This document shows, one piece after another, positions 1 to 64,000 of a stretch of DNA of 64,000 nucleotides. The stretch's first letter is position 1; each line of letters opens with the position of its first letter. Source of the stretch: Candidatus Heimdallarchaeota archaeon (GTDB taxonomy: Archaea; Asgardarchaeota; Heimdallarchaeia; Hodarchaeales; Hodarchaeaceae); NCBI GenBank assembly GCA_011364965.1, contig RDOB01000003.1, positions 336,276 through 400,275 of the forward strand, written 5' to 3'. The notes below the pieces were generated by a model. It was not told the origin of the DNA. It ran no database searches and saw only the letters and a list, made by a program, of their open reading frames with translations. The position numbers were made by a program, and so were the translations under genes.

Positions 1-3000
1 ATTGAATGATATGGCGATTCTATGATTAAATTTGGAGGAATAGTATCTACACTAAAAAATGCCCTTTTTATAATGAAATTTCCAGCTAAATCGCTGCAAA
101 TTATTGTCAAGTTATGATGACCTTCATTAATATCATATAGATATTGATCTGAAACGGGATTAGGTAGCTCATTACCATCAAAAAATGCTCGTATTATGTC
201 AGCATCAGTAAAAAATGTTATTTTTATGTCATTAGATGTGTAAGAGCTGTTCTGAGGATTGTTAAGATATAAAGAAGGAGCAGTAGTATCAACCTGAAAT
301 TCTGAAATAGCTGAACTAATTATTCCATATTCATTTTCGGCGAAAGCATTACATATGTAATTTCCTTGAGGTAAACTCCTATAAATAGGAGCTGTCCATG
401 TTATATTTGAAACATCGACAGGTATTATGTGATACCAAAAATTTATAGCATCTCCCATTAACATTACCTCCACAATAGAACCATATGTAATGTTCATGGG
501 AGAAACAATCCTCAGATCCACTGGAATAGAGGTTATTTGAACTAAATCCTCCTCGCTTTTGGATTCTAGATAATAATTCGTATCATCCAATGGAGTATGA
601 ACCATTATGCTGTATACCCCGGGTGTAGTCATCGCTAAGGTAAAATAATAGTGACCAGCTCCATCGGTCGAATCTGCTTCTATTTCAGTTCCATTCACTT
701 GTAAATATATATCAAGACCTTCAATGGGACCTGATACTTCTCCTATCACAGTTCCATCTATATTTATGCTTACATTAACCTGAACTGAACTAGGAACAGA
801 AAGTGTAATAATAACATCCTCATAAGCTTGAATGGCCAAATTTATTTGTTTGAAATAAACGTACAAATCTTCCGAGACAATGCGAAAGGATTTAGATCCT
901 CTAGTTGTAAAAATGTACTCATAGAGATGAATCCCACCTTCTCTCCAATCTTGCCATAACTGATCAGCAATCCATATTTGATATCTTTCACTTGAATTTA
1001 TAGCAAATGCATAGATTTCATTTACGTTAGCAGTACTATTACCAATAAAATCAATAATTGGAATCACAAACATTGTAGAAAAATCATATTTAGTAGTATT
1101 TGGGCCTATCGCTCTTATACTGAAATCTCCCTTATAATATGGAGTACTCCAGTTATATAATCCCTGTCCTGATCCATTTAGTAATACAGAGGTTATATAA
1201 TTCCAACTTGCACTCCCAAATGGTTGCCAATGAAGATCTATTATGTCATTTAATCCACCTTCTAAGGTTATCAATGTGAAACTTCTTGCTATAACTTCAG
1301 AGGGTATCATAATAGACAGGGGTGGCCTAACTGAGATACTTATAATTGGAGAATTAATAGCTGGTTTATAAAAGGAACTTAGATCTCCCTGAAACGATAT
1401 TTCTATTAAATGAACGCCAATCTGAGTTGAGTGAGAGATATAGTAATCAAGATGAAAAAAACCCGATGAATCAGTAGAACAAATTCCGAGATCTATTCCA
1501 ATTGTGTTATCTGTAATCATAATTGACTGATACTGGACAGGATGTCCTTCTTCGTCAGCTAATTCTCCGTAGAAACGCACAGTTTGTCCTTTGATGAGAG
1601 TTGAAGCGTTTTGACCTACTATTGGGAAGGTGGGTGAAGAAAAAATTGTTAATTCAAAGGACTCAAGGTGTTCATCATAGTAATTAGAGTCATGAAATCG
1701 AATCTGGAAATTCATCACACCTAAGGGGTGGCTGGATTTTATGTGGTACTCGAAAAAAATGCCTGGTGTGTAGATTTTATTTTCAATTACAGTTGAATTA
1801 ATGGCATATTCAAAGGATACTTCTCCACTGCTGACTGGATTCCCTTCAGAGAGAACAATTACTTCTATGACCGTATTACAATTACGATCAAGAGGTCCGC
1901 TTTCATAGGTAATATCAATCTCAGTTAATCCTTTGATAAGGATATCAATTGATGAAAGTGTATCAATGATCCCACTTGGGGAACCGAATGACCTAAAACC
2001 ATAACGATGTGTTCCAATGGATGAATTGTATAGAATTGAATATTCAAAAAAGAGAAATCCATCTTGGTTAGTACTTTTATTACTAATGGATCTATTTCCA
2101 TCAGTTAAATCTATCAGTTCTAGAGTACATAACACTGGATGAGTCCAAACATCCTCTTCAGTACAATAAACCTCAAATCGAATAGTTTCATTATTTTTAA
2201 ATTCGGTTGCATTGACTGTAGAAGTAATTCGTGCCTTATCAGTGATCATCAAAAACTGTGTTGAATTCGCATAAATATCTGATGTCGATATGGCTTTTAG
2301 TTCTGTAATAATTACAAGAGGACCAACAGGAATAGATGAATTTGGTGAAAACGTAGATGAGGTATTCCTTTTAGTTAATATCTCCTGATAGAATACTATC
2401 TTCTCACTACCAATAAAATAGTAACTCTCCAATTGCATTCCTATCGGAGAATCACCTAATATCGTATTTTGAAGGATTAAAGTATCCTGACATCGTTCAA
2501 GTTGAAGGGAACTTGAAGTCTGAACCAACCATACTCCTAGACTCATTACCGTAACATTGTGTAAAGAAGACTGAGATGGCTTTATATCACCAATAGATGT
2601 ACCAGTATATTCAACAAGAAAATAATTTAATCCAACTGGAGTGAAAATGGGAACCTGATAATTGAATGTAAAAGGCCAGATTATTTGGGCACCACCTGAA
2701 AAATAATTTGGCAATGGCCCAATTGTGTGAATAGTGGGGATTCCCGTTAAATTCAAAGCTTTTATATAGATATATCCTCCTCCCATCCACCCAAAATCGA
2801 TAGTGAGTTCACCTGAAAATTCTAATGTAGCTTTCTTGAAAACAACACTCGAGTTCGTCCCTAGTGTAATCCATGAATCGCGAACTACTCCAGTGAAAAA
2901 GTTATCAAAGAATACAATACAAAATCCTGTTGAAGGGGAATAATTCAGGAATCCTTCATAATTAATTTGAAATATATGCTTTCCAAGAAGGAGCGGATCG

Positions 3001-3305
3001 GAAACAACCCATTCAATTTGTGCAAATCCGTTTATGATATTACCAATCATTACCTCAGAAGTATTTGTGTCTGTTATGGTGAAAGATCCTGCTGGAACTG
3101 GATCATAACCAGTATATACCCAAATCGAAAAAAGAATTTTGTCTCCAGCTTGTTTAGTGCCTGAGTCAGCATGAATACTTGATATTGTATCTATAGAAAC
3201 GGCTGAAACATTAATATTTGACATAGCAGTAAAAATTAACAGAAAAACGAAAAATAGTAACACTGCTCGAATTCGAATCAGAGAATTATACAAGAAACCC
3301 TGCAA
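1..3305 (-). CDS. Large secreted/cell-surface protein, N-terminal ~1100 aa only (gene runs off the left edge of the window)
   Basis: My own minus-strand translation gives one uninterrupted frame from ~3305 to position 1. An in-frame TGA at 3306-3308 closes it upstream, and candidate TTG starts lie at 3305 and 3293. A hydrophobic signal/anchor (LIRIRAVLLFFVFLLIFTAMS) follows, then repetitive N-x-S/T-rich beta-sandwich-like sequence. It is absent from the ORF track because it has no stop inside the window. The track lists no other ORF in 1-2966. Confidence 0.6.
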   Translation of the reverse strand, partial: MQGFLYNSLIRIRAVLLFFVFLLIFTAMSNINVSAVSIDTISSIHADSGTKQAGDKILFSIWVYTGYDPVPAGSFTITDTNTSEVMIGNIINGFAQIEWVVSDPLLLGKHIFQINYEGFLNYSPSTGFCIVFFDNFFTGVVRDSWITLGTNSSVVFKKATLEFSGELTIDFGWMGGGYIYIKALNLTGIPTIHTIGPLPNYFSGGAQIIWPFTFNYQVPIFTPVGLNYFLVEYTGTSIGDIKPSQSSLHNVTVMSLGVWLVQTSSSLQLERCQDTLILQNTILGDSPIGMQLESYYFIGSEKIVFYQEILTKRNTSSTFSPNSSIPVGPLVIITELKAISTSDIYANSTQFLMITDKARITSTVNATEFKNNETIRFEVYCTEEDVWTHPVLCTLELIDLTDGNRSISNKSTNQDGFLFFEYSILYNSSIGTHRYGFRSFGSPSGIIDTLSSIDILIKGLTEIDITYESGPLDRNCNTVIEVIVLSEGNPVSSGEVSFEYAINSTVIENKIYTPGIFFEYHIKSSHPLGVMNFQIRFHDSNYYDEHLESFELTIFSSPTFPIVGQNASTLIKGQTVRFYGELADEEGHPVQYQSIMITDNTIGIDLGICSTDSSGFFHLDYYISHSTQIGVHLIEISFQGDLSSFYKPAINSPIISISVRPPLSIMIPSEVIARSFTLITLEGGLNDIIDLHWQPFGSASWNYITSVLLNGSGQGLYNWSTPYYKGDFSIRAIGPNTTKYDFSTMFVIPIIDFIGNSTANVNEIYAFAINSSERYQIWIADQLWQDWREGGIHLYEYIFTTRGSKSFRIVSEDLYVYFKQINLAIQAYEDVIITLSVPSSVQVNVSINIDGTVIGEVSGPIEGLDIYLQVNGTEIEADSTDGAGHYYFTLAMTTPGVYSIMVHTPLDDTNYYLESKSEEDLVQITSIPVDLRIVSPMNITYGSIVEVMLMGDAINFWYHIIPVDVSNITWTAPIYRSLPQGNYICNAFAENEYGIISSAISEFQVDTTAPSLYLNNPQNSSYTSNDIKITFFTDADIIRAFFDGNELPNPVSDQYLYDINEGHHNLTIICSDLAGNFIIKRAFFSVDTIPPNLIIESPYHS

Positions 3306-3494
3306 TCATAAAACCCTCTTTGCTTTAACTAAAGTTCAATTATGATAGCAAATGATCCTTATATACTCGACAGCGTGAAGTTGGTTTAGGAGGGAAATCT
3401 TGTTGATTTTGGATATTTAAAGCATACAAGCAATCAAATACTGATTATCGAAATGCATGACATTTCTTCTCTAAAACGTAAGAAGTTGAAATAA

Positions 3495-4502
3495 ATGGCA
3501 AAAGCACAAGATAAAAAAGAAGAAATGGTTGTAGAAAAAGAAATTCAACCAAAAAAAGATAAAAATCTAAGTTCAGAGAAATCTTTCCTTGAATCGATTT
3601 CTGGAATCGGACCAACTACCAAGAAAAGACTTGAAGAAGCAGGATATGGTAGTAAAGAAGCAATTGCTTTAGCAACACGAGCTCAATTAACAGAAATCTC
3701 AGGAATCGCGGAAAAAACGGCAAGTATCCTAATAAGTGAAGCTAGAGCGAGATTTGACCTCGGTTTAAAGAAGGGAACTGAGTTTGAAACAGCAGCAAGA
3801 TCCAGGCAAAAATTAACTACTAGTTCGAAAGTTTTTGATGAATTATTGGCTGGTGGTTTTGAAACAGGGAGCATTACAGAGATCGCAGGGGAAAATGGTT
3901 GTGGAAAAACCCAAATTGCCCATCAAATGGCTGTAAATTGCATTAAGTATTTTGATCGCGATGTTATCTGGATCGATACCGAAGGAACTTTTAGATTTAA
4001 TCGTATTGTCCAAGTAGCTCAAGCAATGGATCTCGATCCTGATTCAGTATTATCTCGGATCACAGTAGGAAGAGCATACAACAGTGAACATCAGATGGCA
4101 TTAACTGAAGAAGCTATTACGACTGTTCCCAATGTAGGTTTAATAATCGTTGACTCTCTAATGGCACATTTTCGATCAGAATTTGCAGGGCGAGCTACAC
4201 TCGCAGAACGACAGCAATTGATAGGGAAACACTTATCTTTCATTGCAAAACAAACCGAGATGTTAAACTGTGTAGGACTGGTAACCAACCAAGTTTCAGC
4301 TAAACCAGATGCTTTATTCTTCGGAGATCCAAATAAACCGGTTGGAGGAAACGTTGTGGGACACACAGTAACTACTCGTTTAATGATTAGGAAAGGCAAA
4401 GACATCAAGAGGACAGCTACTTTAACGAAGAATCCTGAACTTCCTGATGGCAAAATCGAATTTGCAATAACTAGCGAAGGAGTAAGAGATTTCAAAAAAT
4501 AG
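3495..4502 (+). CDS. radA: RadA recombinase (archaeal Rad51/RecA homologue)
   Basis: N-terminal helix-hairpin-helix module (ISGIGPTTKKRLEEAGY ... LTEISGIAEKTA). Walker A is GENGCGKTQ and Walker B is GLIIVDS. Length and ATPase-core layout are typical of RadA. Confidence 0.9.
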   Translation: MAKAQDKKEEMVVEKEIQPKKDKNLSSEKSFLESISGIGPTTKKRLEEAGYGSKEAIALATRAQLTEISGIAEKTASILISEARARFDLGLKKGTEFETAARSRQKLTTSSKVFDELLAGGFETGSITEIAGENGCGKTQIAHQMAVNCIKYFDRDVIWIDTEGTFRFNRIVQVAQAMDLDPDSVLSRITVGRAYNSEHQMALTEEAITTVPNVGLIIVDSLMAHFRSEFAGRATLAERQQLIGKHLSFIAKQTEMLNCVGLVTNQVSAKPDALFFGDPNKPVGGNVVGHTVTTRLMIRKGKDIKRTATLTKNPELPDGKIEFAITSEGVRDFKK

Positions 4503-4622
4503 TACAAGTGCAAAACCAAAAATTTTGATGGGATTTTGAAGAACTACGCAGGCTATTAAGAGTCTTAAAAGATATTACACGCCAAAAAATGGTTATAGTA
4601 GAAAACTAAAGGAGAAGGATCA

Positions 4623-6359
4623 ATAATAGATAGCAATCTTCCACCTGCTCTTCAACTCTTTCCTCATGCAGAGCTGAGAGCTTATCAATCAAATTTTCTA
4701 AGATTCGTTGAGAAGAATCCCAAATCAATTATTCATGCTCCTGTTGGTTTTGGAAAAACGATAATGGCATTAATTTCTGCTTTACCTTTAGTCAAGAATG
4801 AAAATTATCAGCTATTCATTTTTGTAAGAACAAAAGCTCAAGTATTTCGCGTTTTTTTAAATGAAATTGTAAAAATCGCTAATAGCCGAAAATATGGATA
4901 TCTAACAGCAGTTCCTTTAATTCTAAAAGCTGACTTATGCATTAAAAGAAAAGAAATTCCTCAATTTTATCGAGGGGTTTGTGGCAAGATAAGGTGCCCT
5001 CATTTAGAAAAAACATTGTCTATTCCTGAAGAAGATTTCCCAGCAATAGTAGAACAAGTTCCGATTACAGCTCATGGGGATTCTATAGAGGTAGAAACCT
5101 ATATAGAGGCTTTTAAAGAATTCGGATGTCCTTATTATGTGATCAAACGCTGTTTACCCTACGCAAATATTATTGTAACAACACAAACATACCTAAGAAG
5201 CAGAAATCTTCAGGATATGTTTTCTCAGATTCTTTGTAACAGTTCGTTTACCAAAAAATTTGCTATCATCGATGAAGGACACAATTTTGGTGCAGATATC
5301 GAAGCTGAACTACAATTATCAGATCTTATACGCTCGCGCTCAGTAATTCCTCTTAAAGTTCTTGATAGACTAGAAGAATTAATAGTAACTAGGACAGGAC
5401 GAGTAGAAAGGCCTAAAAATTTATCTGTCGCTAGTATTGATGCATTTATTGACCATGATCGCAAAGTATCTATTCAAGACAAAATTAATCTTTGGAAAAT
5501 TAAAGACTTTATTCTTTCAAAGGGAGATATTTGGGTTTCAGAACAGGATAAATTAATTCAAATTAATCCTTTTCCTCATCAAACATTTGACTTCATAAAT
5601 CAATATTTCAACAGAATAATTTTAATGTCTGGAACCTTCATTCCAATGTCCTCTTATCTTGCGTTATATTCCATAAATTATCCTACTTTACAAATCCCCT
5701 CAGATTTTCAGTTCAGTTTGAATGGCATTCTTTATAACCGAACTTTCACTTCAAGATTCAAAGAAAGAACTGAAAATACCTATAAATCAATGGCAAATGT
5801 CATTGAACGACTTCATAAAACGAATCCATTTCATACAATTGTTTTTGCGACTTCCCATGAATTTAAGCAGAAAATTTTGTATCATATGTCTCTTCCGAAC
5901 GTATATGTTGAAAATCCAGGTATTAGACCGTATTTTATTGATGAATTAAAAGAAAGAACTCATGAATGTATATTTGGAGTTATGGGAGGATCATTAGCAG
6001 AGGGGATAGAAATACTTGATTTGAATAAACGGAGCTTACTTACCCTCATCATTATCGCGGGTCTTCCTTTTCCTCAACCTGATGCTACTAATCTTATTCT
6101 CACCAAATTATATTCTGCACGATGGGGTGTAAGAATGGCAAAACATCTAGGAAAATTACCCGTCACTAGAAATATTTCTCAATCAATTGGTAGAGGCATT
6201 CGCTCTGAATCAGATTTCGCTGCAAGCTTGATTTTGGATTATAGGGCAATGAAGCTCAGACAGTTCTTACCTAAAACGCGGATATTTCGGGATATTAATT
6301 CTTTGTACAACGCGTATGACTTATTTTATGCAAAAATGAAGAGAATTTTCCGACTTTAA
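4623..6359 (+). CDS. xpd: XPD/Rad3-family Fe-S DNA helicase
   Basis: Four-Cys Fe-S insertion (DLCIKRK..GVCGKIRCPHL..FGCPYY), DEAH-type box IIDEGHNF, and motif VI QSIGRGIRSESD. Helicase motif I (HAPVGFGKT) and the Q-motif-like RAYQ lie upstream of the first ATG (4764) but in the same open frame, which opens at 4602. The start is therefore placed tentatively at the ATA pair 4623/4626, after GGAG at 4611-4614. Confidence 0.8.
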   Translation: MIDSNLPPALQLFPHAELRAYQSNFLRFVEKNPKSIIHAPVGFGKTIMALISALPLVKNENYQLFIFVRTKAQVFRVFLNEIVKIANSRKYGYLTAVPLILKADLCIKRKEIPQFYRGVCGKIRCPHLEKTLSIPEEDFPAIVEQVPITAHGDSIEVETYIEAFKEFGCPYYVIKRCLPYANIIVTTQTYLRSRNLQDMFSQILCNSSFTKKFAIIDEGHNFGADIEAELQLSDLIRSRSVIPLKVLDRLEELIVTRTGRVERPKNLSVASIDAFIDHDRKVSIQDKINLWKIKDFILSKGDIWVSEQDKLIQINPFPHQTFDFINQYFNRIILMSGTFIPMSSYLALYSINYPTLQIPSDFQFSLNGILYNRTFTSRFKERTENTYKSMANVIERLHKTNPFHTIVFATSHEFKQKILYHMSLPNVYVENPGIRPYFIDELKERTHECIFGVMGGSLAEGIEILDLNKRSLLTLIIIAGLPFPQPDATNLILTKLYSARWGVRMAKHLGKLPVTRNISQSIGRGIRSESDFAASLILDYRAMKLRQFLPKTRIFRDINSLYNAYDLFYAKMKRIFRL

Positions 6360-8248
6360 TCTGGTGATTCTGATAAATCTAAGGAAATATCAGAGATTAT
6401 CGATGGAATTTCATTGATAGAATTTAAAATAATCACGGACACTCCTAACTTACTAGTTAGATGAAAAAAATGTCTCCGGAATTTCAAACTAGCTGATGCT
6501 ATACTATTAGGAAAAATTAAGCAATAAACCTTGGTATGATCCTCAAGAAGATAATTAAAGGTGGTTTTTAGATCAAAGTCAAATAAATCTCCAAGAGTAT
6601 CCTCTGAGACTATTAGAAAAAAGATAGAGGATCCTAATCTTATTCCTGGAAACTTCATTGAGTTATCAAAGTTAATTTTAAAGTCCTTTTCCGGAAATAG
6701 GGATGGAAAATCATTTTCAAAAAAGGTTGGAGAGAAATGAAGATAGATTATACTATCCGAGGTCTGATTAAGGGGTTCAGAAGTACCAATATTACTCGGA
6801 AGAGGGATTAAAGTCTCATTTATTTTTTCAATTTCATTAGCTTTAAGATAATCCCTTTTTCCAATATTCTTTAGGTAAAAAAATCTAGATTCTTCATTGG
6901 TTTGTTTTGATAATAAAAAAACTCTAGGAATAGGTCGTTTTACTTTATTTAATTTGTCTACATTTTCCGCATTGACATCATAAGCAATTATCACTTCAGC
7001 ATAATCCTCAATAATATCATTTATGGTATTAGAAATACATACATGGGAATTTCTCAATTTAAAATGTTGAAGTCTTTTATCCAATTCTAATCTAGGAATT
7101 GAACTTATCGGTTGTTTAAAATGGATGACAGAATAGCAATTTTCGATTAATAAGTCTTTCAGAAATACACTATTTTCAAAATTATGAGTAACAAGAGATA
7201 CTCCTGATCGAAAATTAGAGAGTAATTTTAATAGAAACTGCGATTTGGGGTGGTTTAAATCCTCATAAAGTTCTATATACTGAAAAATTTTTTTTATTTT
7301 GGGATCTGATAAAAAAATCTCAATTGCACGTCGGCCAATAAATTCTCCCTTATCTTTTCTACGAATATCCAGTTCATTGAGATAATTTAATGCAGCTCGA
7401 AATCCTTGTGACACAATTATTTTTTGTAGGGTAAAAATTCTTTGGAGATTTCCTGTCTGGATAAGAAGCTCCCCAGATCTAGATTCAGTTTTTAAACTCT
7501 CATGAATGGCAACAATTTCTCTAAAAGTACATTTATTGGTTAATATAAATCCTTTATTTTGTAATTGTTTAATTTCAAATGATTTAATCTGATTTAATAT
7601 GTCTAAAATAAATATATATTGCTCTGGTAACGGTAAAGAATAACGTAGAACATTTTCTCTGTTTGAAGAATTAATATTCTCTAATTCAACAACTTCCTGC
7701 AAAAGTAAATTTTCACATAGAGCTCGTATTTTCTCTGAGGAATATATATTTGAAAACGCGCATAAACGTATTTCTCCCATTTTTTGAGTTATGTAACGAA
7801 GCGAACGGGAACTTGCTCCCATCTCTGCATTCAATATTAAGAGAAGAGAAAATTTCTTATTAGGAATCATTTTTTCTTTTAGATCATTTTTGACTGTTTT
7901 TGGTGTAGCTAATATAATCGGATACCGTTCATAATCATTCAACCGAGCTTGTGGGAGAATTGATCCATTCAATATAGTGATACGACTATCTAAGATTTTG
8001 GATAGTGAGACTTGAATTTCTTTCTGAATGTTCCGGCGAGATATAATTAAAACCTTAGAGGTCAATGGTTCAAGTGTCTGGTTCATATGAAAGAGACTGA
8101 GGATTGCAATAGCTCTAGCTAACTTTTCTTCTGAAGAATAAAGAAAAAGAATATTCTTATCCCTAGATTTCGGCAAAATCAGCTGTTCTTCAACGGAGGG
8201 ATCGAATTTTAATCTTTTCACCATAGAGTTGTGGTCAGATAGACTCAA
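6356..8248 (-). CDS. Hef/FANCM/XPF-family protein with degenerate helicase and nuclease motifs (predicted pseudo-enzyme)
   Basis: It appears collinear with my recalled Hef helicase layout, including IILATPKTVKNDL (family motif ATPQ..ND) and the inserted helical domain. Motif I is replaced by LYSSEEKLA, DEAH by LNAE, TASP by AFSN, and QRxGRxGR by KLNKVKRP. The C-terminal ~130 aa has ERCC4-like spacing but no GDx(n)ERK residues. TTG start. Confidence 0.6.
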   Translation of the reverse strand: MSLSDHNSMVKRLKFDPSVEEQLILPKSRDKNILFLYSSEEKLARAIAILSLFHMNQTLEPLTSKVLIISRRNIQKEIQVSLSKILDSRITILNGSILPQARLNDYERYPIILATPKTVKNDLKEKMIPNKKFSLLLILNAEMGASSRSLRYITQKMGEIRLCAFSNIYSSEKIRALCENLLLQEVVELENINSSNRENVLRYSLPLPEQYIFILDILNQIKSFEIKQLQNKGFILTNKCTFREIVAIHESLKTESRSGELLIQTGNLQRIFTLQKIIVSQGFRAALNYLNELDIRRKDKGEFIGRRAIEIFLSDPKIKKIFQYIELYEDLNHPKSQFLLKLLSNFRSGVSLVTHNFENSVFLKDLLIENCYSVIHFKQPISSIPRLELDKRLQHFKLRNSHVCISNTINDIIEDYAEVIIAYDVNAENVDKLNKVKRPIPRVFLLSKQTNEESRFFYLKNIGKRDYLKANEIEKINETLIPLPSNIGTSEPLNQTSDSIIYLHFSPTFFENDFPSLFPEKDFKINFDNSMKFPGIRLGSSIFFLIVSEDTLGDLFDFDLKTTFNYLLEDHTKVYCLIFPNSIASASLKFRRHFFHLTSKLGVSVIILNSINEIPSIISDISLDLSESPD

Positions 8249-8565
8249 GATTCAGCAGCTCTTGAATCGAAGGTCGTGTCTTGGAAATTATAAGAATAAA
8301 ATCTAGAATCGTATTCAGTGTCTTTTTCTTCTGAAGTATCGTCATCATCCCCAAAGTTTTCTATCCAATTACGGTGTGCTGAACAAGTGATTATTTGGGA
8401 ATTCTTTACTACAAGATTAAAGGGAATACGACGGTTTAATAAGAGAGAACATACCCCTCCAAAGGTACTTCCATATTCACAAATTTGACACAACGGACTG
8501 TTTAGGAATACATCATCCAAAAAAGGTAAGGGTGTTTCTGCCTTTCTTATTTTATGCATTTTCAA
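8245..8565 (-). CDS. Small Cys/His-containing protein with acidic C-terminal tail, hypothetical
   Basis: 106-aa ORF. Its TGA stop overlaps the TTG start of the downstream Hef-like gene (TTGA at 8245-8248). It carries CQIC..C..CSAH spacing and a DDDDTSEEKDTE tract. Confidence 0.5.
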   Translation of the reverse strand: MKMHKIRKAETPLPFLDDVFLNSPLCQICEYGSTFGGVCSLLLNRRIPFNLVVKNSQIITCSAHRNWIENFGDDDDTSEEKDTEYDSRFYSYNFQDTTFDSRAAES

Positions 8566-8690
8566 TCATCTCTAAAAGAAAGTCCATCACTAATTATTAC
8601 AAATGGAGTTTATATATCAGAAATTAAGCATGTTGAGGACTCGCTTTTATGAATATAAAAGAAGATGAACAATATTATCATTGAAGTAAA

Positions 8691-9191
8691 TTGTTATCAG
8701 AAAAACAAATACTCGATAATCTCGATCACATTCTTGTTGAAAAATTGAAGTTCCAAACATATTTAGAATTGCAATTGAATGATTTGCATATCGAAATTCA
8801 AAATCTTACGCACACAAACCAAAAACAAATCAGAATTGATCTTGCAGGTATTAATCAGTTAGATGCATCAATTCATTTTTTTGAAGCAGAAACTCAACTA
8901 CAAATCAGTCATCCATCAATTTACCGATCATTTTGTGATTACTGTTATCTTGTATGCCCAGATAAGCAATTTGACATTTTAGACTCTGTGACAAAAGAAC
9001 AGCAAATATCTTGGGCTGAAAAAATAGGAATAGGTATAATTACTTTCTCCAATAATAATGAAATGCGTGTCCGAATACAAGCTAAAAGACAGGAGATGCA
9101 TTCTCTTATCAGAAAGGAAGTCCTGAGAATGATGAATGATCGGTACAAAATTAGGTTTTCTACAATTCCATTGTGGGAGCGAACTAGATAA
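8691..9191 (+). CDS. Hypothetical protein, possible PD-(D/E)XK nuclease fold (MmcB-like, tentative)
   Basis: RIDLAGI-x13-FFEAETQL followed by FCDYCYLVCPD resembles the D..(D/E)xK core plus the downstream Cys-containing strand of MmcB-type repair nucleases. TTG start. The assignment comes from memory of the family pattern only. Confidence 0.35.
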   Translation: MLSEKQILDNLDHILVEKLKFQTYLELQLNDLHIEIQNLTHTNQKQIRIDLAGINQLDASIHFFEAETQLQISHPSIYRSFCDYCYLVCPDKQFDILDSVTKEQQISWAEKIGIGIITFSNNNEMRVRIQAKRQEMHSLIRKEVLRMMNDRYKIRFSTIPLWERTR

Positions 9192-9215
9192 AACTAAGGT
9201 AGCTAAAGGATTTTT

Positions 9216-9704
9216 ATGCATCAAAGAAGGAAAGTTAGTGTCTGTTCGGACACAGAGAAGAATAAAACGGAAATATATAACCATATAGATGAATTAATAA
9301 GCAATTGTAAATGGGAAGAAGCAGAAAACAATCTTATGTATCTATATCGTGCAATGCCCAATAATATAAACAATATTCGACTCAAATTTGCCGTATTATA
9401 TTCTAAAAAGCAAGATTTTACAAAATCGATCCTTTTCTTGCAGGAATTAATACCTACGCATGATTTTCATGTTTATACGCTTTTTATTCAAAGTTTAGTT
9501 AAACTTGGTGAGAAAAATCAAGCTATCTTGGAATTAGCCCGAGCACCACTATCAGAACAGGAAAAACAGGGTATACAATTTAATTATCTTCAAGAAAATA
9601 GAGTTAGTAAGTGTAATAGTCTTGAATTCAATTTTATGTGTTCAAAATGTAATAAATTTCTATACTTGGTTGAGCAAAAGGTAAAGTGTTTATTCTGCTC
9701 TTAA
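9216..9704 (+). CDS. TPR-like helical protein with C-terminal CxxC..CxxC zinc ribbon, hypothetical
   Basis: Helical-repeat composition, with a C-terminal CSKCNKF..x11..KCLFCS. Confidence 0.4.
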   Translation: MHQRRKVSVCSDTEKNKTEIYNHIDELISNCKWEEAENNLMYLYRAMPNNINNIRLKFAVLYSKKQDFTKSILFLQELIPTHDFHVYTLFIQSLVKLGEKNQAILELARAPLSEQEKQGIQFNYLQENRVSKCNSLEFNFMCSKCNKFLYLVEQKVKCLFCS

Positions 9705-10969
9705 TCATCAGATGAATTAGATTTTAAAAGTTTATATTTCTCCGATAGCGGTTTACAAGTCTCTAATTGAGTATTTATTCTTGAAAGGATTGTCTCATTG
9801 AATTTGTGTAGTCCTTCTGCATTTTGTGGGATATTCAAACTTGAAAAATCAATTTTAACTGACTCAGGGACTGAATCTTTAGGAAGGATTTTATTAGACA
9901 TAATATCATCAGGAAGTTCATTAAACTCATCTTCAGACTTATTTTGTTCCTTATTTAATGAGAGAATTTCTCCTTCTTCGGAATTAAGAAATTCAGCAAA
10001 TTTTCTATCATTTAAGCCTTTTAGTTGTAATGCTTCCTCAGGAGAAATATCTGGAATTTCTTCTGCAGGTGAAGAAAGAGGTTCTTCATTAGATTCAGGT
10101 TTAGCTAATAAATCTCTTATAATTTCAGTTTCATTAACTGTAGAATCCGTGGAAAAGGCTGTACTATTAGGAAAATAGGCATAATTTTTTGTAACTTCAT
10201 TTTCACCAATATCAGAGCGAATAGGATAGTTTGATATCTCATCATATACTACAGCGTCAAGATTGTTTAAAGTAAGCTCTTTTGCCGAAGAAGGTTCTGT
10301 TTTAGGTTTTATTTTTCGTCCAGATAGTAGACTAAGCTTTTCAGTTTGGGAAGGCACAAATATGTTTGAATAGGTATAATTTGATGTTTCTGTAATGTCA
10401 GAAAATGCATTAGGATTTACAACAGGAGTTAATAACAATCCTGGTACTACTTTCTGAACAGCATTCTTGAAATCAAATCCCCTTTCATGGATATCAAAGA
10501 AAAAATCATTTAAATGCATTTCTTTAAGAGTAGGAAAGTTCAAATTAGGAAAAGTGATTGTTAAATTGAATAATGTATTTTTAGAATCTTCAATTATTCT
10601 GAATTCAAATTCCTGAAAGTTTTTTAATACTGAAAGCCTAAAATTTGGAGGTTTAGCCTCAACCTGATATTCCAACATTACTGTGGTTTTATTTTCATGT
10701 TTCGAATATATTATTACAGCTTCCGGGATATTTGGCGTAGTAAAAATTTCTTCAGAAGGATTCAAGGATGCATAATGCAATTGATTTATCTGATTTTTTC
10801 TATCAAACCCGTCTAGGAATAAACCAACGAGATATCCCATTCCTCCGAATAAAAAAAGATAAATCGTGCTTTGATCTACCGATAGATAAAATAAATAACC
10901 TAATAGGAAGCCTATGATAGTTGTTAAAAAACTCCGATTACCTAGAGTCATTTTATTCTCCACAAACAA
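9701..10969 (-). CDS. Membrane-anchored hypothetical protein
   Basis: Two N-terminal hydrophobic helices (FLTTIIGFLLGYLFYL, IYLFLFGGMGYLVGLFL). These are followed by a globular region and a Ser/Glu/Pro-rich low-complexity tail. Confidence 0.45.
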   Translation of the reverse strand: MFVENKMTLGNRSFLTTIIGFLLGYLFYLSVDQSTIYLFLFGGMGYLVGLFLDGFDRKNQINQLHYASLNPSEEIFTTPNIPEAVIIYSKHENKTTVMLEYQVEAKPPNFRLSVLKNFQEFEFRIIEDSKNTLFNLTITFPNLNFPTLKEMHLNDFFFDIHERGFDFKNAVQKVVPGLLLTPVVNPNAFSDITETSNYTYSNIFVPSQTEKLSLLSGRKIKPKTEPSSAKELTLNNLDAVVYDEISNYPIRSDIGENEVTKNYAYFPNSTAFSTDSTVNETEIIRDLLAKPESNEEPLSSPAEEIPDISPEEALQLKGLNDRKFAEFLNSEEGEILSLNKEQNKSEDEFNELPDDIMSNKILPKDSVPESVKIDFSSLNIPQNAEGLHKFNETILSRINTQLETCKPLSEKYKLLKSNSSDD

Positions 10970-11062
10970 TTTCGATTCTTTCTATTCTTATATTCCCCCT
11001 TTTGTTTATATATTCAAAATTTCTAAAACTTTGATAGAATACACTAACTTTGGAAAAAAACC

Positions 11063-13822
11063 TCAGTGATATGTATGGGAAAATAAATTATAACTTTCGT
11101 CAAGTGACACTGCTTCTCCTTTCATTATCTTCTTCAAGATGTGTTTGGCACCCAATTTATCTAATTTTGTATTATTATGACTACAGAAAGGAAGGAATGT
11201 GCATTTAGGACAACCTGAAGGCTGCAAGCAATCACAAAGTAATAAATTGTATGCTCGTTTTAGCATCTTTTTAAGATGATAGCGAAGCATAGCACAAACT
11301 CCTGATCCATTAGGTTGATCATATAGGAGAATATAACTTTGAGGCATTAAAGCAAGTCCATTTATCTCATTCAAATTCCCTCCAATGAAAGGAAGACTTG
11401 CATGGAGAAGAACATGAACAAGAGTATGAATAGAGGCAATTTGGTTCTGAACGTCTGTGTCCAATTGATGTTTTTCGCTTTCAGGTATTCTAAATATTAA
11501 TCCTTTTGATTTTGCAGAATAGTAAATTGGCTCCCGTAATTTATGAGCTGAAGATCCATTAGGAGTATTAAGTATAAATCCATGGACAGCTTGACGAATT
11601 TTAACTGATATATCGGCCACTTCAATATTATAAACACAATATCTATCCTCAATGTTTAGAATTTCAGGTTTTACCGAACATAAAGGGTAGGTTTGACCCC
11701 ATTTTATGTGGGGTTTTGTTAAGATTGCAGTTCCTTGGAATCCGTTAAAATTAAAACTAGCAACACGATAGCGAATGCCACCTGCATAATAAAAAGCCCC
11801 GGGATATAATTCCAACATAGCCATTGGTAGGGATCGTTTACCAATGATAGATCCTCCTCTAACTTTAATGTGTATTTCATGGTTTTTTCCTCTAATAGAA
11901 TATTGACGTGCGTGTTCTTGTCCTTTTAACGTCGGATAAAAGGGAGAATTATCTGATTGCTGTAATAATTTTTTCTCATACAATTGCTGAATAGTACTAA
12001 TATGATCTGGAAACTCAGTACTCTCGAGAGGTCTATCTAAAGAGGCGCATAATAATTGATATTTGATTACAACAGGATTTCCAGGATCAAGGTAAATATC
12101 TTCAATATCATTATAGTATTGATCAGGATGCTTATAATAATAATGTGAAATTGGATCCTCAGCATTCAGGAGTACAATTGCAAGGGCTTCCTGACCTTTC
12201 CTTCCAGCGCGCCCAATGCGTTGCATAGCCCGATTCACACTCACAGGAGGGGTGATTACAATATCCAAATCCCCTTGATCTATTCCTAATTCATAAGTAG
12301 GTGTGGCAACAAGTATATTGAGTTTTCCTTCCCTGAAATCAGTTTCAACCTCTTGACGAATCCTTTGATCCAATCCTGCTCTATGGATTCCGATGTTATT
12401 TGCTTTACCTCCAAGTTTCTGATATAGTAATTCTGCAGCACGATGAGAATCTTGAAAAATAAGCATTTTTCCTCTTCCCTTAATCGCATTTACCAAACTA
12501 TTAGTGCTATCTAATGTTGATATCCCAGCAAAAGGAGCAAGCATAAGGAAGTGCGTACGTCCCCTACGTCCCTTTTTGCACTCAATAATTTTGACCTCCC
12601 TGTTTAAAAGACGTTCTACAAATTTCTGGGGATTAGCAACAGTAGCGGAGGCGCCGATATACTGAAGTTTTTGACCAACAATGCGTTCAAGTCTTCTTAA
12701 TATGAAGTGCATATTAGAACCGAATGTACCTGAATAGGAATGGATCTCGTCTAATATCACAATTTTCAGGTTTGACAAAAGATCCTGAAACTTCTGAGAA
12801 TTTTTTCCAAGCCCTAAGTGATAGTGCAGAATGTCAGGATTCGTTATGAGGATTTCGGGAGGATCAGAAAAGATCTTTTGACGCCAATAATGTGTTGTAT
12901 CACCATCAAATACCTTTATAGAGAGACCAACAGTAGAGACAACCTCCTCCAACTTACGTTTTTGATCTTTAGCAAGGGCTTTCATTGGGTAGATTATCAC
13001 AATTTGTACGCCACAGTCTTTAAATCCTTGAATTTTCAATAATGAAGGAATTAAAAATGCTTCAGTCTTTCCAGTACCAGTTGGAGCTACAATGCATACA
13101 TCTTGGGAATTACGAATTGCGTTAAAAGCTGAATATTGGTATTTATAGAGTTTATTAATCCCCCTCGATTTTAAAAGTGCTATTAACTTGGAATTTTCAA
13201 GGCATTCTACAATTGGTCCATATTCTCCGCTCTGTTCCTCAAATATCCGATAATCTACAATTTGATGTTGAGCATAAGAAATAACACGTTGTAATCCCAA
13301 TGGGAGATCTATTGATTTTACATTGAAAAATTCCTCAAATTCAGGAAGGTTCATAATCGGACGGGGTGCAGTTTTCTTCATTTCCAGTCCATCAATAAGC
13401 CCGTATTCCTGATTCTTGGGAATTTCTTTCAACGTACCAGAATTAATCAACCTTAATTTTGTTGCTTTTTGCAAACCTGAACTATTTCCACCAGCTAAAG
13501 CATAATATTTTTGTAAACAGAATTCAGCTTTTAAATTATCTTTTATTGAAAAATAAAGAGAAGATAAGTTCTTCCAAGTATCACGATTAGAATTATCAAT
13601 AGTTAGAATACGTCCATAAGTATTCTTGGCCTCGTCAATCCTTTTCAGCTTGATAAATTGATTTGCTATCTCTGTAAGAAGACTTATCGGGGGACTTGGG
13701 TGAGTACGGAGTGCTAGGTCACATAATTCTCTAAGAAATTCTTCTTTATCCCGATTTAGTTTATAATCTTCTAAAAGCTCACGATAACGATCCCAATAAG
13801 TTAGTTCTAGTTGATTAGTCAT
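11063..13822 (-). CDS. DEAD/DEAH-box helicase with C-terminal DUF1998/MZB four-Cys domain (MrfA/YprA/Hrq1-like) and N-terminal TPR-like extension
   Basis: Motif I APTGTGKTEAF, motif II ILDEIHSYSG, SATV, HRAGL, and motif VI QRIGRAGRKG. The C-terminal cluster is CDCLQPSGCPKC..FCSHNNTKLDK, the DUF1998 signature. Confidence 0.8.
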   Translation of the reverse strand: MTNQLELTYWDRYRELLEDYKLNRDKEEFLRELCDLALRTHPSPPISLLTEIANQFIKLKRIDEAKNTYGRILTIDNSNRDTWKNLSSLYFSIKDNLKAEFCLQKYYALAGGNSSGLQKATKLRLINSGTLKEIPKNQEYGLIDGLEMKKTAPRPIMNLPEFEEFFNVKSIDLPLGLQRVISYAQHQIVDYRIFEEQSGEYGPIVECLENSKLIALLKSRGINKLYKYQYSAFNAIRNSQDVCIVAPTGTGKTEAFLIPSLLKIQGFKDCGVQIVIIYPMKALAKDQKRKLEEVVSTVGLSIKVFDGDTTHYWRQKIFSDPPEILITNPDILHYHLGLGKNSQKFQDLLSNLKIVILDEIHSYSGTFGSNMHFILRRLERIVGQKLQYIGASATVANPQKFVERLLNREVKIIECKKGRRGRTHFLMLAPFAGISTLDSTNSLVNAIKGRGKMLIFQDSHRAAELLYQKLGGKANNIGIHRAGLDQRIRQEVETDFREGKLNILVATPTYELGIDQGDLDIVITPPVSVNRAMQRIGRAGRKGQEALAIVLLNAEDPISHYYYKHPDQYYNDIEDIYLDPGNPVVIKYQLLCASLDRPLESTEFPDHISTIQQLYEKKLLQQSDNSPFYPTLKGQEHARQYSIRGKNHEIHIKVRGGSIIGKRSLPMAMLELYPGAFYYAGGIRYRVASFNFNGFQGTAILTKPHIKWGQTYPLCSVKPEILNIEDRYCVYNIEVADISVKIRQAVHGFILNTPNGSSAHKLREPIYYSAKSKGLIFRIPESEKHQLDTDVQNQIASIHTLVHVLLHASLPFIGGNLNEINGLALMPQSYILLYDQPNGSGVCAMLRYHLKKMLKRAYNLLLCDCLQPSGCPKCTFLPFCSHNNTKLDKLGAKHILKKIMKGEAVSLDESYNLFSHTYH

Positions 13823-13856
13823 TTGTTATTCGAACAATATTACTTAGCTTGGTTAA

Positions 13857-13882
13857 ATACTCGAAAATTTGATTTCGAGTAT
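13857..13882. promoter_or_regulatory. Perfect 10-bp inverted repeat ATACTCGAAA-N6-TTTCGAGTAT overlapping a TATA element (13880-13887) in the divergent helicase/luxE-like promoter region
   Basis: Read directly from the sequence. TATATAAA on the plus strand equals TTTATATA on the minus strand. It lies 58 nt from the helicase ATG and 68 nt from the luxE-like ATG. Confidence 0.45.
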
Positions 13883-13954
13883 ATAAATGACCAAAGTAAT
13901 CATAGTCGATTCTCACAAATCCAACTAGAAAAATGATAATGGACGAATGATAAT

Positions 13955-15382
13955 ATGACAATTTCGACTATCGAGACTACTGAACAAGGAGAGAAAATAA
14001 AAAAACTACAATTTGAACCTCAAGTTTTGGTTCAGTTAACAAACGAAGAGCTATTTAGCATGAATCAAGAAGTGGTTGAACAAATTCAATTGAAAGGAAT
14101 TCAAATAAGGTTTGAAACTTTATATCCCAAGGTACAAGCTTTGAAGAGACTCGCTGAGGAACAGGGAATTCAAAATATAAATTCGTTGAATGACGTTATC
14201 CCCCTACTGTTTCAGCATACAGTGTACAAATCTTACCCTTTAGCATTAATAGAAAAGCATCAATTCAGCAAACTTACTCAATGGATGAATAAATTTACAA
14301 CACATGACATAAGTAAGGTGAATGTAACGGAATGCAAAAGCATAGATGATTGGCTTGAACAAATAGAAAAGCAAACAGATTTAAAAATCGTTCATTCAAC
14401 TGGAACCTCTGGAAAGCTGTCTTTCTTACCCCGAAGCGCATCAGAAATGCAGAATTTTAAAAATGCACTTTATTTATTCATTCATGCGCTAACTGGGGTC
14501 AATCCACATGAAAAAACAATACCAGTCTTTTTTCCTGGATTTCGTGATGGGAGACAATTAGCTCAAAGAGTGCTATCAACTTTTGGCCCAGAACTAGCAG
14601 GTTCACCAAATGAATTTCACACTGCCATACCAGATTTTATGTCCGCAGATTTTATGGCTCTAGCAGGAAGAATGCAAGTAGCCAAAGCAAAGGGTGAGCT
14701 GGGAAAAATGCAAATGATTAAAGCATTGGCCTGGAAACGGGGAGAAATCTTAAAGTTGAAACGTAACCGGCCAAAAATGATGCAAGCATTCTTTGATAAT
14801 ATGATTGAGAGATATAAAGGAAGGCAGGTCTTCCTAATGGGGCCACTTAGTACTTTAATTTCTGCAGCATTAGAAGGAGAAAAGCAAGGTTATTCACAAG
14901 TATTCGCACCAAATTCCGCAATTGTAACAGGGGGTGGATTAAAGGGAATGGATGTTCCTAACGACTGGTATGAACGAATATGTCGATTCTATGGAGTTAA
15001 AACTATTAGAGATGGGTATGGAATGACAGAAACGACTGGATATTGCCCTTCTTGTGAATACGAAAGATATCACATATATCCTTTCCACGTTCCTTACGTC
15101 TTAGATCCTGACACAGGGAAAACATTACCTCGAAAGGGAATTCAAACAGGTCGATTTGCATTTTATGATCTCCTTTCAGAATCTTACTGGGGAGGAATCA
15201 TCACAGGAGACGAAGTAACCATCCATTGGAATGATGAATGTGAATGCGGACGTAAAGGGCCATGGATTGAAAAGAGAATTCAAAGATTTAGCGAAAAGCA
15301 AGGGGACGATAAAATCAGCTGTGCTGGTGCCCAAGAAGCTTATGACAATTTCCTCGACTTCCTTCTTGAAGTAGAGGAATGA
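13955..15382 (+). CDS. Acyl-protein synthetase / adenylate-forming enzyme, LuxE-like
   Basis: HSTGTSGKLSF (AMP-binding P-loop equivalent of LuxE FTSSGTQG), IVTGGGLKG, GYGMTETTG, and a C-terminal KISCAGA. It is paired with a LuxC-like gene 25 nt downstream. Confidence 0.65.
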   Translation: MTISTIETTEQGEKIKKLQFEPQVLVQLTNEELFSMNQEVVEQIQLKGIQIRFETLYPKVQALKRLAEEQGIQNINSLNDVIPLLFQHTVYKSYPLALIEKHQFSKLTQWMNKFTTHDISKVNVTECKSIDDWLEQIEKQTDLKIVHSTGTSGKLSFLPRSASEMQNFKNALYLFIHALTGVNPHEKTIPVFFPGFRDGRQLAQRVLSTFGPELAGSPNEFHTAIPDFMSADFMALAGRMQVAKAKGELGKMQMIKALAWKRGEILKLKRNRPKMMQAFFDNMIERYKGRQVFLMGPLSTLISAALEGEKQGYSQVFAPNSAIVTGGGLKGMDVPNDWYERICRFYGVKTIRDGYGMTETTGYCPSCEYERYHIYPFHVPYVLDPDTGKTLPRKGIQTGRFAFYDLLSESYWGGIITGDEVTIHWNDECECGRKGPWIEKRIQRFSEKQGDDKISCAGAQEAYDNFLDFLLEVEE

Positions 15383-15407
15383 TTTCTTCTTTTCTGGATG
15401 GTTAAAA

Positions 15408-16862
15408 ATGGAAATACTCTTAGAAAAACCTAAGGAATCATTGAAGGATCGAGTATTTGAAATCCCTTTAATAGCAAAAGGAAAACTAATAACAGATTAT
15501 TCTGTGACCTATAAAGGTCGCCATGGAGCGGAGTTTATAACTTCTGATCCAAAAAGATTCTTACAAAAAATCGTAATGAAAAATCCATCAGAACTTAATG
15601 TTCTGTATTCTCTTAGTTTAGACGAAATTCTAGAATATCTCGATGATTTGGGAAAAAGATTGGTTATCGAGGAGAATGAATACTTACAAGATGCATTTGA
15701 ACTCGGATGCTATGCCTCGGGACTCACCCCCTCAGTCCTATATACGACCTATAAATCTTTACCATTATTTTTTGAGAAAAGCGCCATTTGGGAAATGTTA
15801 GAGCAACGAATTGGAGTAAAGTACCTTGAAAATTGGGAACCAGCAAGATTAAATGACGGAAGAACTATTTATTTGAGAGCTTTTGGATCACGTAGTGTCC
15901 ATATTATTGCAGGGAATGTTCCCATTGTTGCAGCAGGCACAATAATACGAGGTTGCAGTACCCGTTGTAATACTATTATAAAATTACCATCAAACGATCC
16001 GCTAACTGCAACAGCACTAGCACGGACAATGATTGATATGGATCCCACCCACCCTATTACTAAGAATATTTCTGTTCTTTATTATAAGGGAGGGGATATT
16101 GAGTTCGAGGAATCTTTTTACCGCCCAGAATATATTGAAAAAATCATAGCTTGGGGGGGATATTCTTCTGTTCAATATATAACTAGATATATGCAACCAG
16201 GAATAGACTTAATTACATTAGATCCAAAGTTAAGCACTTCTATTATTGGAGTGGAAGCTTTTTCCAGTGAAAAGGTAATGAGAACAGTCGCTCAACGGGC
16301 TGCAATTGATATTGGATCATACAATGGAGAAGCTTGTATTAATTCCAAAGTGATCTACGTGCAATCAGGTACTGATCCAGATGGAATACAAAAGTTAAAT
16401 CAATTAGGCGCATATATATATTATTCTCTTACAGCATTACCACCTCATATCAGTACAGCACCTAAAAAATTTGATTTAGAACTCAAATCAGCTATTGATG
16501 GACTCAGAACGGATGATGAATGGTATAAGGTCTATGGTGGAGAAAATAATGAAGGAGCGGTCATTGTATCTCAATTAAATGAGCCTGTTGATTTTTCATA
16601 CAAACTCTGCAATAGAGTTGTCAATCTTGTCCCTATTGATACAATGGAAGAAGCAATACGATCTGTGAATTCATATACCCAAACTGTTGGAATTTATCCT
16701 GAATCCCTTAAGAAGAATATTCGGGACGATTTAATTCTCCATGGGGTTCAAAGAATTGTATCATTAGGATTTGCACCAAGAGGAAGTCTTGCTACACCTC
16801 AAGATGCTATTGAACCTCTACGTCGAATGTGTAAATGGGTTATTGACGAATCATCAGTCTAA
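15408..16862 (+). CDS. Acyl-CoA reductase, LuxC family (aldehyde-dehydrogenase superfamily)
   Basis: HIIAGNVPIVAAGTIIRG motif typical of LuxC, a candidate catalytic Cys in YNGEACINSKVIYV, and a ~480 aa length. Confidence 0.7.
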   Translation: MEILLEKPKESLKDRVFEIPLIAKGKLITDYSVTYKGRHGAEFITSDPKRFLQKIVMKNPSELNVLYSLSLDEILEYLDDLGKRLVIEENEYLQDAFELGCYASGLTPSVLYTTYKSLPLFFEKSAIWEMLEQRIGVKYLENWEPARLNDGRTIYLRAFGSRSVHIIAGNVPIVAAGTIIRGCSTRCNTIIKLPSNDPLTATALARTMIDMDPTHPITKNISVLYYKGGDIEFEESFYRPEYIEKIIAWGGYSSVQYITRYMQPGIDLITLDPKLSTSIIGVEAFSSEKVMRTVAQRAAIDIGSYNGEACINSKVIYVQSGTDPDGIQKLNQLGAYIYYSLTALPPHISTAPKKFDLELKSAIDGLRTDDEWYKVYGGENNEGAVIVSQLNEPVDFSYKLCNRVVNLVPIDTMEEAIRSVNSYTQTVGIYPESLKKNIRDDLILHGVQRIVSLGFAPRGSLATPQDAIEPLRRMCKWVIDESSV

Positions 16863-16908
16863 AAAGATATCAGAAAATATTAATTAATATTCCAGAGGAA
16901 CAGAGATT

Positions 16909-17247
16909 TTGACAAAGAAAGATTGCCAGAATAAAGTACAAGATTCAATTTTAACCGAGAAGGAAGACTTATTGTTCTTCTGTATTCTTTTTAGAATATA
17001 TTTGTATCAATGCCCCGAACACTGTCCATACTTTCTAGAAGGGAATCCAATTTCAATGAAAGTAATTTATACAAATGATTATGAAATGGAATGCCCGTAC
17101 TTTCAATATATTGGTAAAAATCCTGCCATAAAAAGCGATTCGGGATTTTTTTACTGTACATACACAGGAACAAATCCAATATGTAATAATTGCCCATTCG
17201 CTCAGGAAAAAGCAGTAAAACACAAATTGAATCAAGAATCCTCATGA
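16909..17247 (+). CDS. Small Cys-rich protein with three C(P/T)Y(F/T)..G.NP repeats, hypothetical
   Basis: HCPYFLEGNP, ECPYFQYIGKNP and YCTYTGTNPICNNCPF. TTG start. Same strand, directly after the LuxC-like gene. Confidence 0.4.
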   Translation: MTKKDCQNKVQDSILTEKEDLLFFCILFRIYLYQCPEHCPYFLEGNPISMKVIYTNDYEMECPYFQYIGKNPAIKSDSGFFYCTYTGTNPICNNCPFAQEKAVKHKLNQESS

Positions 17248-17365
17248 TCTAGAATCGATTCTTTCTTCATATTAACGATATACTGATTTTCTGCAATCTT
17301 GCAACAAAGGAAGTGCTTAATAGTACTCTGTTTTCCAATTACGATTACACATAGGATGAATTTGC

Positions 17366-17992
17366 GTGACTCCTAAGCAATATAATCACACAATAGGGAA
17401 AAAAATCGAGACTCTGTTGCACGATATGCAATCTGTGAGTTCTTATCACCGCGCAGAGGCGATCAAACAGATTGGGAATTTGCAATTGAGTATCCAAGAT
17501 ATCCCACTAGAAGTCCACAAGAAACTCGAACTAGCTCTCCGTGATCCTGAACCAGAAGTACGAAGCGAAGCAATAATGGCTCTTGCTTTTCTAGAACAAG
17601 AACTCGCTCTTCCCCTTTTGGAGCCATTATTCGATGATCAAAGTGATTTGGTTAAAGGAAGACTTTTAGCAGCTTTAAGTTATATCGGTGTTACTCCGAA
17701 TCCATCATTAACTGAAAAATTAATCGCTTACCTTAACTATCCTAACGAAGAAATTAGAGACCGATGTGCAAGAGCTTTAGGACGGTTAAAAATAAAAAAT
17801 TCTAAATTAGAATTGCTTAATTTGGTTAAAAATGACCCCTCAGAAATGGTTCGTGCTGGCGCAGTTGCAGCTTTGGGAATGATACAAATAAAAGACAATT
17901 TTCTCTCAACGGAGCTAGAAAAGTTGTTAGAAGAAGAAAATTCTAGACTTGTAAAACTTTCTATCAAAGAAACATTAGCTCTGTTAAAATAA
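17366..17992 (+). CDS. HEAT-repeat protein (PBS-lyase HEAT-like repeats)
   Basis: Repeated D(P/x)ExxVRxxAxxALG units (DPEPEVRSEAIMALAF, EEIRDRCARALGRL, DPSEMVRAGAVAALGMI). GTG start. Confidence 0.7.
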   Translation: MTPKQYNHTIGKKIETLLHDMQSVSSYHRAEAIKQIGNLQLSIQDIPLEVHKKLELALRDPEPEVRSEAIMALAFLEQELALPLLEPLFDDQSDLVKGRLLAALSYIGVTPNPSLTEKLIAYLNYPNEEIRDRCARALGRLKIKNSKLELLNLVKNDPSEMVRAGAVAALGMIQIKDNFLSTELEKLLEEENSRLVKLSIKETLALLK

Positions 17993-18045
17993 AATTTAGG
18001 TAATTAAAAAGAATGTTCAGATTTGCTATTGAAGCTATTCTATTT

Positions 18046-18110
18046 GGCTTTCGAGGAGGAAGTGATAAGCTTCCTCGAAAGCCTCCTCTCCCCTCGTTTT
18101 AAATTTTTTT
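18046..18110. terminator. Hairpin plus T-tracts between convergent genes
   Basis: GGCTTTCGAGG (18046-18056) pairs perfectly with CCTCGAAAGCC (18073-18083). Inner AAG/CTT pairs follow, then TTTT (18097-18100) and T7 (18104-18110). Confidence 0.5.
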
Positions 18111-19077
18111 AAAATTCTTGATTATCAACCCATTGTTCAGGAGAAAACCATCCATGACTTCGTTTTTCTTCTATTAATTCATCTCGAAAATCTGAGAAAT
18201 AGTACGTTGTCCCTCCCATGATAATTTCAATACTTTTAAAACCAGGGTTTTCAGATAACCACACCTGAATTTTTTCAACCTCGGTATAAGAAGAACAAAG
18301 AAAGGTTAGTAGTAAAATAGGGGCATCAGTAACCTTCCAAACGCTCCAAAACGACTCAGTAAATGTTTCATGTAATTCACGGCTTAATTCCCTTAGGTAA
18401 GGATCAGTAATCAGAGTAAGTTCCATACGAAAAACAGTCCAAGACTCTTTATGGGATCGTGCAGGATTTAGATGAATTGTTTCATCTATAAGCTCATTTT
18501 GACGTAAAAAATCAAGGCGATGAGCCAAAGTTTCAATGGAAATTTGCGTTCTTTTTGCCAACTCAGGTAATGGGAGACGCCCTTGTTCACGAAGATGCGA
18601 TAAGAGTAACCAATCTACCTTTTCCAATGCGAGAACATCAGATTTCGGCTCTTTGGTTATTTCGCCAGGCATGTATACCACTTTGTATGCTTTCAACTCA
18701 TTAAAAGAAGGATGTATACCCTTAAAGTATTCTAGCACCTCCTCAATATCAAGATCTTGTACATAATGAATGAAAGCAAAACCCTCAATATTTTGTCCTA
18801 CAGAAATATATTCAACTGCAGGATTAATACCAAGAAGAGTAATACGATCTAGATCTATAATTTCTTGGGAACGAAAGAAAATAAAAGCTTGCTTTACATC
18901 GAATAACGCAGGAGTTAGGATCACTGTAAATTTTAATATGATATGTTCATCAACAAGCCTTTTTACTCGAGATGTCACTTCCTCGGGAGGAATATTATAA
19001 TACTGAGCTAAATCTGAAAAGGAAATTCGGCAGCTTTGTTTCAATTCGAATAGAAGATTTTTATCAAGCTTGTCCAT
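18109..19077 (-). CDS. Transcriptional regulator with two Lrp/AsnC-type HTH modules
   Basis: LDKNLLFELKQSCRISFSDLAQYYNIPPEEVTSRVKRLVDEHII and VDWLLLSHLREQGRLPLPELAKRTQISIETLAHRLDFLRQNELI are both classic Lrp/AsnC N-terminal wHTH patterns. Confidence 0.7.
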   Translation of the reverse strand: MDKLDKNLLFELKQSCRISFSDLAQYYNIPPEEVTSRVKRLVDEHIILKFTVILTPALFDVKQAFIFFRSQEIIDLDRITLLGINPAVEYISVGQNIEGFAFIHYVQDLDIEEVLEYFKGIHPSFNELKAYKVVYMPGEITKEPKSDVLALEKVDWLLLSHLREQGRLPLPELAKRTQISIETLAHRLDFLRQNELIDETIHLNPARSHKESWTVFRMELTLITDPYLRELSRELHETFTESFWSVWKVTDAPILLLTFLCSSYTEVEKIQVWLSENPGFKSIEIIMGGTTYYFSDFRDELIEEKRSHGWFSPEQWVDNQEF

Positions 19078-19606
19078 TCAATAAACTCCCAAGGGGGATT
19101 TTCGGAATCTACTTTATTACAACAAGAGTTACAAGTACAAAATCACACAAAAAATCTATATGAGGTTTTAGTCATAAATTTGTTTATTGATTTCCAAGGT
19201 CATCCTAATTATTATTTAAAAGCAATTTTTTGCTAAATATCATATAATTAGAAGAGAAGGATTTTTTAATCCAAAGATCAAATCTATTCATACGATATCG
19301 ATCTAGATATTTTAGAACACGAAAGACTTAAGTTATGCTATCAAGTTAAGATAATGTGGTTTTAGAGACAAAAGAAAGAGAAGAATGCGTCCCTAAACTA
19401 TATGAAAATAATAAAATGAAAATCTAAAATGAAATTAGGGGGATATCTTGAAGCAAAGCGAATCTTACGATATAATTCTACATTTCAAAGACTTTTATTA
19501 AAGAAATTATTCATTTAAATGTTTATTGAGCGAGAATGAAAGCTATTTATAGTCGGAGTTACTCAGGTAAGAACTCGGACTTATATATACAAGAGGTTGT
19601 AAAAAG

Positions 19607-19816
19607 ATGGAAAGTACCTATAAAATCATTGAGTTAGTTGGATCTTCTCCAACAAGCTGGGAGGATGCTATACAAAGAGCTATTACTGAAGCTTCAAAAT
19701 CACTACGAGATCTAAGAATCGCAACGGTAGATGAATTGGATTGTAAAATCGAGAACGGTAAAATAGTATCATATCGTGCACGTTTCCGATTGAGTTTTAA
19801 ATACGAAACAGATTAA
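19607..19816 (+). CDS. Dodecin-family flavin-binding protein
   Basis: 69 aa. YKIIELVGSSPTSWEDAIQRAITEASKSLRDLRIA...ENGKIVSYRARFRLSFKYE matches the dodecin pattern (KviElvGsS..SWedA...a...A.ktlr). Confidence 0.85.
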   Translation: MESTYKIIELVGSSPTSWEDAIQRAITEASKSLRDLRIATVDELDCKIENGKIVSYRARFRLSFKYETD

Positions 19817-19829
19817 ATAATATTTGGTT

Positions 19830-19870
19830 AGGAGACATTAGAGTTAAATATTCTCCTTATTCCCTTTTTT
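19830..19870 (+). terminator. Hairpin AGGAGA/TCTCCT followed by T6 after the dodecin gene
   Basis: Arms at 19830-19835 and 19852-19857. T6 at 19865-19870. Confidence 0.4.
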
Positions 19871-20086
19871 GATAGATTATTGTTCCACACGAAGCACAAT
19901 ACCGTTCATGTAAATCAAGCTCACTATCTAATTACACTTTGGATCTCATTCTTAAAAATCTGGCGAAAGAAGAATCATTCCTCCTAAGTTTTTTGATGCC
20001 TTCTCATCCGCATTTCATAGGGATTTCTCTTTAATTCGCTTAGTTGTATATAGATCTTTATCATAACAACCTTTCTAGGTGTATTT

Positions 20087-20759
20087 ATGAAACAAATTAC
20101 TAGGATGCTAATATTAATGTTGTTTCTATCTGGTGTATTTACAATTTCATCAAATATGATGCAAATGCCTTTAAAATTTAAAACAACATCAGAAATAGAA
20201 ACACAGTCCATTGCTACAGTTGAACTTGAGGAAGGAAGGACAAACGCTCTTCAATAGCTTTATGCTAGACTGTTTGAATGCTGACTTCGATGATTCAACC
20301 TATAAAGATGCATATGAATTGTGGTTGAATGAAATTGCATTCATGATGCGCCTAGCAATCGATTCACCTACAGTTATTTCTTATGTGAAAGGTTCTAAGG
20401 GAAATAATATTAGCTGGACTCCAACAAGTTGGTACCCTGATGAATATTCAGTTGATATAAATGGTACGATCGCTACTACAAGTCCATGGGATGGCGGTGC
20501 TATTCTGTTTGGCGCAGATGGTCTAGCAACAGGAATTTATTTAATTACTTTCACGGTCTCTGATGGTTTAGGATTAACTGCCTCAGATACTGTTCAGGTT
20601 AACGTCACAGCTAATCCAAACATTTTCGCTTTTCTAGAAGATATCAATTCCGAGCTCCTTCTCTTAATAGGTGGAGAGCTTATTGGCTTGCTTCTAATAG
20701 TAATTATCTTCCGAAGAATACGAGGTGAATCATCTAAACCAACCAAGAAGAAAATGTAG
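20087..20759 (+). pseudogene. Surface-protein gene split by a frameshift (signal peptide in one frame, ectodomain plus C-terminal anchor in another)
   Basis: ATG 20087..TAG 20257 encodes MKQITRMLILMLFLSGVFTISS... (signal peptide, 56 aa). The 20211..20759 ORF (frame open from 20199) encodes a beta-sandwich-type ectodomain, a TM helix and a basic tail, but has no signal peptide. The overlap contains the slippery-looking GAGGAAGGAAGGA (20228-20240). Confidence 0.5.
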
Positions 20760-20779
20760 CCGTGAAATAAGGAAAAATG

Positions 20780-20824
20780 AACCTGTTATTCAAAATAGGT
20801 TCAATTTCGTTTTTTTGTTTTAGA
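20780..20824. terminator. Hairpin GAACCT/AGGTTC plus T7 between convergent genes
   Basis: Arms at 20780-20785 and 20798-20803. T7 at 20811-20817. The complementary strand also shows a T-run after the stem. Confidence 0.45.
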
Positions 20825-20862
20825 TTTCCCATGAAAATCTGAGAGAGAAGATTGGGTTCAAA

Positions 20863-22170
20863 TTAGCAAGAATTATCAAAGGTTTCTGCAAGATTGGTAC
20901 CTTTTGTCTCATGAAGTATAAAATAGACGACTGGGATTATTAATAGAAGTAAGAGACCTAAAACTAAGAAACAATAACCTAAACCAATGATAGGGATAAG
21001 TAATCCAGTGAATGCACTTCCAGTTGTGATTCCAAAGGCATAGAAAAGACTTCTATATCCATTTCCTGTCCCGCGAAAATTTGTGGGATAATGTTCTAAG
21101 CAAATCAATCTCCCTATGACATTCAAGGACCAGAAAGCTCCTGACAACAACATCGCTCCTATTAAAACTCCAATTTCAGAACTACTAAGAACCAATATCA
21201 CTCCTATAGGAAAAATACAGACTAACAAAGAAATTGTTGATTTCCTTCCTAGCAAGTCAGCAATGACTCCACAAAGAGCATAACTAATAATAGACGCAAT
21301 TCCCATAAGAAAAATAACAAAAGAGACAAAATCCAGAGGAAATCCACGGTCACTCATTAGATATGTCTCTCCCAACGTGAGAAAAGTATAATTCATTCCA
21401 GTTAGAAAACTCATTCCAATGATTGCTAGAGAAATTTTGTGGTAAGGAGCCTGGAAAGGAGAAAGTAGTTGGGAAATCCAGGGAGAAGAAGAGGGAAGCT
21501 TCAAATCATCCTGTTTAGCTAATTTGAATATACGATAACTTCGAGTCTCTCTGAGAAATAAAGCTAGGAAGGATAGAGGGATTGCCAATGCAGCGAACCA
21601 CGTCATCGCTCGCCAAGTATACGCGGGAACTAGTAAAGATCTTAAGATAGGTATGAGAAGGGTCACAGATGCTCCAGCAACTAAAATAAGATTAACAATA
21701 ATGGCACGATATTTCTCTGGAGCTTCTTCAGAAATAGTAATAACCCAGATATCAGAACTAAACCAGACAAAAAGGAAAAAGAGAAAAGCAGAATACTCAA
21801 CAAGATTAGAACTCAACCCTAGCAGCAATGACATTAATCCCATACCAAATAAAACAATGAAAAGCATAGGTTTACGTCCAATACGATCTGCAATAGCTTG
21901 ATTAAGAAATACGAAATACATTCCTACTGATGATAGAGCGACTGCAAAAGCATAATCAGCTGCGGAAGCCTGAAATTCACTAATGACGAAAGAACCTATA
22001 GTGGACCAAAAAAGCGTGGTATAAGTGTCAAAAATCTCGTTAAAGATGAGAAAAAGTATTAAAAATGCCAAATACCAAGACCAAGCAGATTTAAACTGAT
22101 TAGTTGACAATAAAGTCCTCCTAAAACTCCTGCAATATAATTCAGAAGTTAGTATGAAAAAAACTATCAT
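20863..22170 (-). CDS. MFS transporter
   Basis: About 12 hydrophobic segments, and MFS motif A in IADRIGRKPMLFI. Confidence 0.75.
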   Translation of the reverse strand: MIVFFILTSELYCRSFRRTLLSTNQFKSAWSWYLAFLILFLIFNEIFDTYTTLFWSTIGSFVISEFQASAADYAFAVALSSVGMYFVFLNQAIADRIGRKPMLFIVLFGMGLMSLLLGLSSNLVEYSAFLFFLFVWFSSDIWVITISEEAPEKYRAIIVNLILVAGASVTLLIPILRSLLVPAYTWRAMTWFAALAIPLSFLALFLRETRSYRIFKLAKQDDLKLPSSSPWISQLLSPFQAPYHKISLAIIGMSFLTGMNYTFLTLGETYLMSDRGFPLDFVSFVIFLMGIASIISYALCGVIADLLGRKSTISLLVCIFPIGVILVLSSSEIGVLIGAMLLSGAFWSLNVIGRLICLEHYPTNFRGTGNGYRSLFYAFGITTGSAFTGLLIPIIGLGYCFLVLGLLLLLIIPVVYFILHETKGTNLAETFDNSC

Positions 22171-22252
22171 TCTTGATATTCTTTTAGCTAACTAATGTAA
22201 CTTTCAGGAAGTAAAAAGATACAAATCCTTTGATTAGAAAAATCCTCCTTTT

Positions 22253-22393
22253 TCAATGGCCGGGACAAACGTGTGGAATTTTGCTTTTAGGGGAAATAAA
22301 TGAAACAATAATGATTTTTTCACGGCGATTGATATACTGAATTATTACATCATCATCAACCTGTGATTTATTGAATGAAAACTGCTTGGTCAT
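22253..22393 (-). CDS. Unlisted 46-aa ORF between the SDR and MFS genes, hypothetical
   Basis: ATG at 22393, 10 nt after the SDR stop and preceded by AGGTGA. Encodes MTKQFSFNKSQVDDDVIIQYINRREKIIIVSFISPKSKIPHVCPGH. Below the 60-aa track cutoff. Confidence 0.3.
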   Translation of the reverse strand: MTKQFSFNKSQVDDDVIIQYINRREKIIIVSFISPKSKIPHVCPGH

Positions 22394-22403
22394 AGTTATT
22401 CAC

Positions 22404-23144
22404 CTACCACGGTAACTCGTTACCCTGCCAATCTAAGAATTTTCCCGAATCCTTTAATTCCAATGATTCAATAATGGATATCATACCTTGAACAGAATCA
22501 CGGGCTTCAAGAGGAGCATTCTCACAGTATAACATCGTTGTTTTTACCCATCCTGGATGAAAAGAAACCACAATGATTTTGTCTTCTTTTAGCTCAAAAG
22601 AAAGCATCTTAGTAAACATGTTAAGAGCAGCTTTACTCGAACTGTAACCATAACCAGTACTACCATTTCCTCGCTTTTTAGTAATACTCCCACTATTTGA
22701 TGAAATATTCACAACAATAGGATTTGTACTCTTTGCTAGTAATGGAAAAAACTTCTCTGTGATTAAAAGAGGAGCCACAGCATTAACCAAAAGACTTCTA
22801 CACAGATCAACTTGATTAAGCTCACCAAAGCGATACCGAAATTTTTCATTCCCTGAAGCAATACCTGCATTATTAATCAGAATATCGAGGTGATTTATTT
22901 TCTCAATTAACTTTTCAAATATCTTCTGACGGGACTCCTCCTCACTTACATCCAGATTTTGAATGATTAATCGATTATCATATTGGTCTTTCAGCTGCTG
23001 TAATTCTGGTGATGTGAAAGGGGTTCGACTAGCTGTAACAACAAAAAATCCCATCCTCAAGAATTGTTTTGTGAATTCGAACCCAATTCCCCGAGTTCCA
23101 CCTGTAATAAGCACATTTTTTTGGGGATTATTTTTAGAATTCAA
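22404..23144 (-). CDS. Short-chain dehydrogenase/reductase (SDR)
   Basis: VLITGGTRGIGFEF (TGxxxGxG), NNAGI, and the catalytic YSSSK. Confidence 0.85.
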   Translation of the reverse strand: MNSKNNPQKNVLITGGTRGIGFEFTKQFLRMGFFVVTASRTPFTSPELQQLKDQYDNRLIIQNLDVSEEESRQKIFEKLIEKINHLDILINNAGIASGNEKFRYRFGELNQVDLCRSLLVNAVAPLLITEKFFPLLAKSTNPIVVNISSNSGSITKKRGNGSTGYGYSSSKAALNMFTKMLSFELKEDKIIVVSFHPGWVKTTMLYCENAPLEARDSVQGMISIIESLELKDSGKFLDWQGNELPW

Positions 23145-23438
23145 GGTCTATTCCACTAAATTCAGAGTAACGGACGTTTCTATCCAAGATTGAACGGTTC
23201 ATAAATTACTCTTCAAATATAAATGGAATTGTTTATACCAATAAATAATTTTTGTTTGAGGTGAAAAGGAGCTCAATAACTATGAAAGATGTTACTAAAG
23301 CAAAATTCGAATAATTATTCCGAAATATCTTTTAGATTATCTCGCTAGGAACTCAAGGATAGTGAGAAACTTCATACGGAGCGTTACCTATCCTTACCTT
23401 TGGAAATAATTCGATGCTTGTTTCAAGATTAAAAGGAG

Positions 23439-24164
23439 TCACTGAGGTCGAAACACTTGGTCAGGAGGTGTAGTTTCATTAATGATATTACTGGTGAGAT
23501 TCCAAGATTCAATCATTCCTCCCCAAGACGGTTTAATCTCCGCTCTATGACGGAGATATACTTGAATCCAGTCATATGGAGGAATCATAACATGCCAAGA
23601 TAATTCAAGTTCCCAAAATTCACTTTTGAATAAATAATGCTCCACAATAAGTAATCCAGCATCATTGCAGGATATATCCCAAGGAGTAGTAACATTAATG
23701 TTGAATTGGGGTTTGGATTGTTCAAAATACTCAAGAAATGGGGTTAATCTCTCGTAAGCTGGTTCATGTTCAGAGTCTCCCCAATCCCAAACTTCAAGAA
23801 CAGCATTATCAGATGTTTCGCCAATGGTAACCTCCAGCAGAATATTCTGCCCAATATGAGTAGAGTTGGGAAAAAGAAAAATCTCAAGGACAGATGGTGT
23901 TATATTTGCCCAGAGTTGATATTCCGTTACAATCGAAACATTGGTTGAGATGATAATTTCAGAGATAGATTGAGGGATTATACTGGAAATATTGACAATA
24001 AACCACGCAAAATTATTAGGACATGAATTCACCTTTTTTGTAACAATTTCTATGCTAATTGTTGTGTTTGTGGAATTCTGAAGCAATACAAATGCAAAAA
24101 ACAAAGTAAAGAATAGGATTAAACCAATGGAAAATGTCGCAATCCATATAGTAGTTCTAGACAA
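23439..24164 (-). CDS. Secreted/membrane-anchored hypothetical protein
   Basis: N-terminal signal anchor (TIWIATFSIGLILFFTLFFAFVLL) and several N-x-S/T sequons. Confidence 0.45.
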   Translation of the reverse strand: MSRTTIWIATFSIGLILFFTLFFAFVLLQNSTNTTISIEIVTKKVNSCPNNFAWFIVNISSIIPQSISEIIISTNVSIVTEYQLWANITPSVLEIFLFPNSTHIGQNILLEVTIGETSDNAVLEVWDWGDSEHEPAYERLTPFLEYFEQSKPQFNINVTTPWDISCNDAGLLIVEHYLFKSEFWELELSWHVMIPPYDWIQVYLRHRAEIKPSWGGMIESWNLTSNIINETTPPDQVFRPQ

Positions 24165-24415
24165 TGGGTATTATCCCTCTAAAGGAATTATATTGATTAT
24201 AGATAGATAGCTACTGAGATTAAAGAGTAAGTTTTGATGCAATTTGATATATTTCCTAAAAAGTGGATTTAGAGGGAACATAAGTCCTGAATGACTCAAT
24301 TGTAGTAAAATTATAAACCAAGTAAAGATTGATGTTTCCCAAATTTAATAAACTTGTCTGTGTCCAATTCATGAGATTTGATAGATCAGGTTAGCTAATA
24401 CTGAGGTTGGCATAA

Positions 24416-27244
24416 TTGACTTTGAATAAAAAAATACTAATATTATTGCTAGCTAGTATTATATTGTCTGGAATTTCTCGATATTTTTACAATACTGAAT
24501 TCAATAAAAATTTATTTGAACAAAAAATAACAAAGAATCCATATCAAGATGCAGGGAGACCTCAAATTCCCGTAGAACCCTCATTGAGCCCCAATCTAAA
24601 TTCTTATCTACCAAAGTTCGCAATAGAGACTACAAGAGAGATGCAGGAGAATGAGGATGATTTTTATGCGGGATTATTAACTAATTTGACTGTTAATACA
24701 GAAGGAAATCTGTTATTAGACAAATGGGACATAGATAATTGGAAGGATATCACCACTTCGGGTCCGTCTAAAAGATGGGGCCATGCTATGGCATACGACT
24801 CTAAATTCAATAAAATAGTCTTATTTGGAGGCAGGAATGACGATTGGGAGTTTTTATATGATACATGGGTTTATGATCTGGAAACAAACACTTGGGCTGA
24901 AATTTACATTCCAGAAATGTACCCAGATCCACGCATACATCATACGATGGTTTATTCTCCTGCAGCTGACCTGATTCTGTTACATGGAGGATTGAGTCAA
25001 TGGGAGGAAGCTCTTGAAGATATGTGGACTTTTGATCTTAAAACTAATGAATGGGCATTTTTAGACTTTGGGCCTAGACGGTGCGGTCATACGCTGGTTT
25101 ATGATCCATTTGAGGAGAATATTATTCTCTTTGGAGGGTATGATCCCTATTATCGAACATACTTTCGGGATACATGGTTATTAGACTGGCGAGGAGGGCA
25201 TCCAGCAGACTGGTATAATATCACATCAAGCTTAGATACTCTCAGTCCACGCGCATTTTATTCCATGTCATGTGTATATTCAAATGAGGATCTTAAGGAT
25301 AGATCTCTTATTTTATTTGGAGGTGAAAATGATGGAAACGGTTTTGATGATACCTGGATTTATGATTTTAACCATTGGACTCAGATTTCTCCATCAACAT
25401 CCCCAAGTGAAAGACTGGGACATACTATGATCTATGATAATGTGACACCTCAGGTAGTTATATTTGGGGGGTATTCCACTGAAACTTATGAAATGTGTTC
25501 TGATACGTGGATTTTCAATCTTACTACCTCCTCATGGACCCAAAAAAGTCCATCTGAACACCCAGAGGGAAGATATTATCATAGCATGGTTCACATCCCA
25601 AAAGCGAACTTAAGTTTAATATTTGGAGGGTATGACCCATCAGAATACCCCGATATTCATTTCAGTGATACATGGATCTACCTAACTAATAATTATTATG
25701 AATCAGGATCATTTCTCTCTCAGATAACAAATTTTGACCATATTTATAACATTCAGGGAAATATGAGTTGGAACATTCCCAATGCTCCAGCAAATACTTC
25801 TCTAGAAATACAAATTGGATTTTCTAATACCACTAATGACGATAACTTTCGATTTTGGTCCATTAATGAACCCGAAGATACATTTACGGGCCTTGCTCAA
25901 TATATTCGCTTTCAAGCACAATTCAAAGCGAATTTGATCCAGAATTCAACTCCTTGGCTAGAATGGGTGAATATTTCATGTACCCTTTTCAGACCAGTGC
26001 CATTTGTAGAAATAACGAATCCATTAGATGATAATCAAGTAACGGGAGCGATTTTTGTCTCTGCAAAAAGCGAATCTCCAAATGGCATTGCAAACATTTC
26101 TTTCCTTATCGATGAGGTTTTACAGGTTACTCTGCTTTCAGAACCCTACAGATTTCTTTGGAATAGCGAAACAACAGTCAATAAGGTCATAACTATAACT
26201 GCAGTTGCAATTACTACCTTGGGCCAAACAAACTCTCATTCTGTCCAAGTAGAGGTGCACAATCAAGTTAATACATATCCCAGTTCGCCCCAAAATCTTT
26301 CAGCGATCACAGGACAAAATAATATTTCATTAATGTGGGATCCACCGCTTGATACAGGAGGTACAGAAATAGTACAGTATAATATCTATCGAGGAACTAC
26401 ATCTACTGAATATCTCTTCTTAGGTTTAACTACCCTTATAACTTTCACTGATATAATGGTCAGCACTGGAATTACGTATCATTATGCTGTCACCGCGGAG
26501 AATAGCGTGGGTGAGAGTGGATTTTCAACACCAGTAAGTATTGCTATCACAGATGTCTCTGCTACCGTTCCAGACACTCCGAGTGATTTAAGCGCTAGTA
26601 CAGGGTATAATTATGTCGAATTAAATTGGAATGTACCAGAGAAAAATGGAGGAAGCCCTCTCATAGGTTATCGAGTTTACCGGGGAATCCAGAGTGGGGA
26701 TTATAATGTAATCTTTCTCTCTACAACACCGAATTATAATGACACACTTGTCAAAGCAGGTTCAACGTACTATTACGTGATAACAGCTGAGAACGATGTA
26801 GGAGAGAGCTTAGTTTCGGAAGAAATTATAATCACAACTTCAGATCCACCTTCCACTCTCACTATTCCTAATCCTCCAAGCAGTTTAACAACCAATGCAG
26901 GCGAAAATTATGTGGAAATAAGCTGGAATGCTCCAGAAAATGATGGAGGGAGTCCAATCACCAGCTATCGCGTATATCGAGGAACACAGACAGGTGAGTA
27001 TTCCCTAATTTTTATTACTACGCGGACAACGTATAATGACACCCTAATCCTTGGCGAAACGACATATTATTATGTAATAACTGCTGTAAATGCTCTTGGG
27101 GAGAGTTACTATTCACAGGAAGAAGAGGCAACTCCCACAGGAGTCTCTATTCCCAAGTCGGGGGCATTCCCAGATATTTTAAGTATAATAGCTATTCTAG
27201 TGGTAGGGGTGGTCCTCATACGGAAGAAGAGACAAAAATCCTGA
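24416..27244 (+). CDS. Cell-surface protein: Kelch-repeat propeller plus three fibronectin type III domains plus C-terminal TM anchor
   Basis: Kelch-like units (RWGHAMAYD..IVLFGGRND..DTWVYDLETNTW, repeated about 6 times). Three FN3 units each contain W(D/N)xP..GGSPI..Y.VYRG. C-terminal SGAFPDILSIIAILVVGVVLIRKKRQKS. TTG start. Confidence 0.8.
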   Translation: MTLNKKILILLLASIILSGISRYFYNTEFNKNLFEQKITKNPYQDAGRPQIPVEPSLSPNLNSYLPKFAIETTREMQENEDDFYAGLLTNLTVNTEGNLLLDKWDIDNWKDITTSGPSKRWGHAMAYDSKFNKIVLFGGRNDDWEFLYDTWVYDLETNTWAEIYIPEMYPDPRIHHTMVYSPAADLILLHGGLSQWEEALEDMWTFDLKTNEWAFLDFGPRRCGHTLVYDPFEENIILFGGYDPYYRTYFRDTWLLDWRGGHPADWYNITSSLDTLSPRAFYSMSCVYSNEDLKDRSLILFGGENDGNGFDDTWIYDFNHWTQISPSTSPSERLGHTMIYDNVTPQVVIFGGYSTETYEMCSDTWIFNLTTSSWTQKSPSEHPEGRYYHSMVHIPKANLSLIFGGYDPSEYPDIHFSDTWIYLTNNYYESGSFLSQITNFDHIYNIQGNMSWNIPNAPANTSLEIQIGFSNTTNDDNFRFWSINEPEDTFTGLAQYIRFQAQFKANLIQNSTPWLEWVNISCTLFRPVPFVEITNPLDDNQVTGAIFVSAKSESPNGIANISFLIDEVLQVTLLSEPYRFLWNSETTVNKVITITAVAITTLGQTNSHSVQVEVHNQVNTYPSSPQNLSAITGQNNISLMWDPPLDTGGTEIVQYNIYRGTTSTEYLFLGLTTLITFTDIMVSTGITYHYAVTAENSVGESGFSTPVSIAITDVSATVPDTPSDLSASTGYNYVELNWNVPEKNGGSPLIGYRVYRGIQSGDYNVIFLSTTPNYNDTLVKAGSTYYYVITAENDVGESLVSEEIIITTSDPPSTLTIPNPPSSLTTNAGENYVEISWNAPENDGGSPITSYRVYRGTQTGEYSLIFITTRTTYNDTLILGETTYYYVITAVNALGESYYSQEEEATPTGVSIPKSGAFPDILSIIAILVVGVVLIRKKRQKS
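26278..27135 (+). repeat. Three tandem FN3-encoding repeats (~290 nt each) inside the Kelch/FN3 gene
   Basis: Repeat starts lie near 26278, 26567 and 26869. Units 2 and 3 are recognisably similar at DNA level (ggaggaagccctctcataggttatcgagtttaccgggga vs ggagggagtccaatcaccagctatcgcgtatatcgagga). Confidence 0.7.
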
Positions 27245-27271
27245 AAACGAAAATGATAATGATCAAAGTCT

Positions 27272-28057
27272 TTAGGGTAAATGTATAAAGAATGTGGACC
27301 ACGGATTATTAGGTGCTAAGAAGGGAGCTAGAATCGCATAAATCAGGACAACAGTAATTGGAATACTGATATTGTCTACTTCACTCGGTGACAACGCCTC
27401 AGTAATAGTTCCAGCGACAATCGCTATTAGTGAAGGCCAAAGAATTAAAGCAAAATCATAGCCAAAAGCAATAAAGAATAAAAAACAACTGATCACCGAA
27501 AAAATAAGCATAGATATGGATCCTGGAATCGATTTCTGTGCAAATATAGTATATTTCATTCTATTGATTTTTCGTCCAAATAAATCAGCAACACCATCGC
27601 CAAATGCTAACGTAGATACTACAAGAATTGATATAGGACTACTGCTAGCCTCTAAGGGATAAGATGAAAAACAGAAGAGGGTGACAAACATCCCTGCAAT
27701 CGCATAGTAGAATGTTCCTCGCAATAATTCTTTGGGATCCTCAGAACGAGACATAGATTGAACAAAAGACTCCCCTTTAAACTTTCCAGTGCCAATGAAA
27801 TAGAATAGTATTATAAAAGTCAGAGGAACAGTAGCTGCAAGATAAGGGCTAAACCATTCTCCAGTGTAGAAAAAGAAACTAATTATTAGTGTGGGACCAG
27901 CTAAAAGATGTATAAGTTTTCTAGTTACGTATTGACTAGTAATACCCTTTCTTCTAAGGGTAAAATTCACGATTATAAATACAAAAATGATTATTAATGT
28001 TATTAAGAGAACCAAAATATCTTGGAGAAGAGGGAATTCTGCAGGGAAGAACTTCAT
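27272..28057 (-). CDS. Polyprenol (dolichol/phytol) kinase-family membrane protein (CTP-dependent, CdsA-like superfamily)
   Basis: TRKLIHLLAGP and AFGDGVADLFGRKIN motifs in a ~7-TM protein. Confidence 0.6.
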   Translation of the reverse strand: MKFFPAEFPLLQDILVLLITLIIIFVFIIVNFTLRRKGITSQYVTRKLIHLLAGPTLIISFFFYTGEWFSPYLAATVPLTFIILFYFIGTGKFKGESFVQSMSRSEDPKELLRGTFYYAIAGMFVTLFCFSSYPLEASSSPISILVVSTLAFGDGVADLFGRKINRMKYTIFAQKSIPGSISMLIFSVISCFLFFIAFGYDFALILWPSLIAIVAGTITEALSPSEVDNISIPITVVLIYAILAPFLAPNNPWSTFFIHLP

Positions 28058-28307
28058 CTAGAACCACCCAAGTGCAAACGTTAATCTCCTGATTTAGTAC
28101 TTCAACCTATAAAAAGATTTAGCACAGGAAGGTGACTTCTTTCACATTAGACATTTCTAGAATATTTAAAGTTCCATAAGGAAGGAAAACTCCATATTCT
28201 ATTTCAGATCAATCTTTTCCATAAGAATCAATAAACAGAATGATCTTTTTCAATAACTTCGAGGTTCTGTAGTCATTGGGTTTAAAAAGAGGTCAATCAA
28301 ACAATAC

Positions 28308-30047
28308 ATGATAAAATTGTCAACTTACTATTTTGAAAGTAAGACTGAACATCTAATCACTAAGAAATTCTATTTGGGACTAGGGATTATCATAGGAATA
28401 TTGGGTTTAATATTAGGGATCATGGGACAACAACCAATTGAAATAATCTTCGGAATTATCATTCCGTGCATAGTTCTTTTATTTGTAACCGTAAGCTATG
28501 GTTTGGAACTACTGATAAGAAAAATGGACGAAAAATTTAATTATAAACTAGAGTTCGATCGATCAGAACTTCGAATATATAGAAAGAAAGGCCCGATAGA
28601 AAGCTATGTCTATGGAGATCTACGTTATCGCGCAGAACCTGAAATTATTGATGAAGAAGGGAGATTAAAAAACTTACACATAACTGATGAGGAATTTAAC
28701 GAAGTTTGTGAAACAATTGTAATTATGGATTCTAAGGATAATGAGGTAATAAGCTGCAACCTCGGGTGTATTGAGAAATATGATATGTTACTTGAAGATG
28801 TAGCATCAAAAATTACTCCGTGGACTCCAGAAACCAAACTTATTGAAGAAACAAAGGTCTTTTCTTATAGCAAGATACCAATTATTTGTACTATACTCTC
28901 TATTGTTTTCTATTTCATTTCATTAGGGATTCTAGTGGAACTTATAGAGGCGGATTTTCTTTTTTTGGGTTCTTTAACAGGTGCATTAATCTATTTCATG
29001 TTTGACACGATGCTGTTTAGTCTGTATACATTAATTTGTTATATGACTGCAAAACCAGGAAGTATTTTCCCGATCACATTAACAAGAGAGGGACTTTTAT
29101 TTAGTCAATCCTCTGCAATTCTACCTTGGGATCACCTAGATATCTATTATTATGGATTAAAACGACCTAATCTACGAATCCAGTGTCAAAACAAATCAAT
29201 AACGTTCAATCCTATGTGGGTTAAGAATTATTCGGAATTTAGAAAAGCTACAAAACCCCATCTTAGATATACAGGATTTTTAAAGAAGAAAAAAACGAAA
29301 AATGGCGTTACAAGACGAATTTTAATAAAAAACTTGATAGCTCATGCTATTAAAGAATATCAGCTTTTTCTTCTAATAAGTGCTCTATTGTTGGTTACAA
29401 CATCAAATGTTCTTATTTTTACACCCATTGTAAATTCCATGCATATAGATTATTCAAATCAGCTAATATTTCAGAACTCTGACACTACTCTAGAGAGTTT
29501 TAGTCTATCAAGTCCAATAGCAAAATCATATAAATGGGAGCTTGCTTTTACCTTGGTAGGGAATATAGCTGCTTATGAGATATTCTGGAATTTTCAAACA
29601 GAATACGATCTATACAGTAATTTAACCAGTGGAATAATTGACTATAGAATGGTTCTGAAGCTAAATAGAAATACTAACGCGGTCGTGAATAGGACTGCTT
29701 ACAGTACCATTGAGTTCACCAATAGCTCCTATCTGCATGCAGGGTGGAGTAACTATAAGGGTGAGTTAGATCCCAATTATTTTCAGGAAGGAGACAATAT
29801 TGCGGAATTCACTGTAATTATTTACTCAAATTATCTCCTTACGGTTACTGAAACAGGACGATTTAACTGGAATACAAGTGGATTCACCTTAACATTCAAC
29901 GCAGTAAATACAGGAGATGGGATTCCAGAAGCCGCGAAACTCTTTCCAGGCTTTAACGCGTATATAACTGAAGCTTTTATTTTATTAGCGTTACTTCCTT
30001 TTGCTTCAGTTATTGATATGCGATTTAAAAAGATAAGAATTACATAA
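28308..30047 (+). CDS. Polytopic membrane protein with extracytoplasmic C-terminal domain, hypothetical
   Basis: Multiple hydrophobic helices in two clusters, an N-x-S/T-rich C-terminal region, and a terminal TM plus basic tail. Confidence 0.45.
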   Translation: MIKLSTYYFESKTEHLITKKFYLGLGIIIGILGLILGIMGQQPIEIIFGIIIPCIVLLFVTVSYGLELLIRKMDEKFNYKLEFDRSELRIYRKKGPIESYVYGDLRYRAEPEIIDEEGRLKNLHITDEEFNEVCETIVIMDSKDNEVISCNLGCIEKYDMLLEDVASKITPWTPETKLIEETKVFSYSKIPIICTILSIVFYFISLGILVELIEADFLFLGSLTGALIYFMFDTMLFSLYTLICYMTAKPGSIFPITLTREGLLFSQSSAILPWDHLDIYYYGLKRPNLRIQCQNKSITFNPMWVKNYSEFRKATKPHLRYTGFLKKKKTKNGVTRRILIKNLIAHAIKEYQLFLLISALLLVTTSNVLIFTPIVNSMHIDYSNQLIFQNSDTTLESFSLSSPIAKSYKWELAFTLVGNIAAYEIFWNFQTEYDLYSNLTSGIIDYRMVLKLNRNTNAVVNRTAYSTIEFTNSSYLHAGWSNYKGELDPNYFQEGDNIAEFTVIIYSNYLLTVTETGRFNWNTSGFTLTFNAVNTGDGIPEAAKLFPGFNAYITEAFILLALLPFASVIDMRFKKIRIT

Positions 30048-30114
30048 ATCTTAGGTTTTGGAGTCAAGACATAACATCATGCAAAATACACTAGTAATCC
30101 ATTAATAACCATAA

Positions 30115-30540
30115 AAATCTATCACGGTTATAATAGAAATTATTGGGTTATTTTTAATAGAAAGAGATCTAAAATGGAATGTTTCAGATCTAGATCACAA
30201 AGGTGGGGAATTTTTTGTTTATCAGAATGGAACTATAATCATTGAGGATTATTACAGTACAGGAGAAACTATTGATGTAAGATGTACAAACCTCAATGTG
30301 GGAGTTTGGAATATCACGATTGTAGTGAAAGATGCTGATGGATTTAACGCTACCCATTCCGTGATACTTATAACCACAACTCAATCAGAGTACGAAGAGA
30401 CTGATCCGACTGATCCCCTTTCAGAACCAGAACTTTCAACCAAATCACCACCACCGCACAATACTCAGGGTTTTGACCTGATAGCAGTCATAGCAACAAT
30501 AATAGCAACAGGGTGTACGCGAAAAAGTGAATCCAAATAG
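30115..30540 (+). pseudogene. Start-less 3' remnant of a surface-protein gene (beta-sandwich domain, Thr/Pro stalk, C-terminal anchor)
   Basis: The frame is open from 30115, but the first canonical start is GTG 30298, in the middle of the domain (..DLKWNVSDLDHKGGEFFVYQNGTIII..NLNVGVWNITIVVKDADGFNATHSVILI). There is no signal peptide. The domain is paralogous to the one in 20211..20759. It ends with QGFDLIAVIATIIATGCTRKSESK. Confidence 0.45.
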
Positions 30541-30617
30541 AGGGGAAACGATTCTCTGGTAGATAAGGATATCTCAGGGAAACCTTATTAGTATCACTGG
30601 AGTTCTAGTCATTAAGA

Positions 30618-31847
30618 ATGATGAGGTTTCAAAATTCAAAATACATTGAGATTACACATACTATCCATCTAAAAATCCCTAAGGGTATAACTCAAGTAAA
30701 TACTTATTTTTCAATCCCTAGTGAACATTTAAATCAAAAAAATATTCTCATAAAAGAAATTTACCCTTCTCCTCTTGCATATTTGAATATAGAAGACAAT
30801 AACGTTGCATATTTTGAGTGTAAATCTTCCAACCGAATTAAAATCAAATATCAATTTATTACTTCGGAATTCATACTTGAAAAAAATAATTCAATGACAG
30901 ATCTTTCGCCAAATGAATATAAAAGATTTACATGTAGTCAAAAACTCATCCAACTGAATAATGAGATTAAAACCCTCGCTCACGATATTGTTAAAATAGA
31001 AAAGGAGCCATTAAAACAAGCTAAGTTATTGTTTGTCTGGATTATTAAGAATATTAAATATGAAAAGCCATCCATTAATTTTGGGAATCTCATAGCTTTA
31101 CATCAAAAGAAGGGGGATTGCGGAAATATGAGCTTCCTCTTTGTTTCTCTCTGTCGGGCTCTGAATATTCCAGCAAGAGTCATATTTGGGTGGTGGACGA
31201 TAAGCTCGGGAAAAACAGGACCACATGCTTGGGCAGAATGTTTCATAAAAAATTATGGGTGGATTCCTGTTGATTGTGCCACTTCACGGTTAATTAAACA
31301 AGCTAAACGTAGATTGAATCTTTTTTCAGGTATTGATTTCTATGATATCACACCAGATCCAAGCTATTACTTTGGCAACATCGATAATAAGAGGGTTATT
31401 TATTCTATTGGATCAGAGCTAGAGGTACCTCATTCATATCCGGAATTTGAGATTAAAAAATTTTCGAAATTAAAACTAAATCTGAATGGATCTCCGTATA
31501 TTTGGGGAAAATTATCACCAGAACAACAAATTCTTTGGCTTCAACCTTTTTTTATTGATTTTAAAAGAGAACAGGAAAGTCCCAATCATTATCCTTCTTA
31601 CAAGAGTAAATTAGTGATCAGTACTCCCATTAAAGCCAGATTAAATTATTATTCTCATATGATATCAGGAATCTTAATTTTCCCTTCAATTCTTGCATTT
31701 ATCATACTAGAGAATCCGATTCTACTACTGCTAACAAGCTTAGTTCATATTCTATCCGCAGTATTCCTCTGGAAAGGAGCTACAAGGATTTTTTATATCT
31801 GTATTCTATTCCTTCTTCTTAGCTTCATCTTCTTAACCCTAATTTAA
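30618..31847 (+). CDS. Transglutaminase-like (cysteine-protease fold) protein with C-terminal TM helices
   Basis: Core KKGDCGNMSFLFVSLCRALNIPARVIFGW ... GPHAWAECF ... GWIPVDC (Cys-His-Asp triad arrangement). Confidence 0.75.
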   Translation: MMRFQNSKYIEITHTIHLKIPKGITQVNTYFSIPSEHLNQKNILIKEIYPSPLAYLNIEDNNVAYFECKSSNRIKIKYQFITSEFILEKNNSMTDLSPNEYKRFTCSQKLIQLNNEIKTLAHDIVKIEKEPLKQAKLLFVWIIKNIKYEKPSINFGNLIALHQKKGDCGNMSFLFVSLCRALNIPARVIFGWWTISSGKTGPHAWAECFIKNYGWIPVDCATSRLIKQAKRRLNLFSGIDFYDITPDPSYYFGNIDNKRVIYSIGSELEVPHSYPEFEIKKFSKLKLNLNGSPYIWGKLSPEQQILWLQPFFIDFKREQESPNHYPSYKSKLVISTPIKARLNYYSHMISGILIFPSILAFIILENPILLLLTSLVHILSAVFLWKGATRIFYICILFLLLSFIFLTLI

Positions 31848-32198
31848 ACCTCATTAATTGGAACCCTAACAGATGAGAATAAAAAATGCAAATTAAGAAA
31901 ATGAAGAGCTATTAATACTAAAATTTTTAGTGAAATTGATTGTAAATGAGAGTTAGAAAACTTTAAAAGGAGCATGTTTGTAGAAAAACTGAAAATGACA
32001 AAAATGCCACTATTCACGGTTTTCTAATAGCTCTCGTAGACTTTATACAAAAGGGGATACAATGCCAAAGCGGAATATAACAGAACGGTTTATGGATAAT
32101 TTACTCCTCCTATATGTAGCATCAGAGTATCGAGAGGGAAGTTTTGTGGGATATAGATAAGCTTATACAAAAACAACCAAGTTCCAAAATTCTTTACA

Positions 32199-33032
32199 TT
32201 ATTCTGGAGGGCCTCGTTCAATTATTTTTTGAATTTCCTTCAAAGAACACCTTTCTGACCAGAAAGCCTCTAATAGCCAAGTACAACCAATATCCATGAA
32301 GTCATGGATATAAGCATCTTCCTCTTTGTCTCCAACTGTCAGTATGCTTTTTACAACATCAAATGAGTCCAATGAGCCCCTATACTTTCTAATATAACTC
32401 ATGATTTCTTGATAATCTTGAGGATATAATGAGGGATCAGATCCAGTTTTCAATGGAAAAATTCCATCATATTTAGCAGCTCGTTGAAATGGTTTTTTAT
32501 TTGGCCATGTACCTCCGACCCAGATCTTTATATTGCCTTCTGGTTTAAATTTAATTGGTTCTTTTATCTTATAATGTTTTCCATCAAAGGTAAAGGGTTT
32601 TCCAGACCACAATCCTTTTAGAATCTCTAAAGATTCATCAAGCATCTCTCCTCTAATCTTAGGATCCTCCTCTTCCCCTATAGCTTTTAGTTCTGCTGTA
32701 CCTCCTAGCCCCACGCCAAGAATAAATCTTCCGTTAGAAAGTCTATCTATTGTAATTGTCTCTCGTGCTATTATCATTGGTCTTCTTCTTGCCAAAGGCG
32801 TCACTGTTGTACCAATGGCGATATTATTAGTTTGAGTTGCTATAGCAGACAATATAATCCATGGATCCAATACATCCTCATCGTTTGTCCACGGTAGGAA
32901 CACATGATCCCATAAGAAGAACCCATCCCAGCCATTTTCTTCTCCGCTTTTAGCTAAATGGATATAATCTTGAGGATTACTTGTAATTCCATGATTAGCA
33001 ATATAGATGCCGAATTTTACTTTCTTACTCAA
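32199..33032 (-). CDS. Luciferase-like monooxygenase (LLM) family flavin/F420-dependent oxidoreductase
   Basis: KFGIYIANHG..., DGFFLWDHV, TTVTPLARRRPMIIARETITIDRLSNGRFILGVGLGG. The track ORF extends to 33191, but the family normally begins at MKFG. In-frame TTG at 33032 (MSKKVKFG) or ATG at 33074 are more likely starts. Confidence 0.75.
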   Translation of the reverse strand: MSKKVKFGIYIANHGITSNPQDYIHLAKSGEENGWDGFFLWDHVFLPWTNDEDVLDPWIILSAIATQTNNIAIGTTVTPLARRRPMIIARETITIDRLSNGRFILGVGLGGTAELKAIGEEEDPKIRGEMLDESLEILKGLWSGKPFTFDGKHYKIKEPIKFKPEGNIKIWVGGTWPNKKPFQRAAKYDGIFPLKTGSDPSLYPQDYQEIMSYIRKYRGSLDSFDVVKSILTVGDKEEDAYIHDFMDIGCTWLLEAFWSERCSLKEIQKIIERGPPE

Positions 33033-33683
33033 GTATAACGCCAAAAATAATACAAATTGGGTCTTTAAAAACATAATAATTGAGGTAAAACTATTTCTTA
33101 GGAGGAGGGATATTTCATGACCCCTTCCTTCAATTCTCGTGGTATATACAGGGCTAATAATTATGGAGCTGCAATGCCATGAAACTACCAATCACCAATA
33201 ATATGAACGGATAATTATACCAGAGATCAAGTTAGTACTGTTACAGTGTTCGATACTGTCGATGAAAGAGGTAAAGAGACAACTGACGATTTAGGATGGA
33301 AACGAAATGCCAGCTATATGAATTTGATAGAGAATAGTTAAATGACCAATATTCAGGAACAGAATAAGATCAAAAAAATTTATTGTTTCGATAAGCATTT
33401 TGATACGCTCCAAGTGGAGTGATGTGGAGCATTTCCACCCCCTTTGTTCCCCTGTGATCACTATATTATTTGGTTCTGCGTGTCGTGAGCTGAGCTATTT
33501 CTTGATATATGAAAGTGTAAGAAAGTTACACCTCTTATCCGTTGACGACCTCAACACAAAGATATCTGCTCCTTTCTGGCTGTAACAAGTATTGGTCCTT
33601 TTATCCAATGTAATAATGAATTCTACGTTTCTGTGAACGTTCTGAAGCCTTCAGAGGGAACTTCACATCCTTTGCATCAGGAG

Positions 33684-33724
33684 AAATATATTTAAACTAT
33701 GTGTTGACAGATATTCATCAACAC
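33684..33724 (+). promoter_or_regulatory. TATA-like box (AAATATATTTAAA, 33684-33696) followed by the inverted repeat GTGTTGA-N10-TCAACAC (33701-33724)
   Basis: Read directly. The repeat sits where an archaeal transcription start would be expected, about 25 nt after the TATA. Confidence 0.4.
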
Positions 33725-33754
33725 ATTGACACATTCTATAACCGCAATTTACGC

Positions 33755-34054
33755 ATGATTCCTCTCCTTGTTGATGTGTATACCTGTATGGTGTCTAAAA
33801 TGGCAATAGCTGACCAAACCAAACCACTTGATGAGTCTTTCACTCCTAACTTGTCTCATCTTCCCAAATCGGCTCAAGAAGTCTATTCACTTCTTCGTAT
33901 TAATGGGGCGCTGAAACCAGGGGAAATTGGTAATTATACCAGATTATCTAATCGAACTATTCGCTATGCTTTGAAAATCTTGGTGGATGACCTCTTAATC
34001 AAGCGCGTACCAGATTTACATGACTTACGTTCGCATTATTATTCACTTAATTAG
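33755..34054 (+). CDS. Small winged-helix DNA-binding protein (TrmB/MarR-like)
   Basis: SAQEVYSLLRINGALKPGEIGNYTRLSNRTIRYALKILVDDLLIKRV. The track ORF starts at GTG 33701 inside the predicted operator/TSS, so ATG 33755 is preferred. Confidence 0.55.
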   Translation: MIPLLVDVYTCMVSKMAIADQTKPLDESFTPNLSHLPKSAQEVYSLLRINGALKPGEIGNYTRLSNRTIRYALKILVDDLLIKRVPDLHDLRSHYYSLN

Positions 34055-34080
34055 CTTACTCAGTGCTTGGTACAATAGAT

Positions 34081-34185
34081 AAAGGCTTCGGTGAGACAAT
34101 GTGGTGTAAGTAATTATTTGTGGGTTAGAATTACCTTCACCGACTTCTTTCGCGGGTTCCTCTAGAATTATCCCGAAGCCTTTTT
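34081..34185 (+). other. Structured intergenic element: long-range perfect 11-bp stem enclosing an imperfect 13-bp hairpin, ending in T5
   Basis: AAAGGCTTCGG (34081-34091) pairs with CCGAAGCCTTT (34173-34183). The inner pair is GGTGTAAGTAATT (34103-34115) with AATTACCTTCACC (34129-34141), 11 of 13 bp. An alternative pairing is TCGGTGA (34088-34094) with TCACCGA (34137-34143). T-run at 34181-34185. Confidence 0.4.
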
Positions 34186-34187
34186 AT

Positions 34188-34201
34188 TTGATGATCATCA
34201 A
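34188..34201. promoter_or_regulatory. Perfect 14-bp palindrome TTGATGATCATCAA upstream of the second cassette gene
   Basis: Read directly. It is followed by further TTGACA motifs at 34210 and 34247. Confidence 0.4.
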
Positions 34202-34228
34202 CAGCATTATTGACAACAAAATTTTATA

Positions 34229-34843
34229 TTGGTAAAGGTATTTCATTTGACAATCAGGCCAAATAATTCCGATACGGATGAATCGTTTGCCAATTCTTCA
34301 CGGTCTAAGCCTGATAACACTCTTCAGTATATGATTAATCTTCAAAAAGATTTGAAGACTGCTGCTGATAGTTTACGCTTGGAACTCCTTGGAATTCACA
34401 AAGAAATTGAAGAAATAAAAGCTACTGTAAGTGTACTCAAGGATTCGATTGAATATTTATGTGATCGAAAAGCTCTAGAAAAGCCAGGCGATGATACCGT
34501 TGGCGCTATTACTTCCGGTCTTGATCTTCTACAAAAAGCCCCTCAGCATCTTCGTCGCACTTTACAAGTCATGGTTCAGCTAAATAGTGCGACTGCAAGT
34601 CAAGTTGCTCGTCGAACTGGCAAAAGTCGCTCACTTGAAAGTGATTATCTGAACCAACTGGAACGTTTGGGAATTTTGAGTCGAAAAGATGATACAGGAA
34701 AACATGTTATCTTCGTTCATGAAAGAACTCGTTCTGAAGAAGCTGATGAGGAAAATGAGGAAAATGAAAGGAATAATGATGAAGATAGTACGAGGGAAAA
34801 AATTCAACAAATGCAACAAACTGCACGTGATGCACGACAATAA
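34229..34843 (+). CDS. Coiled-coil plus winged-helix protein with acidic C-terminal tail
   Basis: Heptad-like LKTAADSLRLELLGIHKEIEEIKATVSVLKDSIEYL. wHTH is LRRTLQVMVQLNSATASQVARRTGKSRSLESDYLNQLERLGILSR. Tail is SEEADEENEENERNNDED. TTG start; ATG 34331 is an alternative. Confidence 0.5.
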   Translation: MVKVFHLTIRPNNSDTDESFANSSRSKPDNTLQYMINLQKDLKTAADSLRLELLGIHKEIEEIKATVSVLKDSIEYLCDRKALEKPGDDTVGAITSGLDLLQKAPQHLRRTLQVMVQLNSATASQVARRTGKSRSLESDYLNQLERLGILSRKDDTGKHVIFVHERTRSEEADEENEENERNNDEDSTREKIQQMQQTARDARQ

Positions 34844-34903
34844 ACTTATTTATATAAACTAATTTAATTGTTTTTAGAACTTTTAATATAGAGGTGTTTT
34901 TAT

Positions 34904-35698
34904 ATGAAAATAATTAGTTTCCACAGTTATAAAGGTGGGACTGGCAAGACGCATCTTTCTGCTAACCTAGCAACCATTTTAGCACGCAAAGGGTTTAAAA
35001 CAGCGATTCTTGACTTAGATTTTCGGGGACCCAACCTTCAGACTTTATGTGGAATTGAATCTGAAGTTACTATCAATGATTTGCTATTTGATCCCGATTT
35101 AACTGGTCAAGATATTTTAGTCTCTTTTGAAGATCAATATAAAATTCCGTTATTTGCCGCTTTCGCATCTACTGACTTTCGCAAGATGGGAGACATTGTT
35201 AGAGCTGATAAAAAGCAACGTCAGCGGTCCTTGAAGCGTATCTTACGATTACGTGACGAACTAAGTGAAAATGGGTTTGATTATACCATTATTGATACTA
35301 GTCCAGGTGTCCAAATGGAATCTATTGATGGTCTAGTTATCTCCGATGCTACCTGTTTAGTCCTTAAAGCTGATGATTTTGATATTAGTGGAACTAAGAG
35401 TATGGTTACTCAACTCTACTCGCTACTTGATAGTAAAAACTATGTTGTACTCAATCGAGTTGTCGCTGAAACTTGTCCTCCTGAAGAGGGGGTCTGGAGT
35501 AGTGCTGATCTCAAACTTGTAGAAAAATTTGAGAAAACTATTAAGGATGAAATGCGTATGGACGTCATTACCTCCATTCCATGTTTCTGTGAAGTTGCTC
35601 GGGAAGGGTCACGCAATATTTTTAGTTTGAAGCATCCCGAACACCCTTTCAGTCAATATATCGAAAAATTAGGGAATGCATTACTCAAAGGATTGTAA
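34904..35698 (+). CDS. ParA/MinD-family P-loop ATPase
   Basis: Deviant Walker A SYKGGTGKTHLSANLA, A' box ILDLDFRGPN, and Walker B YTIIDTSPG. Confidence 0.8.
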   Translation: MKIISFHSYKGGTGKTHLSANLATILARKGFKTAILDLDFRGPNLQTLCGIESEVTINDLLFDPDLTGQDILVSFEDQYKIPLFAAFASTDFRKMGDIVRADKKQRQRSLKRILRLRDELSENGFDYTIIDTSPGVQMESIDGLVISDATCLVLKADDFDISGTKSMVTQLYSLLDSKNYVVLNRVVAETCPPEEGVWSSADLKLVEKFEKTIKDEMRMDVITSIPCFCEVAREGSRNIFSLKHPEHPFSQYIEKLGNALLKGL

Positions 35699-35722
35699 AC
35701 AAAGATAAAAAAGAATGGGTGA

Positions 35723-35742
35723 GGGAATTTCATTCCCTTTTT
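35723..35742. terminator. Hairpin GGGAAT-TTC-ATTCCC plus T5 between convergent genes
   Basis: Arms at 35723-35728 and 35732-35737. T5 at 35738-35742. Confidence 0.45.
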
Positions 35743-35749
35743 AATTGCG

Positions 35750-36433
35750 TTAGACAAACCGGCCGTTGGATAATTGGTGACTAGCATCAGCATAGCGTTT
35801 TAGATCTTCATTGTGTGTTACCACAAGAATTGACGTGTCTCTTTTTGTAAAGCTCTTTAACAATCGCATTATAGAGGCGGCATTATCCGTATCGAGATTA
35901 CCTGTAGGTTCATCTGCAAAGATGATTCGGGGTTTACCCACTAATGCGCGTGCTATGCCTATTCGTTGTTGTTCTCCTCCGCTTAGCTCATCAGGATAGT
36001 TATCTACCTTATCCCATAAACCAACTTGTTTAAGCAAGGAAATTGCCCGCATTCGGATCTCTTTTGATTTGATCTTCCGTGGATAGAGTGGACACTCGAT
36101 ATTTTCTAATGCAGTTTGTGTTCGGATCAGCTCCCAGTTCTGGAAGATAAATCCGACATTTTCCTGTCTAAATTTCGATAAACGTTCTTCTTCCCAATCT
36201 GCAATATTTTCATCCTCATAGATTACTTTTCCTTCTGTTGGCATATCTAAACCTGATAGGACATTTAGCAAAGTGGATTTTCCAGATCCCGATGGTCCTG
36301 TCACTAATACCATTTTTGCTCTGGGTATTTGTAAATCTATCGCGTTTAGTGCCATTACTACTTCCTGTTTTCCTCGGATGTATTCCTTTGAAAGATTTCT
36401 TGCTTCAATTAAAATATCACTCATTTGTACCAC
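35750..36433 (-). CDS. ABC transporter ATP-binding protein (MacB/LolD/FtsE-like)
   Basis: Walker [13 protein letters not shown], signature [15 protein letters not shown], and Walker [13 protein letters not shown]. Confidence 0.9.
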
Positions 36434-36444
36434 CTCACTTTTGC

Positions 36445-37671
36445 CTACCGATCTTTAAAGATCTCTATCGGTCTAACTGATAACGTTCTAAACGTGATTA
36501 TGAAAAATCCAGGTACACAAGACAACACTACTGCTATGAATGACCAGAATGCAGTTGGGGAAAACGCTATGAGATAAAAGTATGCTGAATCTCGAGACGC
36601 AGGATTCCATACATACAATTGAATAGCTAATAATCCTATCAAAAATCCTGAAATAGATACTACGAGGATTTCCGCCAGTACTACGATTCTTACATCCCAT
36701 TTACCGTATCCCATCGCTTTCAAAACAGCTACTTCTCGTCTTCGGAAACGTGTAATTAAGTATGAATACAAAGTACTCACCATAAAGGTTCCAAAGATAC
36801 CAAAAAGAAGAGAGAGAAATGTCATGTTCCGACTATCGTCTTTATTCTCTTTACGTGTATAAATTGGCTCATTATAATCAGTTGAATCTAAGCTGTTTAG
36901 CTGAGAAGCTAATGCGTCAACATTGTCGTATGCTGCTCCTGAAAAAATATCCCCACTTGCAATCACTGAAATTGAGTAAATATAGATTTCAAATGTTCTA
37001 TAATCCAGATGATCACCATCTACTACTATTGAGAATGCATCTTCCGTCAATATTATCCATTCCAGATCATCACTTTTAACTGTAGATGGATCTGGCTTTC
37101 GGAATATACCTGAAATTCTTAGATCGAATGTTGCATCCTCTGAGACGCCTAATTTCAAGGTAGTTCCCACCACTGGCTTAGTATATATACTCAAACCATC
37201 TTGAGTATCACTCAACGCTAGTAAGACCTCTTCTGATACCAATACTTCGCGGTCAGAGGATGGATAATGTCCCGCGATTAGATTATCAGGTTTAATTTCA
37301 CTAAAACCCCACTGATATTGAGGATTAACGCTGAATATACGCAAGTCAGGGCCAAAGTTAACATATTTATAAAATATCACAGCTTCGGAACCCGGAAGTC
37401 GTTCCCCATCGGTAATATCCAAATCTGTCTGGGCGTCTTCAAGGGATACCCGGTCTGTTAAGCTAAATGGATCTCTAACCTTAACTACTACTCCCCTATG
37501 ATCCAGCATTCCTTCACGTGAGAAACTATCAAAGAAACTGAGCATAACAATGGTAGCTCCACTTAGGATACTGAATACTAGGACGAAAGTAAAGAATCGG
37601 CGACGGGATCGGGTGCTAAACACCATAGATTTTACTATCAATTTATATAATCCCATTTTCGTTGACTCCAA
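36445..37671 (-). CDS. ABC transporter permease, FtsX/MacB-like
   Basis: N-terminal TM, a large extracytoplasmic domain, then three C-terminal TMs, with the FtsX-type RRREVAVLKAMGY motif. It is adjacent to the ATPase. Confidence 0.75.
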   Translation of the reverse strand: MESTKMGLYKLIVKSMVFSTRSRRRFFTFVLVFSILSGATIVMLSFFDSFSREGMLDHRGVVVKVRDPFSLTDRVSLEDAQTDLDITDGERLPGSEAVIFYKYVNFGPDLRIFSVNPQYQWGFSEIKPDNLIAGHYPSSDREVLVSEEVLLALSDTQDGLSIYTKPVVGTTLKLGVSEDATFDLRISGIFRKPDPSTVKSDDLEWIILTEDAFSIVVDGDHLDYRTFEIYIYSISVIASGDIFSGAAYDNVDALASQLNSLDSTDYNEPIYTRKENKDDSRNMTFLSLLFGIFGTFMVSTLYSYLITRFRRREVAVLKAMGYGKWDVRIVVLAEILVVSISGFLIGLLAIQLYVWNPASRDSAYFYLIAFSPTAFWSFIAVVLSCVPGFFIITFRTLSVRPIEIFKDR

Positions 37672-37940
37672 TAAGTTTAATTTTGTGCTTGATCATATTT
37701 TTAGTTTATAAAATGAATTAGTTAAGTCTATGCAATTAGAAACTTAAATTACATTTTGTTTCTTTTTATTCTTTCTTTACTACTGTGTACTTCCTGAATC
37801 AATACGGTTTCTTAAAAGAATCCTTTTACAACGAAGGTGAATTTCTAGAACTATAAGCCTTCATAAGTTACTTCCATTAGTGTATTTATTACGTGAATTT
37901 TAATCCTATCTCTTGAAGAAATACTACTACTTGGTTTGGT

Positions 37941-39932
37941 TTAATTTTTTTTTAATCCTAATTGGATTCTTTTGGTCCATTTCTTAAAATTTAAAAGTAG
38001 CTTATACTCATGGAATACGCTTATAATTATTAGAGTCAAATTTACAAGAAATGCACTAAAAATAAGCGATAAATGCTGCTCCTGATATTCTAGTACTAAT
38101 TCTGATGAAGTCACATTTTTTACTTGGATGAATCCAATTTCATCTTCTCGTTCCAGATTCCATGTCTTATTACCTCTGATCTTCCAACTAGGATGATGAG
38201 CGACCTTTATAAGAAGATCAACTGATGTATTTGTGCTAGATATTAATATGCGAATCTGAGTGGGACTTTCATATGTTAATTGTGCATTTCCAGTAGGAAA
38301 GACATCAACCAAAGATATATTCCGAGAAGTTTCCCATAATAGTTTACTTTGGTCTGGATCAAGTGTTACTAGTTGCCAGTGTGATTCTATGAATAATGAG
38401 TAATCCCCTTTTCCTGTAAACATCCATTTTACTCCATATTTTTCAGGAAAGTGAATGATATCGTTGATCGTGTCTGGATCAGGTCGATATTTCGACGAAC
38501 TCGGGGGAGGATCCCTAAACCAACTTAAACGACATCCAGGAGGATTCCATCCATCAAAATACGGTTTATTGGTTAATATAGGAAGATATGCCATATGATC
38601 TCCCTGATAACCTTTGGGACAGACATAGTAAAATCCTTCCCGACTTTTCAGGTCTTCAGCAAGTGGTTCTAAATCCAACCAATGATCATCATCGAATTGC
38701 AAGTAACCAAAATTAATAATCCCATTATGAGCTTCAGCAAGCGGTAACAAAATGATGATAGTCATTATGAACACTGTTCCTTTATGTTCAATTCCTCTAA
38801 CGCATAGAACTATGAGTAATAGCTGTGAAACTAATATGAATCGGAGTACGTCCATTCCTCTAAATGCTAGGGGAAGAAGTTCATTTGTTTCTTTATAAAA
38901 GAGAAAGAACCCAGTGATAATTATGAATAAGGTTGCTATAAACAAACTAATTTCTTTGGATTGAATTTTTTTTACCCAAATAGAACAAGCAAATAATCCA
39001 AGGAACATAAATACATAAAGGCTTATATAATTATAGATAAAATCCCGAAGAACTCGTAAAACCCAGTATAAACCTCCAGGTCCATCTGTAAAGCTAACCA
39101 AAGACCCTGAGCTAAGCATTATGAGATTAATTGGTTCTTGAAAAAATTGAGGCATTAAAAGAAAAACCCACAGAAACGGTATTACCCAGATTCCTACCTT
39201 TTTTGTATAGAAATAAACTTCTGTTTTAGCAAGTACTTTTCTTCTTTCATTAATTGTCTCTCCTTGATAAATTAAATACATTCTTTTAAGTAATTGTGCG
39301 GTCTCAGTGGCTCCTACTATCACGATTAGGAATCCAAATATCATATAATGTGTAATACTTAACAAGCATGCTAAACTGATAGTACTAAAGCTCCTCCCTG
39401 CATAATAGCAACAGAGACATAGACCTAGGAGTGCTAATCCTAATTGAGTTGGTGCACGAGAATAAAACATAAAATTTATGTTTAATGAGGGTAATGTCAT
39501 AATGAATAATGCGGCAAAAAACCCACTTGGCACAGATCTATTCAAGAGGATTAATATGAAATATACACTCATAGATATAATCAGATGGCACATTATTAGT
39601 AAGCTTACGTACGCTAAATCTATAGGAATTACCAAACTCATTAACCATAGGATGAATGTTGTTCCTGGGGCGTATTGATCTAAGAATGCAGTTCCAGTAT
39701 ACCATAATGGATTCCATTCACCAGCTAGTCCAAATTCTTTTAGAAACGCTATCCGAAATAGGTGAGCACTAAAATCTATGCCTGCAGGTCTAGAAGTTAA
39801 AAATGGGAGATAAATCCAACTCCATATTATTGTTATTAATGAAAGCGCTAGGATATGGGGATAGATTCCTATTTTCAAGCGCAGAAATTGCTTTTCTCTC
39901 TTTGAAATACTTTTCTCTCTTATTTCAAGCAT
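37941..39932 (-). CDS. Polytopic membrane protein with GT-C-glycosyltransferase-like N-terminus and extracytoplasmic C-terminal domain
   Basis: More than 10 TM helices. A first-loop motif GIDFSAHLFRIAFLKEFG..WNPLWYTGTAF resembles GT-C/YfhO/PTPS-related membrane families. The assignment is tentative. Confidence 0.4.
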   Translation of the reverse strand: MLEIREKSISKREKQFLRLKIGIYPHILALSLITIIWSWIYLPFLTSRPAGIDFSAHLFRIAFLKEFGLAGEWNPLWYTGTAFLDQYAPGTTFILWLMSLVIPIDLAYVSLLIMCHLIISMSVYFILILLNRSVPSGFFAALFIMTLPSLNINFMFYSRAPTQLGLALLGLCLCCYYAGRSFSTISLACLLSITHYMIFGFLIVIVGATETAQLLKRMYLIYQGETINERRKVLAKTEVYFYTKKVGIWVIPFLWVFLLMPQFFQEPINLIMLSSGSLVSFTDGPGGLYWVLRVLRDFIYNYISLYVFMFLGLFACSIWVKKIQSKEISLFIATLFIIITGFFLFYKETNELLPLAFRGMDVLRFILVSQLLLIVLCVRGIEHKGTVFIMTIIILLPLAEAHNGIINFGYLQFDDDHWLDLEPLAEDLKSREGFYYVCPKGYQGDHMAYLPILTNKPYFDGWNPPGCRLSWFRDPPPSSSKYRPDPDTINDIIHFPEKYGVKWMFTGKGDYSLFIESHWQLVTLDPDQSKLLWETSRNISLVDVFPTGNAQLTYESPTQIRILISSTNTSVDLLIKVAHHPSWKIRGNKTWNLEREDEIGFIQVKNVTSSELVLEYQEQHLSLIFSAFLVNLTLIIISVFHEYKLLLNFKKWTKRIQLGLKKN

Positions 39933-39942
39933 GGATTCCCCC

Positions 39943-42657
39943 TCATGTTAATTGAATCGTATTTTTCTTCGTTATGATCCGAATGTATTGAATAAATGAT
40001 ATCCCGAGACTTATTAACATTCCAATTAACAATACTAACAAAATTATTTCTTCTTCTGGGTAAGTTTGTAAGATTGAGGTATCTGGAACTGTTGAAAGTG
40101 TCTTGTATAAGATTCGGATCAGAAGAAAGATGAATGTAACAAATCCTCCTCCAAGGATTAAAACTGACTGAAATATTGTCATTTCTTTCCGGGAAGGTGA
40201 ATAATTGACTAGATTTTTAGGGATTAAAGATTTATTTGCCAAATAACGATAGATTGGGATACTAAGTGCATAAAACGCTATAATTAACGCAATTAACAGA
40301 AAAACGGTAACTTTTTGTTCAGAAAAGGTCAAATTAAGCATAAAACCTACTATTAAAAGAATCAACAGGATAAAGGAACTCAATGAAAGAATTGTGTCCT
40401 CTAAATCGGGGTGTTGAGATTTTTCTTTGTCTTCAACTACAATTTTTTGACTTCTCTCGATTTGCTGTTTATAAGGAGTGAATGCGAGTTCGAGAGTTAA
40501 TAGGAAAATAACATAATAGAATATTTGAGTAACTATTGAAAAAAGATTTAAGGATTGTAACATTAATGGAAGCAATATAACCCCCGATAATAGGTAAATA
40601 ATTGATAAAAATGATGCGAATCGTAAATATAGCTGAATAAGGGGCGAATTGTCAAAATGAGAAAGAATTTTCTCTTTTTTAACCTCTCTCATGGGATTCC
40701 AGACAATAAGAGTTACACTAACAAAGAAGATTACACGGAACATCCATTCTGCTAAAGAAAAATGTGGTCTGAGGAAAAAAAAGTTCAAAAGTGCATTTAT
40801 GACAAAAATTATTATCTTATTTAGATACTCAAGAAGAAAAAATCCCACATAGGTGTGAGAATGCAAATATGATTGAACACCTACAATTATTTCAGAAAAG
40901 GGCAAATTTAATAATACACTGATATCTAAAAGAAACCATACCGTCAAACAACTTGCAAGAAACCCTTCAAGTCCGATTGCGCTTAAAAGCAATATACGTG
41001 GGGGAATTTTGATTTTTTTAAACCTCTCATTTACCGCTTTTCCTGAATTCAATGGATTCCAGTATGGATTCAGTAAAAATGCAAGTGCTAATGCAGCAAA
41101 AAAAGCAGTGGGTTCCCCTCGACTCAAACTAGAGGCTGATGGCCATGTTAAAAAAACTTGAAAGCTAGCAATTAAAAGGTTGAATTTAAAACCTCCAGAG
41201 TAATGCCCTTGAAGAAATTCAATAGAAATTCTTGCTGGAAAATCAAAATTTAAAGAAAACCAGCTTAATAGGGTAGACACATGCCCCGGGATCCCCCAGA
41301 TCGGATCAACCATTCCCTCTCCTCCTAAAGGATATACTCCCACCCATCCTCCCGCAACATTGATTATGATAGAAAAGAAACTTAAAATAATAGCAAGGAA
41401 TTTTAATACTTTTGAAAATATCTTTTGACCTAAGGGGATTTGGTCTTCTCTCAAGTCAAAGATGTAAGCAATTGGAATTAATAACAAGGGAGAAATTGAC
41501 ACAATATGACGAGGACCATATGCCAAACCTCCTGTAGGTAAGAAATATTTGCTATATAACAATATAAAAACTAATGGAACCGTTAGACAGAGTATAGCAA
41601 GAACTGGTTTCTTATTAAGCAAAATTATAAGCCCAATAACAGTTAAAAGTAGGATTGGCATAAAATTTAACAAACCATGATGTCTAGAGAACACCAGGAC
41701 CTCTAATCCTTCTAATATTGGATTGGCAAAATGTTGTTTATCCCAGAAATACTTTGCATAAGAATATGGGGTTTTAAATGGATCATTAAAACAGGAAAAA
41801 TTGTAATACAAGATCAAAAGTCCGTTAAGGAGGATTGGAAAAAGGAATATAACAATGCGAGGAATAAAAATACGAAAATAAGCTTTCCAATGAAAAATGA
41901 GTTCACGAAGGTTCCAAGGAAACGGAATGAGTAAATAAGCAAGTAAGAAGGGCTGAACTACAACTAGAACATAATCACAGGTCATCATAAGCCCACTATA
42001 TAATCCTGCCCATGCTAATGCCGATATTTCCATAGTATCACGGAATTTAGTAAGAAAATAGACCGCAAGTAAAAGAAAACTTGCTGTAAATCCATGGGAG
42101 AACAATGTGCCTATATATACATAAAATAGGCTACCAAAAGCAAATGTGAGAGTGGTCCAGTTAGCTGATTTATGACCTATACCCAGCAATCGAAGAAGAT
42201 CATAGAATTTGATTGAGGTAAATGCACCCCAAATTAATGCTACTATAATAATGAGAAACTTAATTAAGTCATCAATAGCAAAATGATTTGCAGGATCCAT
42301 TCCAAAGAAGTTAAGAGCGATAAATTCTCCAATCCAATATATGGGAACTGTTAAGAGTGAAATACCTGGTGGTTTATCTGAAAAAATACTTCCATTATAT
42401 TCTGCATAGTCAAGATAACTATATCTTTCAAGATCTTCTTGACGAATGGTAAATTCTCCATATTTAGCAATAGCTTTAGTCAACATAAAACGTGATCCCG
42501 GATTTGTATTCGTTACATCCAAGGTTGCACCTGCAATATATATCAGGAAAATAAAGAGAAAGAGCCGAACACGAAAAGATTTTCCCAAAGTTTCGATGAA
42601 ATTAAAGAGGTTAGATATTGAACCCATTAGATCCTTCTGATTGTTCGTTGTAGTCAT
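39943..42657 (-). CDS. Large GT-C-fold glycosyltransferase-like membrane protein (PMT/ArnT-like N-terminus)
   Basis: More than 20 hydrophobic segments. The first extracytoplasmic loop carries YLDYAEYNGSIFSDKPPGISLL, like the ArnT/PMT family loop. No WWDYG motif was seen, so it is not called AglB/STT3. Confidence 0.45.
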   Translation of the reverse strand: MTTTNNQKDLMGSISNLFNFIETLGKSFRVRLFLFIFLIYIAGATLDVTNTNPGSRFMLTKAIAKYGEFTIRQEDLERYSYLDYAEYNGSIFSDKPPGISLLTVPIYWIGEFIALNFFGMDPANHFAIDDLIKFLIIIVALIWGAFTSIKFYDLLRLLGIGHKSANWTTLTFAFGSLFYVYIGTLFSHGFTASFLLLAVYFLTKFRDTMEISALAWAGLYSGLMMTCDYVLVVVQPFLLAYLLIPFPWNLRELIFHWKAYFRIFIPRIVIFLFPILLNGLLILYYNFSCFNDPFKTPYSYAKYFWDKQHFANPILEGLEVLVFSRHHGLLNFMPILLLTVIGLIILLNKKPVLAILCLTVPLVFILLYSKYFLPTGGLAYGPRHIVSISPLLLIPIAYIFDLREDQIPLGQKIFSKVLKFLAIILSFFSIIINVAGGWVGVYPLGGEGMVDPIWGIPGHVSTLLSWFSLNFDFPARISIEFLQGHYSGGFKFNLLIASFQVFLTWPSASSLSRGEPTAFFAALALAFLLNPYWNPLNSGKAVNERFKKIKIPPRILLLSAIGLEGFLASCLTVWFLLDISVLLNLPFSEIIVGVQSYLHSHTYVGFFLLEYLNKIIIFVINALLNFFFLRPHFSLAEWMFRVIFFVSVTLIVWNPMREVKKEKILSHFDNSPLIQLYLRFASFLSIIYLLSGVILLPLMLQSLNLFSIVTQIFYYVIFLLTLELAFTPYKQQIERSQKIVVEDKEKSQHPDLEDTILSLSSFILLILLIVGFMLNLTFSEQKVTVFLLIALIIAFYALSIPIYRYLANKSLIPKNLVNYSPSRKEMTIFQSVLILGGGFVTFIFLLIRILYKTLSTVPDTSILQTYPEEEIILLVLLIGMLISLGISFIQYIRIITKKNTIQLT

Positions 42658-42856
42658 TTATATTGCCCCGATGATAAATCCACATTTAGAATCTAAATAG
42701 TATGCTTTAGTGGTGATTTCAGACCGTTTTGCAGAAAATTTCTCTAAGACAATAATTTAGAATTAGTTCATCGTAAATACGATAAAAAATTTGTGATAGG
42801 TGGAGAGAAAAACAGCAACCTTTCATTCTTTTCGAGACTTAGAATTATATTCAGTG

Positions 42857-44146
42857 TTATACTTTTAATGCAAATCTAGGAACCATTCGAGCAACGATTT
42901 CACCTAAACCCAGATCAATGGTTTGTACAAGAACGTTACGTCCACGATAAAGAAATTGTAATTCACTTGGTGTCTCGAAAACCATCGTTCCAATTCCTGT
43001 CCCAAGATCGACCGAAAAATACCTTCTTTTTTGAACTGTCTCGAATATTTCGGGGATTGCCACGATATGAGGAAAAGTATATCCACCTCCATGAGGAAGA
43101 ATGTTTGCATTGCTTATGCGATTATGAAGATTGTATTTATCCATTCTTTCTTTAAAATTCAGAGTCATTTGAGCATCATCATTAAAATTTGATATCCCTT
43201 TGAGTATGTAGCATGGAATATCTGCTCTTAAGGTAAGAGGATAGAGTTTTTCTTCATTATTGGTGAAAACGTATGTTCCTAAAGCGACTTCATTCAGATG
43301 AGTCAAACCCTGATGAGGAGTATTTGATATTACTTCATAGTCATTCCCAAAAAGGAGTTTTCCTGCCAGTTCTCGTTTCTTTTCTCCAATTCGCTCAGCC
43401 CATTTGTAAAAGTCGTAGTATTTCTTTGCATCCTCTCCAATAAGATAATGAATCTCCCCAAAAGGAGTTTCCAATGTTTGACACATTTCTCGTAAGTTAG
43501 AACTAGCATGGTAATATAATCCTAGTTCTTTTGGGTTCGAATCACCTTTTAGCTCTGAAGGAGAACTATGAGTAATGAAGGAATATTGAGGGAGATTTGC
43601 AGATTCGCTCATAGCCGGATTAGGAAATACTTCAAAAACATTAATAAAATGGTTCCCACTACCAAAGTTCCATCTAATCGGAACACCTTCGATTTCCACG
43701 TCATATTGAGCATCATTCATATCATGAATCCGTTGAATTAGCTCCATTGGATCTGGTTCACCAGTTAATGATCCAACAAGCATTCCACAGGCATTAGGCA
43801 TTGTATCAACGAACATCAATGGAATATCCCCATCTCCCCAAGTAACTTTTCCACCATAACCAATACCATTTTTCCACCGCTCAATATTTCGAGTAATAGT
43901 ACAATCTGGAGCTGCAATAAAAGTAGAATTTGGTTCTAGGCCTAGTGAATCTTGTACAAGATGCATCTTTGCTAAACCATAAAGAAAATTCAAGCGGCAG
44001 AGCTTTGATGCGCTATCTTCTAACGCGGTTGAAAAGATGAGATCTTTGGAACGATCTAATAATTTTCCTCGACTTTTCTTTTTAAGTTCTTCCATTAATT
44101 TCACCAAAATGTCGTAAAATGCTTTACTACCGAATAAAAAACTCAA
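42857..44146 (-). CDS. Divergent RtcB-family protein (RNA 3'-phosphate ligase-like)
   Basis: FGSGNHFINVFEV (RtcB GSGNHF), PNACGM (RtcB D-I-N-C-G region), ITHSS, TPHQG and LPHGGGY (the HGAGR nucleotidyl-His position). The C-terminal LGEIVARMVPRFALKV resembles the RtcB C-terminus. It lacks the N-terminal MPDxHxG motif. Confidence 0.55.
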   Translation of the reverse strand: MSFLFGSKAFYDILVKLMEELKKKSRGKLLDRSKDLIFSTALEDSASKLCRLNFLYGLAKMHLVQDSLGLEPNSTFIAAPDCTITRNIERWKNGIGYGGKVTWGDGDIPLMFVDTMPNACGMLVGSLTGEPDPMELIQRIHDMNDAQYDVEIEGVPIRWNFGSGNHFINVFEVFPNPAMSESANLPQYSFITHSSPSELKGDSNPKELGLYYHASSNLREMCQTLETPFGEIHYLIGEDAKKYYDFYKWAERIGEKKRELAGKLLFGNDYEVISNTPHQGLTHLNEVALGTYVFTNNEEKLYPLTLRADIPCYILKGISNFNDDAQMTLNFKERMDKYNLHNRISNANILPHGGGYTFPHIVAIPEIFETVQKRRYFSVDLGTGIGTMVFETPSELQFLYRGRNVLVQTIDLGLGEIVARMVPRFALKV

Positions 44147-44255
44147 AAATAGGAGCGAGTCTGGAATAATTGATTTTCTATCGGTACATAATCGTTTAAA
44201 AAGTCACGCTTTTCTTGAGGAAATCCACTTAGATATTTTTGGGAGTAATCCAATT

Positions 44256-45491
44256 ATGAAAGATGAAGAGAATGGCCCAAGAAAAAAGCTCCTTAGGGAG
44301 GATGGCTACTGGGGAGTATATCAGGAGGAAGATAATGCCCCTGAAGAACGTTGGGATCCTTTTCAGACATTAACCGATAAATATGGCACTAAAATTGGAC
44401 ATTGCACATATATTAGTAAGTTGAGAGCAAATAGACCAATCGAATACTCAGAAATACCTCTAAAGCTCGTAAGATCAAATTTAAATGACGAGAAAGATTC
44501 TTTTTGTCAAATAGTGGAAGGTAAATTACCAGCAATCGTTTTAACCAAGGATTTAAGTCAAAAAAGGGATCCATTTGTCTTGGACGCAAAATTTGAGAAC
44601 CTAGCTCAAACAAATGCGTTTACAATTATTAATCTGTTTCCGCCAATGGCTAGATACGTTCAAAATAATCATTTTTTGCGTACTGAAAAAAAAAAATCTA
44701 AACCCCCAAAAGGCATATCTTTGGTTCATGTACTTACTAAACACTATGTAAGTATCGAAACTGTTCCCTTGGATGAATTGATCCTATATTTTAATAACAT
44801 CATTCTATCGCTTGAAATCTGCCAAAAATCACTCCGATCACAAGGAATTAACAATATAGGACTCATGCAATTCTTTAATATTGGGCCTGCTTCTGGCGCA
44901 AGTATTTTACATCTCCATGGACAGAGTATGTTATTCATAGATAAAAAAGGACATGGGTGGAAGAATCAAGGTTTTTTAGTAGTTTATGAGGAGCATAAGT
45001 CCCTTTATCAAAACCGAAATTATTGCTTAGGGTGTGAGTACGCCAAAAAGGTTACTATTGATCCTTTAAACCAAGAAATTAACCTTAAAGAAAGAATTTT
45101 TTGGGAAGATGACTTTTGGCTATGTCTAGTAGCTTATGCACCTGAAAATGATGGACAGCTTAGATTAATGCCCAAAAGGCATCTATCGACCTTGTTAGAG
45201 CTGAATTCAAATGAAATTGCTTCTTTATCCAAAGCTTTACTTGCCTCAAACTATGCATTAACTCAGTTTATTAACAATTATGGGAAGAAACTTCATTTGT
45301 CTCTCGATCGCAATATCATTTTCAGACAGCAGCATTTTGGATATACTTCGAAACCACATTTACTCATTGATATCCTACCAGTCCAAAGAGTAGGCGGAGG
45401 TGAAAAATTAGACAATTTTAAATTATCTCATATCTTTCCCGAGGAAATTGCCTGTTCTCTTACCCAATATCTTCAGGAATTTATTATATGA
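44256..45491 (+). CDS. Galactose-1-phosphate uridylyltransferase-like HIT-superfamily nucleotidyltransferase
   Basis: Two HIT-like halves. The first has DSFCQIVEGKLPAIVL and the GalT-type active-site motif ILHLHGQS (H-x-H-x-Q). The second has CLGCEY and a degenerate PHLLIDILP. Confidence 0.6.
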   Translation: MKDEENGPRKKLLREDGYWGVYQEEDNAPEERWDPFQTLTDKYGTKIGHCTYISKLRANRPIEYSEIPLKLVRSNLNDEKDSFCQIVEGKLPAIVLTKDLSQKRDPFVLDAKFENLAQTNAFTIINLFPPMARYVQNNHFLRTEKKKSKPPKGISLVHVLTKHYVSIETVPLDELILYFNNIILSLEICQKSLRSQGINNIGLMQFFNIGPASGASILHLHGQSMLFIDKKGHGWKNQGFLVVYEEHKSLYQNRNYCLGCEYAKKVTIDPLNQEINLKERIFWEDDFWLCLVAYAPENDGQLRLMPKRHLSTLLELNSNEIASLSKALLASNYALTQFINNYGKKLHLSLDRNIIFRQQHFGYTSKPHLLIDILPVQRVGGGEKLDNFKLSHIFPEEIACSLTQYLQEFII

Positions 45492-45922
45492 TTCTTTTTT
45501 CTTTATCCTTTCCTGAAAAATATACCCATATAGAATACATGGGTAGGTTTATAACCTTCCAGATCATCTATGATATTACATTAGAAAGATATTTTGATAA
45601 GGAATTTGCCATGCTTAAACTAAATGATGATCAGCATAAGATATTAAACATCCTAAAGAATCCATCGAGTTATGTTGTACGCAATGAAGAGAATGGAATC
45701 CGTGGTTTACCTTATAAAGAGATTATGAAAGCTTCTCGCCTTTCAGTAGAAAAAACCCTCCTTAGCTTAGGTTGGTTAGAAGGAAATGGATTGGTAACTC
45801 ACGAGTGTGCTGTTCAACGACAAATTGTGGATTATTTAGGGCATAATAGTGTTGAAATTGCTGGTCAAAAGATCGTTAGAATGTTTTATCTTACTCAAAA
45901 AGGAAAAAAGCTCCATTCATAA
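45488..45922 (+). CDS. Winged-helix-like small protein, paralogue A
   Basis: About half of the aligned residues match the next gene by eye (GIRGLPYKEIMKASRLSVEKTLLSLGWLEGNGLV..EIAGQKIVRMFYLTQKGKK). The conserved part begins at ATG 45611, while the track start overlaps the upstream stop (ATGA). Confidence 0.5.
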   Translation: MILFSLSFPEKYTHIEYMGRFITFQIIYDITLERYFDKEFAMLKLNDDQHKILNILKNPSSYVVRNEENGIRGLPYKEIMKASRLSVEKTLLSLGWLEGNGLVTHECAVQRQIVDYLGHNSVEIAGQKIVRMFYLTQKGKKLHS

Positions 45923-46111
45923 GGATAAAATATCGTTATTCGTTTCTTACTTATCCATATAAAACCAAGAGAGGAATCTCCCTAACCCATTTCTCTTACC
46001 CATATGAATATTATAAGTATATGAACTTGTTTTTTACATTTTGGATAGGATATTTTATATTTTAATAAAATCGTTGTTAAAGCTGAGTTATTAGACAAAG
46101 AGGTATATTTA

Positions 46112-46459
46112 ATGACCACAGAAAAAGCTGATTTAAACCTAGATCAGCGTAAAGTGATTCTTGCGCTTGATGAGCCAGCAGAATTTTATCGTGGATATCA
46201 TTCAGTTGCAGGGATCCGAGGTGCTCCATATAAAAAAATTATGGAGAAAACAGGTTTAACTTTAGAGAAGACGCTTCTTTCGATTGGTTGGCTGGAAGCT
46301 AGAGGTTTAATTGCACATGATGTGGCAGTTGTAAGAAAAACATTAGACTATCTTGGCCAAACCAACATAGAGATTGCTGGTCAATCGGTTGTCCGTATGT
46401 TTTACTTGACAGAAGAAGGCAAGAAGACACTAAAAGAGTTTAAAGAGGAAGGTGGCTAA
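46112..46459 (+). CDS. Winged-helix-like small protein, paralogue B
   Basis: GIRGAPYKKIMEKTGLTLEKTLLSIGWLEARGLI..EIAGQSVVRMFYLTEEGKK. Its stop directly abuts the TTG start of the GAPDH gene. Confidence 0.55.
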   Translation: MTTEKADLNLDQRKVILALDEPAEFYRGYHSVAGIRGAPYKKIMEKTGLTLEKTLLSIGWLEARGLIAHDVAVVRKTLDYLGQTNIEIAGQSVVRMFYLTEEGKKTLKEFKEEGG

Positions 46460-47563
46460 TTGGCGAAATCTAAAGCAAATATTGGAGTGGTTGGCTACGG
46501 AATTATTGGTAAACGAGTGGCAGATGCCATAGCCAGCCAACCAGACATGCGATTAGTTGGAATAGCGGATATTATTTCTGATGTCCGCTTGAGAATTGCA
46601 AAAGAACGAAACTATCCAATATATTGCAGCTTACCAGATTTTGAGCCTAAAATGAGGGCAGCAGGATTTGAAGTTGTCGGATTTCTAGATGATATGCTAA
46701 AGGAAATAGAAATTGTTATAGATTGCACGCCAAGTGGGGTTCCAGCTCAGAATTTTCCACTGTACGATAAATATAATGTTAAAACCATTGTTCAAGGTGG
46801 AGAAAAACATTCACTTACTGAGAGGAGCTTTAGCACATTTGGTAATTATTATACCCATCTAGGTGTAAAGAAAACACGAGTTGTATCTTGTAATACGACA
46901 GCATTAACAAGAATAATATCTACTTTAGCTCATGAATATGGGGTTTCGGATGTATTTGTCGCTCTAGCACGAAGGGCTGGAGACCCTGCGAGAACGAATC
47001 GAGGACCAATTAATGCAATTACTCCTGTTTTAGGAGTTTCTCATCACGGTCCCGATTTAGTCACAATTATGCCTCAATTGGATGATCGCATTCATTCATT
47101 GGCAATAGCAGGAAGCTGGACACTGTCTCACGTTCATATGGTGAAGGTTACCCTTGAAAGCTCTCCTTCAAAAGATGAAGTTGTTTCCTTGTACAAAAAA
47201 ACGCCAAGAATATTAATTGAACCTGGAAAGCATGGATTATTTGATTCTGCACAACTCGTCGAATATTTCCGCGATTTGGGTCGGCCACGATATGATCGTC
47301 CTGAAGTTTTTATCTGGGAGGAAACTATGTCTCTTGATTCTCGTGGCAATTTGTACATGATCTATGATGTACATATGGAGTCGATCCCAATTCCTGAGAA
47401 TGTTGATGCTGTAAGATCGATGCTTGAAATGGAATCTGATGCAATGAAATGTGTTGAAATGACAGATAAAGCCATGAAGATCCAGAATGGTTCATATTCA
47501 GGAACATTATACGGAAGTGCCCCGCCAAAAGAAAGATCACTTGCCAGTACAGAACACGAATAG
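46460..47563 (+). CDS. gap: Archaeal type II glyceraldehyde-3-phosphate dehydrogenase
   Basis: NIGVVGYGIIGKRVADAI (Rossmann), the catalytic VVSCNTTALTR, and archaeal-type length. TTG start. Confidence 0.85.
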   Translation: MAKSKANIGVVGYGIIGKRVADAIASQPDMRLVGIADIISDVRLRIAKERNYPIYCSLPDFEPKMRAAGFEVVGFLDDMLKEIEIVIDCTPSGVPAQNFPLYDKYNVKTIVQGGEKHSLTERSFSTFGNYYTHLGVKKTRVVSCNTTALTRIISTLAHEYGVSDVFVALARRAGDPARTNRGPINAITPVLGVSHHGPDLVTIMPQLDDRIHSLAIAGSWTLSHVHMVKVTLESSPSKDEVVSLYKKTPRILIEPGKHGLFDSAQLVEYFRDLGRPRYDRPEVFIWEETMSLDSRGNLYMIYDVHMESIPIPENVDAVRSMLEMESDAMKCVEMTDKAMKIQNGSYSGTLYGSAPPKERSLASTEHE

Positions 47564-47761
47564 ATATTCTAGCTGCTTTTTCTGCTTCTATCTTTTTCTT
47601 TAATAAATTACTTTAAGAATCAAGACTCCTTAATCTACATTCAAGGCCTTAGACCAACCTAACATTTTTCTTTGGAAAAGGTCAGCTTTTTATTTTCAGC
47701 AATCCTATTATAAAAATAATTTATTCGTTTTCGGTTAAATTTGATTAAATGAGGAAAAAAT

Positions 47762-48484
47762 ATGAAGAATATTCCTGAAATCGAAGAAATAATAGAAGAG
47801 CTACTGATGGATCAAAATATAGAACAATGTATTGTATCTACCATTGATGGGTCTCCAATCTTTGGAAAATCGAAAAAAAAAGATATTTCTGACGAAATCT
47901 ATGTTCTCCCAGCTGCAGTTTCATCAGCTCTTGCTATCTCCCAAGGATTTTTGGACTCTACTCTGAAAGATCAAGTCCATGAATATATCGTATTCCAAGA
48001 ACGATCTATTTTAATTGCCTCTCGTGCCAGCGATACAATACTTATCACTACAATTTGTATTCCCAAATCCTCCTTTGAAAAACGGCCCGAAATTGACGCA
48101 TTGGTAAAACGAATTCAAGAAATAGCAGCAAAAATTAATGCTATTGTGAAAACTCTTGACATTGAAGACAGTATCATTGAAAAAATTCAACGAGCTATCC
48201 CTGAAGCAAAAGCAATCATGCTTCTTTCAAGTGCAGGAATTCCCATCACTGAATTATTATCTAATCTTAATGTAGACACTGCACAACTTGCAGCAGTTTC
48301 ATCTGCTTTAAGTCTCCCCACTCGTGTCCTAGGAGGAGAATCAAAGAGCATAGCGGTCACAGGAGAAAAGAATTTGATATTACTCTATTCTTTAGATCAG
48401 GAAAGAATTCTTATGGTTGCTTTGAAACCAAAACATAGTGTAGAATCCTATCTGACCATAATTTCACGCACAGTTTCGCATTAA
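47762..48484 (+). CDS. Tandem Roadblock/LC7 (MglB-like) domain protein
   Basis: Two consecutive ~100-aa units, each with the Roadblock pattern (..IEQCIVSTIDGSPIFG..AAVSSALA..ILIASRASDTILITT and ..AKAIMLLSSAGIPIT..AAVSSALS..LILLYSLDQERILMV). Confidence 0.65.
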   Translation: MKNIPEIEEIIEELLMDQNIEQCIVSTIDGSPIFGKSKKKDISDEIYVLPAAVSSALAISQGFLDSTLKDQVHEYIVFQERSILIASRASDTILITTICIPKSSFEKRPEIDALVKRIQEIAAKINAIVKTLDIEDSIIEKIQRAIPEAKAIMLLSSAGIPITELLSNLNVDTAQLAAVSSALSLPTRVLGGESKSIAVTGEKNLILLYSLDQERILMVALKPKHSVESYLTIISRTVSH

Positions 48485-48681
48485 TTGTTAAAATATCAAT
48501 TCTTGGATCCTTAAACCAATGAATTAATATTAATGTGAAATTTACTATAAACAAAATTTTCAGAATAAATATTATAAAGTTAGTAAAATGTGATAAAACA
48601 ATACTCAAACGAGAACATTATCTTTCCTTGGATTGGATTTTCATGTTCTTAATTTTTAATTGCTTATGTTAATTTAAAAAA

Positions 48682-49392
48682 GTGAAGGAATGTAAGATGG
48701 ATCTCAAACAAGCCTTAAAGGAAGCTAAGACACTTATAGTCGAAAAAAAAGTTAATAAGGCCGGAGAACTATTAGAAGATGCTTTGAATTTACTCCAAAC
48801 ACAGCCTCCTGAAGATATTTCTCAAGAAGAACGACTTTTGCTAGAAGGAGAAATTCAAGAAAGTCTCGGGGATGTTAAAATTCTTCAGCAAAAAGATCAG
48901 GAAGCATTAAGTCATCTCCTAATGGCGATGACTCAACTTCAAACATATTCAGAAATGGGCCAAGCTTCAGCTGATGATATTCTCTTCCGAGTATACAGGA
49001 AATTATCTGGTTGTTTTGATCGATTAGGACAACAATTCGAAAGTGAAAAATATTTAAGAAAAGCAGGTGAAATCAAGGCAAATATTCTTAAAGTAGAACT
49101 TTATAAACGCCTACGAGGATCTGGATATAAAATTACAGAAAATGTACGTGCTGTGGAAACCGAAGCATCTCCAGTTGACATCATGGCAGAAAAAGGGGGA
49201 TTATTCAAGAAGTCTAGACTTGCAATTTGGTTTGCAATGGATGAATCTGAAGTAGATACAATATCCTATCTAACAAAAGGGTATGCAAATTATGCGAAAA
49301 AACGGTATATTTTACTGCTTATGGGAACTCCAACGATTCCATCTCTTCAAGGTGCAAGGATTATTAATTCAATTGATGAAGTGAAATTCTAG
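48682..49392 (+). CDS. TPR-like N-terminal domain plus C-terminal alpha/beta domain (possible degenerate restriction-endonuclease fold), hypothetical
   Basis: Helical-repeat N-terminal half. The C-terminal half has GYKITEN..VDIMAEKGG..SRLAIWFA, loosely Mrr-like. GTG start; ATG 48697 is an alternative. Confidence 0.4.
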   Translation: MKECKMDLKQALKEAKTLIVEKKVNKAGELLEDALNLLQTQPPEDISQEERLLLEGEIQESLGDVKILQQKDQEALSHLLMAMTQLQTYSEMGQASADDILFRVYRKLSGCFDRLGQQFESEKYLRKAGEIKANILKVELYKRLRGSGYKITENVRAVETEASPVDIMAEKGGLFKKSRLAIWFAMDESEVDTISYLTKGYANYAKKRYILLLMGTPTIPSLQGARIINSIDEVKF

Positions 49393-49480
49393 TTTCGATC
49401 TGTCTCCTCAATTTTTTTAACCGAAAGGAGAAAAAAATTAGGATTTGAAACAAAAAAAGGGAGAAATAGAAAGAAATAGA

Positions 49481-50044
49481 CTACTTTGATTGCTGAGCTT
49501 CAACATAATCTAGATAAACATTCCCGAGCATATCAAAAGCAGCGGAAACATTCAATCCTGTTTTGGCGGAAGTAGGCATATATTTAACTGGAAAACCCGA
49601 ATCCTCTGATTTTCTAGTTAGATTATCAGCAAATTCTTCTGCTTGGGCATCAGTAATATGGTTGGGGAATTGCTCACGCAAATCTACCTTGTTCCCAAGA
49701 AGAACAACTGGAATCATACCCTTACCATTATTCTTCCAGATTTCTTCAAGCCAATTCTCCAAATTGGTAAAAGTATCGGGACGAGTAACGTCGAAAAGCA
49801 GCAAAGCCCCCAAACACCCGTAGTAATAAACTGAGCGGACAGTTCCAAATCGTGGTTGACCCGCTAGATCCCAGATTTGAAACTTAATACTCTTTTCACG
49901 GATGGTGGCCTCTTTAAGAGCAAAATCTGCTCCAATAGTCATCATATAATTGCTACTAAAGCCTTTGCCAAGATAACGCTCTCGCAGGGCGGTTTTTCCA
50001 ACAGCACCGTCTCCAGCGAGTACTATTTTCATCAAGAAACTCAT
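49481..50044 (-). CDS. Rab/Ras-like small GTPase
   Basis: G1 GDGAVGKT, switch I TIGADF (RabF1-like), G3 WDLAGQPRF, G4 GNKVD, G5 TSAK, and a Rab-like RSVYYYGCLGALLLFD. Confidence 0.85.
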   Translation of the reverse strand: MSFLMKIVLAGDGAVGKTALRERYLGKGFSSNYMMTIGADFALKEATIREKSIKFQIWDLAGQPRFGTVRSVYYYGCLGALLLFDVTRPDTFTNLENWLEEIWKNNGKGMIPVVLLGNKVDLREQFPNHITDAQAEEFADNLTRKSEDSGFPVKYMPTSAKTGLNVSAAFDMLGNVYLDYVEAQQSK

Positions 50045-50054
50045 TTCTCAACCT

Positions 50055-50078
50055 CTTACTGATTCACTTACTGATTCT
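50055..50078 (-). repeat. Two tandem copies of a 12-nt unit directly upstream of the GTPase start
   Basis: The minus strand reads AGAATCAGTAAG TGAATCAGTAAG AGGTTGAGAA ATG. The 11-nt core GAATCAGTAAG is identical in both copies. Confidence 0.6.
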
Positions 50079-50411
50079 GGACAGAAAATTCCTTTTTTTA
50101 TGATTTTGATGTATGAAAGCTAATTAAGTGTTGTTGTTTTGTTTTGGTTTTAAAATGTTCTCTTTACCAATTCACTTTAAATATTTCTTTCTGTCAGGGA
50201 AAGAGTACACAAACTATAGATTACGATTCTCTCATTAGTTCTTCCTAATAAATGTAGCTCTTCTTAATATTATGAACTAGCTTTTCACAAATCGATCATC
50301 TAATTTTTGGTTTGTATTAAAGATCGCTTTAGAAATTACCATACAAGAATATAAATTCCAATTTTTACATTATAAAGTATTTAATCATGTTAAGTAACTG
50401 TATGTTGATAA

Positions 50412-51326
50412 TTATATCCTTTTATATTGATAGAGGGAATTCTCTTCCCATAATTCAATTTGAATTCTACGCCACCTTGTTAATATTCTCCCTTGTCGGC
50501 GAGCTATTTCTGCACCCATCCAGATCCACTTCGGGGTAAGAAGAATGATTCTCTCTACGCTCATAAATTCTAGCGGAGGCAAACTGAGCAATTCATTTAA
50601 AATAGAGTTAACAATTTGTTCATCAACACGATTTTCTTGACATACAAACCAAACGAGGCCTCCTGTTTCCTTATCTATTCCAATAAGGTCAACTGTTCCC
50701 GCGATTGTATCGGATATAATACTTGATAATTGTTCGCATCCAAATACTTCTGCTTTTGTAAGTGTACGCACAATTAAATCCACACGACGATTTTCAGACC
50801 TTGTTATCAAGGAATTATGTATTGATCGAATAATTCCAGGTTTTTTCGCAAAGATATCCCAAAGCAGCTCTTTTTTCTCCAGTCTTTTTTCCCCTGGTAA
50901 TATCTGAAGGTCTGAGTGGAACATTAAATCGATTATATGAGGTACATCTAACTCCTCATATGTGATTAAATCAGTTACAAAATCCCGCGAAAGCATAACT
51001 ATTCCTGTTGAATAAAACCAGGTTCGTTTTATCTGTTCAACAGGCCGTTTACTGACTTTTGTACGACTTAAGCGCAAACTAAAAGCCAAACCCATCTGTT
51101 GAGCCCTCTCAACAGTCATCTCAGTTATTGTACTATTACAAGCAGGACAGGTAAATTCAGAACGGTCTCTTCCAAGTACATCTTTGCAAAAATACTTTTG
51201 TTGACAACTCCTACAATAATAAACAAGATCTTTTCCTTGAGATTTGATATCTTTTTCTCGTTGATGCTTGCATAGACGACAAGGGCCGTCACAAACAATT
51301 TTAGTCTCATATTCTGAACTGGACAT
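50412..51326 (-). CDS. Zinc-ribbon protein with C-terminal NucS/PD-(D/E)XK-like domain, hypothetical
   Basis: N-terminus has CDGPCRLCKH..YYCRSCQQKYFC..FTCPACNS. C-terminus has VDLIGIDKETGGLVWFVCQEN..ERIILLTPKW, resembling the iDllavD..g.lvviElK strand pair but with ELK replaced by CQE. Confidence 0.4.
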   Translation of the reverse strand: MSSSEYETKIVCDGPCRLCKHQREKDIKSQGKDLVYYCRSCQQKYFCKDVLGRDRSEFTCPACNSTITEMTVERAQQMGLAFSLRLSRTKVSKRPVEQIKRTWFYSTGIVMLSRDFVTDLITYEELDVPHIIDLMFHSDLQILPGEKRLEKKELLWDIFAKKPGIIRSIHNSLITRSENRRVDLIVRTLTKAEVFGCEQLSSIISDTIAGTVDLIGIDKETGGLVWFVCQENRVDEQIVNSILNELLSLPPLEFMSVERIILLTPKWIWMGAEIARRQGRILTRWRRIQIELWEENSLYQYKRI

Positions 51327-51451
51327 GAGAGTTCACACCTCAAATGAATGATTTGCTTTTTATTGTTTTGCTTTCAATAATATAAATTTCAAAAAAAATT
51401 GGGGTGCTTATAAGGAAAGAGGGAGAGTCAGAATGCTGAAAGTGAAGAGTT

Positions 51452-52048
51452 ATGAGTTCAACAAAAAAAACGACAATTCAACAATCAATTCACGATTATC
51501 TCAGTTTAACCGACAGATCTTGGGTAGTGGAGTTCGAGGTATTTGATTTTGGGGCATCCTTAACTTCCTGTCTCGAACTCCCTCCACTGATCTATGCTAT
51601 GAACCCTAAAGCTCACTTTTGGGCTTTCATGCACGTTTTTTTGCAAACTTGTGAAATCAGCTTTATTGAACGTAGAAGTTTATCTGAAAATCATGTTGAG
51701 ATGGCTTTAGTAGGATTATGGAATTTTAATCTTGTAGCTATCCCATTGTGGATTCTACATAAAAGACTACTTGGTTTTGAAGTAGTCCAAAGTCGAGAAT
51801 TTGAAATCATTGATTCAATACCACTTAAATGGTCAAGAACTATTCATCAGCTCGACTTTGAGCCGATTCAGCCAATGGAACACCTTGAATACATTTTTGA
51901 AAATGATATTTATATCAACAATAGACTCTATTTACGAGTTGATAATAAGAGAATATTTATTTCAGAGGAAATTGATGAACAAGAATTCTTCGAACGTATT
52001 GCTAAAACAGACATTCCTGAACTTGATGACTTCTATGAGCGACAATAA
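51452..52048 (+). CDS. Hypothetical protein
   Basis: A 198-aa ORF with a coding-like composition. No motif recognised. Confidence 0.35.
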   Translation: MSSTKKTTIQQSIHDYLSLTDRSWVVEFEVFDFGASLTSCLELPPLIYAMNPKAHFWAFMHVFLQTCEISFIERRSLSENHVEMALVGLWNFNLVAIPLWILHKRLLGFEVVQSREFEIIDSIPLKWSRTIHQLDFEPIQPMEHLEYIFENDIYINNRLYLRVDNKRIFISEEIDEQEFFERIAKTDIPELDDFYERQ

Positions 52049-52323
52049 GTGATTTGAAAGTCAAGAAATTCTCTTTCGTTTATATTTGACCAAATTTCTT
52101 TTGTGTCTACAATTTGGGAATGTGGAGAACCTATATTTCGAGCCCAATTAGCTAGTTTTTTCAAATCGACCTCTAAACCCTCAGCAACAATTTTTACAGC
52201 TCCATTTGGCAAATTGCATACATAGCCGGTTATTTCATGAAGCGTTCTAACGAAATCACGAGTATAAACACGAAAAAATACACCTTGAACCCGACCCGTA
52301 ACGATAATTGTAACCCGTTTCAT
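52033..52323 (-). CDS. acyP: Acylphosphatase
   Basis: VTGRVQGVFFRVYTRD signature and a ~95 aa length. Confidence 0.85.
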   Translation of the reverse strand: MKRVTIIVTGRVQGVFFRVYTRDFVRTLHEITGYVCNLPNGAVKIVAEGLEVDLKKLANWARNIGSPHSQIVDTKEIWSNINEREFLDFQITYCRS

Positions 52324-52373
52324 TTCCTAAAACCAAACACCAACTCTTTATTAAATAAAGGAAAAAAACAAGT

Positions 52374-53513
52374 TCAATCTGCACGATCTCCCGTTATAAA
52401 CTCCTCGAAGCGTTTCACGGCATCCTGTTCACCAACGTGAACTGGAGGATATTTAAAACCGTAAGCAGAAACGGATAACAATGGACCATCAATACCTCGA
52501 TTCAATGCAAGTTTAGTTGCGCGAATAACGTTTACAAGGGTACCAGCAGCGTTTGGACCGTCAGTGGTTTTGACTGTAATGTCAATTTTAAACGGGGTAT
52601 TCAGAAAATAATTTCCATAAATCCAAAAGTACCCAGTTCGTTCATTTCCCAAAAAATCTAAATAGTCTGTTGTTCCTGACGCAATATCGTTGTCTGTTAA
52701 ATATGGAAGAGTTCTTTTAATACTATCAGTTTTTATTTGGCGTTTTTCCATTCTTCGCTCCGTATAAAGGGTGTTCATTCCTTCACTTCCTCCTGAAACG
52801 TCTAATTGATAAGTATTTTTGATATGCGCACCGAAAGAGTTTAGAATTTCAAGTATTCCTTTATGAAGTCTTGTTCCTCCTAATTGCGATTGCAAATCAT
52901 CCCCTACGACTGGTAGATTGGCTTTCTTAAATTTTCGAACCCATTTATCATCTGAGCAGATTCTTGTAGGGGCTGCTTCTATAAAAGCTAAATCGGCCTT
53001 GATTGCAGCATCCGCATACACATAAGTAGCCTCTTTCGCTCCTGAAGGAAGAAGAGAAATCACCATATCTGCATCTACTTCTTTAAATTCTTTTACTAGA
53101 TCAACTTCAGGATTTGAACTAATTTGAACTGTTTCAGCAAGAAGTGGGGAAATTCCATCTTTCACTGGGCCTTTCTTAACTTTTATGCCCAGAGGTTTAT
53201 TATATTCAATTATTCGGGGTGCGATATTTGGTTCTGCAAAGATCGCTTCAGCTAGATCTTTTCCGACCTTTCCTTCGACAACATCAAAACAGCTGACTAT
53301 TTCAATGTCATTGATTCTTAAACCACCTATTGTTTCATAATTAACGCCAGATGCTCCATCTGTAGCGTGTACAGAATAGTATCTGAGTGCTTGAACAAGT
53401 GATGATGCTGCATTTCCCACACCTACTAAAATTACTCGCGCTTTGGCCACTGTTTTAACAACCCTACATTTCTGAGGTGATTTATCACATCGGATGCAAT
53501 TTGGGATGTACAT
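52374..53513 (-). CDS. ino1: myo-Inositol-1-phosphate synthase (Ino1 type)
   Basis: RVILVGVGNAASSLVQALRYY matches the bacterial/archaeal Ino1 N-terminal NAD-binding motif (VAIVGVGNCASSLVQG.EYY). Length ~370 aa. The short Cys-containing N-terminal extension may be mis-started. Confidence 0.8.
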   Translation of the reverse strand: MYIPNCIRCDKSPQKCRVVKTVAKARVILVGVGNAASSLVQALRYYSVHATDGASGVNYETIGGLRINDIEIVSCFDVVEGKVGKDLAEAIFAEPNIAPRIIEYNKPLGIKVKKGPVKDGISPLLAETVQISSNPEVDLVKEFKEVDADMVISLLPSGAKEATYVYADAAIKADLAFIEAAPTRICSDDKWVRKFKKANLPVVGDDLQSQLGGTRLHKGILEILNSFGAHIKNTYQLDVSGGSEGMNTLYTERRMEKRQIKTDSIKRTLPYLTDNDIASGTTDYLDFLGNERTGYFWIYGNYFLNTPFKIDITVKTTDGPNAAGTLVNVIRATKLALNRGIDGPLLSVSAYGFKYPPVHVGEQDAVKRFEEFITGDRAD

Positions 53514-53647
53514 AAGAACTTTGTTACCCAGATTATTATGCGGATAAAAATATTGGAATGTGTTTAAAAAATGTAATTAGGTAAGAATTATTAGATAGCT
53601 TATTACATGTTTATTATAGATCTGTTACTCTGAGGACGGATAAAACT

Positions 53648-54364
53648 TTGGTTAAACTCTTTAGAAAGAAAAGTCAAGAAGAAAAAAAGGATTTGAAATT
53701 TGAGGCATCGCTAAAATTAAAATCTCTTTCCCTAGAAGAATATACCCATGTTGCGTATGCCTTTCAGGTTTCTCTTTTGCGTTTCGAACGGATGCTAAAA
53801 GAAAGTCTTCTTGAAGGATATATTACATCTACAACTCTTGAGAAAATATCTCAAGAATTTAATTTTCTAGCAATTCGAAATTTAGAGATTCCCCAGGTGG
53901 AATCTTTAGCAACGATTTTTGGGGTAGAAGCAAAACCTGACGCAAAAACTCCAAAGTTAATGCCAAAAGAAACTCAATCCACGTCCATTCCAGAACCAGT
54001 TGAAGTGATTGAACCTGAAGTCCCCTCAGAACATCCCATTCCCTCATTGAAACCTCAGCCAACGCCTGTATCTCAACCTCTAAAAAAACCATCATTTACA
54101 TTTTCCGTACCCGAACCGGTATTAGAACCCACAGTTCAATCAACCACTCCTTCTTTAGAAAAACCATCTCCCAAACCTGCAAAACCTGTAGCTCCTCCAA
54201 TACCCAAAATCTCGTTTCCTACAATAGCGACATCATCCGATCCCCTTGGTCAGGTTCGTGCGCGGCGTGAGGAGGATCGAGCAACTGGAATTGCTATCCT
54301 TCGTAAACAAATGCTTACGGAACTTAAAAAAATTCGAACTGTTGTTTCTGAAGATCAACAATAA
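53648..54364 (+). CDS. Pro/Ser/Thr-rich low-complexity protein with structured N-terminal domain and C-terminal amphipathic helix, hypothetical
   Basis: A central ~100 aa of PxP-type repeats (PEPVEVIEPEVPSEHPIPSLKPQPTPVSQP...). C-terminal RATGIAILRKQMLTELKKIR. TTG start. Confidence 0.4.
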   Translation: MVKLFRKKSQEEKKDLKFEASLKLKSLSLEEYTHVAYAFQVSLLRFERMLKESLLEGYITSTTLEKISQEFNFLAIRNLEIPQVESLATIFGVEAKPDAKTPKLMPKETQSTSIPEPVEVIEPEVPSEHPIPSLKPQPTPVSQPLKKPSFTFSVPEPVLEPTVQSTTPSLEKPSPKPAKPVAPPIPKISFPTIATSSDPLGQVRARREEDRATGIAILRKQMLTELKKIRTVVSEDQQ

Positions 54365-54405
54365 CGAAAAAATTTGTAGATCTTTAAGATTGATTGGAAT
54401 TTATC

Positions 54406-57027
54406 TCAATTTGTTAATTCCTTCTCTTGATTTACAAAGAAGGCTGTTAGAGGAATTGTAAAAGCCCGATTAATCACTAATTTTTCAGACAGAGAGATGC
54501 CAAATCGATTGCTTGCTCCTAAAATTTCACGAATATAATGGATACGGTCAATTTGATGGTTTTGGTTTTTAAAGTATTCAGGATGAAAAGCTCGTTGGTA
54601 CTGAGGTTGATTCTTTGAACCTGAAGCAATAATATATGGAAAACCATCCCAATTCGTCCATTCAGTATCGGGTTCTAGATTATTTTCCTGACAATAATGG
54701 AGAAAAGCACCAACAGCTGGAGTTTTAGATTTGTATTTCTGCGGAGAACGTCGAAGTGGGCCACGGATAGTCAATAAGGTGATTAATTCATCTATTGGAG
54801 CTTTCAAAATCCTAAAACAGACATCAAGGATAAAATTCTCCGCCTTTTCAATTCTTTTTGGGGAAAAATCAGTTAAAAGCCTTTCCAAAAGGGACCGTTG
54901 CGTTTTTCGCGCTAAGGGAGACCAATCAGATCGAACAGCTTCAAAACCCCTAATTATAACTGTGTTTGTAAGTAAAGAGAGATATGAATATGCTTTCTTT
55001 CGCCCTCTCTTAAGAATTATTCTAAGTGCGATATCTTCCAGTTGTAATTCAAGATATTCTGGGAGTTTCTTGGAAAGGAAATCTTGATAATCAGAGATAT
55101 TCTTCAAAAGCTTATTCAATGCTTGATCACGTACATCTGGATTTATTGTGTTTAAAAAATCTGTAGGTTGGTGATTTATAATAAATTCTACAAAGATTGA
55201 ATCAGTATCGCCATACTGAAGTTTAACATCATAAGGATGCTTCTCAGAGAATTCTGCGGTCCAATATCGAAGTTTTTTACTCAAAAGTTCTCTAGCTATA
55301 CCAGTGATACTATTAGAAAGCAAATGATGATAAAATCGTCCACGAGGATAGTTTGAAGCTCCAAGTAAGGAATTAGCCATTAATTTCAGTGAATGTTGTT
55401 TTTTCTGAAGAATTTTAAGATCATTTTCATCTTTATTCTCTTTATTATCCTTTATTCTATTTAATATTTGGTACCGCTCATTTAATACTCTTGTCATTAA
55501 CTCCGTCAGGGCACCAAGGCTATCAGAACGGAATCTTTGATCAGGGGGGAGGTCAGCCGAGTCAGGAATTAAGGTTTCCCCAGATATGTTATGTGTCCGT
55601 ACTATATTAGGATATAGAGAACGAAAATCTAGAATGGCCACAAAAAGGGCCTCATCGACTATAGGATCTATAACCCACCCACCTAAATGTGGATATTTCC
55701 GCTTTAGTTCATTACGTTTCTTAATTTCCTCTTGGGTGGGTTTTGAAGGAATTAAAATCCCTCTATTAACCAAAATTCGCATTAGTTCGTATTCACCGAT
55801 ATTACGACTAGTACTAAGAATACCTTCGGGTAAAGGGTATCCTGATAATCGGCATAATTCGAGATTATCTGAAACACCCAGTTCTGTTGCCAATCGGAAT
55901 GTTAAAAGAGAATCCTGTAAAGAATATTCTCTAAAGGTAATTCGATCATTAATATTTCCTGAAATTCCGCTCCTAAATAGCTCTCCAAGAGATTTCTCAA
56001 GTGGAATTTTTTTCTCTCCTAGCACTTGCTCTGCTATTGAATCAAGGTTTTTTTTCCCACTAATATGATGAATACCCCAAGTTCGTGGCATAAGGTCAAC
56101 CACTGCCACCCCTTTAAGTCTATAACTCTCAACTGGAATATTTGATTTAATAATTTTATTTTGAAGCCCTCTAAAAATAGCTAATTCTCCCAAGGTTCTT
56201 CCATATCGCAATAAACGCGCCTCTAAATATGGAATATCGAAAAAAGTACCGTTGAACGAAATTATTATGTCTGGCCAAATATTTCTCACTTTATTTATGA
56301 AATCTGTCAATAAAAACTTTTCTGCTTCATCAGTATCTTCATCTAGAATAAGAACCTCGGATTTAGGGGTCTTGGTTGAAATTTTACCCCACGCAAAAGA
56401 AATAGCAGAGATTCTACGCAGTTTTGCTTTAAGCATTTCTTGAATAGTTTCTCCATGTTCATTGACTTCAATATCAAAGGCCAAAACTAGTGGCTGATAT
56501 ATTTCAGTTGAATTCTGAACTAAGGAAATCCTTTCATGTGGGCATTTGAGTTTCAAGCTATTATCATCTTCAAACAGAATATCTCCCTCTACCATTACTG
56601 AAGTTAATGCTCGAAGTCCTTTATCTAATAGAAAACGTCTAGTAAACGGAATATCAGCCTCATGAACAGGCATATTTTCTTTTATAAACAAATTTTTAAT
56701 GCTAGGAACTTGATAGGGAACTCTACCAATTAATTTCACTAAGTTTTTTGGTATATCACCAAAATACTCTCGTTTCTTACATTCTTCTTCTGAGATCAAC
56801 CATTCCTTTATTACTGGGTTATCTCGATTAATCACTTCATTTACTTGTTTAAAAGTTCCTTCAACATAGAAATATGGTAAAAAATCGTTAACTTGCACTT
56901 CCACCCTCCTTGACTCGTTTCGCCCCCACAAGCGCAAAGAAGGACTCATAATCCCTTCTTCATCATACAACATTTCATAATCTGCGTCCAGAAGGACAAA
57001 TATGCGCCGCCTATTCATTATTCTCAC
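54406..57027 (-). CDS. polB: Family B DNA polymerase
   Basis: Exo I FDIEV, Exo II FNGTFFDIPYL, Exo III YSLQDSLL, Pol A DFRSLYPNIV, Pol B KLMANSLLGAS, and Pol C YGDTDSIFV. The motifs are contiguous, with no intein. Confidence 0.9.
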   Translation of the reverse strand: MRIMNRRRIFVLLDADYEMLYDEEGIMSPSLRLWGRNESRRVEVQVNDFLPYFYVEGTFKQVNEVINRDNPVIKEWLISEEECKKREYFGDIPKNLVKLIGRVPYQVPSIKNLFIKENMPVHEADIPFTRRFLLDKGLRALTSVMVEGDILFEDDNSLKLKCPHERISLVQNSTEIYQPLVLAFDIEVNEHGETIQEMLKAKLRRISAISFAWGKISTKTPKSEVLILDEDTDEAEKFLLTDFINKVRNIWPDIIISFNGTFFDIPYLEARLLRYGRTLGELAIFRGLQNKIIKSNIPVESYRLKGVAVVDLMPRTWGIHHISGKKNLDSIAEQVLGEKKIPLEKSLGELFRSGISGNINDRITFREYSLQDSLLTFRLATELGVSDNLELCRLSGYPLPEGILSTSRNIGEYELMRILVNRGILIPSKPTQEEIKKRNELKRKYPHLGGWVIDPIVDEALFVAILDFRSLYPNIVRTHNISGETLIPDSADLPPDQRFRSDSLGALTELMTRVLNERYQILNRIKDNKENKDENDLKILQKKQHSLKLMANSLLGASNYPRGRFYHHLLSNSITGIARELLSKKLRYWTAEFSEKHPYDVKLQYGDTDSIFVEFIINHQPTDFLNTINPDVRDQALNKLLKNISDYQDFLSKKLPEYLELQLEDIALRIILKRGRKKAYSYLSLLTNTVIIRGFEAVRSDWSPLARKTQRSLLERLLTDFSPKRIEKAENFILDVCFRILKAPIDELITLLTIRGPLRRSPQKYKSKTPAVGAFLHYCQENNLEPDTEWTNWDGFPYIIASGSKNQPQYQRAFHPEYFKNQNHQIDRIHYIREILGASNRFGISLSEKLVINRAFTIPLTAFFVNQEKELTN

Positions 57028-57071
57028 ATGAACAGCGTTAAAACACGATTAAATCCACAAATAGTGTGGTA

Positions 57072-57605
57072 TTACTCCATGGTTTCAATCTTTGATATTC
57101 CTTTCAAATATCTCTTTGCCAAATCAGCATACAAATCTGCAGAATAGCTAATCATTAGTTTATGCTTCTCACTAACTTCTCGAATTGCTTTAGCTGGTAC
57201 TCCTAGTATAAGAGAATTGGGTTTAAATTCTTTATTCTCTGGAATCAGAGCTCCTGCACCCACTATTGACCATTCATTGACTATAGATTTATCAGCAGTC
57301 ACCGCACCCATTCCAATAATGATGTTATTATGTATAAGAGAACCATGTATTATCGCACCGTGACCTACTGTCACATTATTGCCAATTTCACAAGTTTCGT
57401 CGACTCTCACATGAATAACGCTATTTTCTTGGATGGAAGTACGATTACCGATCCGAATAGTTCCATAATCCCCACGAATCTTTGCTCCTGGACCGATATA
57501 ACACTCATCCCCAATTATTACGTCTCCTATTACTTCTGCAGAGTCAGCTACATATGTATCTTTTCCAATAATTGGGTTACGATCCTCAAACTGATATAAC
57601 ACCAT
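57072..57605 (-). CDS. Gamma-carbonic-anhydrase-like / hexapeptide-repeat (LbH) protein
   Basis: PIIGKDTYVADSAEVIGDVIIGDECYIGPGAKIRGD...IGNRTSIQENSVIH is the typical gamma-CA/PaaY-like left-handed beta-helix pattern. Confidence 0.8.
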   Translation of the reverse strand: MVLYQFEDRNPIIGKDTYVADSAEVIGDVIIGDECYIGPGAKIRGDYGTIRIGNRTSIQENSVIHVRVDETCEIGNNVTVGHGAIIHGSLIHNNIIIGMGAVTADKSIVNEWSIVGAGALIPENKEFKPNSLILGVPAKAIREVSEKHKLMISYSADLYADLAKRYLKGISKIETME

Positions 57606-57791
57606 AAAATCACCTAATGTGAAATATTGATTTGAGGGATTTTAGTCTTTTCTGAAACCAAAATTAGATCCTGTTTTGTATTATCTTGATTTTTTGGTTA
57701 AAAAAGTAAGAATTGACATAATAAATGTATTTAATTTATGTTATTCGAAAAAAAAAGGAAGAGGGATTCCTCTCTATGAGAGGAATATTAC

Positions 57792-58775
57792 TTAAGCTTT
57801 TGATAGAGTGGAATATTTTCCACGAGACACTGCATCCAAAAAACGCACGATAAGGAAGATCTCTACAATTCCTACGCCCAATCCAAAGAAGAGAAGAACA
57901 ATTAGTACGAATCCTATCTGGAATGATACATCAGAGAAAGGATTGGACGCAAGTACAAACAACCCACCTAAGAATGTCCAAATACCTAATCCCAAGGAAT
58001 AAAACAAAATTTTTCGGTGGAAAGCGACAGTATACATCCCTAAACGAGTATCACCAAGTACTATTGCCCCTAGTCGTCGATTAAATCCAAGATAAATATT
58101 ATTAGCTTTATCGTAAACTCTTCTAGGAGCAAAAATCAAGAATTTTGTAACACCAGCAATAAAACTAACTACACCAGCAACAATTCCTGTTTCAGACACA
58201 AGAATCCATACAACTGCAAGGGCAATTCCCACTAAACCAATCCCTATGAAGAGCAATACAGGATCAGATGAAAAGATTGCAAGAATAATCTCGAAAATTC
58301 CTCGTATTATATCAACAATACCGAATCGATATATTTTATCCTCACCAGTACCAGTATCTAAACCGATTATCCAAAGAATTATCTCTAGAAAGAGAGTTAA
58401 CCACCACCCTAAGGACTCTATCAACGTATCCAAACTTAAAGATTCGAGAAATCTCTCAACAGCATCACTACCTATGAAACCAATGAATATAGCAATTATT
58501 AAACCCATGAAAACCCCAACTAAAATGAAAAATGTAGGAATGCTTTCCATAAACAAGCGTTGGTCATCTGATAAGGTATTATCTACCGATTCTTTAGATC
58601 GAGCAAACCGGAATGATCGACCAAACATCCGAAGAATCCATACATAAGGATAAAAGATTACTTTGAAAACAAACGCAATTAAATGGCCAATAGCCGCAAA
58701 TATAGCAAAAACATCTGATTTTCCAAACCCATCGCTCAGATCAAAGACATATTTCTTTTCGCTCAATTGAAGCAC
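57792..58775 (-). CDS. Polytopic membrane protein, hypothetical
   Basis: About 8 hydrophobic helices. No recognised motif. Confidence 0.45.
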   Translation of the reverse strand: MLQLSEKKYVFDLSDGFGKSDVFAIFAAIGHLIAFVFKVIFYPYVWILRMFGRSFRFARSKESVDNTLSDDQRLFMESIPTFFILVGVFMGLIIAIFIGFIGSDAVERFLESLSLDTLIESLGWWLTLFLEIILWIIGLDTGTGEDKIYRFGIVDIIRGIFEIILAIFSSDPVLLFIGIGLVGIALAVVWILVSETGIVAGVVSFIAGVTKFLIFAPRRVYDKANNIYLGFNRRLGAIVLGDTRLGMYTVAFHRKILFYSLGLGIWTFLGGLFVLASNPFSDVSFQIGFVLIVLLFFGLGVGIVEIFLIVRFLDAVSRGKYSTLSKA

Positions 58776-58983
58776 CTTTTTTGAATTTTAGAGAATTACT
58801 CACTTTGTTCTTTTAAGAATTTTTAAAGATTCCATTATTTAGATAACATCAGAGATTTCTCAATTGAAATATAGTATCTTTCATTTAATAGTTGTAAAAA
58901 ATCTTGTCTCAATTAGTTCTAGTTGGATATGAGTTTTGATTGAAAATAAAAATAACAATTTAATGCTTTTAATATGATCATAA

Positions 58984-59847
58984 ATGGAAGTTAATTATTT
59001 CTCAGATGTTAATGAATTTTATAACAGTGTTTTCCCCTTTCTAATCACTCATGAAGCGGAGAATAATTTGCTATTTGGTATCCTCAACGCTCTCAAGCAA
59101 GATATTCATACTTACAGTCCCGAGGTATCGCCTAGATTAATCATAATCTCAGAAAATGCGAAAATTGAATTAGTTTCACTTAGAACGCCCCCATACAATC
59201 AAGTAATCTCTTATACTGACAATCTAGAGACCGTTTCCATTCTTGTAGACACATTAGTACACAAAGATTCCGATATACCTGGAATTTTTGGATTTAAAGA
59301 AGGTGCGACTGAATTCGTTAAATTATGGCAAGAGAGAAGAACTACGGACGTTTCTCTTGAAATGCATGAGAGATTTCATAGATTGATCAGGGTTAATCCT
59401 AGTGCTATTGGTTCTCACTCATTAGAGATAGCAACTCAACAGGAATATAAGCTCATATCAGAATGGAATAATGAATTTCTAAAGGAAGCTCTTCCCAATT
59501 CATCAGCAAGTGAGATTGCCAGTAACCAAACACGATTGAAGCAGCTTATTCAACAACAGTCGATCTTTTTATTAAAAGCTGGAAATCAAATTCTATCAAT
59601 GGCAAGGAAATCAGGAGAAACGCCGAATGGTCAGATCATAAGTGGAGTTTATACTCCATCTGATAAAAGAAAACGAGGTTATGGTACGGAAGTGGTAGCA
59701 AAATTAAGTCAATTAGCTCTCAATGAGGGAAAGAAATTTTGCTTTTTATCGACAGACCTTGCTAATCCCACATCCAATAAAATCTATTATAATATTGGCT
59801 ACAGACCTGTAATAGATATAGATGTATGGAGATTTCATAACATCTAA
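58984..59847 (+). CDS. GNAT-family N-acetyltransferase (C-terminal GNAT core)
   Basis: The acetyl-CoA-binding region is KRKRGYGTEVVAKLSQLALNEGKKFCFLSTDLANPTSNKIYYNIGYRPV. Confidence 0.6.
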   Translation: MEVNYFSDVNEFYNSVFPFLITHEAENNLLFGILNALKQDIHTYSPEVSPRLIIISENAKIELVSLRTPPYNQVISYTDNLETVSILVDTLVHKDSDIPGIFGFKEGATEFVKLWQERRTTDVSLEMHERFHRLIRVNPSAIGSHSLEIATQQEYKLISEWNNEFLKEALPNSSASEIASNQTRLKQLIQQQSIFLLKAGNQILSMARKSGETPNGQIISGVYTPSDKRKRGYGTEVVAKLSQLALNEGKKFCFLSTDLANPTSNKIYYNIGYRPVIDIDVWRFHNI

Positions 59848-59976
59848 TAAAAAATGGATAGAGCCTGCAAGATTTTCTTTTAGATTAGCGGAGATTTTCA
59901 TTATTTGAATTGCTTTATGAACCAATCTCTAAACTAGAAAATTCGTTGGTTTAAAGCTAAATAGATTATTTTTAGG

Positions 59977-61182
59977 ATGGATTACTGGGGTCATTATATG
60001 AATATACCTCTGCTCAGTTTAGTTGGAGGGGTAATATATGTAATAGAAGTACTAATCAATGTATACTTGGTTATTTTAATCTTTAAACGATGGAAAAAAA
60101 GTAAAATCCCTGTAATTGCTGTTTTGGGAGGATTTTATGTCTTATTTTTACTTTTCATTGGAATAGAAATTTTGTTTCTTATAAGCAATTTCTTTAATGT
60201 AATAGAATTTTATTCACAAGAGAGAAACATTATTGGAACACTTTTCCCGTTTTTTGGAGGTATGTCAGGTGGTTTTTTCTTGTTATTTATTGACTATTTC
60301 GAAAACGAGAATATTTCACCAATCCATAGCTGTGTTTACGGAATCTTTATTGGTGCATTTGTCCTGAATGCTGTTTATTTATTTCTTTTTCCAGATTTCT
60401 TTACGAATCAAGCTCAAAGTGCTGATTTAACTGGTTTAGGAGGAATAATTCCTATCGTTATGAGCTTACTTCAATTTCTTTATTCAACGAATTTTCCTGC
60501 TCCTTATTTTGTATTTTATGTTCTCATTGTTACATTATTCACTCTTCAAAGGATAAAATCACTTGTAGATGATCCACAACGTAAAAAACAAATTTCGTAT
60601 CTGCAAATGACAATCTTATTTTATTATTGTAACACTGGGTTGATAATCATAGTAGTTTATCAATTACGGGGATTATTAGATCCTTCTTCTTATGTTCTTC
60701 TCCGTTATTTTGTCCCCCACTTAAGTACTATCATTGGGAGTTATTTTATCTATAAAGCTTATGTAACGGCTCCAATCGGCCTTTTACAGTTCCAAAGAAT
60801 GGAAAAGATAATGGTAATCAGCCGTACAGGATTGCTTTTATATTCCCACGACTTTGAAAACCTAAAACCTGAAAAACCTGAACGTGACGTCCTTCTCTCT
60901 GGAGGTATTTTTGCAATCCTTACGTTGTTTTCAGAAATGATCGAATCAGAAAACATTCGTATGATTACTTTCCAAAATAAACAAATCATGCTAGCCCAAA
61001 GAAAGCAATTTGTAACATTTTTAGTTGTTGATCGAATTTCAAGCTATTTATGGAGTGCTTTAGAGTCTTTCACTAATATGTTCAACTTAACTTATGATCT
61101 TGAGGAACAAAATTATACAATTGTCCCTAAAAATGTATTTGATGACGCAGATAAGCTTTTGAAGATCGCATTTGGATTTTAG
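59977..61182 (+). CDS. Polytopic membrane protein with C-terminal cytoplasmic longin/roadblock-like alpha-beta domain
   Basis: About 7 TM helices. The following domain is KIMVISRTGLLLYSHDF..LLSGGIFAILTLFSEMI..IRMITFQNKQIMLAQRKQFVTFLVVDRISS..ALESFTNMF, with the beta-beta-alpha-beta-beta-beta-alpha rhythm of longin/Roadblock domains. Confidence 0.45.
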   Translation: MDYWGHYMNIPLLSLVGGVIYVIEVLINVYLVILIFKRWKKSKIPVIAVLGGFYVLFLLFIGIEILFLISNFFNVIEFYSQERNIIGTLFPFFGGMSGGFFLLFIDYFENENISPIHSCVYGIFIGAFVLNAVYLFLFPDFFTNQAQSADLTGLGGIIPIVMSLLQFLYSTNFPAPYFVFYVLIVTLFTLQRIKSLVDDPQRKKQISYLQMTILFYYCNTGLIIIVVYQLRGLLDPSSYVLLRYFVPHLSTIIGSYFIYKAYVTAPIGLLQFQRMEKIMVISRTGLLLYSHDFENLKPEKPERDVLLSGGIFAILTLFSEMIESENIRMITFQNKQIMLAQRKQFVTFLVVDRISSYLWSALESFTNMFNLTYDLEEQNYTIVPKNVFDDADKLLKIAFGF

Positions 61183-61649
61183 TGTTCTGAGACCGCTTTT
61201 CCAATCTTGGATTCAATAACGCGAAGAGAGGGGTATTCGGAAACATCTGATATTGATAAAGCCTGCACTTCAACAATCCAGCGATTTTTATGACAAGTAA
61301 AGGTGATATTTTGATTAGAACTTTCTCTCAGGAAGTCAATATTGAATGATTCCTCTGTTTCACTTATGGATTTGAACTTATAATTGTCTTTTTGGAGATG
61401 TGAAGCTGCTAAATATTTTACATATCGACTATGTACAAAATGAAGTAGATATTCCATTTCTTGTTTTCTTTTGGGTGATAATGAAGGATTTACTGGTTTA
61501 TTTTCGAGTAACAGCGTATACCCTCGTGTCGAGTATTTAATAGACAATTTCGGGTTGTTAATCTCCTTTAGGGCCAATACTAAACTATTCTCTTCAGAGA
61601 ATAGCCCAGCTCGTTCAGTACGCGGTTCTAATTGTATTTTATAACCCAT
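61179..61649 (-). CDS. Hypothetical protein
   Basis: A 156-aa ORF, convergent with the previous gene and overlapping it by 4 nt. No motif recognised. Confidence 0.35.
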   Translation of the reverse strand: MGYKIQLEPRTERAGLFSEENSLVLALKEINNPKLSIKYSTRGYTLLLENKPVNPSLSPKRKQEMEYLLHFVHSRYVKYLAASHLQKDNYKFKSISETEESFNIDFLRESSNQNITFTCHKNRWIVEVQALSISDVSEYPSLRVIESKIGKAVSEH

Positions 61650-61710
61650 TTGATATCAGGAGTAGATAATTACCTGAATGATAAAAGGATTGGGTTAAGA
61701 GTTAAATTAG

Positions 61711-62652
61711 TCATATTTTCAAAGGATCTCTGCTATTTTTTAAACAAAGAGTTATCAAGTCATCAATCCTAGCTATTCCCACGCACATCACAGTATCTGC
61801 ACCACCCCAATAAATTTTAACACTTCCGTCTGCCTCTGGTACAGCAGCACAGGAAAAAACAACATTATGGACATAGCCAGTAATTTCCCAAGGGTCTTCA
61901 GGTTGCAGAATCCATTGATCACCTACACCCAAGATTTTAGCAGGATCTTCTAAATCGTGAAGTGCCACACCTAGTCGATAAATACTCCCATCCATGGTTG
62001 GAAAAACACCATGATATATACTAAGCCATCCTTTCTCTGTACGAAACGGAACAGCACCTGGACCAATCTTCATTTCATCCCAATGATAAGGAACGGGTTT
62101 CATTACCACGCGAGAATGTCCCCAATATTGAAGATCAGGAGAATAGCTTATCCAAATTGACCAAGGACTAATATCTGAATGTGGTCTATCGAGACGAACA
62201 TATTGGTTCTTTATTTTTTCTGGAAATATTACGGTATTTCTATAATCTGCTTGTGTTATAAGAGCAACACGCTCAATATGAATAAAATCAGTAGTTTGTG
62301 CCAATCCAATGCGTACTCCATTCCGAGAATATGCACTATAGGTTATATAGAATTTACCGTCTAAAGGAGTTATTCTTGGATCTTCAACTCCAAACTCTTC
62401 ATATTCAGCAAAGATTCCATCGGAAGAAGGAATCAAAAAGGGTTTGTCTCTTGGGTGAAATTTAAAGCCATCGCTACTTTCGGCAATACCGATAATAGAC
62501 CTACCAGTTCGAAGATGAGAGCGAAATAGCATTATATATCGATTTTCAAACTTAACCACTCCCGCATTATGCACAGTTTCAACTTGATACGGAATATCGT
62601 ATTTTGTGAGAATAGGATTCCCTTTATAGCGTTCGATATAATCTTTTCTCAT
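61711..62652 (-). CDS. Glycoside hydrolase family 130 protein (beta-mannoside phosphorylase/hydrolase-like)
   Basis: YKGNPILT, VHNAGVVKFENRYIMLFR, IGIAESSDGFKF, FGVEDPRIT and YITYSAYS..GVRIGLAQTTDF are typical GH130 blocks. Confidence 0.8.
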   Translation of the reverse strand: MRKDYIERYKGNPILTKYDIPYQVETVHNAGVVKFENRYIMLFRSHLRTGRSIIGIAESSDGFKFHPRDKPFLIPSSDGIFAEYEEFGVEDPRITPLDGKFYITYSAYSRNGVRIGLAQTTDFIHIERVALITQADYRNTVIFPEKIKNQYVRLDRPHSDISPWSIWISYSPDLQYWGHSRVVMKPVPYHWDEMKIGPGAVPFRTEKGWLSIYHGVFPTMDGSIYRLGVALHDLEDPAKILGVGDQWILQPEDPWEITGYVHNVVFSCAAVPEADGSVKIYWGGADTVMCVGIARIDDLITLCLKNSRDPLKI

Positions 62653-62791
62653 CTCTAATCCTCAATAAAACTATGGAAGCAATGTAAAATTGTATGCTGT
62701 TATTTATTCCTAGACTGAAATAATTTTCTCATAAGATAAAATAACTGAAATTTCTCTAGACATTAGAAGAGTAAGAATTAAAAGAAATTAA

Positions 62792-63316
62792 ATGCCAATG
62801 ATTAAAAGGGAAGAAGAAGATACATTTCACATGCCAATAGTTAAAGTCCAGCAAACATTCTTATCATTTGCTCATAACTACAAACTCTTCAACCATCCAA
62901 ATGGATCTGAAATGGGAATTGCTAGAGGAAAAGTCTTTAAAATCCGACCCAGTTATATTGTATCTCGTTCAGATGGATCTAAGTGGTTTAAAATTCAGCG
63001 GAATTTATTCAAAACAAAGTACACTATAAAAGACGCTCAAGGTAAATATCTAGGACATTATCAAACTCCTTTTTCCATTTTATTCAAGAAAACGCTCAAA
63101 TTAATCAAAAATAAGGTGGAATACCCCGCGAAAGGAAGTTTTTGGGCATTGGATTTCGAAGTTCATTCCTCAAATGGTCAAAGGCTACTTAAAGTAAGTA
63201 AAAAACTCCTACAAATCAGAGATAGCTTTCTCGTGGAATATGCAGACGGATTTGACCAAAGACTTGCGATTTCAGCAGCAATCGTAGCTGATGACCGTTA
63301 TCATCCAGCTAAGTAA
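62792..63316 (+). CDS. LURP-one-related (LOR)/scramblase-like tubby-C-terminal-fold protein
   Basis: Repeated beta-hairpin pattern (KYTIKDAQGKYLGHY, FEVHSSNGQRLLKVSKK) and a terminal RDSFLVEYADGFDQRLAISAAIVADD, like the LOR-family C-terminus. Confidence 0.5.
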   Translation: MPMIKREEEDTFHMPIVKVQQTFLSFAHNYKLFNHPNGSEMGIARGKVFKIRPSYIVSRSDGSKWFKIQRNLFKTKYTIKDAQGKYLGHYQTPFSILFKKTLKLIKNKVEYPAKGSFWALDFEVHSSNGQRLLKVSKKLLQIRDSFLVEYADGFDQRLAISAAIVADDRYHPAK

Positions 63317-63383
63317 TCCGAACGAGTTGTATTTTTTTATTTCCTTCTCTCTCCAAATGAAATTTAATGAGTTTTAGGGATAG

Positions 63384-63923
63384 TTAAAGACGACGAGAGA
63401 TACGAGAACCGAAATAATACCCAATAACCAGCTCGAGTAACTGATTCATAAGAATAATCCATTCAGATGAAAATGTGAGAGCAAAAACTGGTATAACAAC
63501 ATCCATAGAACATACGAGTATTACAACGGTTAAGATCACCGCTGCTTGTAAATGACCCATGAGCGCTTTAAAATCAAAGCTAGAAGGTGTTGGTTTCTTA
63601 ATTCGAGCGGAAATAAAAAGTGTAACTTCCTTAACTAGCACACCTAAAGAAAACCCAATAATTGTAATCAATACTGTAAGGAGAAAAGAAGGTATTTCAT
63701 TTCTTCCTAATAATGTTAGAACAATTGCAACGCCAGTAATCAGAGCTAGACTTACGCGAACCGTTGCAGTAGGAAGAAACAGGGGGGAATGAGATTTTAT
63801 AAGTTCTTGGGAACGGGGGGCAAGAGGTTGAACTGTTGCTCGCGAAGAATAATAGAAAGCAACTGCAACAATAAAAACGTTTCTTAAAGAGTTTGGAATC
63901 TGATCAGGAAAGAATAATGCCAA
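63384..63923 (-). CDS. Small polytopic membrane protein, hypothetical
   Basis: About 4-5 hydrophobic helices. TTG start. The hydrophobic in-frame sequence continues upstream to a TAG near 63970, so the true start is uncertain. Confidence 0.4.
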   Translation of the reverse strand: MALFFPDQIPNSLRNVFIVAVAFYYSSRATVQPLAPRSQELIKSHSPLFLPTATVRVSLALITGVAIVLTLLGRNEIPSFLLTVLITIIGFSLGVLVKEVTLFISARIKKPTPSSFDFKALMGHLQAAVILTVVILVCSMDVVIPVFALTFSSEWIILMNQLLELVIGYYFGSRISRRL

Positions 63924-64000
63924 GAATAGTGTTGTTAAAGCAATTGATATAGTTAAAATTGCCCGAACACTACCTAGAGGTAAATTTAAAGGAGTGAATT

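Follow-up and report, generated by a model that had tools for sequence, protein, structure and literature searches.

What would an Asgard archaeon do with a conserved extra copy of Hef in which both the ATPase and the nuclease sites have been lost, and which always lies next to a gene for a small Cys4 protein? Such a copy is present in the window analysed here, a 64,000-nucleotide stretch of a Candidatus Heimdallarchaeota contig, where a 630-aa protein (6356..8248, minus strand) is encoded directly downstream of a small gene on the same strand (8245..8565). We infer, with a probability of roughly 55%, that the dead Hef paralog and the Cys4 protein together act as an ATP-independent adaptor that binds branched DNA.

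Both reading frames were found as a preliminary description of this DNA had given them, together with the strings it quoted: IILATPKTVKNDL, LYSSEEKLA, LNAE, AFSN and KLNKVKRP in the 630-aa protein, and C-x2-C...C...C-x2-H and GDDDDTSEEKD in the small protein. The larger frame opens with a TTG that overlaps the TGA stop of the upstream gene (tcTTGAgt), as had been noted, and this start places 14 residues ahead of the F.PS motif, the register kept by the orthologs. The proposed Hef/FANCM layout was borne out by profile and structure comparisons. A phmmer search of the PDB returned a sole match, the Pyrococcus furiosus Hef helicase 1wp9 (E 4.6e-5), which rose to E 1e-15 with the family profile, and the NCBIfam model 'Hef nuclease' (NF010337) matched with E 3.7e-21, at 75 bits against a family cut-off of 610. 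The hhalign comparison of the family with eight canonical Hefs (probability 99.9%, E 1.5e-34) paired residues 10-630 with 2-670 of 748, collinear through lobe 1, helical insert, lobe 2, linker and ERCC4 domain, and Foldseek matched the full-length model to 1wp9, human XPF and FANCM. The 630-aa protein had no match to the Pfam models DEAD, Helicase_C and ERCC4, and similarity to XPF was not detectable at the sequence level in the family profile search. Family members scored above 540 bits, after which scores dropped to 122 bits, the best non-family matches being Hodarchaeales Hefs; among non-family matches with a named source, the nearest were Hefs from Asgard MAGs, Hodarchaeales among them.

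In lobe 1 (residues 10-199; 7652..8221, minus strand, as for all domains of the protein), delimited by hhalign motif mapping, the former Walker A reads LYSSEEKLA and the former DExH region LNAEMGASSRSLRY. Against the canonical Hefs, hhalign pairs SEEKL with GLGKT, LNAE with DEAH and FSN with TAS, and nothing in the family aligned to QRxGRGR (motif VI), where the protein has DKLNKVKRP. Motif V of lobe 2 (residues 346-462; 6863..7213, placed by motif mapping) is degenerate (CISNTINDII), and the C-terminal domain has PG in place of GD and SED in place of ERK, the family pattern for the latter being hydrophobic-P-D/E. Walker A, DExH, motif III, motif VI and GDxnERKx3D were replaced in 24 of 24 relatives aligned. 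The claim that all catalytic motifs are substituted thus extends to the family, in which the profile alignment found no hidden GKT, DEAH or ERK; each member aligned has lost the nuclease motif together with four ATPase motifs (I, II, III and VI).

Since genomes with the dead copy encode a canonical, catalytically intact Hef as well, the dead copy is a paralog. A single contig of 4,943,496 bp holds both a dead member (P0007) and a canonical Hef (P0227) with intact motifs (GLGKT, DEVH, QRRGRGR and GDY..ERK..D), and the record of another canonical Hef, P0235, gives a contig of 3,155,959 bp, the length of chromosome CP070760.1, which carries the gene pair at locus L013. A canonical Hef gene was not found in the conserved island around the pair or in the 64,000-nt window. 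We conclude that, within the XPF/MUS81/FANCM superfamily, the gene for the 630-aa protein represents a lineage-specific paralog of archaeal Hef.

Lobe 1 keeps the nucleic-acid-contact motifs Ib (NGSILPQARLNDY) and Ic (ATPKTVKNDL), and lobe 2 keeps the Hef-specific AKxTxEE motif (LSKQTNEESRFFYLK), which has the highest conservation in the protein (0.86). Segment conservation is 0.83 for Ib, 0.75 for Ic and 0.77 for the former DEAH segment, where there is a new conserved motif, AEMGxSSSSLRY, versus 0.62 for the whole protein. The helical insert domain (residues 200-345; 7214..7651) aligns to the Hef insert and ends in a conserved HPK motif; its model is all-helical, most of it at pLDDT about 84-94, and the top Foldseek matches of the model bearing it are the 1wp9 Hef helicase, human XPF and FANCM. 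Lobe 1 has a mean net charge of +7.2 (pI 9.4), versus -3 to -6 in canonical Hefs, and the insert one of +3.9. With motifs Ib and Ic kept, the Hef insert present and a strongly basic charge, the pseudo-helicase module may clamp or sense branched or single-stranded DNA independently of ATP; lobe 1 could instead bind RNA or the small protein's acidic tail.

The small gene encodes 106 aa if read from its TTG, but an ATG at 8559, two codons inside the frame, is the more likely start (104 aa). Its core of about 55 residues is 63-86% conserved, above the Hef-like gene, and contains invariant C24, C27, C37 and C59 and a near-invariant H62, with the acidic tail next. Homologs numbered 41, all in Heimdall/Hodarchaeales-type MAGs, and their alignment has 19 invariant columns, the four Cys among them; searches of Pfam, NCBIfam, PADLOC and PDB sequences returned no match. 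The acidic tail that had been described is conserved in composition and not in sequence: net negative in 28 of 29 orthologs (average -5.4), it shrinks to 3-5 residues or is nearly absent in some. The pair itself, whose conservation had been raised as a check, is kept at every related locus, with the small gene immediately upstream on the same strand. Measured from the small-gene stop to the start codon that yields the common N-terminus of 14 aa, spacing is -4 to +13 nt at most loci, so that tight spacing is conserved and the 4-nt overlap is not. The two products would be made stoichiometrically from one transcript, by termination-reinitiation or very tight coupling, and are predicted to form a complex in which the Cys4 protein may bind Zn or an Fe-S cluster.

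Genes for RadA, two helicases (one XPD-like, the other a DEAD helicase with an MZB domain) and three uncharacterised proteins make up, with the pair, a conserved island. The XPD/DinG-family Fe-S helicase (4623..6359, plus strand; Pfam DEAD_2 and Helicase_C_2) has intact Walker A (APVGFGKT), DEGH and four Cys, and its gene likely begins before the first ATG (4764), with an ATA near 4623, as the N-terminal extension aligns to orthologs. It is a neighbour of the Hef-like gene at most loci, and the reported adjacency is correct, but the two genes are convergent rather than back-to-back, with stop codons overlapping at 6356-6359. RadA recombinase (3495..4502, plus strand; Pfam Rad51, E 2.8e-70), syntenic in relatives, marks the opposite end of the island. 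Between the small gene and the divergent gene for a 166-aa protein, an AT-rich intergenic region (8566..8690) with TATA-like tracts (ttttatatt, gatatataaa) is presumably the operon promoter, as read from the sequence. Synteny across loci L001-L018 defines the segment 8691..13822, which encodes the 166-aa protein, with a weak sce7726/MmcB-like match, and a 162-aa TPR and Zn-ribbon protein on the plus strand, and a 422-aa two-TM protein and a 919-aa DEAD/MZB (MrfA/Hrq1-like) helicase on the minus strand. Apart from the small gene, the neighbours are not co-directional with the Hef-like gene, and the functional tie to XPD and RadA is therefore one of conserved synteny only. The complex might serve as an adaptor or regulator for the XPD-like helicase, RadA, the MZB helicase and/or the canonical Hef, with the usually acidic tail and the dead ERCC4-like groove as candidate protein-protein or DNA-mimic regulatory elements.

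Archaeal Hef (P. furiosus; 1wp9, 1j22-1j25; NF010337) shares domain order, fold and the motifs TPxTxxND, HPK and AKxTxEE with the dead paralog, which differs in lacking ATPase motifs I, II, III and VI, GDxnERKx3D and HhH2, in having a basic rather than an acidic lobe 1, and in its obligate small Cys4 gene partner. In eukaryotic XPF (ERCC4; 6sxa, 9qec), a Hef-derived helicase-like domain without ATPase motifs is a protein/DNA interaction platform, and the Foldseek alignment with the dead paralog covers about 700 columns, ERCC4 domain included; XPF, however, keeps an active nuclease and HhH2 and has ERCC1 as its partner. FANCM-FAAP24 provides an ERCC4-like domain without catalytic residues, and FAAP24 and the C-terminus of FANCM rank high among the structural matches of the C-terminal domain, but FANCM has an active translocase and HhH2, whereas the motor of the dead paralog is dead too. 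ERCC1, EME1 and Zip2/SHOC1-Spo16 use a dead ERCC4 fold for structure-specific DNA or partner binding and act as heterodimers; to our knowledge, none of them has a complete Hef-type pseudo-helicase. Zip2:Spo16 stabilises recombination intermediates by binding branched DNA (PMC6411835, PMC5859969, PMC5962103). The preliminary statement that known family members lose one activity at most needs a caveat: purely non-catalytic XPF-family proteins have been described, namely ERCC1, EME1, FAAP24, Zip2/SHOC1 and Spo16 (PMC5962103, PMC6411835), but we found no description in the literature of a full-length helicase and nuclease member with both modules dead.

A linker (residues 463-498; 6755..6862) of low conservation (0.38) and low confidence (pLDDT below 50 at residues 448-468 and 483-498) leads to the C-terminal domain (residues 499-630; 6359..6754). 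AF2 modelled the C-terminal 135 aa with pLDDT 91 and pTM 0.84, and the top 49 Foldseek matches in the PDB were all XPF/MUS81-family ERCC4 domains, the best being the Hef nuclease 1j22/1j24 (TM 0.72-0.74), followed by FAAP24, A. pernix XPF, EME1, FANCM, ERCC1 and Zip2:Spo16. The protein thus keeps the whole Hef fold, two RecA-like lobes, helical insert and ERCC4 domain, except for the HhH2 domain of Hef/XPF/FANCM, which is absent in the hhalign comparison with canonical Hefs. This absence had been missed in the earlier reading. XPF-family proteins rely mainly on HhH2 to bind DNA and to dimerise, and ERCC1, FAAP24 and EME1 pair through their ERCC4 and HhH2 domains. An ERCC4-HhH2 core has been described for the non-catalytic subunits (PMC5962103), of which the dead paralog lacks the HhH2 half. 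The ERCC4-like domain is also the least conserved of the folded parts (0.54), and it is missing altogether from a subclade (P0022-25; loci L002 and L015-L018), so its role is dispensable. Both features complicate the adaptor reading. A scaffold akin to ERCC1, FAAP24 or EME1 is plausible by analogy, which is imperfect because HhH2 is absent and this subclade exists.

Taken strictly, that analogy would have the dead ERCC4-like domain heterodimerise with its counterpart in the co-resident canonical Hef, or in some other XPF-type nuclease, turning a homodimeric nuclease into an asymmetric heterodimer targeted by the pseudo-helicase and the small protein. We consider this unlikely: the fold, its non-catalytic structural neighbours (FAAP24, EME1, ERCC1 and Spo16), the intact Hef in the same genomes and the rule of heterodimers among eukaryotic XPF-family nucleases (PMC5962103) speak for it, but much of the XPF-ERCC1-type dimer interface went with HhH2, the domain in question is the most variable, the subclade without it still keeps the small partner and the synteny, and the canonical Hef gene lies outside both island and window.

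Somewhat less probable still is a decoy or antagonist, in which the basic pseudo-helicase would occupy forks or joint molecules and block active Hef or helicases, gated by a DNA-mimicking acidic tail. Opposite charges on lobe 1 and the tail, retention of DNA-contact motifs with loss of the ATPase motifs, and a co-resident active paralog would suit such a role; the tail, however, is minimal in several orthologs and not conserved in sequence, and placement with RadA and helicases fits a positive adaptor equally well.

RIG-I, MDA5 and Dicer share the Hef helicase fold, and Foldseek matches to the helicase modules of RIG-I, MDA5, LGP2 and Dicer (E 1e-16 to 1e-18), with the basic lobe 1 and insert, raise the idea of an RNA or RNA:DNA-hybrid (R-loop) sensor. 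We regard this as improbable, given that the sequence affinity is Hef-specific, with 1wp9 the sole PDB match and Hodarchaeales Hefs the best non-family ones, that the helicase module is followed by an ERCC4 domain, and that the conserved neighbours are DNA recombination and repair genes.

There is very little likelihood of a cryptic enzyme with ATPase and/or nuclease activity through non-canonical residues. The family does conserve Q22 of the Q-motif, several cleft-lining segments and a Glu (of AEMG) in the former DExH region, but every aligned member has lost the Gly-Lys-Thr of the P-loop, the two acidic residues of DExH and the arginines of motif VI, and in the nuclease G, a hydrophobic residue and D/E have taken the places of the Asp and Glu that bind metal and of the catalytic Lys.

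The 24 orthologs of the 630-aa protein share 37-46% identity with 48 invariant columns, and intact copies occur at 17 of 17 distinct related loci, all in Heimdallarchaeia/Hodarchaeales-type MAGs; no frameshifts or stops were found at these 17 loci, in agreement with the view that the gene is intact and not decaying. An apparent truncation at L013 was a masked run of N. Members of the family diverge from one another (0.51) about as much as canonical Hodarchaeales Hefs do (0.51), and the gene is under purifying selection. A decaying pseudogene or chance ORF, for which catalytic motif loss and nothing else speaks, is refuted by this ortholog set, as well as by a 630-codon frame within 31% GC DNA, conserved synteny and new motifs, themselves conserved, where the active sites used to be. 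A separate class of Hodarchaeales paralogs (P0074/P0215) has a FANCM-like arrangement.

The dead Hef, a Hef-like protein of 630 aa, is encoded at 6356-8248 (-) in the window, and its small Cys4 partner by an ORF of 106 aa at 8245-8565 (-). Both ORFs were found as the preliminary description gave them, and all the peptide strings it cited are present in the window. In a window of ~31-38% G+C, an open frame of 630 codons would not be expected to arise by chance. A Pfam search with the 630-aa protein returned no match. A phmmer search against all PDB sequences gave a sole match, the P. furiosus Hef helicase 1wp9 (E 4.6e-5, residues 13-343), and a profile of the family (25 members) matched the same entry at E 1e-15, and no other. 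The NCBIfam 'Hef nuclease' model (NF010337 / PRK13766) matched residues 50-345 only (E 3.7e-21), at 74.9 bits, far under its curated equivalog cut-off of 610 bits. When the family was aligned to eight canonical Hefs with hhalign (probability 99.9%, E 1.5e-34), residues 10-630 were collinear with Hef 2-670 of 748, spanning lobe 1, the helical insert, lobe 2, the linker and the ERCC4 domain. The homology to the Hef lobes, insert and ERCC4 domain is full-length, and these profile matches bear out the Hef/FANCM layout first proposed. Family members also carry the label 'ERCC4-related helicase' from two metagenome pipelines, so that the Hef/ERCC4 homology itself is machine-detectable. The HhH2 domain is absent: nothing follows the ERCC4-like domain, the aligned stretch of Hef ends at residue 670 of 748, and no HHH Pfam model matches.

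An AlphaFold2 model of the whole dead Hef was obtained at pLDDT 80, and its best structural matches in the PDB were the Hef helicase, human XPF, aligned over ~700 columns, and the FANCM translocase. A separate model of the last 135 residues reached pLDDT 91 and pTM 0.84. With this model Foldseek returned as its best matches the Hef nuclease domain structures 1j22/1j24 (TM 0.72-0.74), followed by FAAP24, Aeropyrum XPF, EME1, FANCM, ERCC1 and Zip2:Spo16; all of the top 49 matches were ERCC4 domains of the XPF/MUS81 family. The C-terminal domain is thus predicted to adopt the ERCC4 (restriction-endonuclease-like) fold. The Pfam ERCC4 model was not detected on the protein and the sequence-only hhalign comparison of this domain with ERCC4 was weak (E 0.11), so the fold call rests on the structure search together with the full-length profile alignment.

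Motif columns were read from the family-versus-Hef profile alignment and from the family alignment of 24 relatives. Where Hef has the Walker A sequence GLGKT, the dead Hef has SEEKL (YSxEE in the family); DEAH is replaced by LNAE (xxAE in the family), motif III TAS by FSN, and motif VI, QRxGRGR, has no counterpart. In the nuclease domain GD has become PG, and ERK has become SED (hydrophobic-P-D/E in the family), so that the catalytic signature GDxnERKx3D is missing. The SF2 ATPase motifs (Walker A GxGKT, DExH and motif VI QRxGRxR) are missing in 24/24 aligned relatives, and canonical Hefs of the same lineage retain GLGKT, DE[AV]H, QRxGRGR and GDY..ERK..D. The substitutions noticed earlier in the single sequence are therefore confirmed by both alignments and extend to the whole family. 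A misplacement of the motifs was ruled out, as HMMER, hhalign and MAFFT all put non-catalytic residues at I, II, VI and GD/ERK, family-wide.

These changes are a replacement of motifs and not a relaxation, because the former DExH region now holds a new conserved motif, AEMGxSSSSLRY (segment conservation 0.77 versus 0.62 for the whole protein), because nucleic-acid contact motifs are conserved, and because lobe 1 has gone from acidic to basic. The best-conserved parts of the protein are motif Ib (NGSILPNARKxDY, 0.83), motif Ic (TPKTxKNDL, 0.75), both of which are nucleic-acid contacts, and the Hef-specific AKQTNEEARFFYLK (0.86). The net charge of lobe 1 averages +7.2 (pI 9.4), against -3 to -6 in canonical Hefs, and the helical insert is likewise basic. 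Because the contact motifs are kept and the surface has turned basic, the pseudo-helicase would bind branched or single-stranded DNA without ATP. Rival readings of the same protein are a binder of RNA or R-loops and a cryptic enzyme, the latter facing the loss of the known ATPase motifs in every aligned relative.

In these searches the family was confined to one lineage. All 24 relatives returned by a protein homologue search, with identities of 37-46%, come from Heimdallarchaeota/Hodarchaeales/'Promethearchaeota' MAGs, and the 13 loci found when 185,579 species genomes were scanned are all of the same kind. In a HMMER search over 1.84 billion representatives, dead Hef family members scored >540 bits; lower scores went to shorter proteins that align to the profile in part and seem to be fragments or incomplete members, and the next drop was to 122 bits. 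The source-named matches just under that drop are of canonical Hef type, mostly from Hodarchaeales and the rest from other Asgard MAGs. The best source-named matches outside the family are thus Asgard Hefs, which bears on the question of kinship with XPF/FANCM; the family profile matched no eukaryotic PDB chain, and XPF chains in the PDB gave no match at E up to 10. A canonical, intact Hef (P0227) and a family member (P0007) lie on the same 4.94-Mb chromosome, CP070695.1. For a second canonical Hef (P0235) the record gives a contig of 3,155,959 bp, which is also the length of CP070760.1, the chromosome bearing the pair at locus L013. With canonical Hef on the same chromosomes as family members, the dead Hef is a paralog living alongside an active Hef in these relatives, in which it is ruled out as the organism's sole Hef; the 64-kb window itself contains no canonical Hef. 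In a neighbour-joining tree the family is monophyletic on a long branch; where this attaches is not fixed by the tree, which thus speaks neither for nor against a specific kinship with eukaryotic XPF or FANCM. Family members have diverged from one another as much as canonical Hodarchaeales Hefs have, a pattern that fits an early burst and later purifying selection. One subclade (P0022-25, at loci L002 and L015-L018) is without the ERCC4-like domain, and its gene ends there against the convergent XPD gene.

The small partner is better conserved than the Hef-like protein, with identities across loci of 63-86% versus 38-46%. Its likelier start is an ATG two codons into the ORF, at 8559, which gives 104 aa. 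Its 41 relatives are all standalone proteins from the lineage of the dead Hef, sharing a ~55-aa core, PFLDEVFxNSPLCQICEYASxFGGVCSLLLNRRIP...SCSAHRNW, in which 19 columns are invariant, including C24, C27, C37 and C59, and H62 is almost invariant. No match was found in Pfam, NCBIfam, PADLOC or PDB sequences, and matches to GPN-loop GTPases, at E 0.2-0.8, were noise. At all loci examined the small gene lies directly upstream of the dead Hef gene on the same strand. At most of them, the start that gives the usual 14 residues before F-x-P-S falls -4 to +13 nt from the stop of the small gene; in a few, the spacing is larger, about 30-48 nt. In the window the TGA of the small ORF shares bases with the TTG of the large ORF (tcTTGAgt), and this TTG fits the 14-residue register exactly. 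The constant adjacency, common strand and tight spacing give good support to co-transcription and tight translational coupling of the pair; the preliminary description had taken the TTGA overlap as the sign of coupling, and while such spacing is common, the literal 4-nt overlap is only one variant.

We propose that the two proteins would form a complex, which would serve as an adaptor or regulator for the catalytic enzymes of the island (the genes from RadA to a 919-aa helicase around the pair) or for canonical Hef. A rival is that the dead Hef is a decoy gated by the acidic tail of its partner. Of that tail, as first described, the acidity has held up, being net in 28/29 proteins; its sequence is not conserved and its length varies between 3 and 41 residues. 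A further rival, that the dead Hef is an ERCC1-like partner in a heterodimer with canonical Hef, would suit a paralog that coexists with the active form, and it is weakened by the missing HhH2 and by the dispensability of the ERCC4-like domain. A pseudogene is refuted, since intact orthologs at 17 distinct loci rule out decay; the one short match, at L013, reflects a masked run of N. What has been shown is a doubly inactivated Hef paralog under selection, without HhH2, that comes with a conserved Cys4 protein and lives alongside an active Hef.

Hef/XPF/FANCM helicase-nucleases have central roles in rescuing forks, in crosslink and nucleotide excision repair and in meiotic crossovers, and in eukaryotes catalytically dead paralogs supply much of the regulation of this family. 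Diversification into such pseudoenzyme paralogs is a hallmark of the eukaryotic XPF/MUS81/FANCM/Zip2 family; to our knowledge, archaea have been thought to hold a single active form, the long Hef or the short XPF. The dead Hef shares full-length homology with archaeal Hef, but not its ATPase motifs, HhH2 or equivalog score. Like eukaryotic XPF it has an inactive helicase-like domain, whereas XPF has an active nuclease and HhH2. In FANCM the SF2 translocase is active, the ERCC4 domain is degenerate and HhH2 is present; the dead Hef lacks the translocase motifs and HhH2. ERCC1, EME1, FAAP24 and Spo16 heterodimerise with a catalytic or larger subunit of the XPF family via ERCC4 and HhH2; the dead Hef is without the latter, and its subclade without the ERCC4-like domain as well. 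By analogy, it may work like the non-catalytic XPF/MUS81/FANCM members, yet it misses the defining features of the Hef, XPF and FANCM types and, of those of the ERCC1 type, at least HhH2. Known ERCC4 proteins that are purely non-catalytic include ERCC1, EME1, FAAP24 and Zip2/SHOC1-Spo16 (PMC5962103, PMC6411835, PMC5859969). Our literature searches turned up no account of a full-length Hef-type protein in which both modules are dead, or of the Cys4 partner. In the Asgard lineage examined here, often placed nearest eukaryotes in a placement that is disputed (PMC12222021), a doubly dead Hef paralog that is conserved and under selection occurs beside an active Hef and has a small, putatively metal-binding partner of its own. 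The pair constitutes two protein families defined here, neither known to any Pfam model, and offers a tractable two-protein system for asking what the Hef scaffold does without its motors.

Outside the window, two proteins from Hodarchaeales metagenome contigs (P0074 and P0215) have intact GLGKT, DEAH and QRxGRGR motifs and an HhH2 domain. Their ERCC4-like region is without GD and ERK and has no Pfam ERCC4 match, aligning to ERCC4 by hhalign at E 2.7e-4. They are a third Hodarchaeales Hef paralog class, a FANCM-like architecture in an archaeon. Heimdallarchaeia have three forms of Hef: fully active, FANCM-like with a live motor and degenerate nuclease, and doubly dead with a dedicated Cys4 partner. 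The third class hints at an early diversification of Hef here, an unproven reading that depends on where eukaryotes are placed relative to this lineage, which is contested (PMC12222021). If it were true, the doubly dead complex would be the archaeal equivalent of non-catalytic eukaryotic complexes that act as scaffolds at joint molecules or lesions, or might even be related to them; candidates are the XPF helicase-like domain with XPA, or Zip2/SHOC1-Spo16. That Hef pseudoenzyme diversification began in Heimdallarchaeia, with the dead complex, XPD and RadA making up a proto-NER or crossover-type module related to those scaffolds, we regard as improbable.

The pair sits within a conserved recombination/repair island whose order in the window is RadA, an XPD/DinG-family Fe-S helicase, dead Hef, small partner, and proteins of 166, 162, 422 and 919 aa. 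Other members of this island are also uncharacterised: the 166-, 162- and 422-aa proteins, and an ~865-aa protein in relatives. A defence island was ruled out, PADLOC having given generic helicase similarity only and no defence-system match for the Hef-like protein, the small partner or the three small neighbours. The 166-aa protein (8691-9191, +) is divergent from the pair and occurs at nearly all related loci at 52-64% identity. NCBIfam sce7726 (E 2.5e-4) and Pfam YOMG_N match it weakly, and it contains the motif RIDLA...FFEAET...CDYCYLVCP. It is possibly a small protein of PD-(D/E)xK-like or Cys-cluster type, and is a candidate for the catalytic component of the island. A conserved TPR-like protein of 162 aa (9216-9704, +), likewise divergent from the pair, ends in a CxxC...CxxC zinc ribbon, and the conserved 422-aa protein (9701-10969, -) has two TM helices near its N-terminus and is acidic in its C-terminal half; neither has a family assignment. 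A membrane protein is unexpected in a repair island. The conserved outer member is a 919-aa DEAD-box helicase (11063-13822, -) that carries a TPR-like region at its N-terminus and an MZB domain (MrfA Zn-binding, DUF1998) at its C-terminus, and is related to MrfA/Hrq1-type repair helicases. Several relatives (e.g. L002-L005) have an extra ~865-aa gene between XPD and RadA, of which the 64-kb window has none. The protein (L002:9154-11757, -; also at L003 and L005) has no Pfam match and a HerA/DUF87-like stretch, ILVCGSEKNE...VIDTHNEF, with a degenerate-looking Walker A, and may be another dead ATPase.

The XPD-like gene, initially described as back-to-back with the dead Hef gene, does adjoin it and is convergent with it, their stop codons overlapping. 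Its first ATG is at 4764 (+), and the frame is open upstream from ~4605, encoding IIDSNLPPALQLFPH...APVGFGKT, which aligns to the N-terminus of orthologs (MIDTNLPP...). An XPD truncated without Walker A is thus an artefact of calling the ORF from its first ATG. As no usable ATG, GTG or TTG occurs at 4605-4764, the start is probably an ATA at ~4623/4626, after aggagaagga; ORF callers would cut off the Walker A of this helicase.

Follow-up and report, generated by a model that had tools for sequence, protein, structure and literature searches.

Gene organization of the locus

The DNA belongs to the chromosome of an Asgard archaeon (Hodarchaeales), and inspection of the ORFs in the window, i.e., the complete stretch of 64,000 nucleotides analyzed here, revealed three co-oriented ORFs on the + strand, named A, B, and C. 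This three-gene cassette is real, as the initial annotation had observed, and the three co-oriented genes described there are all present. Gene A (33800..34054, + strand) encodes a small winged-helix protein of 84 amino acids, gene B (34247..34843, +) a protein of 198 amino acids with a coiled coil, a winged helix, and an acidic tail, and gene C (34904..35698, +) a MinD/ParA-class ATPase of 264 amino acids with a deviant Walker A motif. The cassette had also been described as closed by a hairpin terminator, and a terminator-like hairpin, GAGGGAAT-TTC-ATTCCCTT followed by TTTAATT (35721..35746, +), is indeed present behind gene C, with hairpin and T-run at 35721-35739.

Gene A is preceded by a TATA-like box, aaatatatttaaact (33684..33698, +), a probable element of its promoter; cTTTATAAg-type boxes occupy the same position in the orthologous loci. 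Directly behind it lies an operator-like inverted repeat with two TGTTGA boxes, ATGTGTTGA-N10-TCAACACAT (33699..33726, +), whose 9-nt arms are 100% complementary, and a third box, TGTTGATG, is found in the leader of gene A (33769..33776, +). The A-B spacer contains a long hairpin (outer stem, 11 bp) and, behind it, a T-run (34081..34183, +), which possibly mark the end of the A transcript. A structured RNA in this spacer was considered and rejected: the folding z-score is -1.6, the spacer is unconserved in sister genomes, and there is no Rfam match. The promoter region of B (34181..34216, +) has a TATA-like ctttttattt, a 14-bp palindrome, TTGATGATCATCAA (34188..34201, +), an ATCAACA box (34197-34203, +), and a TTGACA (34210-34215, +). 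In the B-C spacer (34844..34903, +), a TATA-like tttatataaa is present, as is, 8 nt ahead of the ATG, a GGTG that resembles a ribosome-binding site. Metatranscriptome cover consists of one short contig inside C (35376-35591), which cannot show cotranscription.

Gene A and the TGTTGA boxes

Alignment of the orthologues placed the start of gene A at ATG 33800 (MAIADQ...) and not at 33755 or 33701, which makes the ~99 amino acids originally claimed too many. The protein (LPKSAQEVY...LSNRTIRYALKILVD...PDLHDLRSHYY) is 55 to 78% (about 60%) identical to its orthologues, the N termini of which start with MA(A)I(D/E), and it belongs to a family with 3 to 8 copies per genome. Only weak MarR/HTH matches were obtained with Pfam, and no PadR-type match was found there. 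Paralogy of A and B was rejected, the profile comparison not being significant.

Palindromes and repeated TTGACA motifs had been reported for both upstream regions, and both are there: besides the inverted repeat and the palindrome already mentioned, four copies of TTGACA are found on the + strand between 33704 and 34252, versus ~0.27 expected from the window-wide density. These motifs are TGTTGA(T/C) boxes directly downstream of the TATA box. Upstream of A, 2 to 4 such boxes per 160 nt are present in 11/12 orthologous loci (background, 0.11), with the array starting 8 to 12 nt after a cTTTATAAg-type TATA box; judged from the aligned loci, this conservation is the strongest evidence against chance. 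Upstream of B, ATCAACA boxes after the TATA box recur in several sister genomes. In sister genomes, TGTTGA(T/C) boxes are also found ahead of a few unrelated genes. A distance of 8 to 12 nt past the TATA box is the classical position of an archaeal repressor. The conserved place of the boxes behind the TATA box and their presence ahead of unrelated genes suggest that A acts as a repressor and make it look more like a transcription factor than like a dedicated centromere binder. Other clusters of at least three boxes were not found in the source genome. Dispersed centromere arrays were likewise rejected: the source genome has a few tandem GTTGAT pairs, which are intragenic or without TATA context.

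The repressor-type position of the boxes and their occurrence before unrelated genes also favor the main rival of the positioning function proposed below, a FleN-like regulatory switch. Here, B (with A in Hodarchaeales) would be an ordinary transcription factor and C a nucleotide-, metal-, or redox-dependent coregulator that binds B and alters its DNA binding without spatial positioning. Precedents exist, as the MinD-like FleN modulates FleQ and type Ia ParA acts as a corepressor. We regard such a switch as possible though rather unlikely.

The ATPase encoded by gene C

C contains the deviant Walker A motif SYKGGTGKT with the signature lysine, and all features of the ParA/MinD (deviant Walker A) superfamily were found, i.e., KGGxGK[ST], the switch I/II aspartates, and the SIMIBI fold. 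Pfam matches above the cut-offs were AAA_31, CbiA, and ParA, and the best PDB sequence match was 1g3q (E = 8e-10). The class of C was set by curated HMM scores and Foldseek. The model has a confident MinD/ParA fold (pLDDT 91), and the nearest structures are FlhG, FleN, archaeal MinD, Soj, MinD, ParA, and McdA (TM 0.72 to 0.77). None of the curated family thresholds was passed: the best-scoring family was TIGR01969 (archaeal MinD; 53.4 bits versus a cut-off of 201.75); TIGR01968 (bacterial MinD) scored 47.2 bits versus 212.9, and NF041546 scored 47 bits (cut-off, 180). For 31 members of the clade, the best E values were 1.7e-22 (minD_arch) and 1.8e-21 (minD_bact), far weaker than cut-offs of ~200 bits imply. 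The PHROG ParA-like partition family matched with an E value of 7e-26.

An identity as Mrp/NBP35/ApbC, CooC, or HypB was rejected because MrpORP and ApbC matched in the P-loop only, with 30 to 47 bits versus 348 to 450. Foldseek TM values to these types were 0.57 to 0.64 and, thus, under those for MinD/ParA. Mrp/CooC/HypB-type proteins have their Cys motifs as a CxxC after the ENM strand or as an N-terminal CxC; the CxC of this clade is located in the later IPCxC strand. By scores and fold, C is of the MinD/ParA positioning class and not an Mrp, CooC, or HypB protein. The proposed grouping with partition ATPases held in this respect. By curated-model score, C is slightly nearer to MinD than to ParA, which speaks against a partition function.

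The motifs of C are HSYKGGTGKT, DLDFRGP, IDTSPG, IPCFC, and PEHPF. HSYKGGTGKT, IPCxC, and PxHxF are specific to the clade, the latter two being invariant, and K10, K15, D37/D39, and D131 are invariant in the clade alignment. The invariant CxC...H suggests a putative metal or redox input that is absent from classical partition ATPases. In what we take, from a by-eye alignment, to be the region of the DNA-binding arginine of Soj, C has Cys-x-Cys-Glu. A sensed ligand or redox state, as suggested by IPCxC and PxHxF, would suit a regulatory switch, and among known structures, FlhG and FleN are nearest to C, but their distances are indistinguishable from those to MinD, Soj, and McdA. Moreover, the partner of FleN is an AAA+ enhancer-binding protein, which is absent at this locus, and the strict conservation of the signature lysine and the catalytic Asp argues for the full ATP-dimerization cycle typical of positioning ATPases. 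C begins directly at beta-1, without an N-terminal HTH, and ends with the core helix 248-263, and the orthologues have no extension. Since the chain ends at the last core helix, C has no MinD-type membrane-targeting tail.

The partner protein encoded by gene B

Translation of B starts at TTG 34247, in agreement with the database proteins P0001 and P0002. In the AF2 model (pLDDT 65), a helix of 53 residues (21-73) is followed by a winged helix (91-158), then by an acidic helix, and finally by a C-terminal helix; the N terminus is Lys rich and disordered. The winged helix is TrmB-like with an invariant helix, SRxLESDYLNQL. B evolves fast and is ~38% identical across the 11 sister genomes examined. 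Pfam gave weak winged-helix matches only, Foldseek gave only generic MarR/ArsR/TFE winged helices, a phmmer search of all PDB sequences gave no match at E ≤ 1, and no ParB-like domain was found in A or B with Pfam. The statement that the middle protein does not look like ParB was therefore borne out. On this evidence, B is not a ParB, SegB, or ribbon-helix-helix protein, with SegB being set apart by gene order and the PDB search.

Members of the winged-helix family of B also occur solo in viruses, and some are fusions with PAS or further sensor-like domains, a pattern usual for DNA-binding domains and one that a regulatory switch would likewise lead one to expect. Because of the solo viral and cellular members, the winged helix is predicted to be a genuine DNA-binding domain. 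The arrangement of B in the model is that of small centromere-binding proteins, with a disordered basic N terminus, a dimerization helix, and a predicted DNA-binding domain.

Conservation of the module

Co-occurrence of the triad in related genomes, a point raised with its first description, was found: the order A-B-C is the same in the 11 sister genomes examined, and all three genes recur in this order in a more distantly related lineage of Hodarchaeales, where the ATPase is 55% identical. Orthologues of A and C occur together in 14 genomes and are both absent from 5. Beyond this order, at least 428 B-like genes are present in species-representative archaeal genomes. Among the best 80 of these 428 loci, which cover at least 8 archaeal lineages, 68 have a C-clade ATPase directly downstream on the same strand, with a gap of -7 to +81 bp. 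Members of the genus have a B-C spacer of 15 to 68 nt; in most of the other phyla, it measures -7 to +34 nt. The pair spans Hodarchaeales, Bathyarchaeia, Methanomethylicota, Hadesarchaea, Thermoplasmata, and others, and the DNA-binding-type protein B is the sole partner of C conserved across phyla. Judged from gene neighborhoods, the evolutionary unit is the B-C pair, and A is a lineage-specific addition. The B-C module was not described in any publication found, and this operon of many archaeal phyla is apparently unstudied.

In Bathyarchaeia, an operator-like repeat, TGTACAnnTGTACA, is conserved at the promoters; each genome has 1 to 4 such sites, including one at the promoter of the module itself. 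The number of operator sites per genome is low, and a centromere-like cluster is absent, which speaks against a positioning function. Such numbers fit a regulatory switch, as does the dispensability of the module within the genus: a closed genome of 4.9 Mb from this genus lacks it, and it is, on that account, not an essential segregation machine. Hodarchaeales have several paralogous winged-helix-ATPase modules per genome. In sister families, related ATPases pair with a winged-helix protein that bears a different N-terminal domain, roadblock-like by eye only.

Positioning of a cargo other than DNA is a further explanation. C would then form patterns on the nucleoid and B would be an adaptor that tethers a protein assembly, similar to McdA/McdB or ParC/ParP, with the winged helix serving mainly autoregulation or ATPase binding. 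The helix ESDYLNQL is nearly invariant across phyla, yet the promoter motifs differ by lineage (TGTTGA versus TGTACA), and the helix may therefore serve a conserved protein contact. Several paralogous modules per genome are what multiple cargos predict, and the different N-terminal domain in the sister families points the same way. On the other hand, no candidate cargo gene is conserved beside the B-C pair across phyla, the N-terminal portion of B consists of a coiled coil alone, and the solo family members mentioned above point to genuine DNA binding. We consider this explanation decidedly unlikely.

Genomic setting

The initial annotation had also considered a plasmid remnant. A partition cassette left on the chromosome by a plasmid, virus, or integrated element would account for the pNOB8-like gene order, the PHROG match of C, and the fast evolution of B. 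However, sister genomes share the flanks, with a convergent ABC transporter neighbor conserved in 10/11; C is 84 to 87% (about 86%) identical across sister species, which fits vertical descent; and no integrase or tRNA was found near the cassette. A tblastn search for plasmid relatives of C (72,556 plasmids) gave a best match of 31% identity, which was bacterial, and among 14 viral contigs with a B-like gene in IMG/VR, none (0/14) had an adjacent ATPase. Thus, the claim did not survive, and a mobile remnant is very improbable; by this comparison, the cassette is chromosomal, not plasmid derived, and not an island. Two further ideas were dismissed. An origin-proximal, parAB-like placement was rejected as the orc1/cdc6 genes are on other contigs, and an anti-phage defense system was rejected as PADLOC gave only weak winged-helix matches (SoFic, Csa3) and a P-loop fragment.

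Comparison with known systems

The AspA-ParB-ParA partition system of the Sulfolobus plasmid pNOB8 (Schumacher et al. 2015; PMC5120986) likewise has three co-oriented genes for a small winged-helix binder, a middle protein, and a Walker-type ATPase. Its small winged-helix protein binds near its own promoter, and the motor need not touch the site-specific binder (PMC5120986). The cassette described here differs from it in being chromosomal and not plasmid borne. The ParB of pNOB8 has a ParB/Srx-like N-terminal domain and a CenpA/histone-like C-terminal domain, whereas B has neither and consists of a coiled coil and a TrmB-like winged helix. AspA is PadR-like and nucleates on a centromere upstream of its operon; A gives no PadR match, and the boxes conserved upstream of it also precede unrelated genes in sister genomes. 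In addition, the ATPase C is in a separate clade with CxC/His motifs, and the conserved unit is B-C, with A being optional. Of the suggested AspA-ParB-ParA logic, the order binder-adaptor-motor stands; membership in the AspA-ParB-ParA or SegAB families does not, given the domains of B, the chromosomal site, and, for SegAB, the gene order.

The partners in the type Ib systems ParF-ParG (TP228) and delta-omega (pSM19035) and in SegAB have ribbon-helix-helix folds. In SegAB, segA (ParA) is followed by segB, the gene for an archaea-specific DNA-binding protein (PMC5120986), and the archaeal HpaAB combines a bacterial-type ParA with the ribbon-helix-helix protein HpaB (PMC13722703). With all of these, the B-C pair shares a small ParA-class ATPase without N-terminal HTH and, as predicted for B, a DNA-binding partner that is small and dimeric, has a flexible N terminus, and autoregulates the operon at promoter repeats. 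Their partner genes lie downstream of the ATPase gene, whereas B is a coiled-coil winged-helix protein encoded upstream and has no PDB sequence relative at E ≤ 1. ParABS type Ia and Soj-Spo0J systems differ in that their ParB partner (HTH plus CTPase) is absent here, as is the type Ia N-terminal HTH from C. Archaeal and bacterial MinD, FlhG, and FleN give the best sequence and structure matches of C (TM 0.72 to 0.79), and FleN is an example of a MinD-like ATPase able to regulate a transcription factor; but C, with 53 to 80 bits, is far under the family cut-offs of roughly 200 bits, has no amphipathic membrane-targeting tail, and is not adjacent to a MinC/MinE or FleQ-type partner. RK2 KorA-IncC-KorB comprises a ParA-class ATPase, a DNA-binding partner with operators in several promoters, and a small HTH corepressor. 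As proposed for the cassette, it merges regulation and partition in one module; however, KorB is a ParB-family protein of a bacterial plasmid, and A and B have no sequence relationship to this system.

Proposed function and implications

The B-C core is a candidate DNA-positioning system or regulatory switch. Our best reading, to which we assign a probability of roughly 45%, is that the cassette forms a DNA-linked module of the ParA type, accessory and self-regulated, whose partner is of a new class. In it, we infer a partition function, DNA binding by A and B, a contact between B and C, and a cargo. The module would be chromosomal, vertically inherited, and dispensable, with an ancient two-gene B-C operon as its core that works like a type Ib partition or positioning system. 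B would be a DNA-binding winged-helix protein, dimeric through its coiled coil, that binds a few chromosomal sites including its own promoter, and C would be a nucleotide-switch ATPase acting on or with DNA-bound B. Contact with the C dimer in its ATP-bound form may be made by the flexible Lys-rich N terminus of B or by its tails, and as C turns over ATP, the complex of B and DNA would be positioned or redistributed. A would have joined the module in Hodarchaeales as a small site-specific winged-helix repressor of TGTTGA(T/C) boxes; bound just downstream of the TATA box in its own and the B promoter, it would set the expression level of the module.

A more far-reaching version, which we consider unlikely, is that B-C is an unrecognized pan-archaeal DNA-positioning system, possibly the missing chromosome or nucleoid organizer of Asgard archaea and Bathyarchaeia. 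Its centromere-binding protein, a coiled coil joined to a winged helix that contains the ESDYLNQL helix, would represent a new class, a metal/redox site of IPCxC/PxHxF at the partner-binding face would gate its motor, and in Hodarchaeales the system would have become tripartite and multiplied into cargo-specific paralogues. Because some genomes of the genus lack the module, any claim of essentiality is limited.

Hodarchaeales are the closest known relatives of eukaryotes. In the literature, we found no genome-segregation or cargo-positioning system from Asgard archaea or Bathyarchaeia; SegAB, AspA-ParBA, HpaAB, and MinD4, the archaeal systems known so far, are other families. What is new here is an operon that is widespread and recognizable by sharp sequence signatures in both of its proteins. 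Candidate DNA sites are at hand with the TGTTGA(T/C) arrays of Hodarchaeales and the repeat of Bathyarchaeia, and since B and C are small and should express easily, the question is directly testable in vitro. Metal or redox gating of C, if confirmed, would give the ParA/MinD family a new control principle; a module that acts solely as a transcription switch would be the archaeal equivalent of FleN-FleQ.

Gene organization and genomic context

The window lies in a 2.97-Mb Asgard MAG (G000; contig C11, 336276-400275) whose size, for a completeness of 87%, is markedly below that of most genomes of its genus (3.2 to 5.9 Mb). The initial annotation had placed three co-oriented genes in it, and indeed, three co-oriented open reading frames were confirmed at 33.7 to 35.7 kb of the forward strand. 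Gene A, first read as encoding about 99 amino acids, was shortened to 84 (MAIADQ...), since orthologue alignments shift its start to ATG 33800; every A orthologue begins with MA(A)I(D/E). Gene B starts at TTG 34247 and encodes 198 amino acids, in agreement with the database proteins P0001 and P0002, and gene C (34904-35698) encodes 264 amino acids. The proposed closing terminator is present 3' of C as a terminator-like hairpin with a T-run (35721-35739, forward strand). In the A-B spacer, positions 34081-34183 can form a perfect 11-bp outer stem (AAAGGCTTCGG / CCGAAGCCTTT) around an inner hairpin, with a T-run at the end; the folding z-score is only -1.6, the spacer is unconserved in sister genomes, and the structure probably represents nothing more than the 3' end of the A transcript. 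Expression support was minimal, with a single metatranscriptome contig inside C. No tRNA, Rfam RNA or integrase was found in the vicinity of the cassette.

Conservation of the A-B-C triad and of the B-C pair

Conservation of the triad in related genomes was among the checks initially proposed. The cassette proteins were searched with tblastn against 12-kb regions of sister genomes (named Hodarchaeota, Hodarchaeales, "Ca. Hodarchaeum mangrovi" and Heimdallarchaeota B3_Heim), and the order A-B-C was unchanged in 11 of them. Identities were 84 to 87% for C, 55 to 70% for A and only 35 to 45% for B, which is, as judged from these comparisons, fast-evolving. Fourteen genomes have both orthologous A and orthologous C, a further two are interrupted by contig ends, and five, among them the closed 4.9-Mb genome G010 of the same genus, have neither; thus, the genes are linked in distribution and the module is accessory. 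A more distant lineage of Hodarchaeales, whose C is 55% identical, has the triad as well. The B protein of that lineage (L040:3100-3957) is enlarged to 285 amino acids by five tandem repeats of the first winged-helix helix (LPxxLQxxYxxLLxxxK...), with a complete winged helix after the last repeat only. A locus from a sister family (L024) has only B-C.

This pair extends far beyond Hodarchaeales. A B profile matched 740 cluster representatives at E<=1e-3 (244 at E<=1e-10), mostly proteins of 100 to 150 amino acids with a coiled coil and a winged helix; in some, a PAS, zinc-ribbon or membrane domain is joined to the winged helix. Scanning one genome per GTDB species gave 428 B-like genes with the motif R[APS]xES[DAS]YLNQ. 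Of the 80 best B-like loci, 68 have an ATPase of the C clade directly downstream on the same strand (gap, -7 to +81 bp), and 2 more have it at a distance of about 320 bp. In the reverse look-up, a small winged-helix gene preceded C homologues of 44%, 39% and 38% identity in each case. Hosts of the pair are Hodarchaeales, many Bathyarchaeia, Nezhaarchaeales, Methanomethylicota, Hadesarchaea, Desulfurococcales, Thermoplasmata, Methanoliparum, Methanosarcinales and Nitrososphaerota. With this distribution, B and C form an ancient, widespread pair.

The sole partner of the ATPase across phyla is a DNA-binding-type protein. The winged-helix family also stands alone, in 14 viral contigs and in 10 of those 80 loci from cellular genomes, and therefore its winged helix would most simply be a DNA-binding domain. 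A module positioning some cargo other than DNA is improbable, since a conserved cargo gene is not visible. The initial annotation had also considered a plasmid remnant; plasmid or viral origin is essentially excluded, because the viral contigs have no ATPase and the downstream convergent ABC-transporter pair is kept in 10 of the 11 sister genomes, which argues against an island.

C is a MinD/ParA-class ATPase with a distinct signature

C carries the signature lysine of a deviant Walker A motif (SYKGGTGKT), and its AF2 model was confident (pLDDT 91, pTM 0.90). The nearest structures were FlhG, FleN, archaeal MinD, Soj, E. coli MinD, ParA and McdA (TM 0.72 to 0.77), whereas Mrp/ApbC and ATPase-type HypB were more distant (TM 0.57 to 0.64); a grouping with Mrp/CooC-type proteins, one of the outcomes that would have spoken against a partition role, was not seen in these comparisons. 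No cut-off of the curated NCBIfam models was reached by C (minD_arch, 53 bits versus a cut-off of 202), and even the best E values among 31 clade members (about 1e-22) fall far short of what a near-cut-off score would give. Every residue of the ATP-dimer cycle is kept, and the MinD-type membrane-targeting tail is missing, as the chain stops at the last core helix.

The clade has invariant motifs of its own: HS(Y/F)KGGTGK(T/S), DxDFRxP, (I/V/L)PCxC and PxHxF. Cys227-x-Cys229 and His247 (plus His7) are invariant across Asgard archaea and Bathyarchaeia in the clade alignment, and a motif search found CxC/His in most ATPases of the other phyla. This pattern suggests a metal or redox site. To our knowledge, none has been reported for positioning ATPases of the MinD/ParA type; in Mrp/NBP35, CooC and Get3, the Cys motifs lie elsewhere in the sequence.

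A and B are winged-helix proteins

A gave weak MarR/HTH matches only; it belongs to a family of winged-helix proteins of about 80 to 100 amino acids, with 3 to 8 copies per genome in this class. The AF2 model of B (10 sequences, pLDDT 65) has a disordered Lys-rich N terminus (residues 1-20), a single long helix (21-73), a canonical winged helix after a linker (91-158; helix 3, SRSLESDYLNQL), an acidic helix (159-173) and a last helix (181-197). Foldseek hits were limited to winged helices of generic MarR, ArsR and TFE type, phmmer found no relative among all PDB sequences, and the nearest Pfam family, TrmB, stayed below threshold. B is therefore neither a ParB, in agreement with the initial impression, nor a ribbon-helix-helix protein; a relationship to SegB is likewise not indicated by the PDB-wide phmmer search. 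Small centromere-binding proteins have a flexible basic N terminus, a dimerisation helix and a DNA-binding domain, a layout that B, as modelled, shares.

Promoter boxes

The palindromes first noted upstream of the cassette genes are real. The TTGACA repeats reported with them are enriched (4 in 549 nt, about 0.27 expected), but cross-species comparison revealed TGTTGA(T/C) as the true unit, frequently TGTTGATGA, repeated 2 to 5 times and with an 11-bp period in the clearest arrays. Upstream of A in every orthologous locus, the array begins 8 to 12 nt past a cTTTATAAg-type TATA box; 11 of 12 loci have 2 to 4 boxes per 160 nt (background, 0.11). In several species, B has the complementary ATCAACA boxes after its TATA box; in L024, which lacks A, none precede B. 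Archaeal repressors classically have their sites immediately 3' of the TATA box, and from this position, A is read as a predicted site-specific repressor of itself, of B-C and, in larger sister genomes, of a small regulon. In sister genomes, identical triple TGTTGAT arrays lie just past cTTTATAAg boxes of unrelated genes (encoding a secreted protein of 218 aa, a 150-aa protein of unknown family and a zinc-ribbon protein with an MJ1316 domain), with an 11-bp period at L033:522-550, L033:1322-1350, L034:2870-3089 and L035:2954-2982 and as 7-bp abutting repeats at L036:3864-3884; this looks like a small regulon of the box-binding factor. Extra genes with such boxes are missing from G000: it has no homologues of the 218-aa and 150-aa protein genes, and a scan of it gave no further box cluster.

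In Bathyarchaeia, which lack A, promoters of B-like genes share a near-identical BRE/TATA element, cgtaagaCTTAATAAA, followed by TGTACAnnTGTACA; the motif TGTACAnnTGTA(C/A)A lies about 20 nt after cgtaagaCTTAATAAA in L073, L081, L087 and L093-L122. The TGTACAnnTGTACA site occurs only 1 to 4 times per genome, consistent with autoregulation by the B-like proteins. One sub-group of B-like genes (L076, L085, L089, L090), which have no ATPase gene next to them, shows GTGTTAC...GTAACAC palindromes flanking the TATA box instead.

Related winged-helix-ATPase modules

Outside the window, C11:226480-227706 of G000 encodes a second pair. B' (138 aa) has a coiled coil and a winged helix reading ...GRSRGLESRYLNYL..., and the adjoining C' (269 aa) reads HSYRGGVGKT, in which Arg takes the place of the signature Lys, lacks CxC and retains PHPF; orthologues occur in most genomes of the genus, triad-lacking ones included. 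On another contig (C12:39575-43263), a 149-aa B-like protein is encoded near a divergently oriented 563-aa protein whose ParA-like N-domain is degenerate and has no Walker A motif; a middle domain and a C-terminal winged helix complete this protein, and similar open frames (570 to 900 aa) occur in sister genomes. Other Heimdall-type families (L026, L027, L029-L032) have ATPases 30 to 35% identical to C, mostly without CxC, preceded by a 250- to 270-aa protein with a TrmB-like C-terminal winged helix and a distinct, conserved N-terminal domain (GPGKIRGILQIP), by eye possibly roadblock/longin-like. The neighbours of these variant pairs always include genes for V-ATPase subunits, an LSm gene and one of about 720 aa. 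Thus, the winged-helix-ATPase theme has multiplied in this lineage.

Possible function

We tentatively favour (probability, roughly 0.45) a ParA-type module that is linked to DNA, has a new class of partner and serves in positioning or partition; A would regulate it in Hodarchaeales. This reading draws on the DNA-binding-type partner, the intact ATP-dimer residues, the missing membrane anchor, the layout of B and the operators at the promoter of the module itself. The main rival, somewhat unlikely, is a transcription switch of the FleN kind: C would modulate DNA binding by B in response to nucleotide and perhaps metal or redox state. Few sites per genome, boxes at a repressor position, a dispensable module that is not on a contig with orc1/cdc6 and the invariant CxC/His motif all speak for such a switch.

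In gene logic, the cassette resembles AspA-ParB-ParA, as the initial annotation held, and type Ib ParA-CBP systems, whose operators likewise lie at the module's own promoter. It failed the membership test for AspA-ParBA, and also those for SegAB, ParABS, MinD, Mrp/CooC/HypB and defence systems. HpaAB, a recent archaeal system, combines a bacterial-type ParA with a ribbon-helix-helix partner (PMC13722703). Our literature search turned up no description of the present module. Its sequences define a widespread archaeal ParA/MinD subfamily with its own signature and a coiled-coil winged-helix partner, which takes a three-gene form in Hodarchaeales.

Follow-up and report, generated by a model that had tools for sequence, protein, structure and literature searches.

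Does the back-to-back arrangement of an RtcB-like gene and a HIT-family gene in a Candidatus Heimdallarchaeota archaeon reflect a shared function? The window analysed here is a stretch of 64,000 nucleotides (GCA_011364965.1 RDOB01000003.1:336276-400275). A preliminary description of it had proposed that the two products are a ligase paired with a de-capping enzyme, or that they act in a joint pathway. Our analysis indicates that this is probably not the case, and that the two genes are more likely functionally unrelated and kept back to back through conservation of a block of genes in one Hodarchaeales genus. One gene encodes a member of an RtcB-like branch, the other a HIT enzyme of the GalT branch.

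Organization of the locus

Both reading frames are present and are divergently transcribed, as first described, at 42857-44146 (− strand) and 44256-45491 (+ strand). The RtcB-like frame can be read back to a TTG at 44146, but homologues begin at an ATG at 44095. The gene is therefore placed at 42857..44095 (−) and its product probably has 412 aa rather than the 429 aa originally given. The HIT gene, which encodes a two-lobed nucleotidyltransferase/phosphorylase of the GalT branch, occupies 44256..45491 (+, 411 aa). Because the RtcB-like start has moved, the divergent spacer (44096..44255) measures 160 bp and not the 109 bp earlier assigned to a shared promoter region. It is AT-rich, and an Rfam scan of positions 42000-47800 gave no match, leaving the spacer without a riboswitch or small RNA.

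Downstream of the HIT gene lie two paralogous small winged helix-turn-helix (wHTH)-like genes and an archaeal GAPDH gene (45488..47563, +). The first wHTH-like gene shares 4 nt with the HIT stop codon, and the order HIT-wHTH-wHTH-GAPDH is kept throughout the Hodarchaeales genus. Searches with the PADLOC defence models returned no match for the RtcB-like protein and only noise-level matches for the HIT protein, which gives no indication that the locus belongs to a known defence system.

A distinct branch of the RtcB superfamily

We used Foldseek to compare an AlphaFold2 model of the RtcB-like protein (pLDDT 92.5) with the PDB. The 15 best matches are all RtcB structures (E values from 1.4e-8 to 1.7e-5, probability 1.00), and the first match after the RtcB structures has an E value of 0.1. 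TM-scores to the RtcB structures are moderate (0.42-0.49). Alignment of a 119-sequence family profile with an RtcB profile by hhalign covers 302 columns (probability 93.9%, E 1.5e-7) and places every motif of the RtcB-like family on its RtcB counterpart, with the catalytic residues in register. The RtcB fold that had been proposed from motifs is thus upheld by both structure and profile comparison.

This relationship is distant, and it reached significance only after the family alignment had been widened to 119 sequences. The protein has no match to Pfam or NCBIfam at E<=0.1. Among 30 relatives searched with PF01139, three match at E<=10; the one that we inspected scores 28.1 bits against a cut-off of 27 bits, over residues 151-252 only, which correspond to the GNH...H region. 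Neither phmmer nor a 30-sequence profile retrieved RtcB from the PDB sequences, and hhalign found no match between a 30-sequence alignment and a single RtcB. Against a 31-sequence RtcB alignment, hhalign gave no match in global mode and three short collinear matches in local mode.

The protein is about 70 residues shorter than RtcB, and none of the 150 clusters listed, of 353 at 50% identity, has the canonical RtcB length. The same genome has a canonical RtcB gene at another place, which makes the RtcB-like protein an extra, distinct enzyme. We conclude that the protein comes from a separate branch of the RtcB superfamily, one that is strongly conserved and has so far gone unannotated; a search of the literature for a described divergent RtcB family returned nothing relevant. 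The same genome also carries a second, very divergent RtcB-like paralogue (contig C9, 243528-244727; 27% identity). Its neighbours, a gamma-glutamyltranspeptidase and a 303-aa protein of unknown function, are uninformative.

The active site of the RtcB-like protein

The fold and the order of motifs are shared with the RtcB proteins of Pyrococcus horikoshii, Escherichia coli and human (PF01139, COG1690), including the His of the GNH motif, an H-G-x-G nucleophile loop, and the C-terminal Lys and strand. RtcB acts through a covalent His-NMP intermediate (PMC8668186), and we compared the family with the RtcB residue roles given in that source. All coordinates in this section are on the − strand, with residues in the 412-aa numbering.

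The N101-A-C103 segment of a PNACG motif (43787..43795) supplies Cys103, which aligns with the metal-bridging Cys of RtcB (human Cys122) and is found in 115 of the 119 family members. The GSGNHF motif, G145-S-G-N148-H149-F150 (43646..43663), contains counterparts of the metal-B His (His149, 119/119) and of the Asn that contacts phosphate (Asn148, 117/119). Two further His residues, both invariant in the 119 sequences, align with the metal-A ligands: His176 (43568..43570; human His259) and His261 in an HQG motif (43313..43315; human His353). The nucleophile His (human His428, Pyrococcus His404) corresponds to His335, again invariant, in the H335-G-G-G-Y339 segment of a PHGGGY motif (43079..43093). 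This loop is HGGGY where RtcB has HGAGR, and Tyr339, which stands for the Arg, is present in 94 members. The GSGNHF motif, the metal-site Cys and the three further His residues of the preliminary description, the nucleophile among them, are accordingly all in place.

Other parts of the site have been remodelled. The N-terminal PDxHxGYG motif of RtcB, earlier thought to be missing, has a degenerate counterpart at P63-D64 ... R73 (43877..43909). The PD is kept and is followed by a 7-residue insertion; the His itself is indeed gone, with Arg73 at its position (Asp in 114 and Arg in 108 of the 119 members). As judged from the alignment, the metal-A ligands (Cys, His, His) would all be matched, by Cys103, His176 and His261. 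Of the metal-B ligands (Asp, Cys, His), Cys103 and His149 are in place, and the Asp has no conserved counterpart. It aligns with residue 99, a variable position at which Lys, Arg or Met is found; Asn101 is invariant, yet is an inserted residue relative to RtcB, and no more than 84 of the 119 members have an acidic residue at position 97. The helical insertion between the Cys and GNH motifs is also far shorter than in canonical RtcB. Because the metal-B Asp is lost, Arg replaces His and Tyr replaces Arg, the chemistry or the substrate of the RtcB-like family may differ from RNA ligation.

The HIT protein belongs to the GalT branch

The AlphaFold2 model of the HIT protein (pLDDT 87) matches the archaeal GalT structures 6k9z and 6k5z best (Foldseek E 1e-16, target-normalized TM-score 0.71-0.76). 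These are followed by 2h39, 1z84, 5in3, 1gup and 1hxq at E values of about 1e-14 (range to 1e-13). ADP-glucose phosphorylase matches the model as well as GalT does. The two-lobed fold is common to the whole GalT branch (6k5z/6k9z, Arabidopsis At5g18200 in 2h39 and 1z84, and the E. coli and human GalT enzymes), with target-normalized TM-scores of 0.6-0.76.

As in that branch, the first lobe carries the HxHxQ active-site motif, here H219-L-H221-G-Q223 (44910..44924, +), and the second lobe is degenerate. The two-lobed architecture and the exact H-L-H-G-Q pattern noted at the outset are both borne out. His221 is invariant among 25 HIT homologues and, in the register of the NF008724 alignment, falls on position 166 of E. 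coli GalT, assuming no gap there. An invariant CxxC between the lobes, C257-x-x-C260 (45024..45035, +), aligns with the CLHC of the Pyrococcus-type archaeal GalT structure 6k5z and is probably a metal site. Where E. coli GalT has an N-terminal CxxC zinc site, a single Cys (DSFC) was found in the first lobe. The protein also has an N-terminal R-x-D-P-F...R-x-x-R-P region of the kind typical of GalT.

The protein nevertheless differs from characterized members of the branch. It is about 90 residues longer, through an N-terminal extension and insertions, shares only 16-21% identity with them, and scores below the threshold of every GalT model: 18.8 bits against 29.2 for PF02744, 24 against 448 for NF008724 and 21 against 102 for TIGR00209. 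Its family, which comprises 37 clusters, is confined to Heimdallarchaeia-type genomes.

HIT enzymes work through a covalent His-NMP intermediate, and one of them, aprataxin, removes 5'-AMP and DNA 3'-pp5'G caps using a single HIT domain with a zinc finger and an HxHxHxx motif. Superfamily and covalent chemistry are common to aprataxin and the HIT protein, but the branch differs. The HIT protein is of the two-lobed GalT type, no aprataxin structure occurs among the best 50 Foldseek matches of its model, and its genomic context is without hints of nucleic-acid repair.

Conservation and context of the two genes

Among 83 genomes of the class, the RtcB-like gene of the type found in the window is limited to one Hodarchaeales genus. 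The HIT gene adjoins it in 16 of 19 genomes of that genus, usually with a shared divergent spacer, an arrangement compatible with co-regulation. Gene order in the flanks, however, is conserved across at least ten genes, and the pairing is therefore not informative in itself. A gene for a DUF998 membrane protein separates the two genes in three genomes, and in two others a nitroreductase gene occupies the HIT position while the RtcB-like gene is kept. In the families f4 (a sister family) and f6, the two genes lie on different contigs when both are present, and many f4 genomes have the HIT gene without the RtcB-like gene. We found no instance in which the adjacency survives where the surrounding synteny has decayed. 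HIT sequences within the genus are about 45% identical, against 70-90% for the products of neighbouring genes, which indicates unusually fast evolution.

A context for the HIT enzyme emerges from family f4, where 23 of 25 genomes have its gene on the same strand as glycogen synthase and at most about 1.2 kb upstream of it. In the three such loci that we inspected, a gene of about 390 codons, identified as GH57 by Pfam in one of them, stands between the two. Genomes with this HIT-GH57-glycogen synthase operon mostly lack the RtcB-like gene. In the Hodarchaeales genus, the HIT gene is away from the glycogen genes, and glycogen synthase is on another contig. Neither galK nor galE is among the HIT neighbours; in the window these are the wHTH and GAPDH genes, in f4 GH57 and glycogen synthase. 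Nothing relevant on GalT-like enzymes in glycogen operons of archaea came up in the literature searched. A plain sugar-nucleotide role, which the preliminary description had kept as a fallback, is the better-supported reading given the f4 operon and the GalT fold: the most likely place of the HIT enzyme is in the metabolism of glycogen and sugar nucleotides.

The RtcB-like family has a different recurrent partner

Archaea and anaerobic bacteria together account for 375 species genomes with a member of the RtcB-like family, and archaeal and bacterial members share 42-49% identity. The family is deeply diverged and has spread horizontally. The typical neighbours of RtcB are archease, RtcA and PrfH, whereas the RtcB-like gene usually adjoins an HD phosphohydrolase gene of the YedJ/YpgQ type. 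This partner is found at 22 of 62 loci outside the Hodarchaeales, always immediately adjacent and co-directional (upstream in 12, downstream in 10), and the linked loci span archaea and at least five bacterial phyla. A HIT neighbour occurs at none of the 62 loci, so that the co-occurrence check proposed for the RtcB-HIT pair leads to the HD phosphohydrolase and never to HIT. The partner has about 215 aa and matches the YedJ/YpgQ subfamily (PDB 3gw7 and 5dqv) at E values of 1e-10 and 1e-8. YpgQ is an NTP pyrophosphohydrolase. Elsewhere, archease adjoins the RtcB-like gene at three loci, canonical RtcB is nearby at two, and a PolX gene is adjacent in Planctomycetota. Canonical RtcB is present in all Asgard genomes tested.

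The clade to which the window's gene belongs has an HD-linked clade as its sister in the family tree. No HD gene of this type stands next to the RtcB-like gene in the window, and a search of the window's own genome (87% complete) for the orthologue produced only a generic 28-bit HD match. Within the Hodarchaeales genus, 13 of 22 genomes have an orthologue, unlinked to the RtcB-like gene. All eight genus genomes without it have the HIT gene, all five reasonably complete genomes without HIT have HD, and eight genomes carry both. This pattern could hint at substitution, but it is not significant.

Alternative explanations

A functional pair, in which the RtcB-like protein would nucleotidylate nucleic-acid ends and the HIT enzyme would remove abortive caps, act with it in a joint pathway or have replaced HD, draws on several observations: the divergent adjacency in most genomes of the genus, the His-NMP chemistry common to the RtcB and HIT families, the fact that the usual partner elsewhere is likewise a nucleotide phosphohydrolase, and the presence of HIT in all eight genus genomes without HD and of HD in those without HIT. 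We nonetheless consider it very unlikely. The adjacency is restricted to one genus and is no better conserved there than the block around it; it is interrupted by an unrelated gene or lost to a nitroreductase in some genomes and has no parallel at the 62 loci from outside the genus. The f4 orthologues sit in glycogen operons, the HIT fold is that of the GalT branch rather than the aprataxin branch, and HIT and HD can coexist. A broader proposal would put the RtcB-like protein at the centre of a two-component system, not described before, for nucleotidyl transfer or RNA ends, with an interchangeable nucleotide hydrolase as its partner: mostly HD and, in part of the genus, a HIT enzyme derived from glycogen metabolism. 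There, HIT would remove or recycle the nucleotidyl cap. The presence of HIT beside the RtcB-like gene in every HD-less genome and its fast evolution are consistent with this proposal, to which we give very little credence.

The alternatives for each protein taken singly fare somewhat better. That the HIT enzyme is an ordinary Leloir galactose-1-phosphate uridylyltransferase of galactose catabolism would fit its best sequence and structure matches, which are named GalT, and its intact HxHxQ motif. It is unlikely all the same: PF02744 and NF008724 scores are far under the GalT thresholds, galK and galE are missing from the neighbourhood, ADP-glucose phosphorylase fits the structure equally well, and the family is confined to Heimdallarchaeia-type genomes. 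Possible, if doubtful, is that the RtcB-like protein does not ligate nucleic acids at all and that its scaffold serves some other reaction, carried out together with the HD hydrolase, such as nucleotidylation of small molecules or proteins or hydrolysis of cyclic phosphates. The altered metal-B site, N-terminal motif and nucleophile loop and the shortened helical insertion are in keeping with this, as are YedJ and YpgQ, the HD partner's nearest relatives of solved structure, which suggest nucleotide rather than RNA-end metabolism, and the canonical RtcB that the tested Asgard genomes already have. Against it stand the retention of the nucleophile His, the bridging Cys, three metal His residues, the phosphate-contacting Asn and the C-terminal Lys, and the occasional proximity of archease, canonical RtcB or PolX.

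We therefore favour two unrelated genes held together by block conservation. The RtcB-like protein would be catalytically active and metal-dependent: it would react with an NTP to give a covalent His-NMP intermediate and then transfer the NMP to a substrate ending in a phosphate. That substrate would most likely be an RNA end with a 3'-phosphate or 2',3'-cyclic phosphate, which the enzyme would seal or cap. The HIT enzyme would most likely interconvert NDP-glucose and glucose-1-phosphate, as a phosphorylase or a uridylyl/adenylyltransferase, and so feed or drain glycogen rather than remove RNA caps.

Implications

Judging from the HIT-GH57-glycogen synthase operon, a GalT-type HIT enzyme may produce or recycle the glycogen precursor in some Heimdallarchaeia. 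The main interest of the locus rests on the uncharacterized RtcB-like family and not on its pairing with HIT. No enzyme class other than RtcB is known to seal RNA 3'-phosphate ends directly. The RtcB-like family, which carries no Pfam or NCBIfam annotation and did not appear in the literature searched, is a second, deeply diverged branch of the RtcB fold in which the metal-B and N-terminal regions have been rebuilt and the nucleophile His and most of the metal site kept. Together with its HD partner it forms a concrete two-gene module that may carry out a form of RNA repair or nucleotide transfer new to biology, with anaerobic sediment microbes, Asgard archaea included, as candidate hosts.

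The divergent gene pair

The G+C content of the window is about 35%. Genes typical of Asgard archaea encode a Rab-like GTPase, a Roadblock protein and an archaeal GAPDH, and the nearest relatives of the RtcB-like and HIT proteins come from Hodarchaeales/Heimdallarchaeia assemblies. The RtcB-like open reading frame (42857–44146, minus strand) and the HIT open reading frame (44256–45491, plus strand) are divergent neighbours, as the preliminary description had it, with small corrections. Database homologues of the RtcB-like protein start at an internal ATG at 44095, so the protein is probably 412 aa long and the spacer 160 bp rather than 109 bp. An Rfam search of the region around both genes returned no match. 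A pair of small wHTH-like paralogues separates HIT from GAPDH (45488–47563); the first has a 4-nt overlap with the HIT stop codon, and the second abuts the GAPDH start. This wHTH–wHTH–GAPDH order is kept in most genomes of the genus that were inspected, including those in which HIT has been replaced.

A widespread family with an RtcB-like fold

The RtcB-like protein has no match in Pfam, NCBIfam or PDB sequences. Its AlphaFold2 model, built with 30 homologues, is confident (pLDDT 92.5, pTM 0.92) and retrieves only RtcB structures from the PDB (15 matches at E 1e-8 to 1e-5, the next at E 0.1), with moderate TM-scores of 0.42–0.49. Shallow profiles of the family show no link to RtcB; a 119-sequence profile aligns with a 31-sequence Asgard RtcB profile over 302 columns (93.9% probability, E 1.5e-7), and one member scores above the PF01139 cut-off over the stretch GNH...H.

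We mapped residues (412-aa numbering) by profile alignment onto human RTCB, taking the roles of the RtcB residues from a published study (PMC8668186). C103 aligns with Cys122, which bridges both metals; N148-H149 with Asn226-His227, which contact phosphate and metal B, respectively; H176 and H261 with the metal A ligands His259 and His353; H335 with the nucleophile His428; and K411 with the C-terminal Lys that contacts guanine. The four His residues (H149, H176, H261 and H335) are invariant in 119/119 members, and the Cys and Asn are conserved in 115/119 and 117/119. Unlike RtcB, the family has no conserved counterpart of the metal-B Asp ligand. Of the RtcB motif PDxHxGYG the PD is kept, followed by an insertion of 7 residues, and Arg73 stands where RtcB has His; the nucleophile loop reads HGGGY instead of HGAGR, and a much shorter helical insert than in RtcB separates the Cys from GNH.

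Members are proteins of about 400 aa, all labelled 'hypothetical', that form 987 clusters at 90% identity and 353 at 50%; none of the 150 listed of these 353 has the length of canonical RtcB. The family occurs at 375 loci in GTDB species genomes, in archaea (Asgard archaea, Bathyarchaeia, Methanocellales and Nanoarchaeota) and many anaerobic bacteria (Spirochaetota, Planctomycetota, Chloroflexota, Desulfobacterota and Clostridia), with 42–49% identity between domains. Canonical RtcB is present in all 41 Asgard genomes sampled, and the window's genome also encodes one, of 484 aa, together with a second, very divergent RtcB-like paralogue (G000:C9:243528-244727; L049 8523-9734) that is 27% identical to the window copy. 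Almost every genome of the genus has this paralogue, which lies beside a gamma-glutamyltranspeptidase gene.

In some Asgard genomes canonical RtcB matches lie within open frames of about 1000 aa (G006:C1:1559992-1561179, G002:C38:129362-130561 and G114:C16), where profile positions 1–50 match apart from the remainder, the pattern that would be expected of an intein near the N-terminal motif.

Relationship between the RtcB-like and HIT genes

The HIT protein matches GalT and HIT sequence models weakly, below threshold. Its AlphaFold2 model (pLDDT 87) matches archaeal GalT (6k9z and 6k5z) at E 1e-16, as well as Arabidopsis ADP-glucose phosphorylase (2h39 and 1z84) and human and E. coli GalT, with target-normalised TM-scores to GalT-branch structures of up to 0.76. 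Both proposed folds, RtcB-like and GalT-type HIT, are borne out. The GalT-type motif is H219-L-H221-G-Q223, and His221 and the pair C257-x-x-C260 are invariant in a small family of 37 clusters, found in Heimdallarchaeia-type genomes only. HIT proteins from different genomes of the genus share only 43–48% identity, against 64–92% for the neighbouring RtcB-like, GAPDH and GTPase proteins, indicating that the HIT gene evolves much faster.

It had been proposed that the pair forms a ligase-like enzyme with a de-capping partner. In a search of 83 genomes of the class with both profiles, the window-type RtcB-like gene is confined to the window's genus (19/22 genomes). HIT lies on the same contig, divergent and 130–965 bp away, in 16 of these 19, one of which has only an N-terminal fragment there and a full copy on another contig; the remaining three lack HIT. 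The whole neighbourhood is collinear across the genus (glycosyltransferase, RtcB-like, divergent HIT, wHTH, wHTH, GAPDH, Roadblock, TPR, GTPase, zinc-ribbon protein and beyond), so this adjacency is no more informative than that of other neighbours in the block. A DUF998 membrane-protein gene separates the two genes in three genomes (G049, G052 and G054), and in two (G060 and G061) a nitroreductase gene takes the HIT position, with the RtcB-like and wHTH–GAPDH genes unmoved. HIT orthologues (40–43% identity) occur in about 25 genomes of a sister Heimdallarchaeia family; most of these genomes have no RtcB-like gene of any kind at E<1e-10, and those with both genes carry them on different contigs. 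The synteny, insertion, replacement and separation do not support coupling. A single in-frame stop codon (TGA, TAG or TAA) occurs within each of several matches to RtcB-like or HIT in related genomes (G001:C198:10123-11334 and matches in G055, G021, G027, G018, G015, G010 and G020), which may reflect pseudogenes, assembly errors or read-through upstream of the true start.

The sister family instead favours the fallback proposal, a sugar-nucleotide role for HIT. In 23/25 of its genomes a glycogen/starch synthase gene follows HIT on the same strand within about 1.2 kb, and in the three loci inspected (L043 7017-10837 (G011:C73), L044 and L045) the two are separated by a gene of about 390 aa, confirmed as GH57 in one case. 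This conserved operon, with HIT first, then GH57 and glycogen synthase, gives the best indication of what the HIT family does; the GalT-type enzyme may supply or recycle NDP-glucose for glycogen there. The glycogen synthase and GH57 genes of the window's own genome lie elsewhere, away from the HIT locus.

An HD-domain partner

Clustering of neighbours at 62 RtcB-like loci outside Hodarchaeales revealed one standout family of HD-domain proteins (PF01966), about 215 aa long, whose nearest solved relatives are YedJ and YpgQ. Its gene directly adjoins the RtcB-like gene, co-directionally, at 22 of the 62 loci (12 upstream, 10 downstream), in archaea and several bacterial phyla. Such adjacency, retained between domains despite changes in gene order, is the hallmark of functional linkage. 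An HD-linked Thorarchaeota/Promethearchaeota clade is the sister group of the Hodarchaeales clade in the family tree. Linkage to HD is found in scattered parts of the tree, so it is probably ancestral. HD orthologues occur in 13/22 genomes of the window's genus, unlinked to the RtcB-like gene, and none was found in the window's own genome. Each of the eight genus members that lack HD carries HIT, and HD is present in the five fairly complete genomes that lack HIT; as eight genomes have both, this complementarity is only a weak hint.

Archease, the RtcB cofactor, adjoins the RtcB-like gene at three loci, with canonical RtcB nearby at two, one from Spirochaetota and one from Bathyarchaeia (L090 6104-7995; L112 1729-3204, 7301-7771). 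Planctomycetota show the order TetR, DksA/TraR-type zinc-finger protein, RtcB-like, PolX (Pol-beta and PHP domains) and THEP1-like NTPase (L099 4785-10118 and four similar loci).

The HD protein, a predicted phosphohydrolase, appears to be the family's real partner. The finding of lasting interest is this uncharacterised RtcB-like family together with its HD partner, the activities of which we infer.
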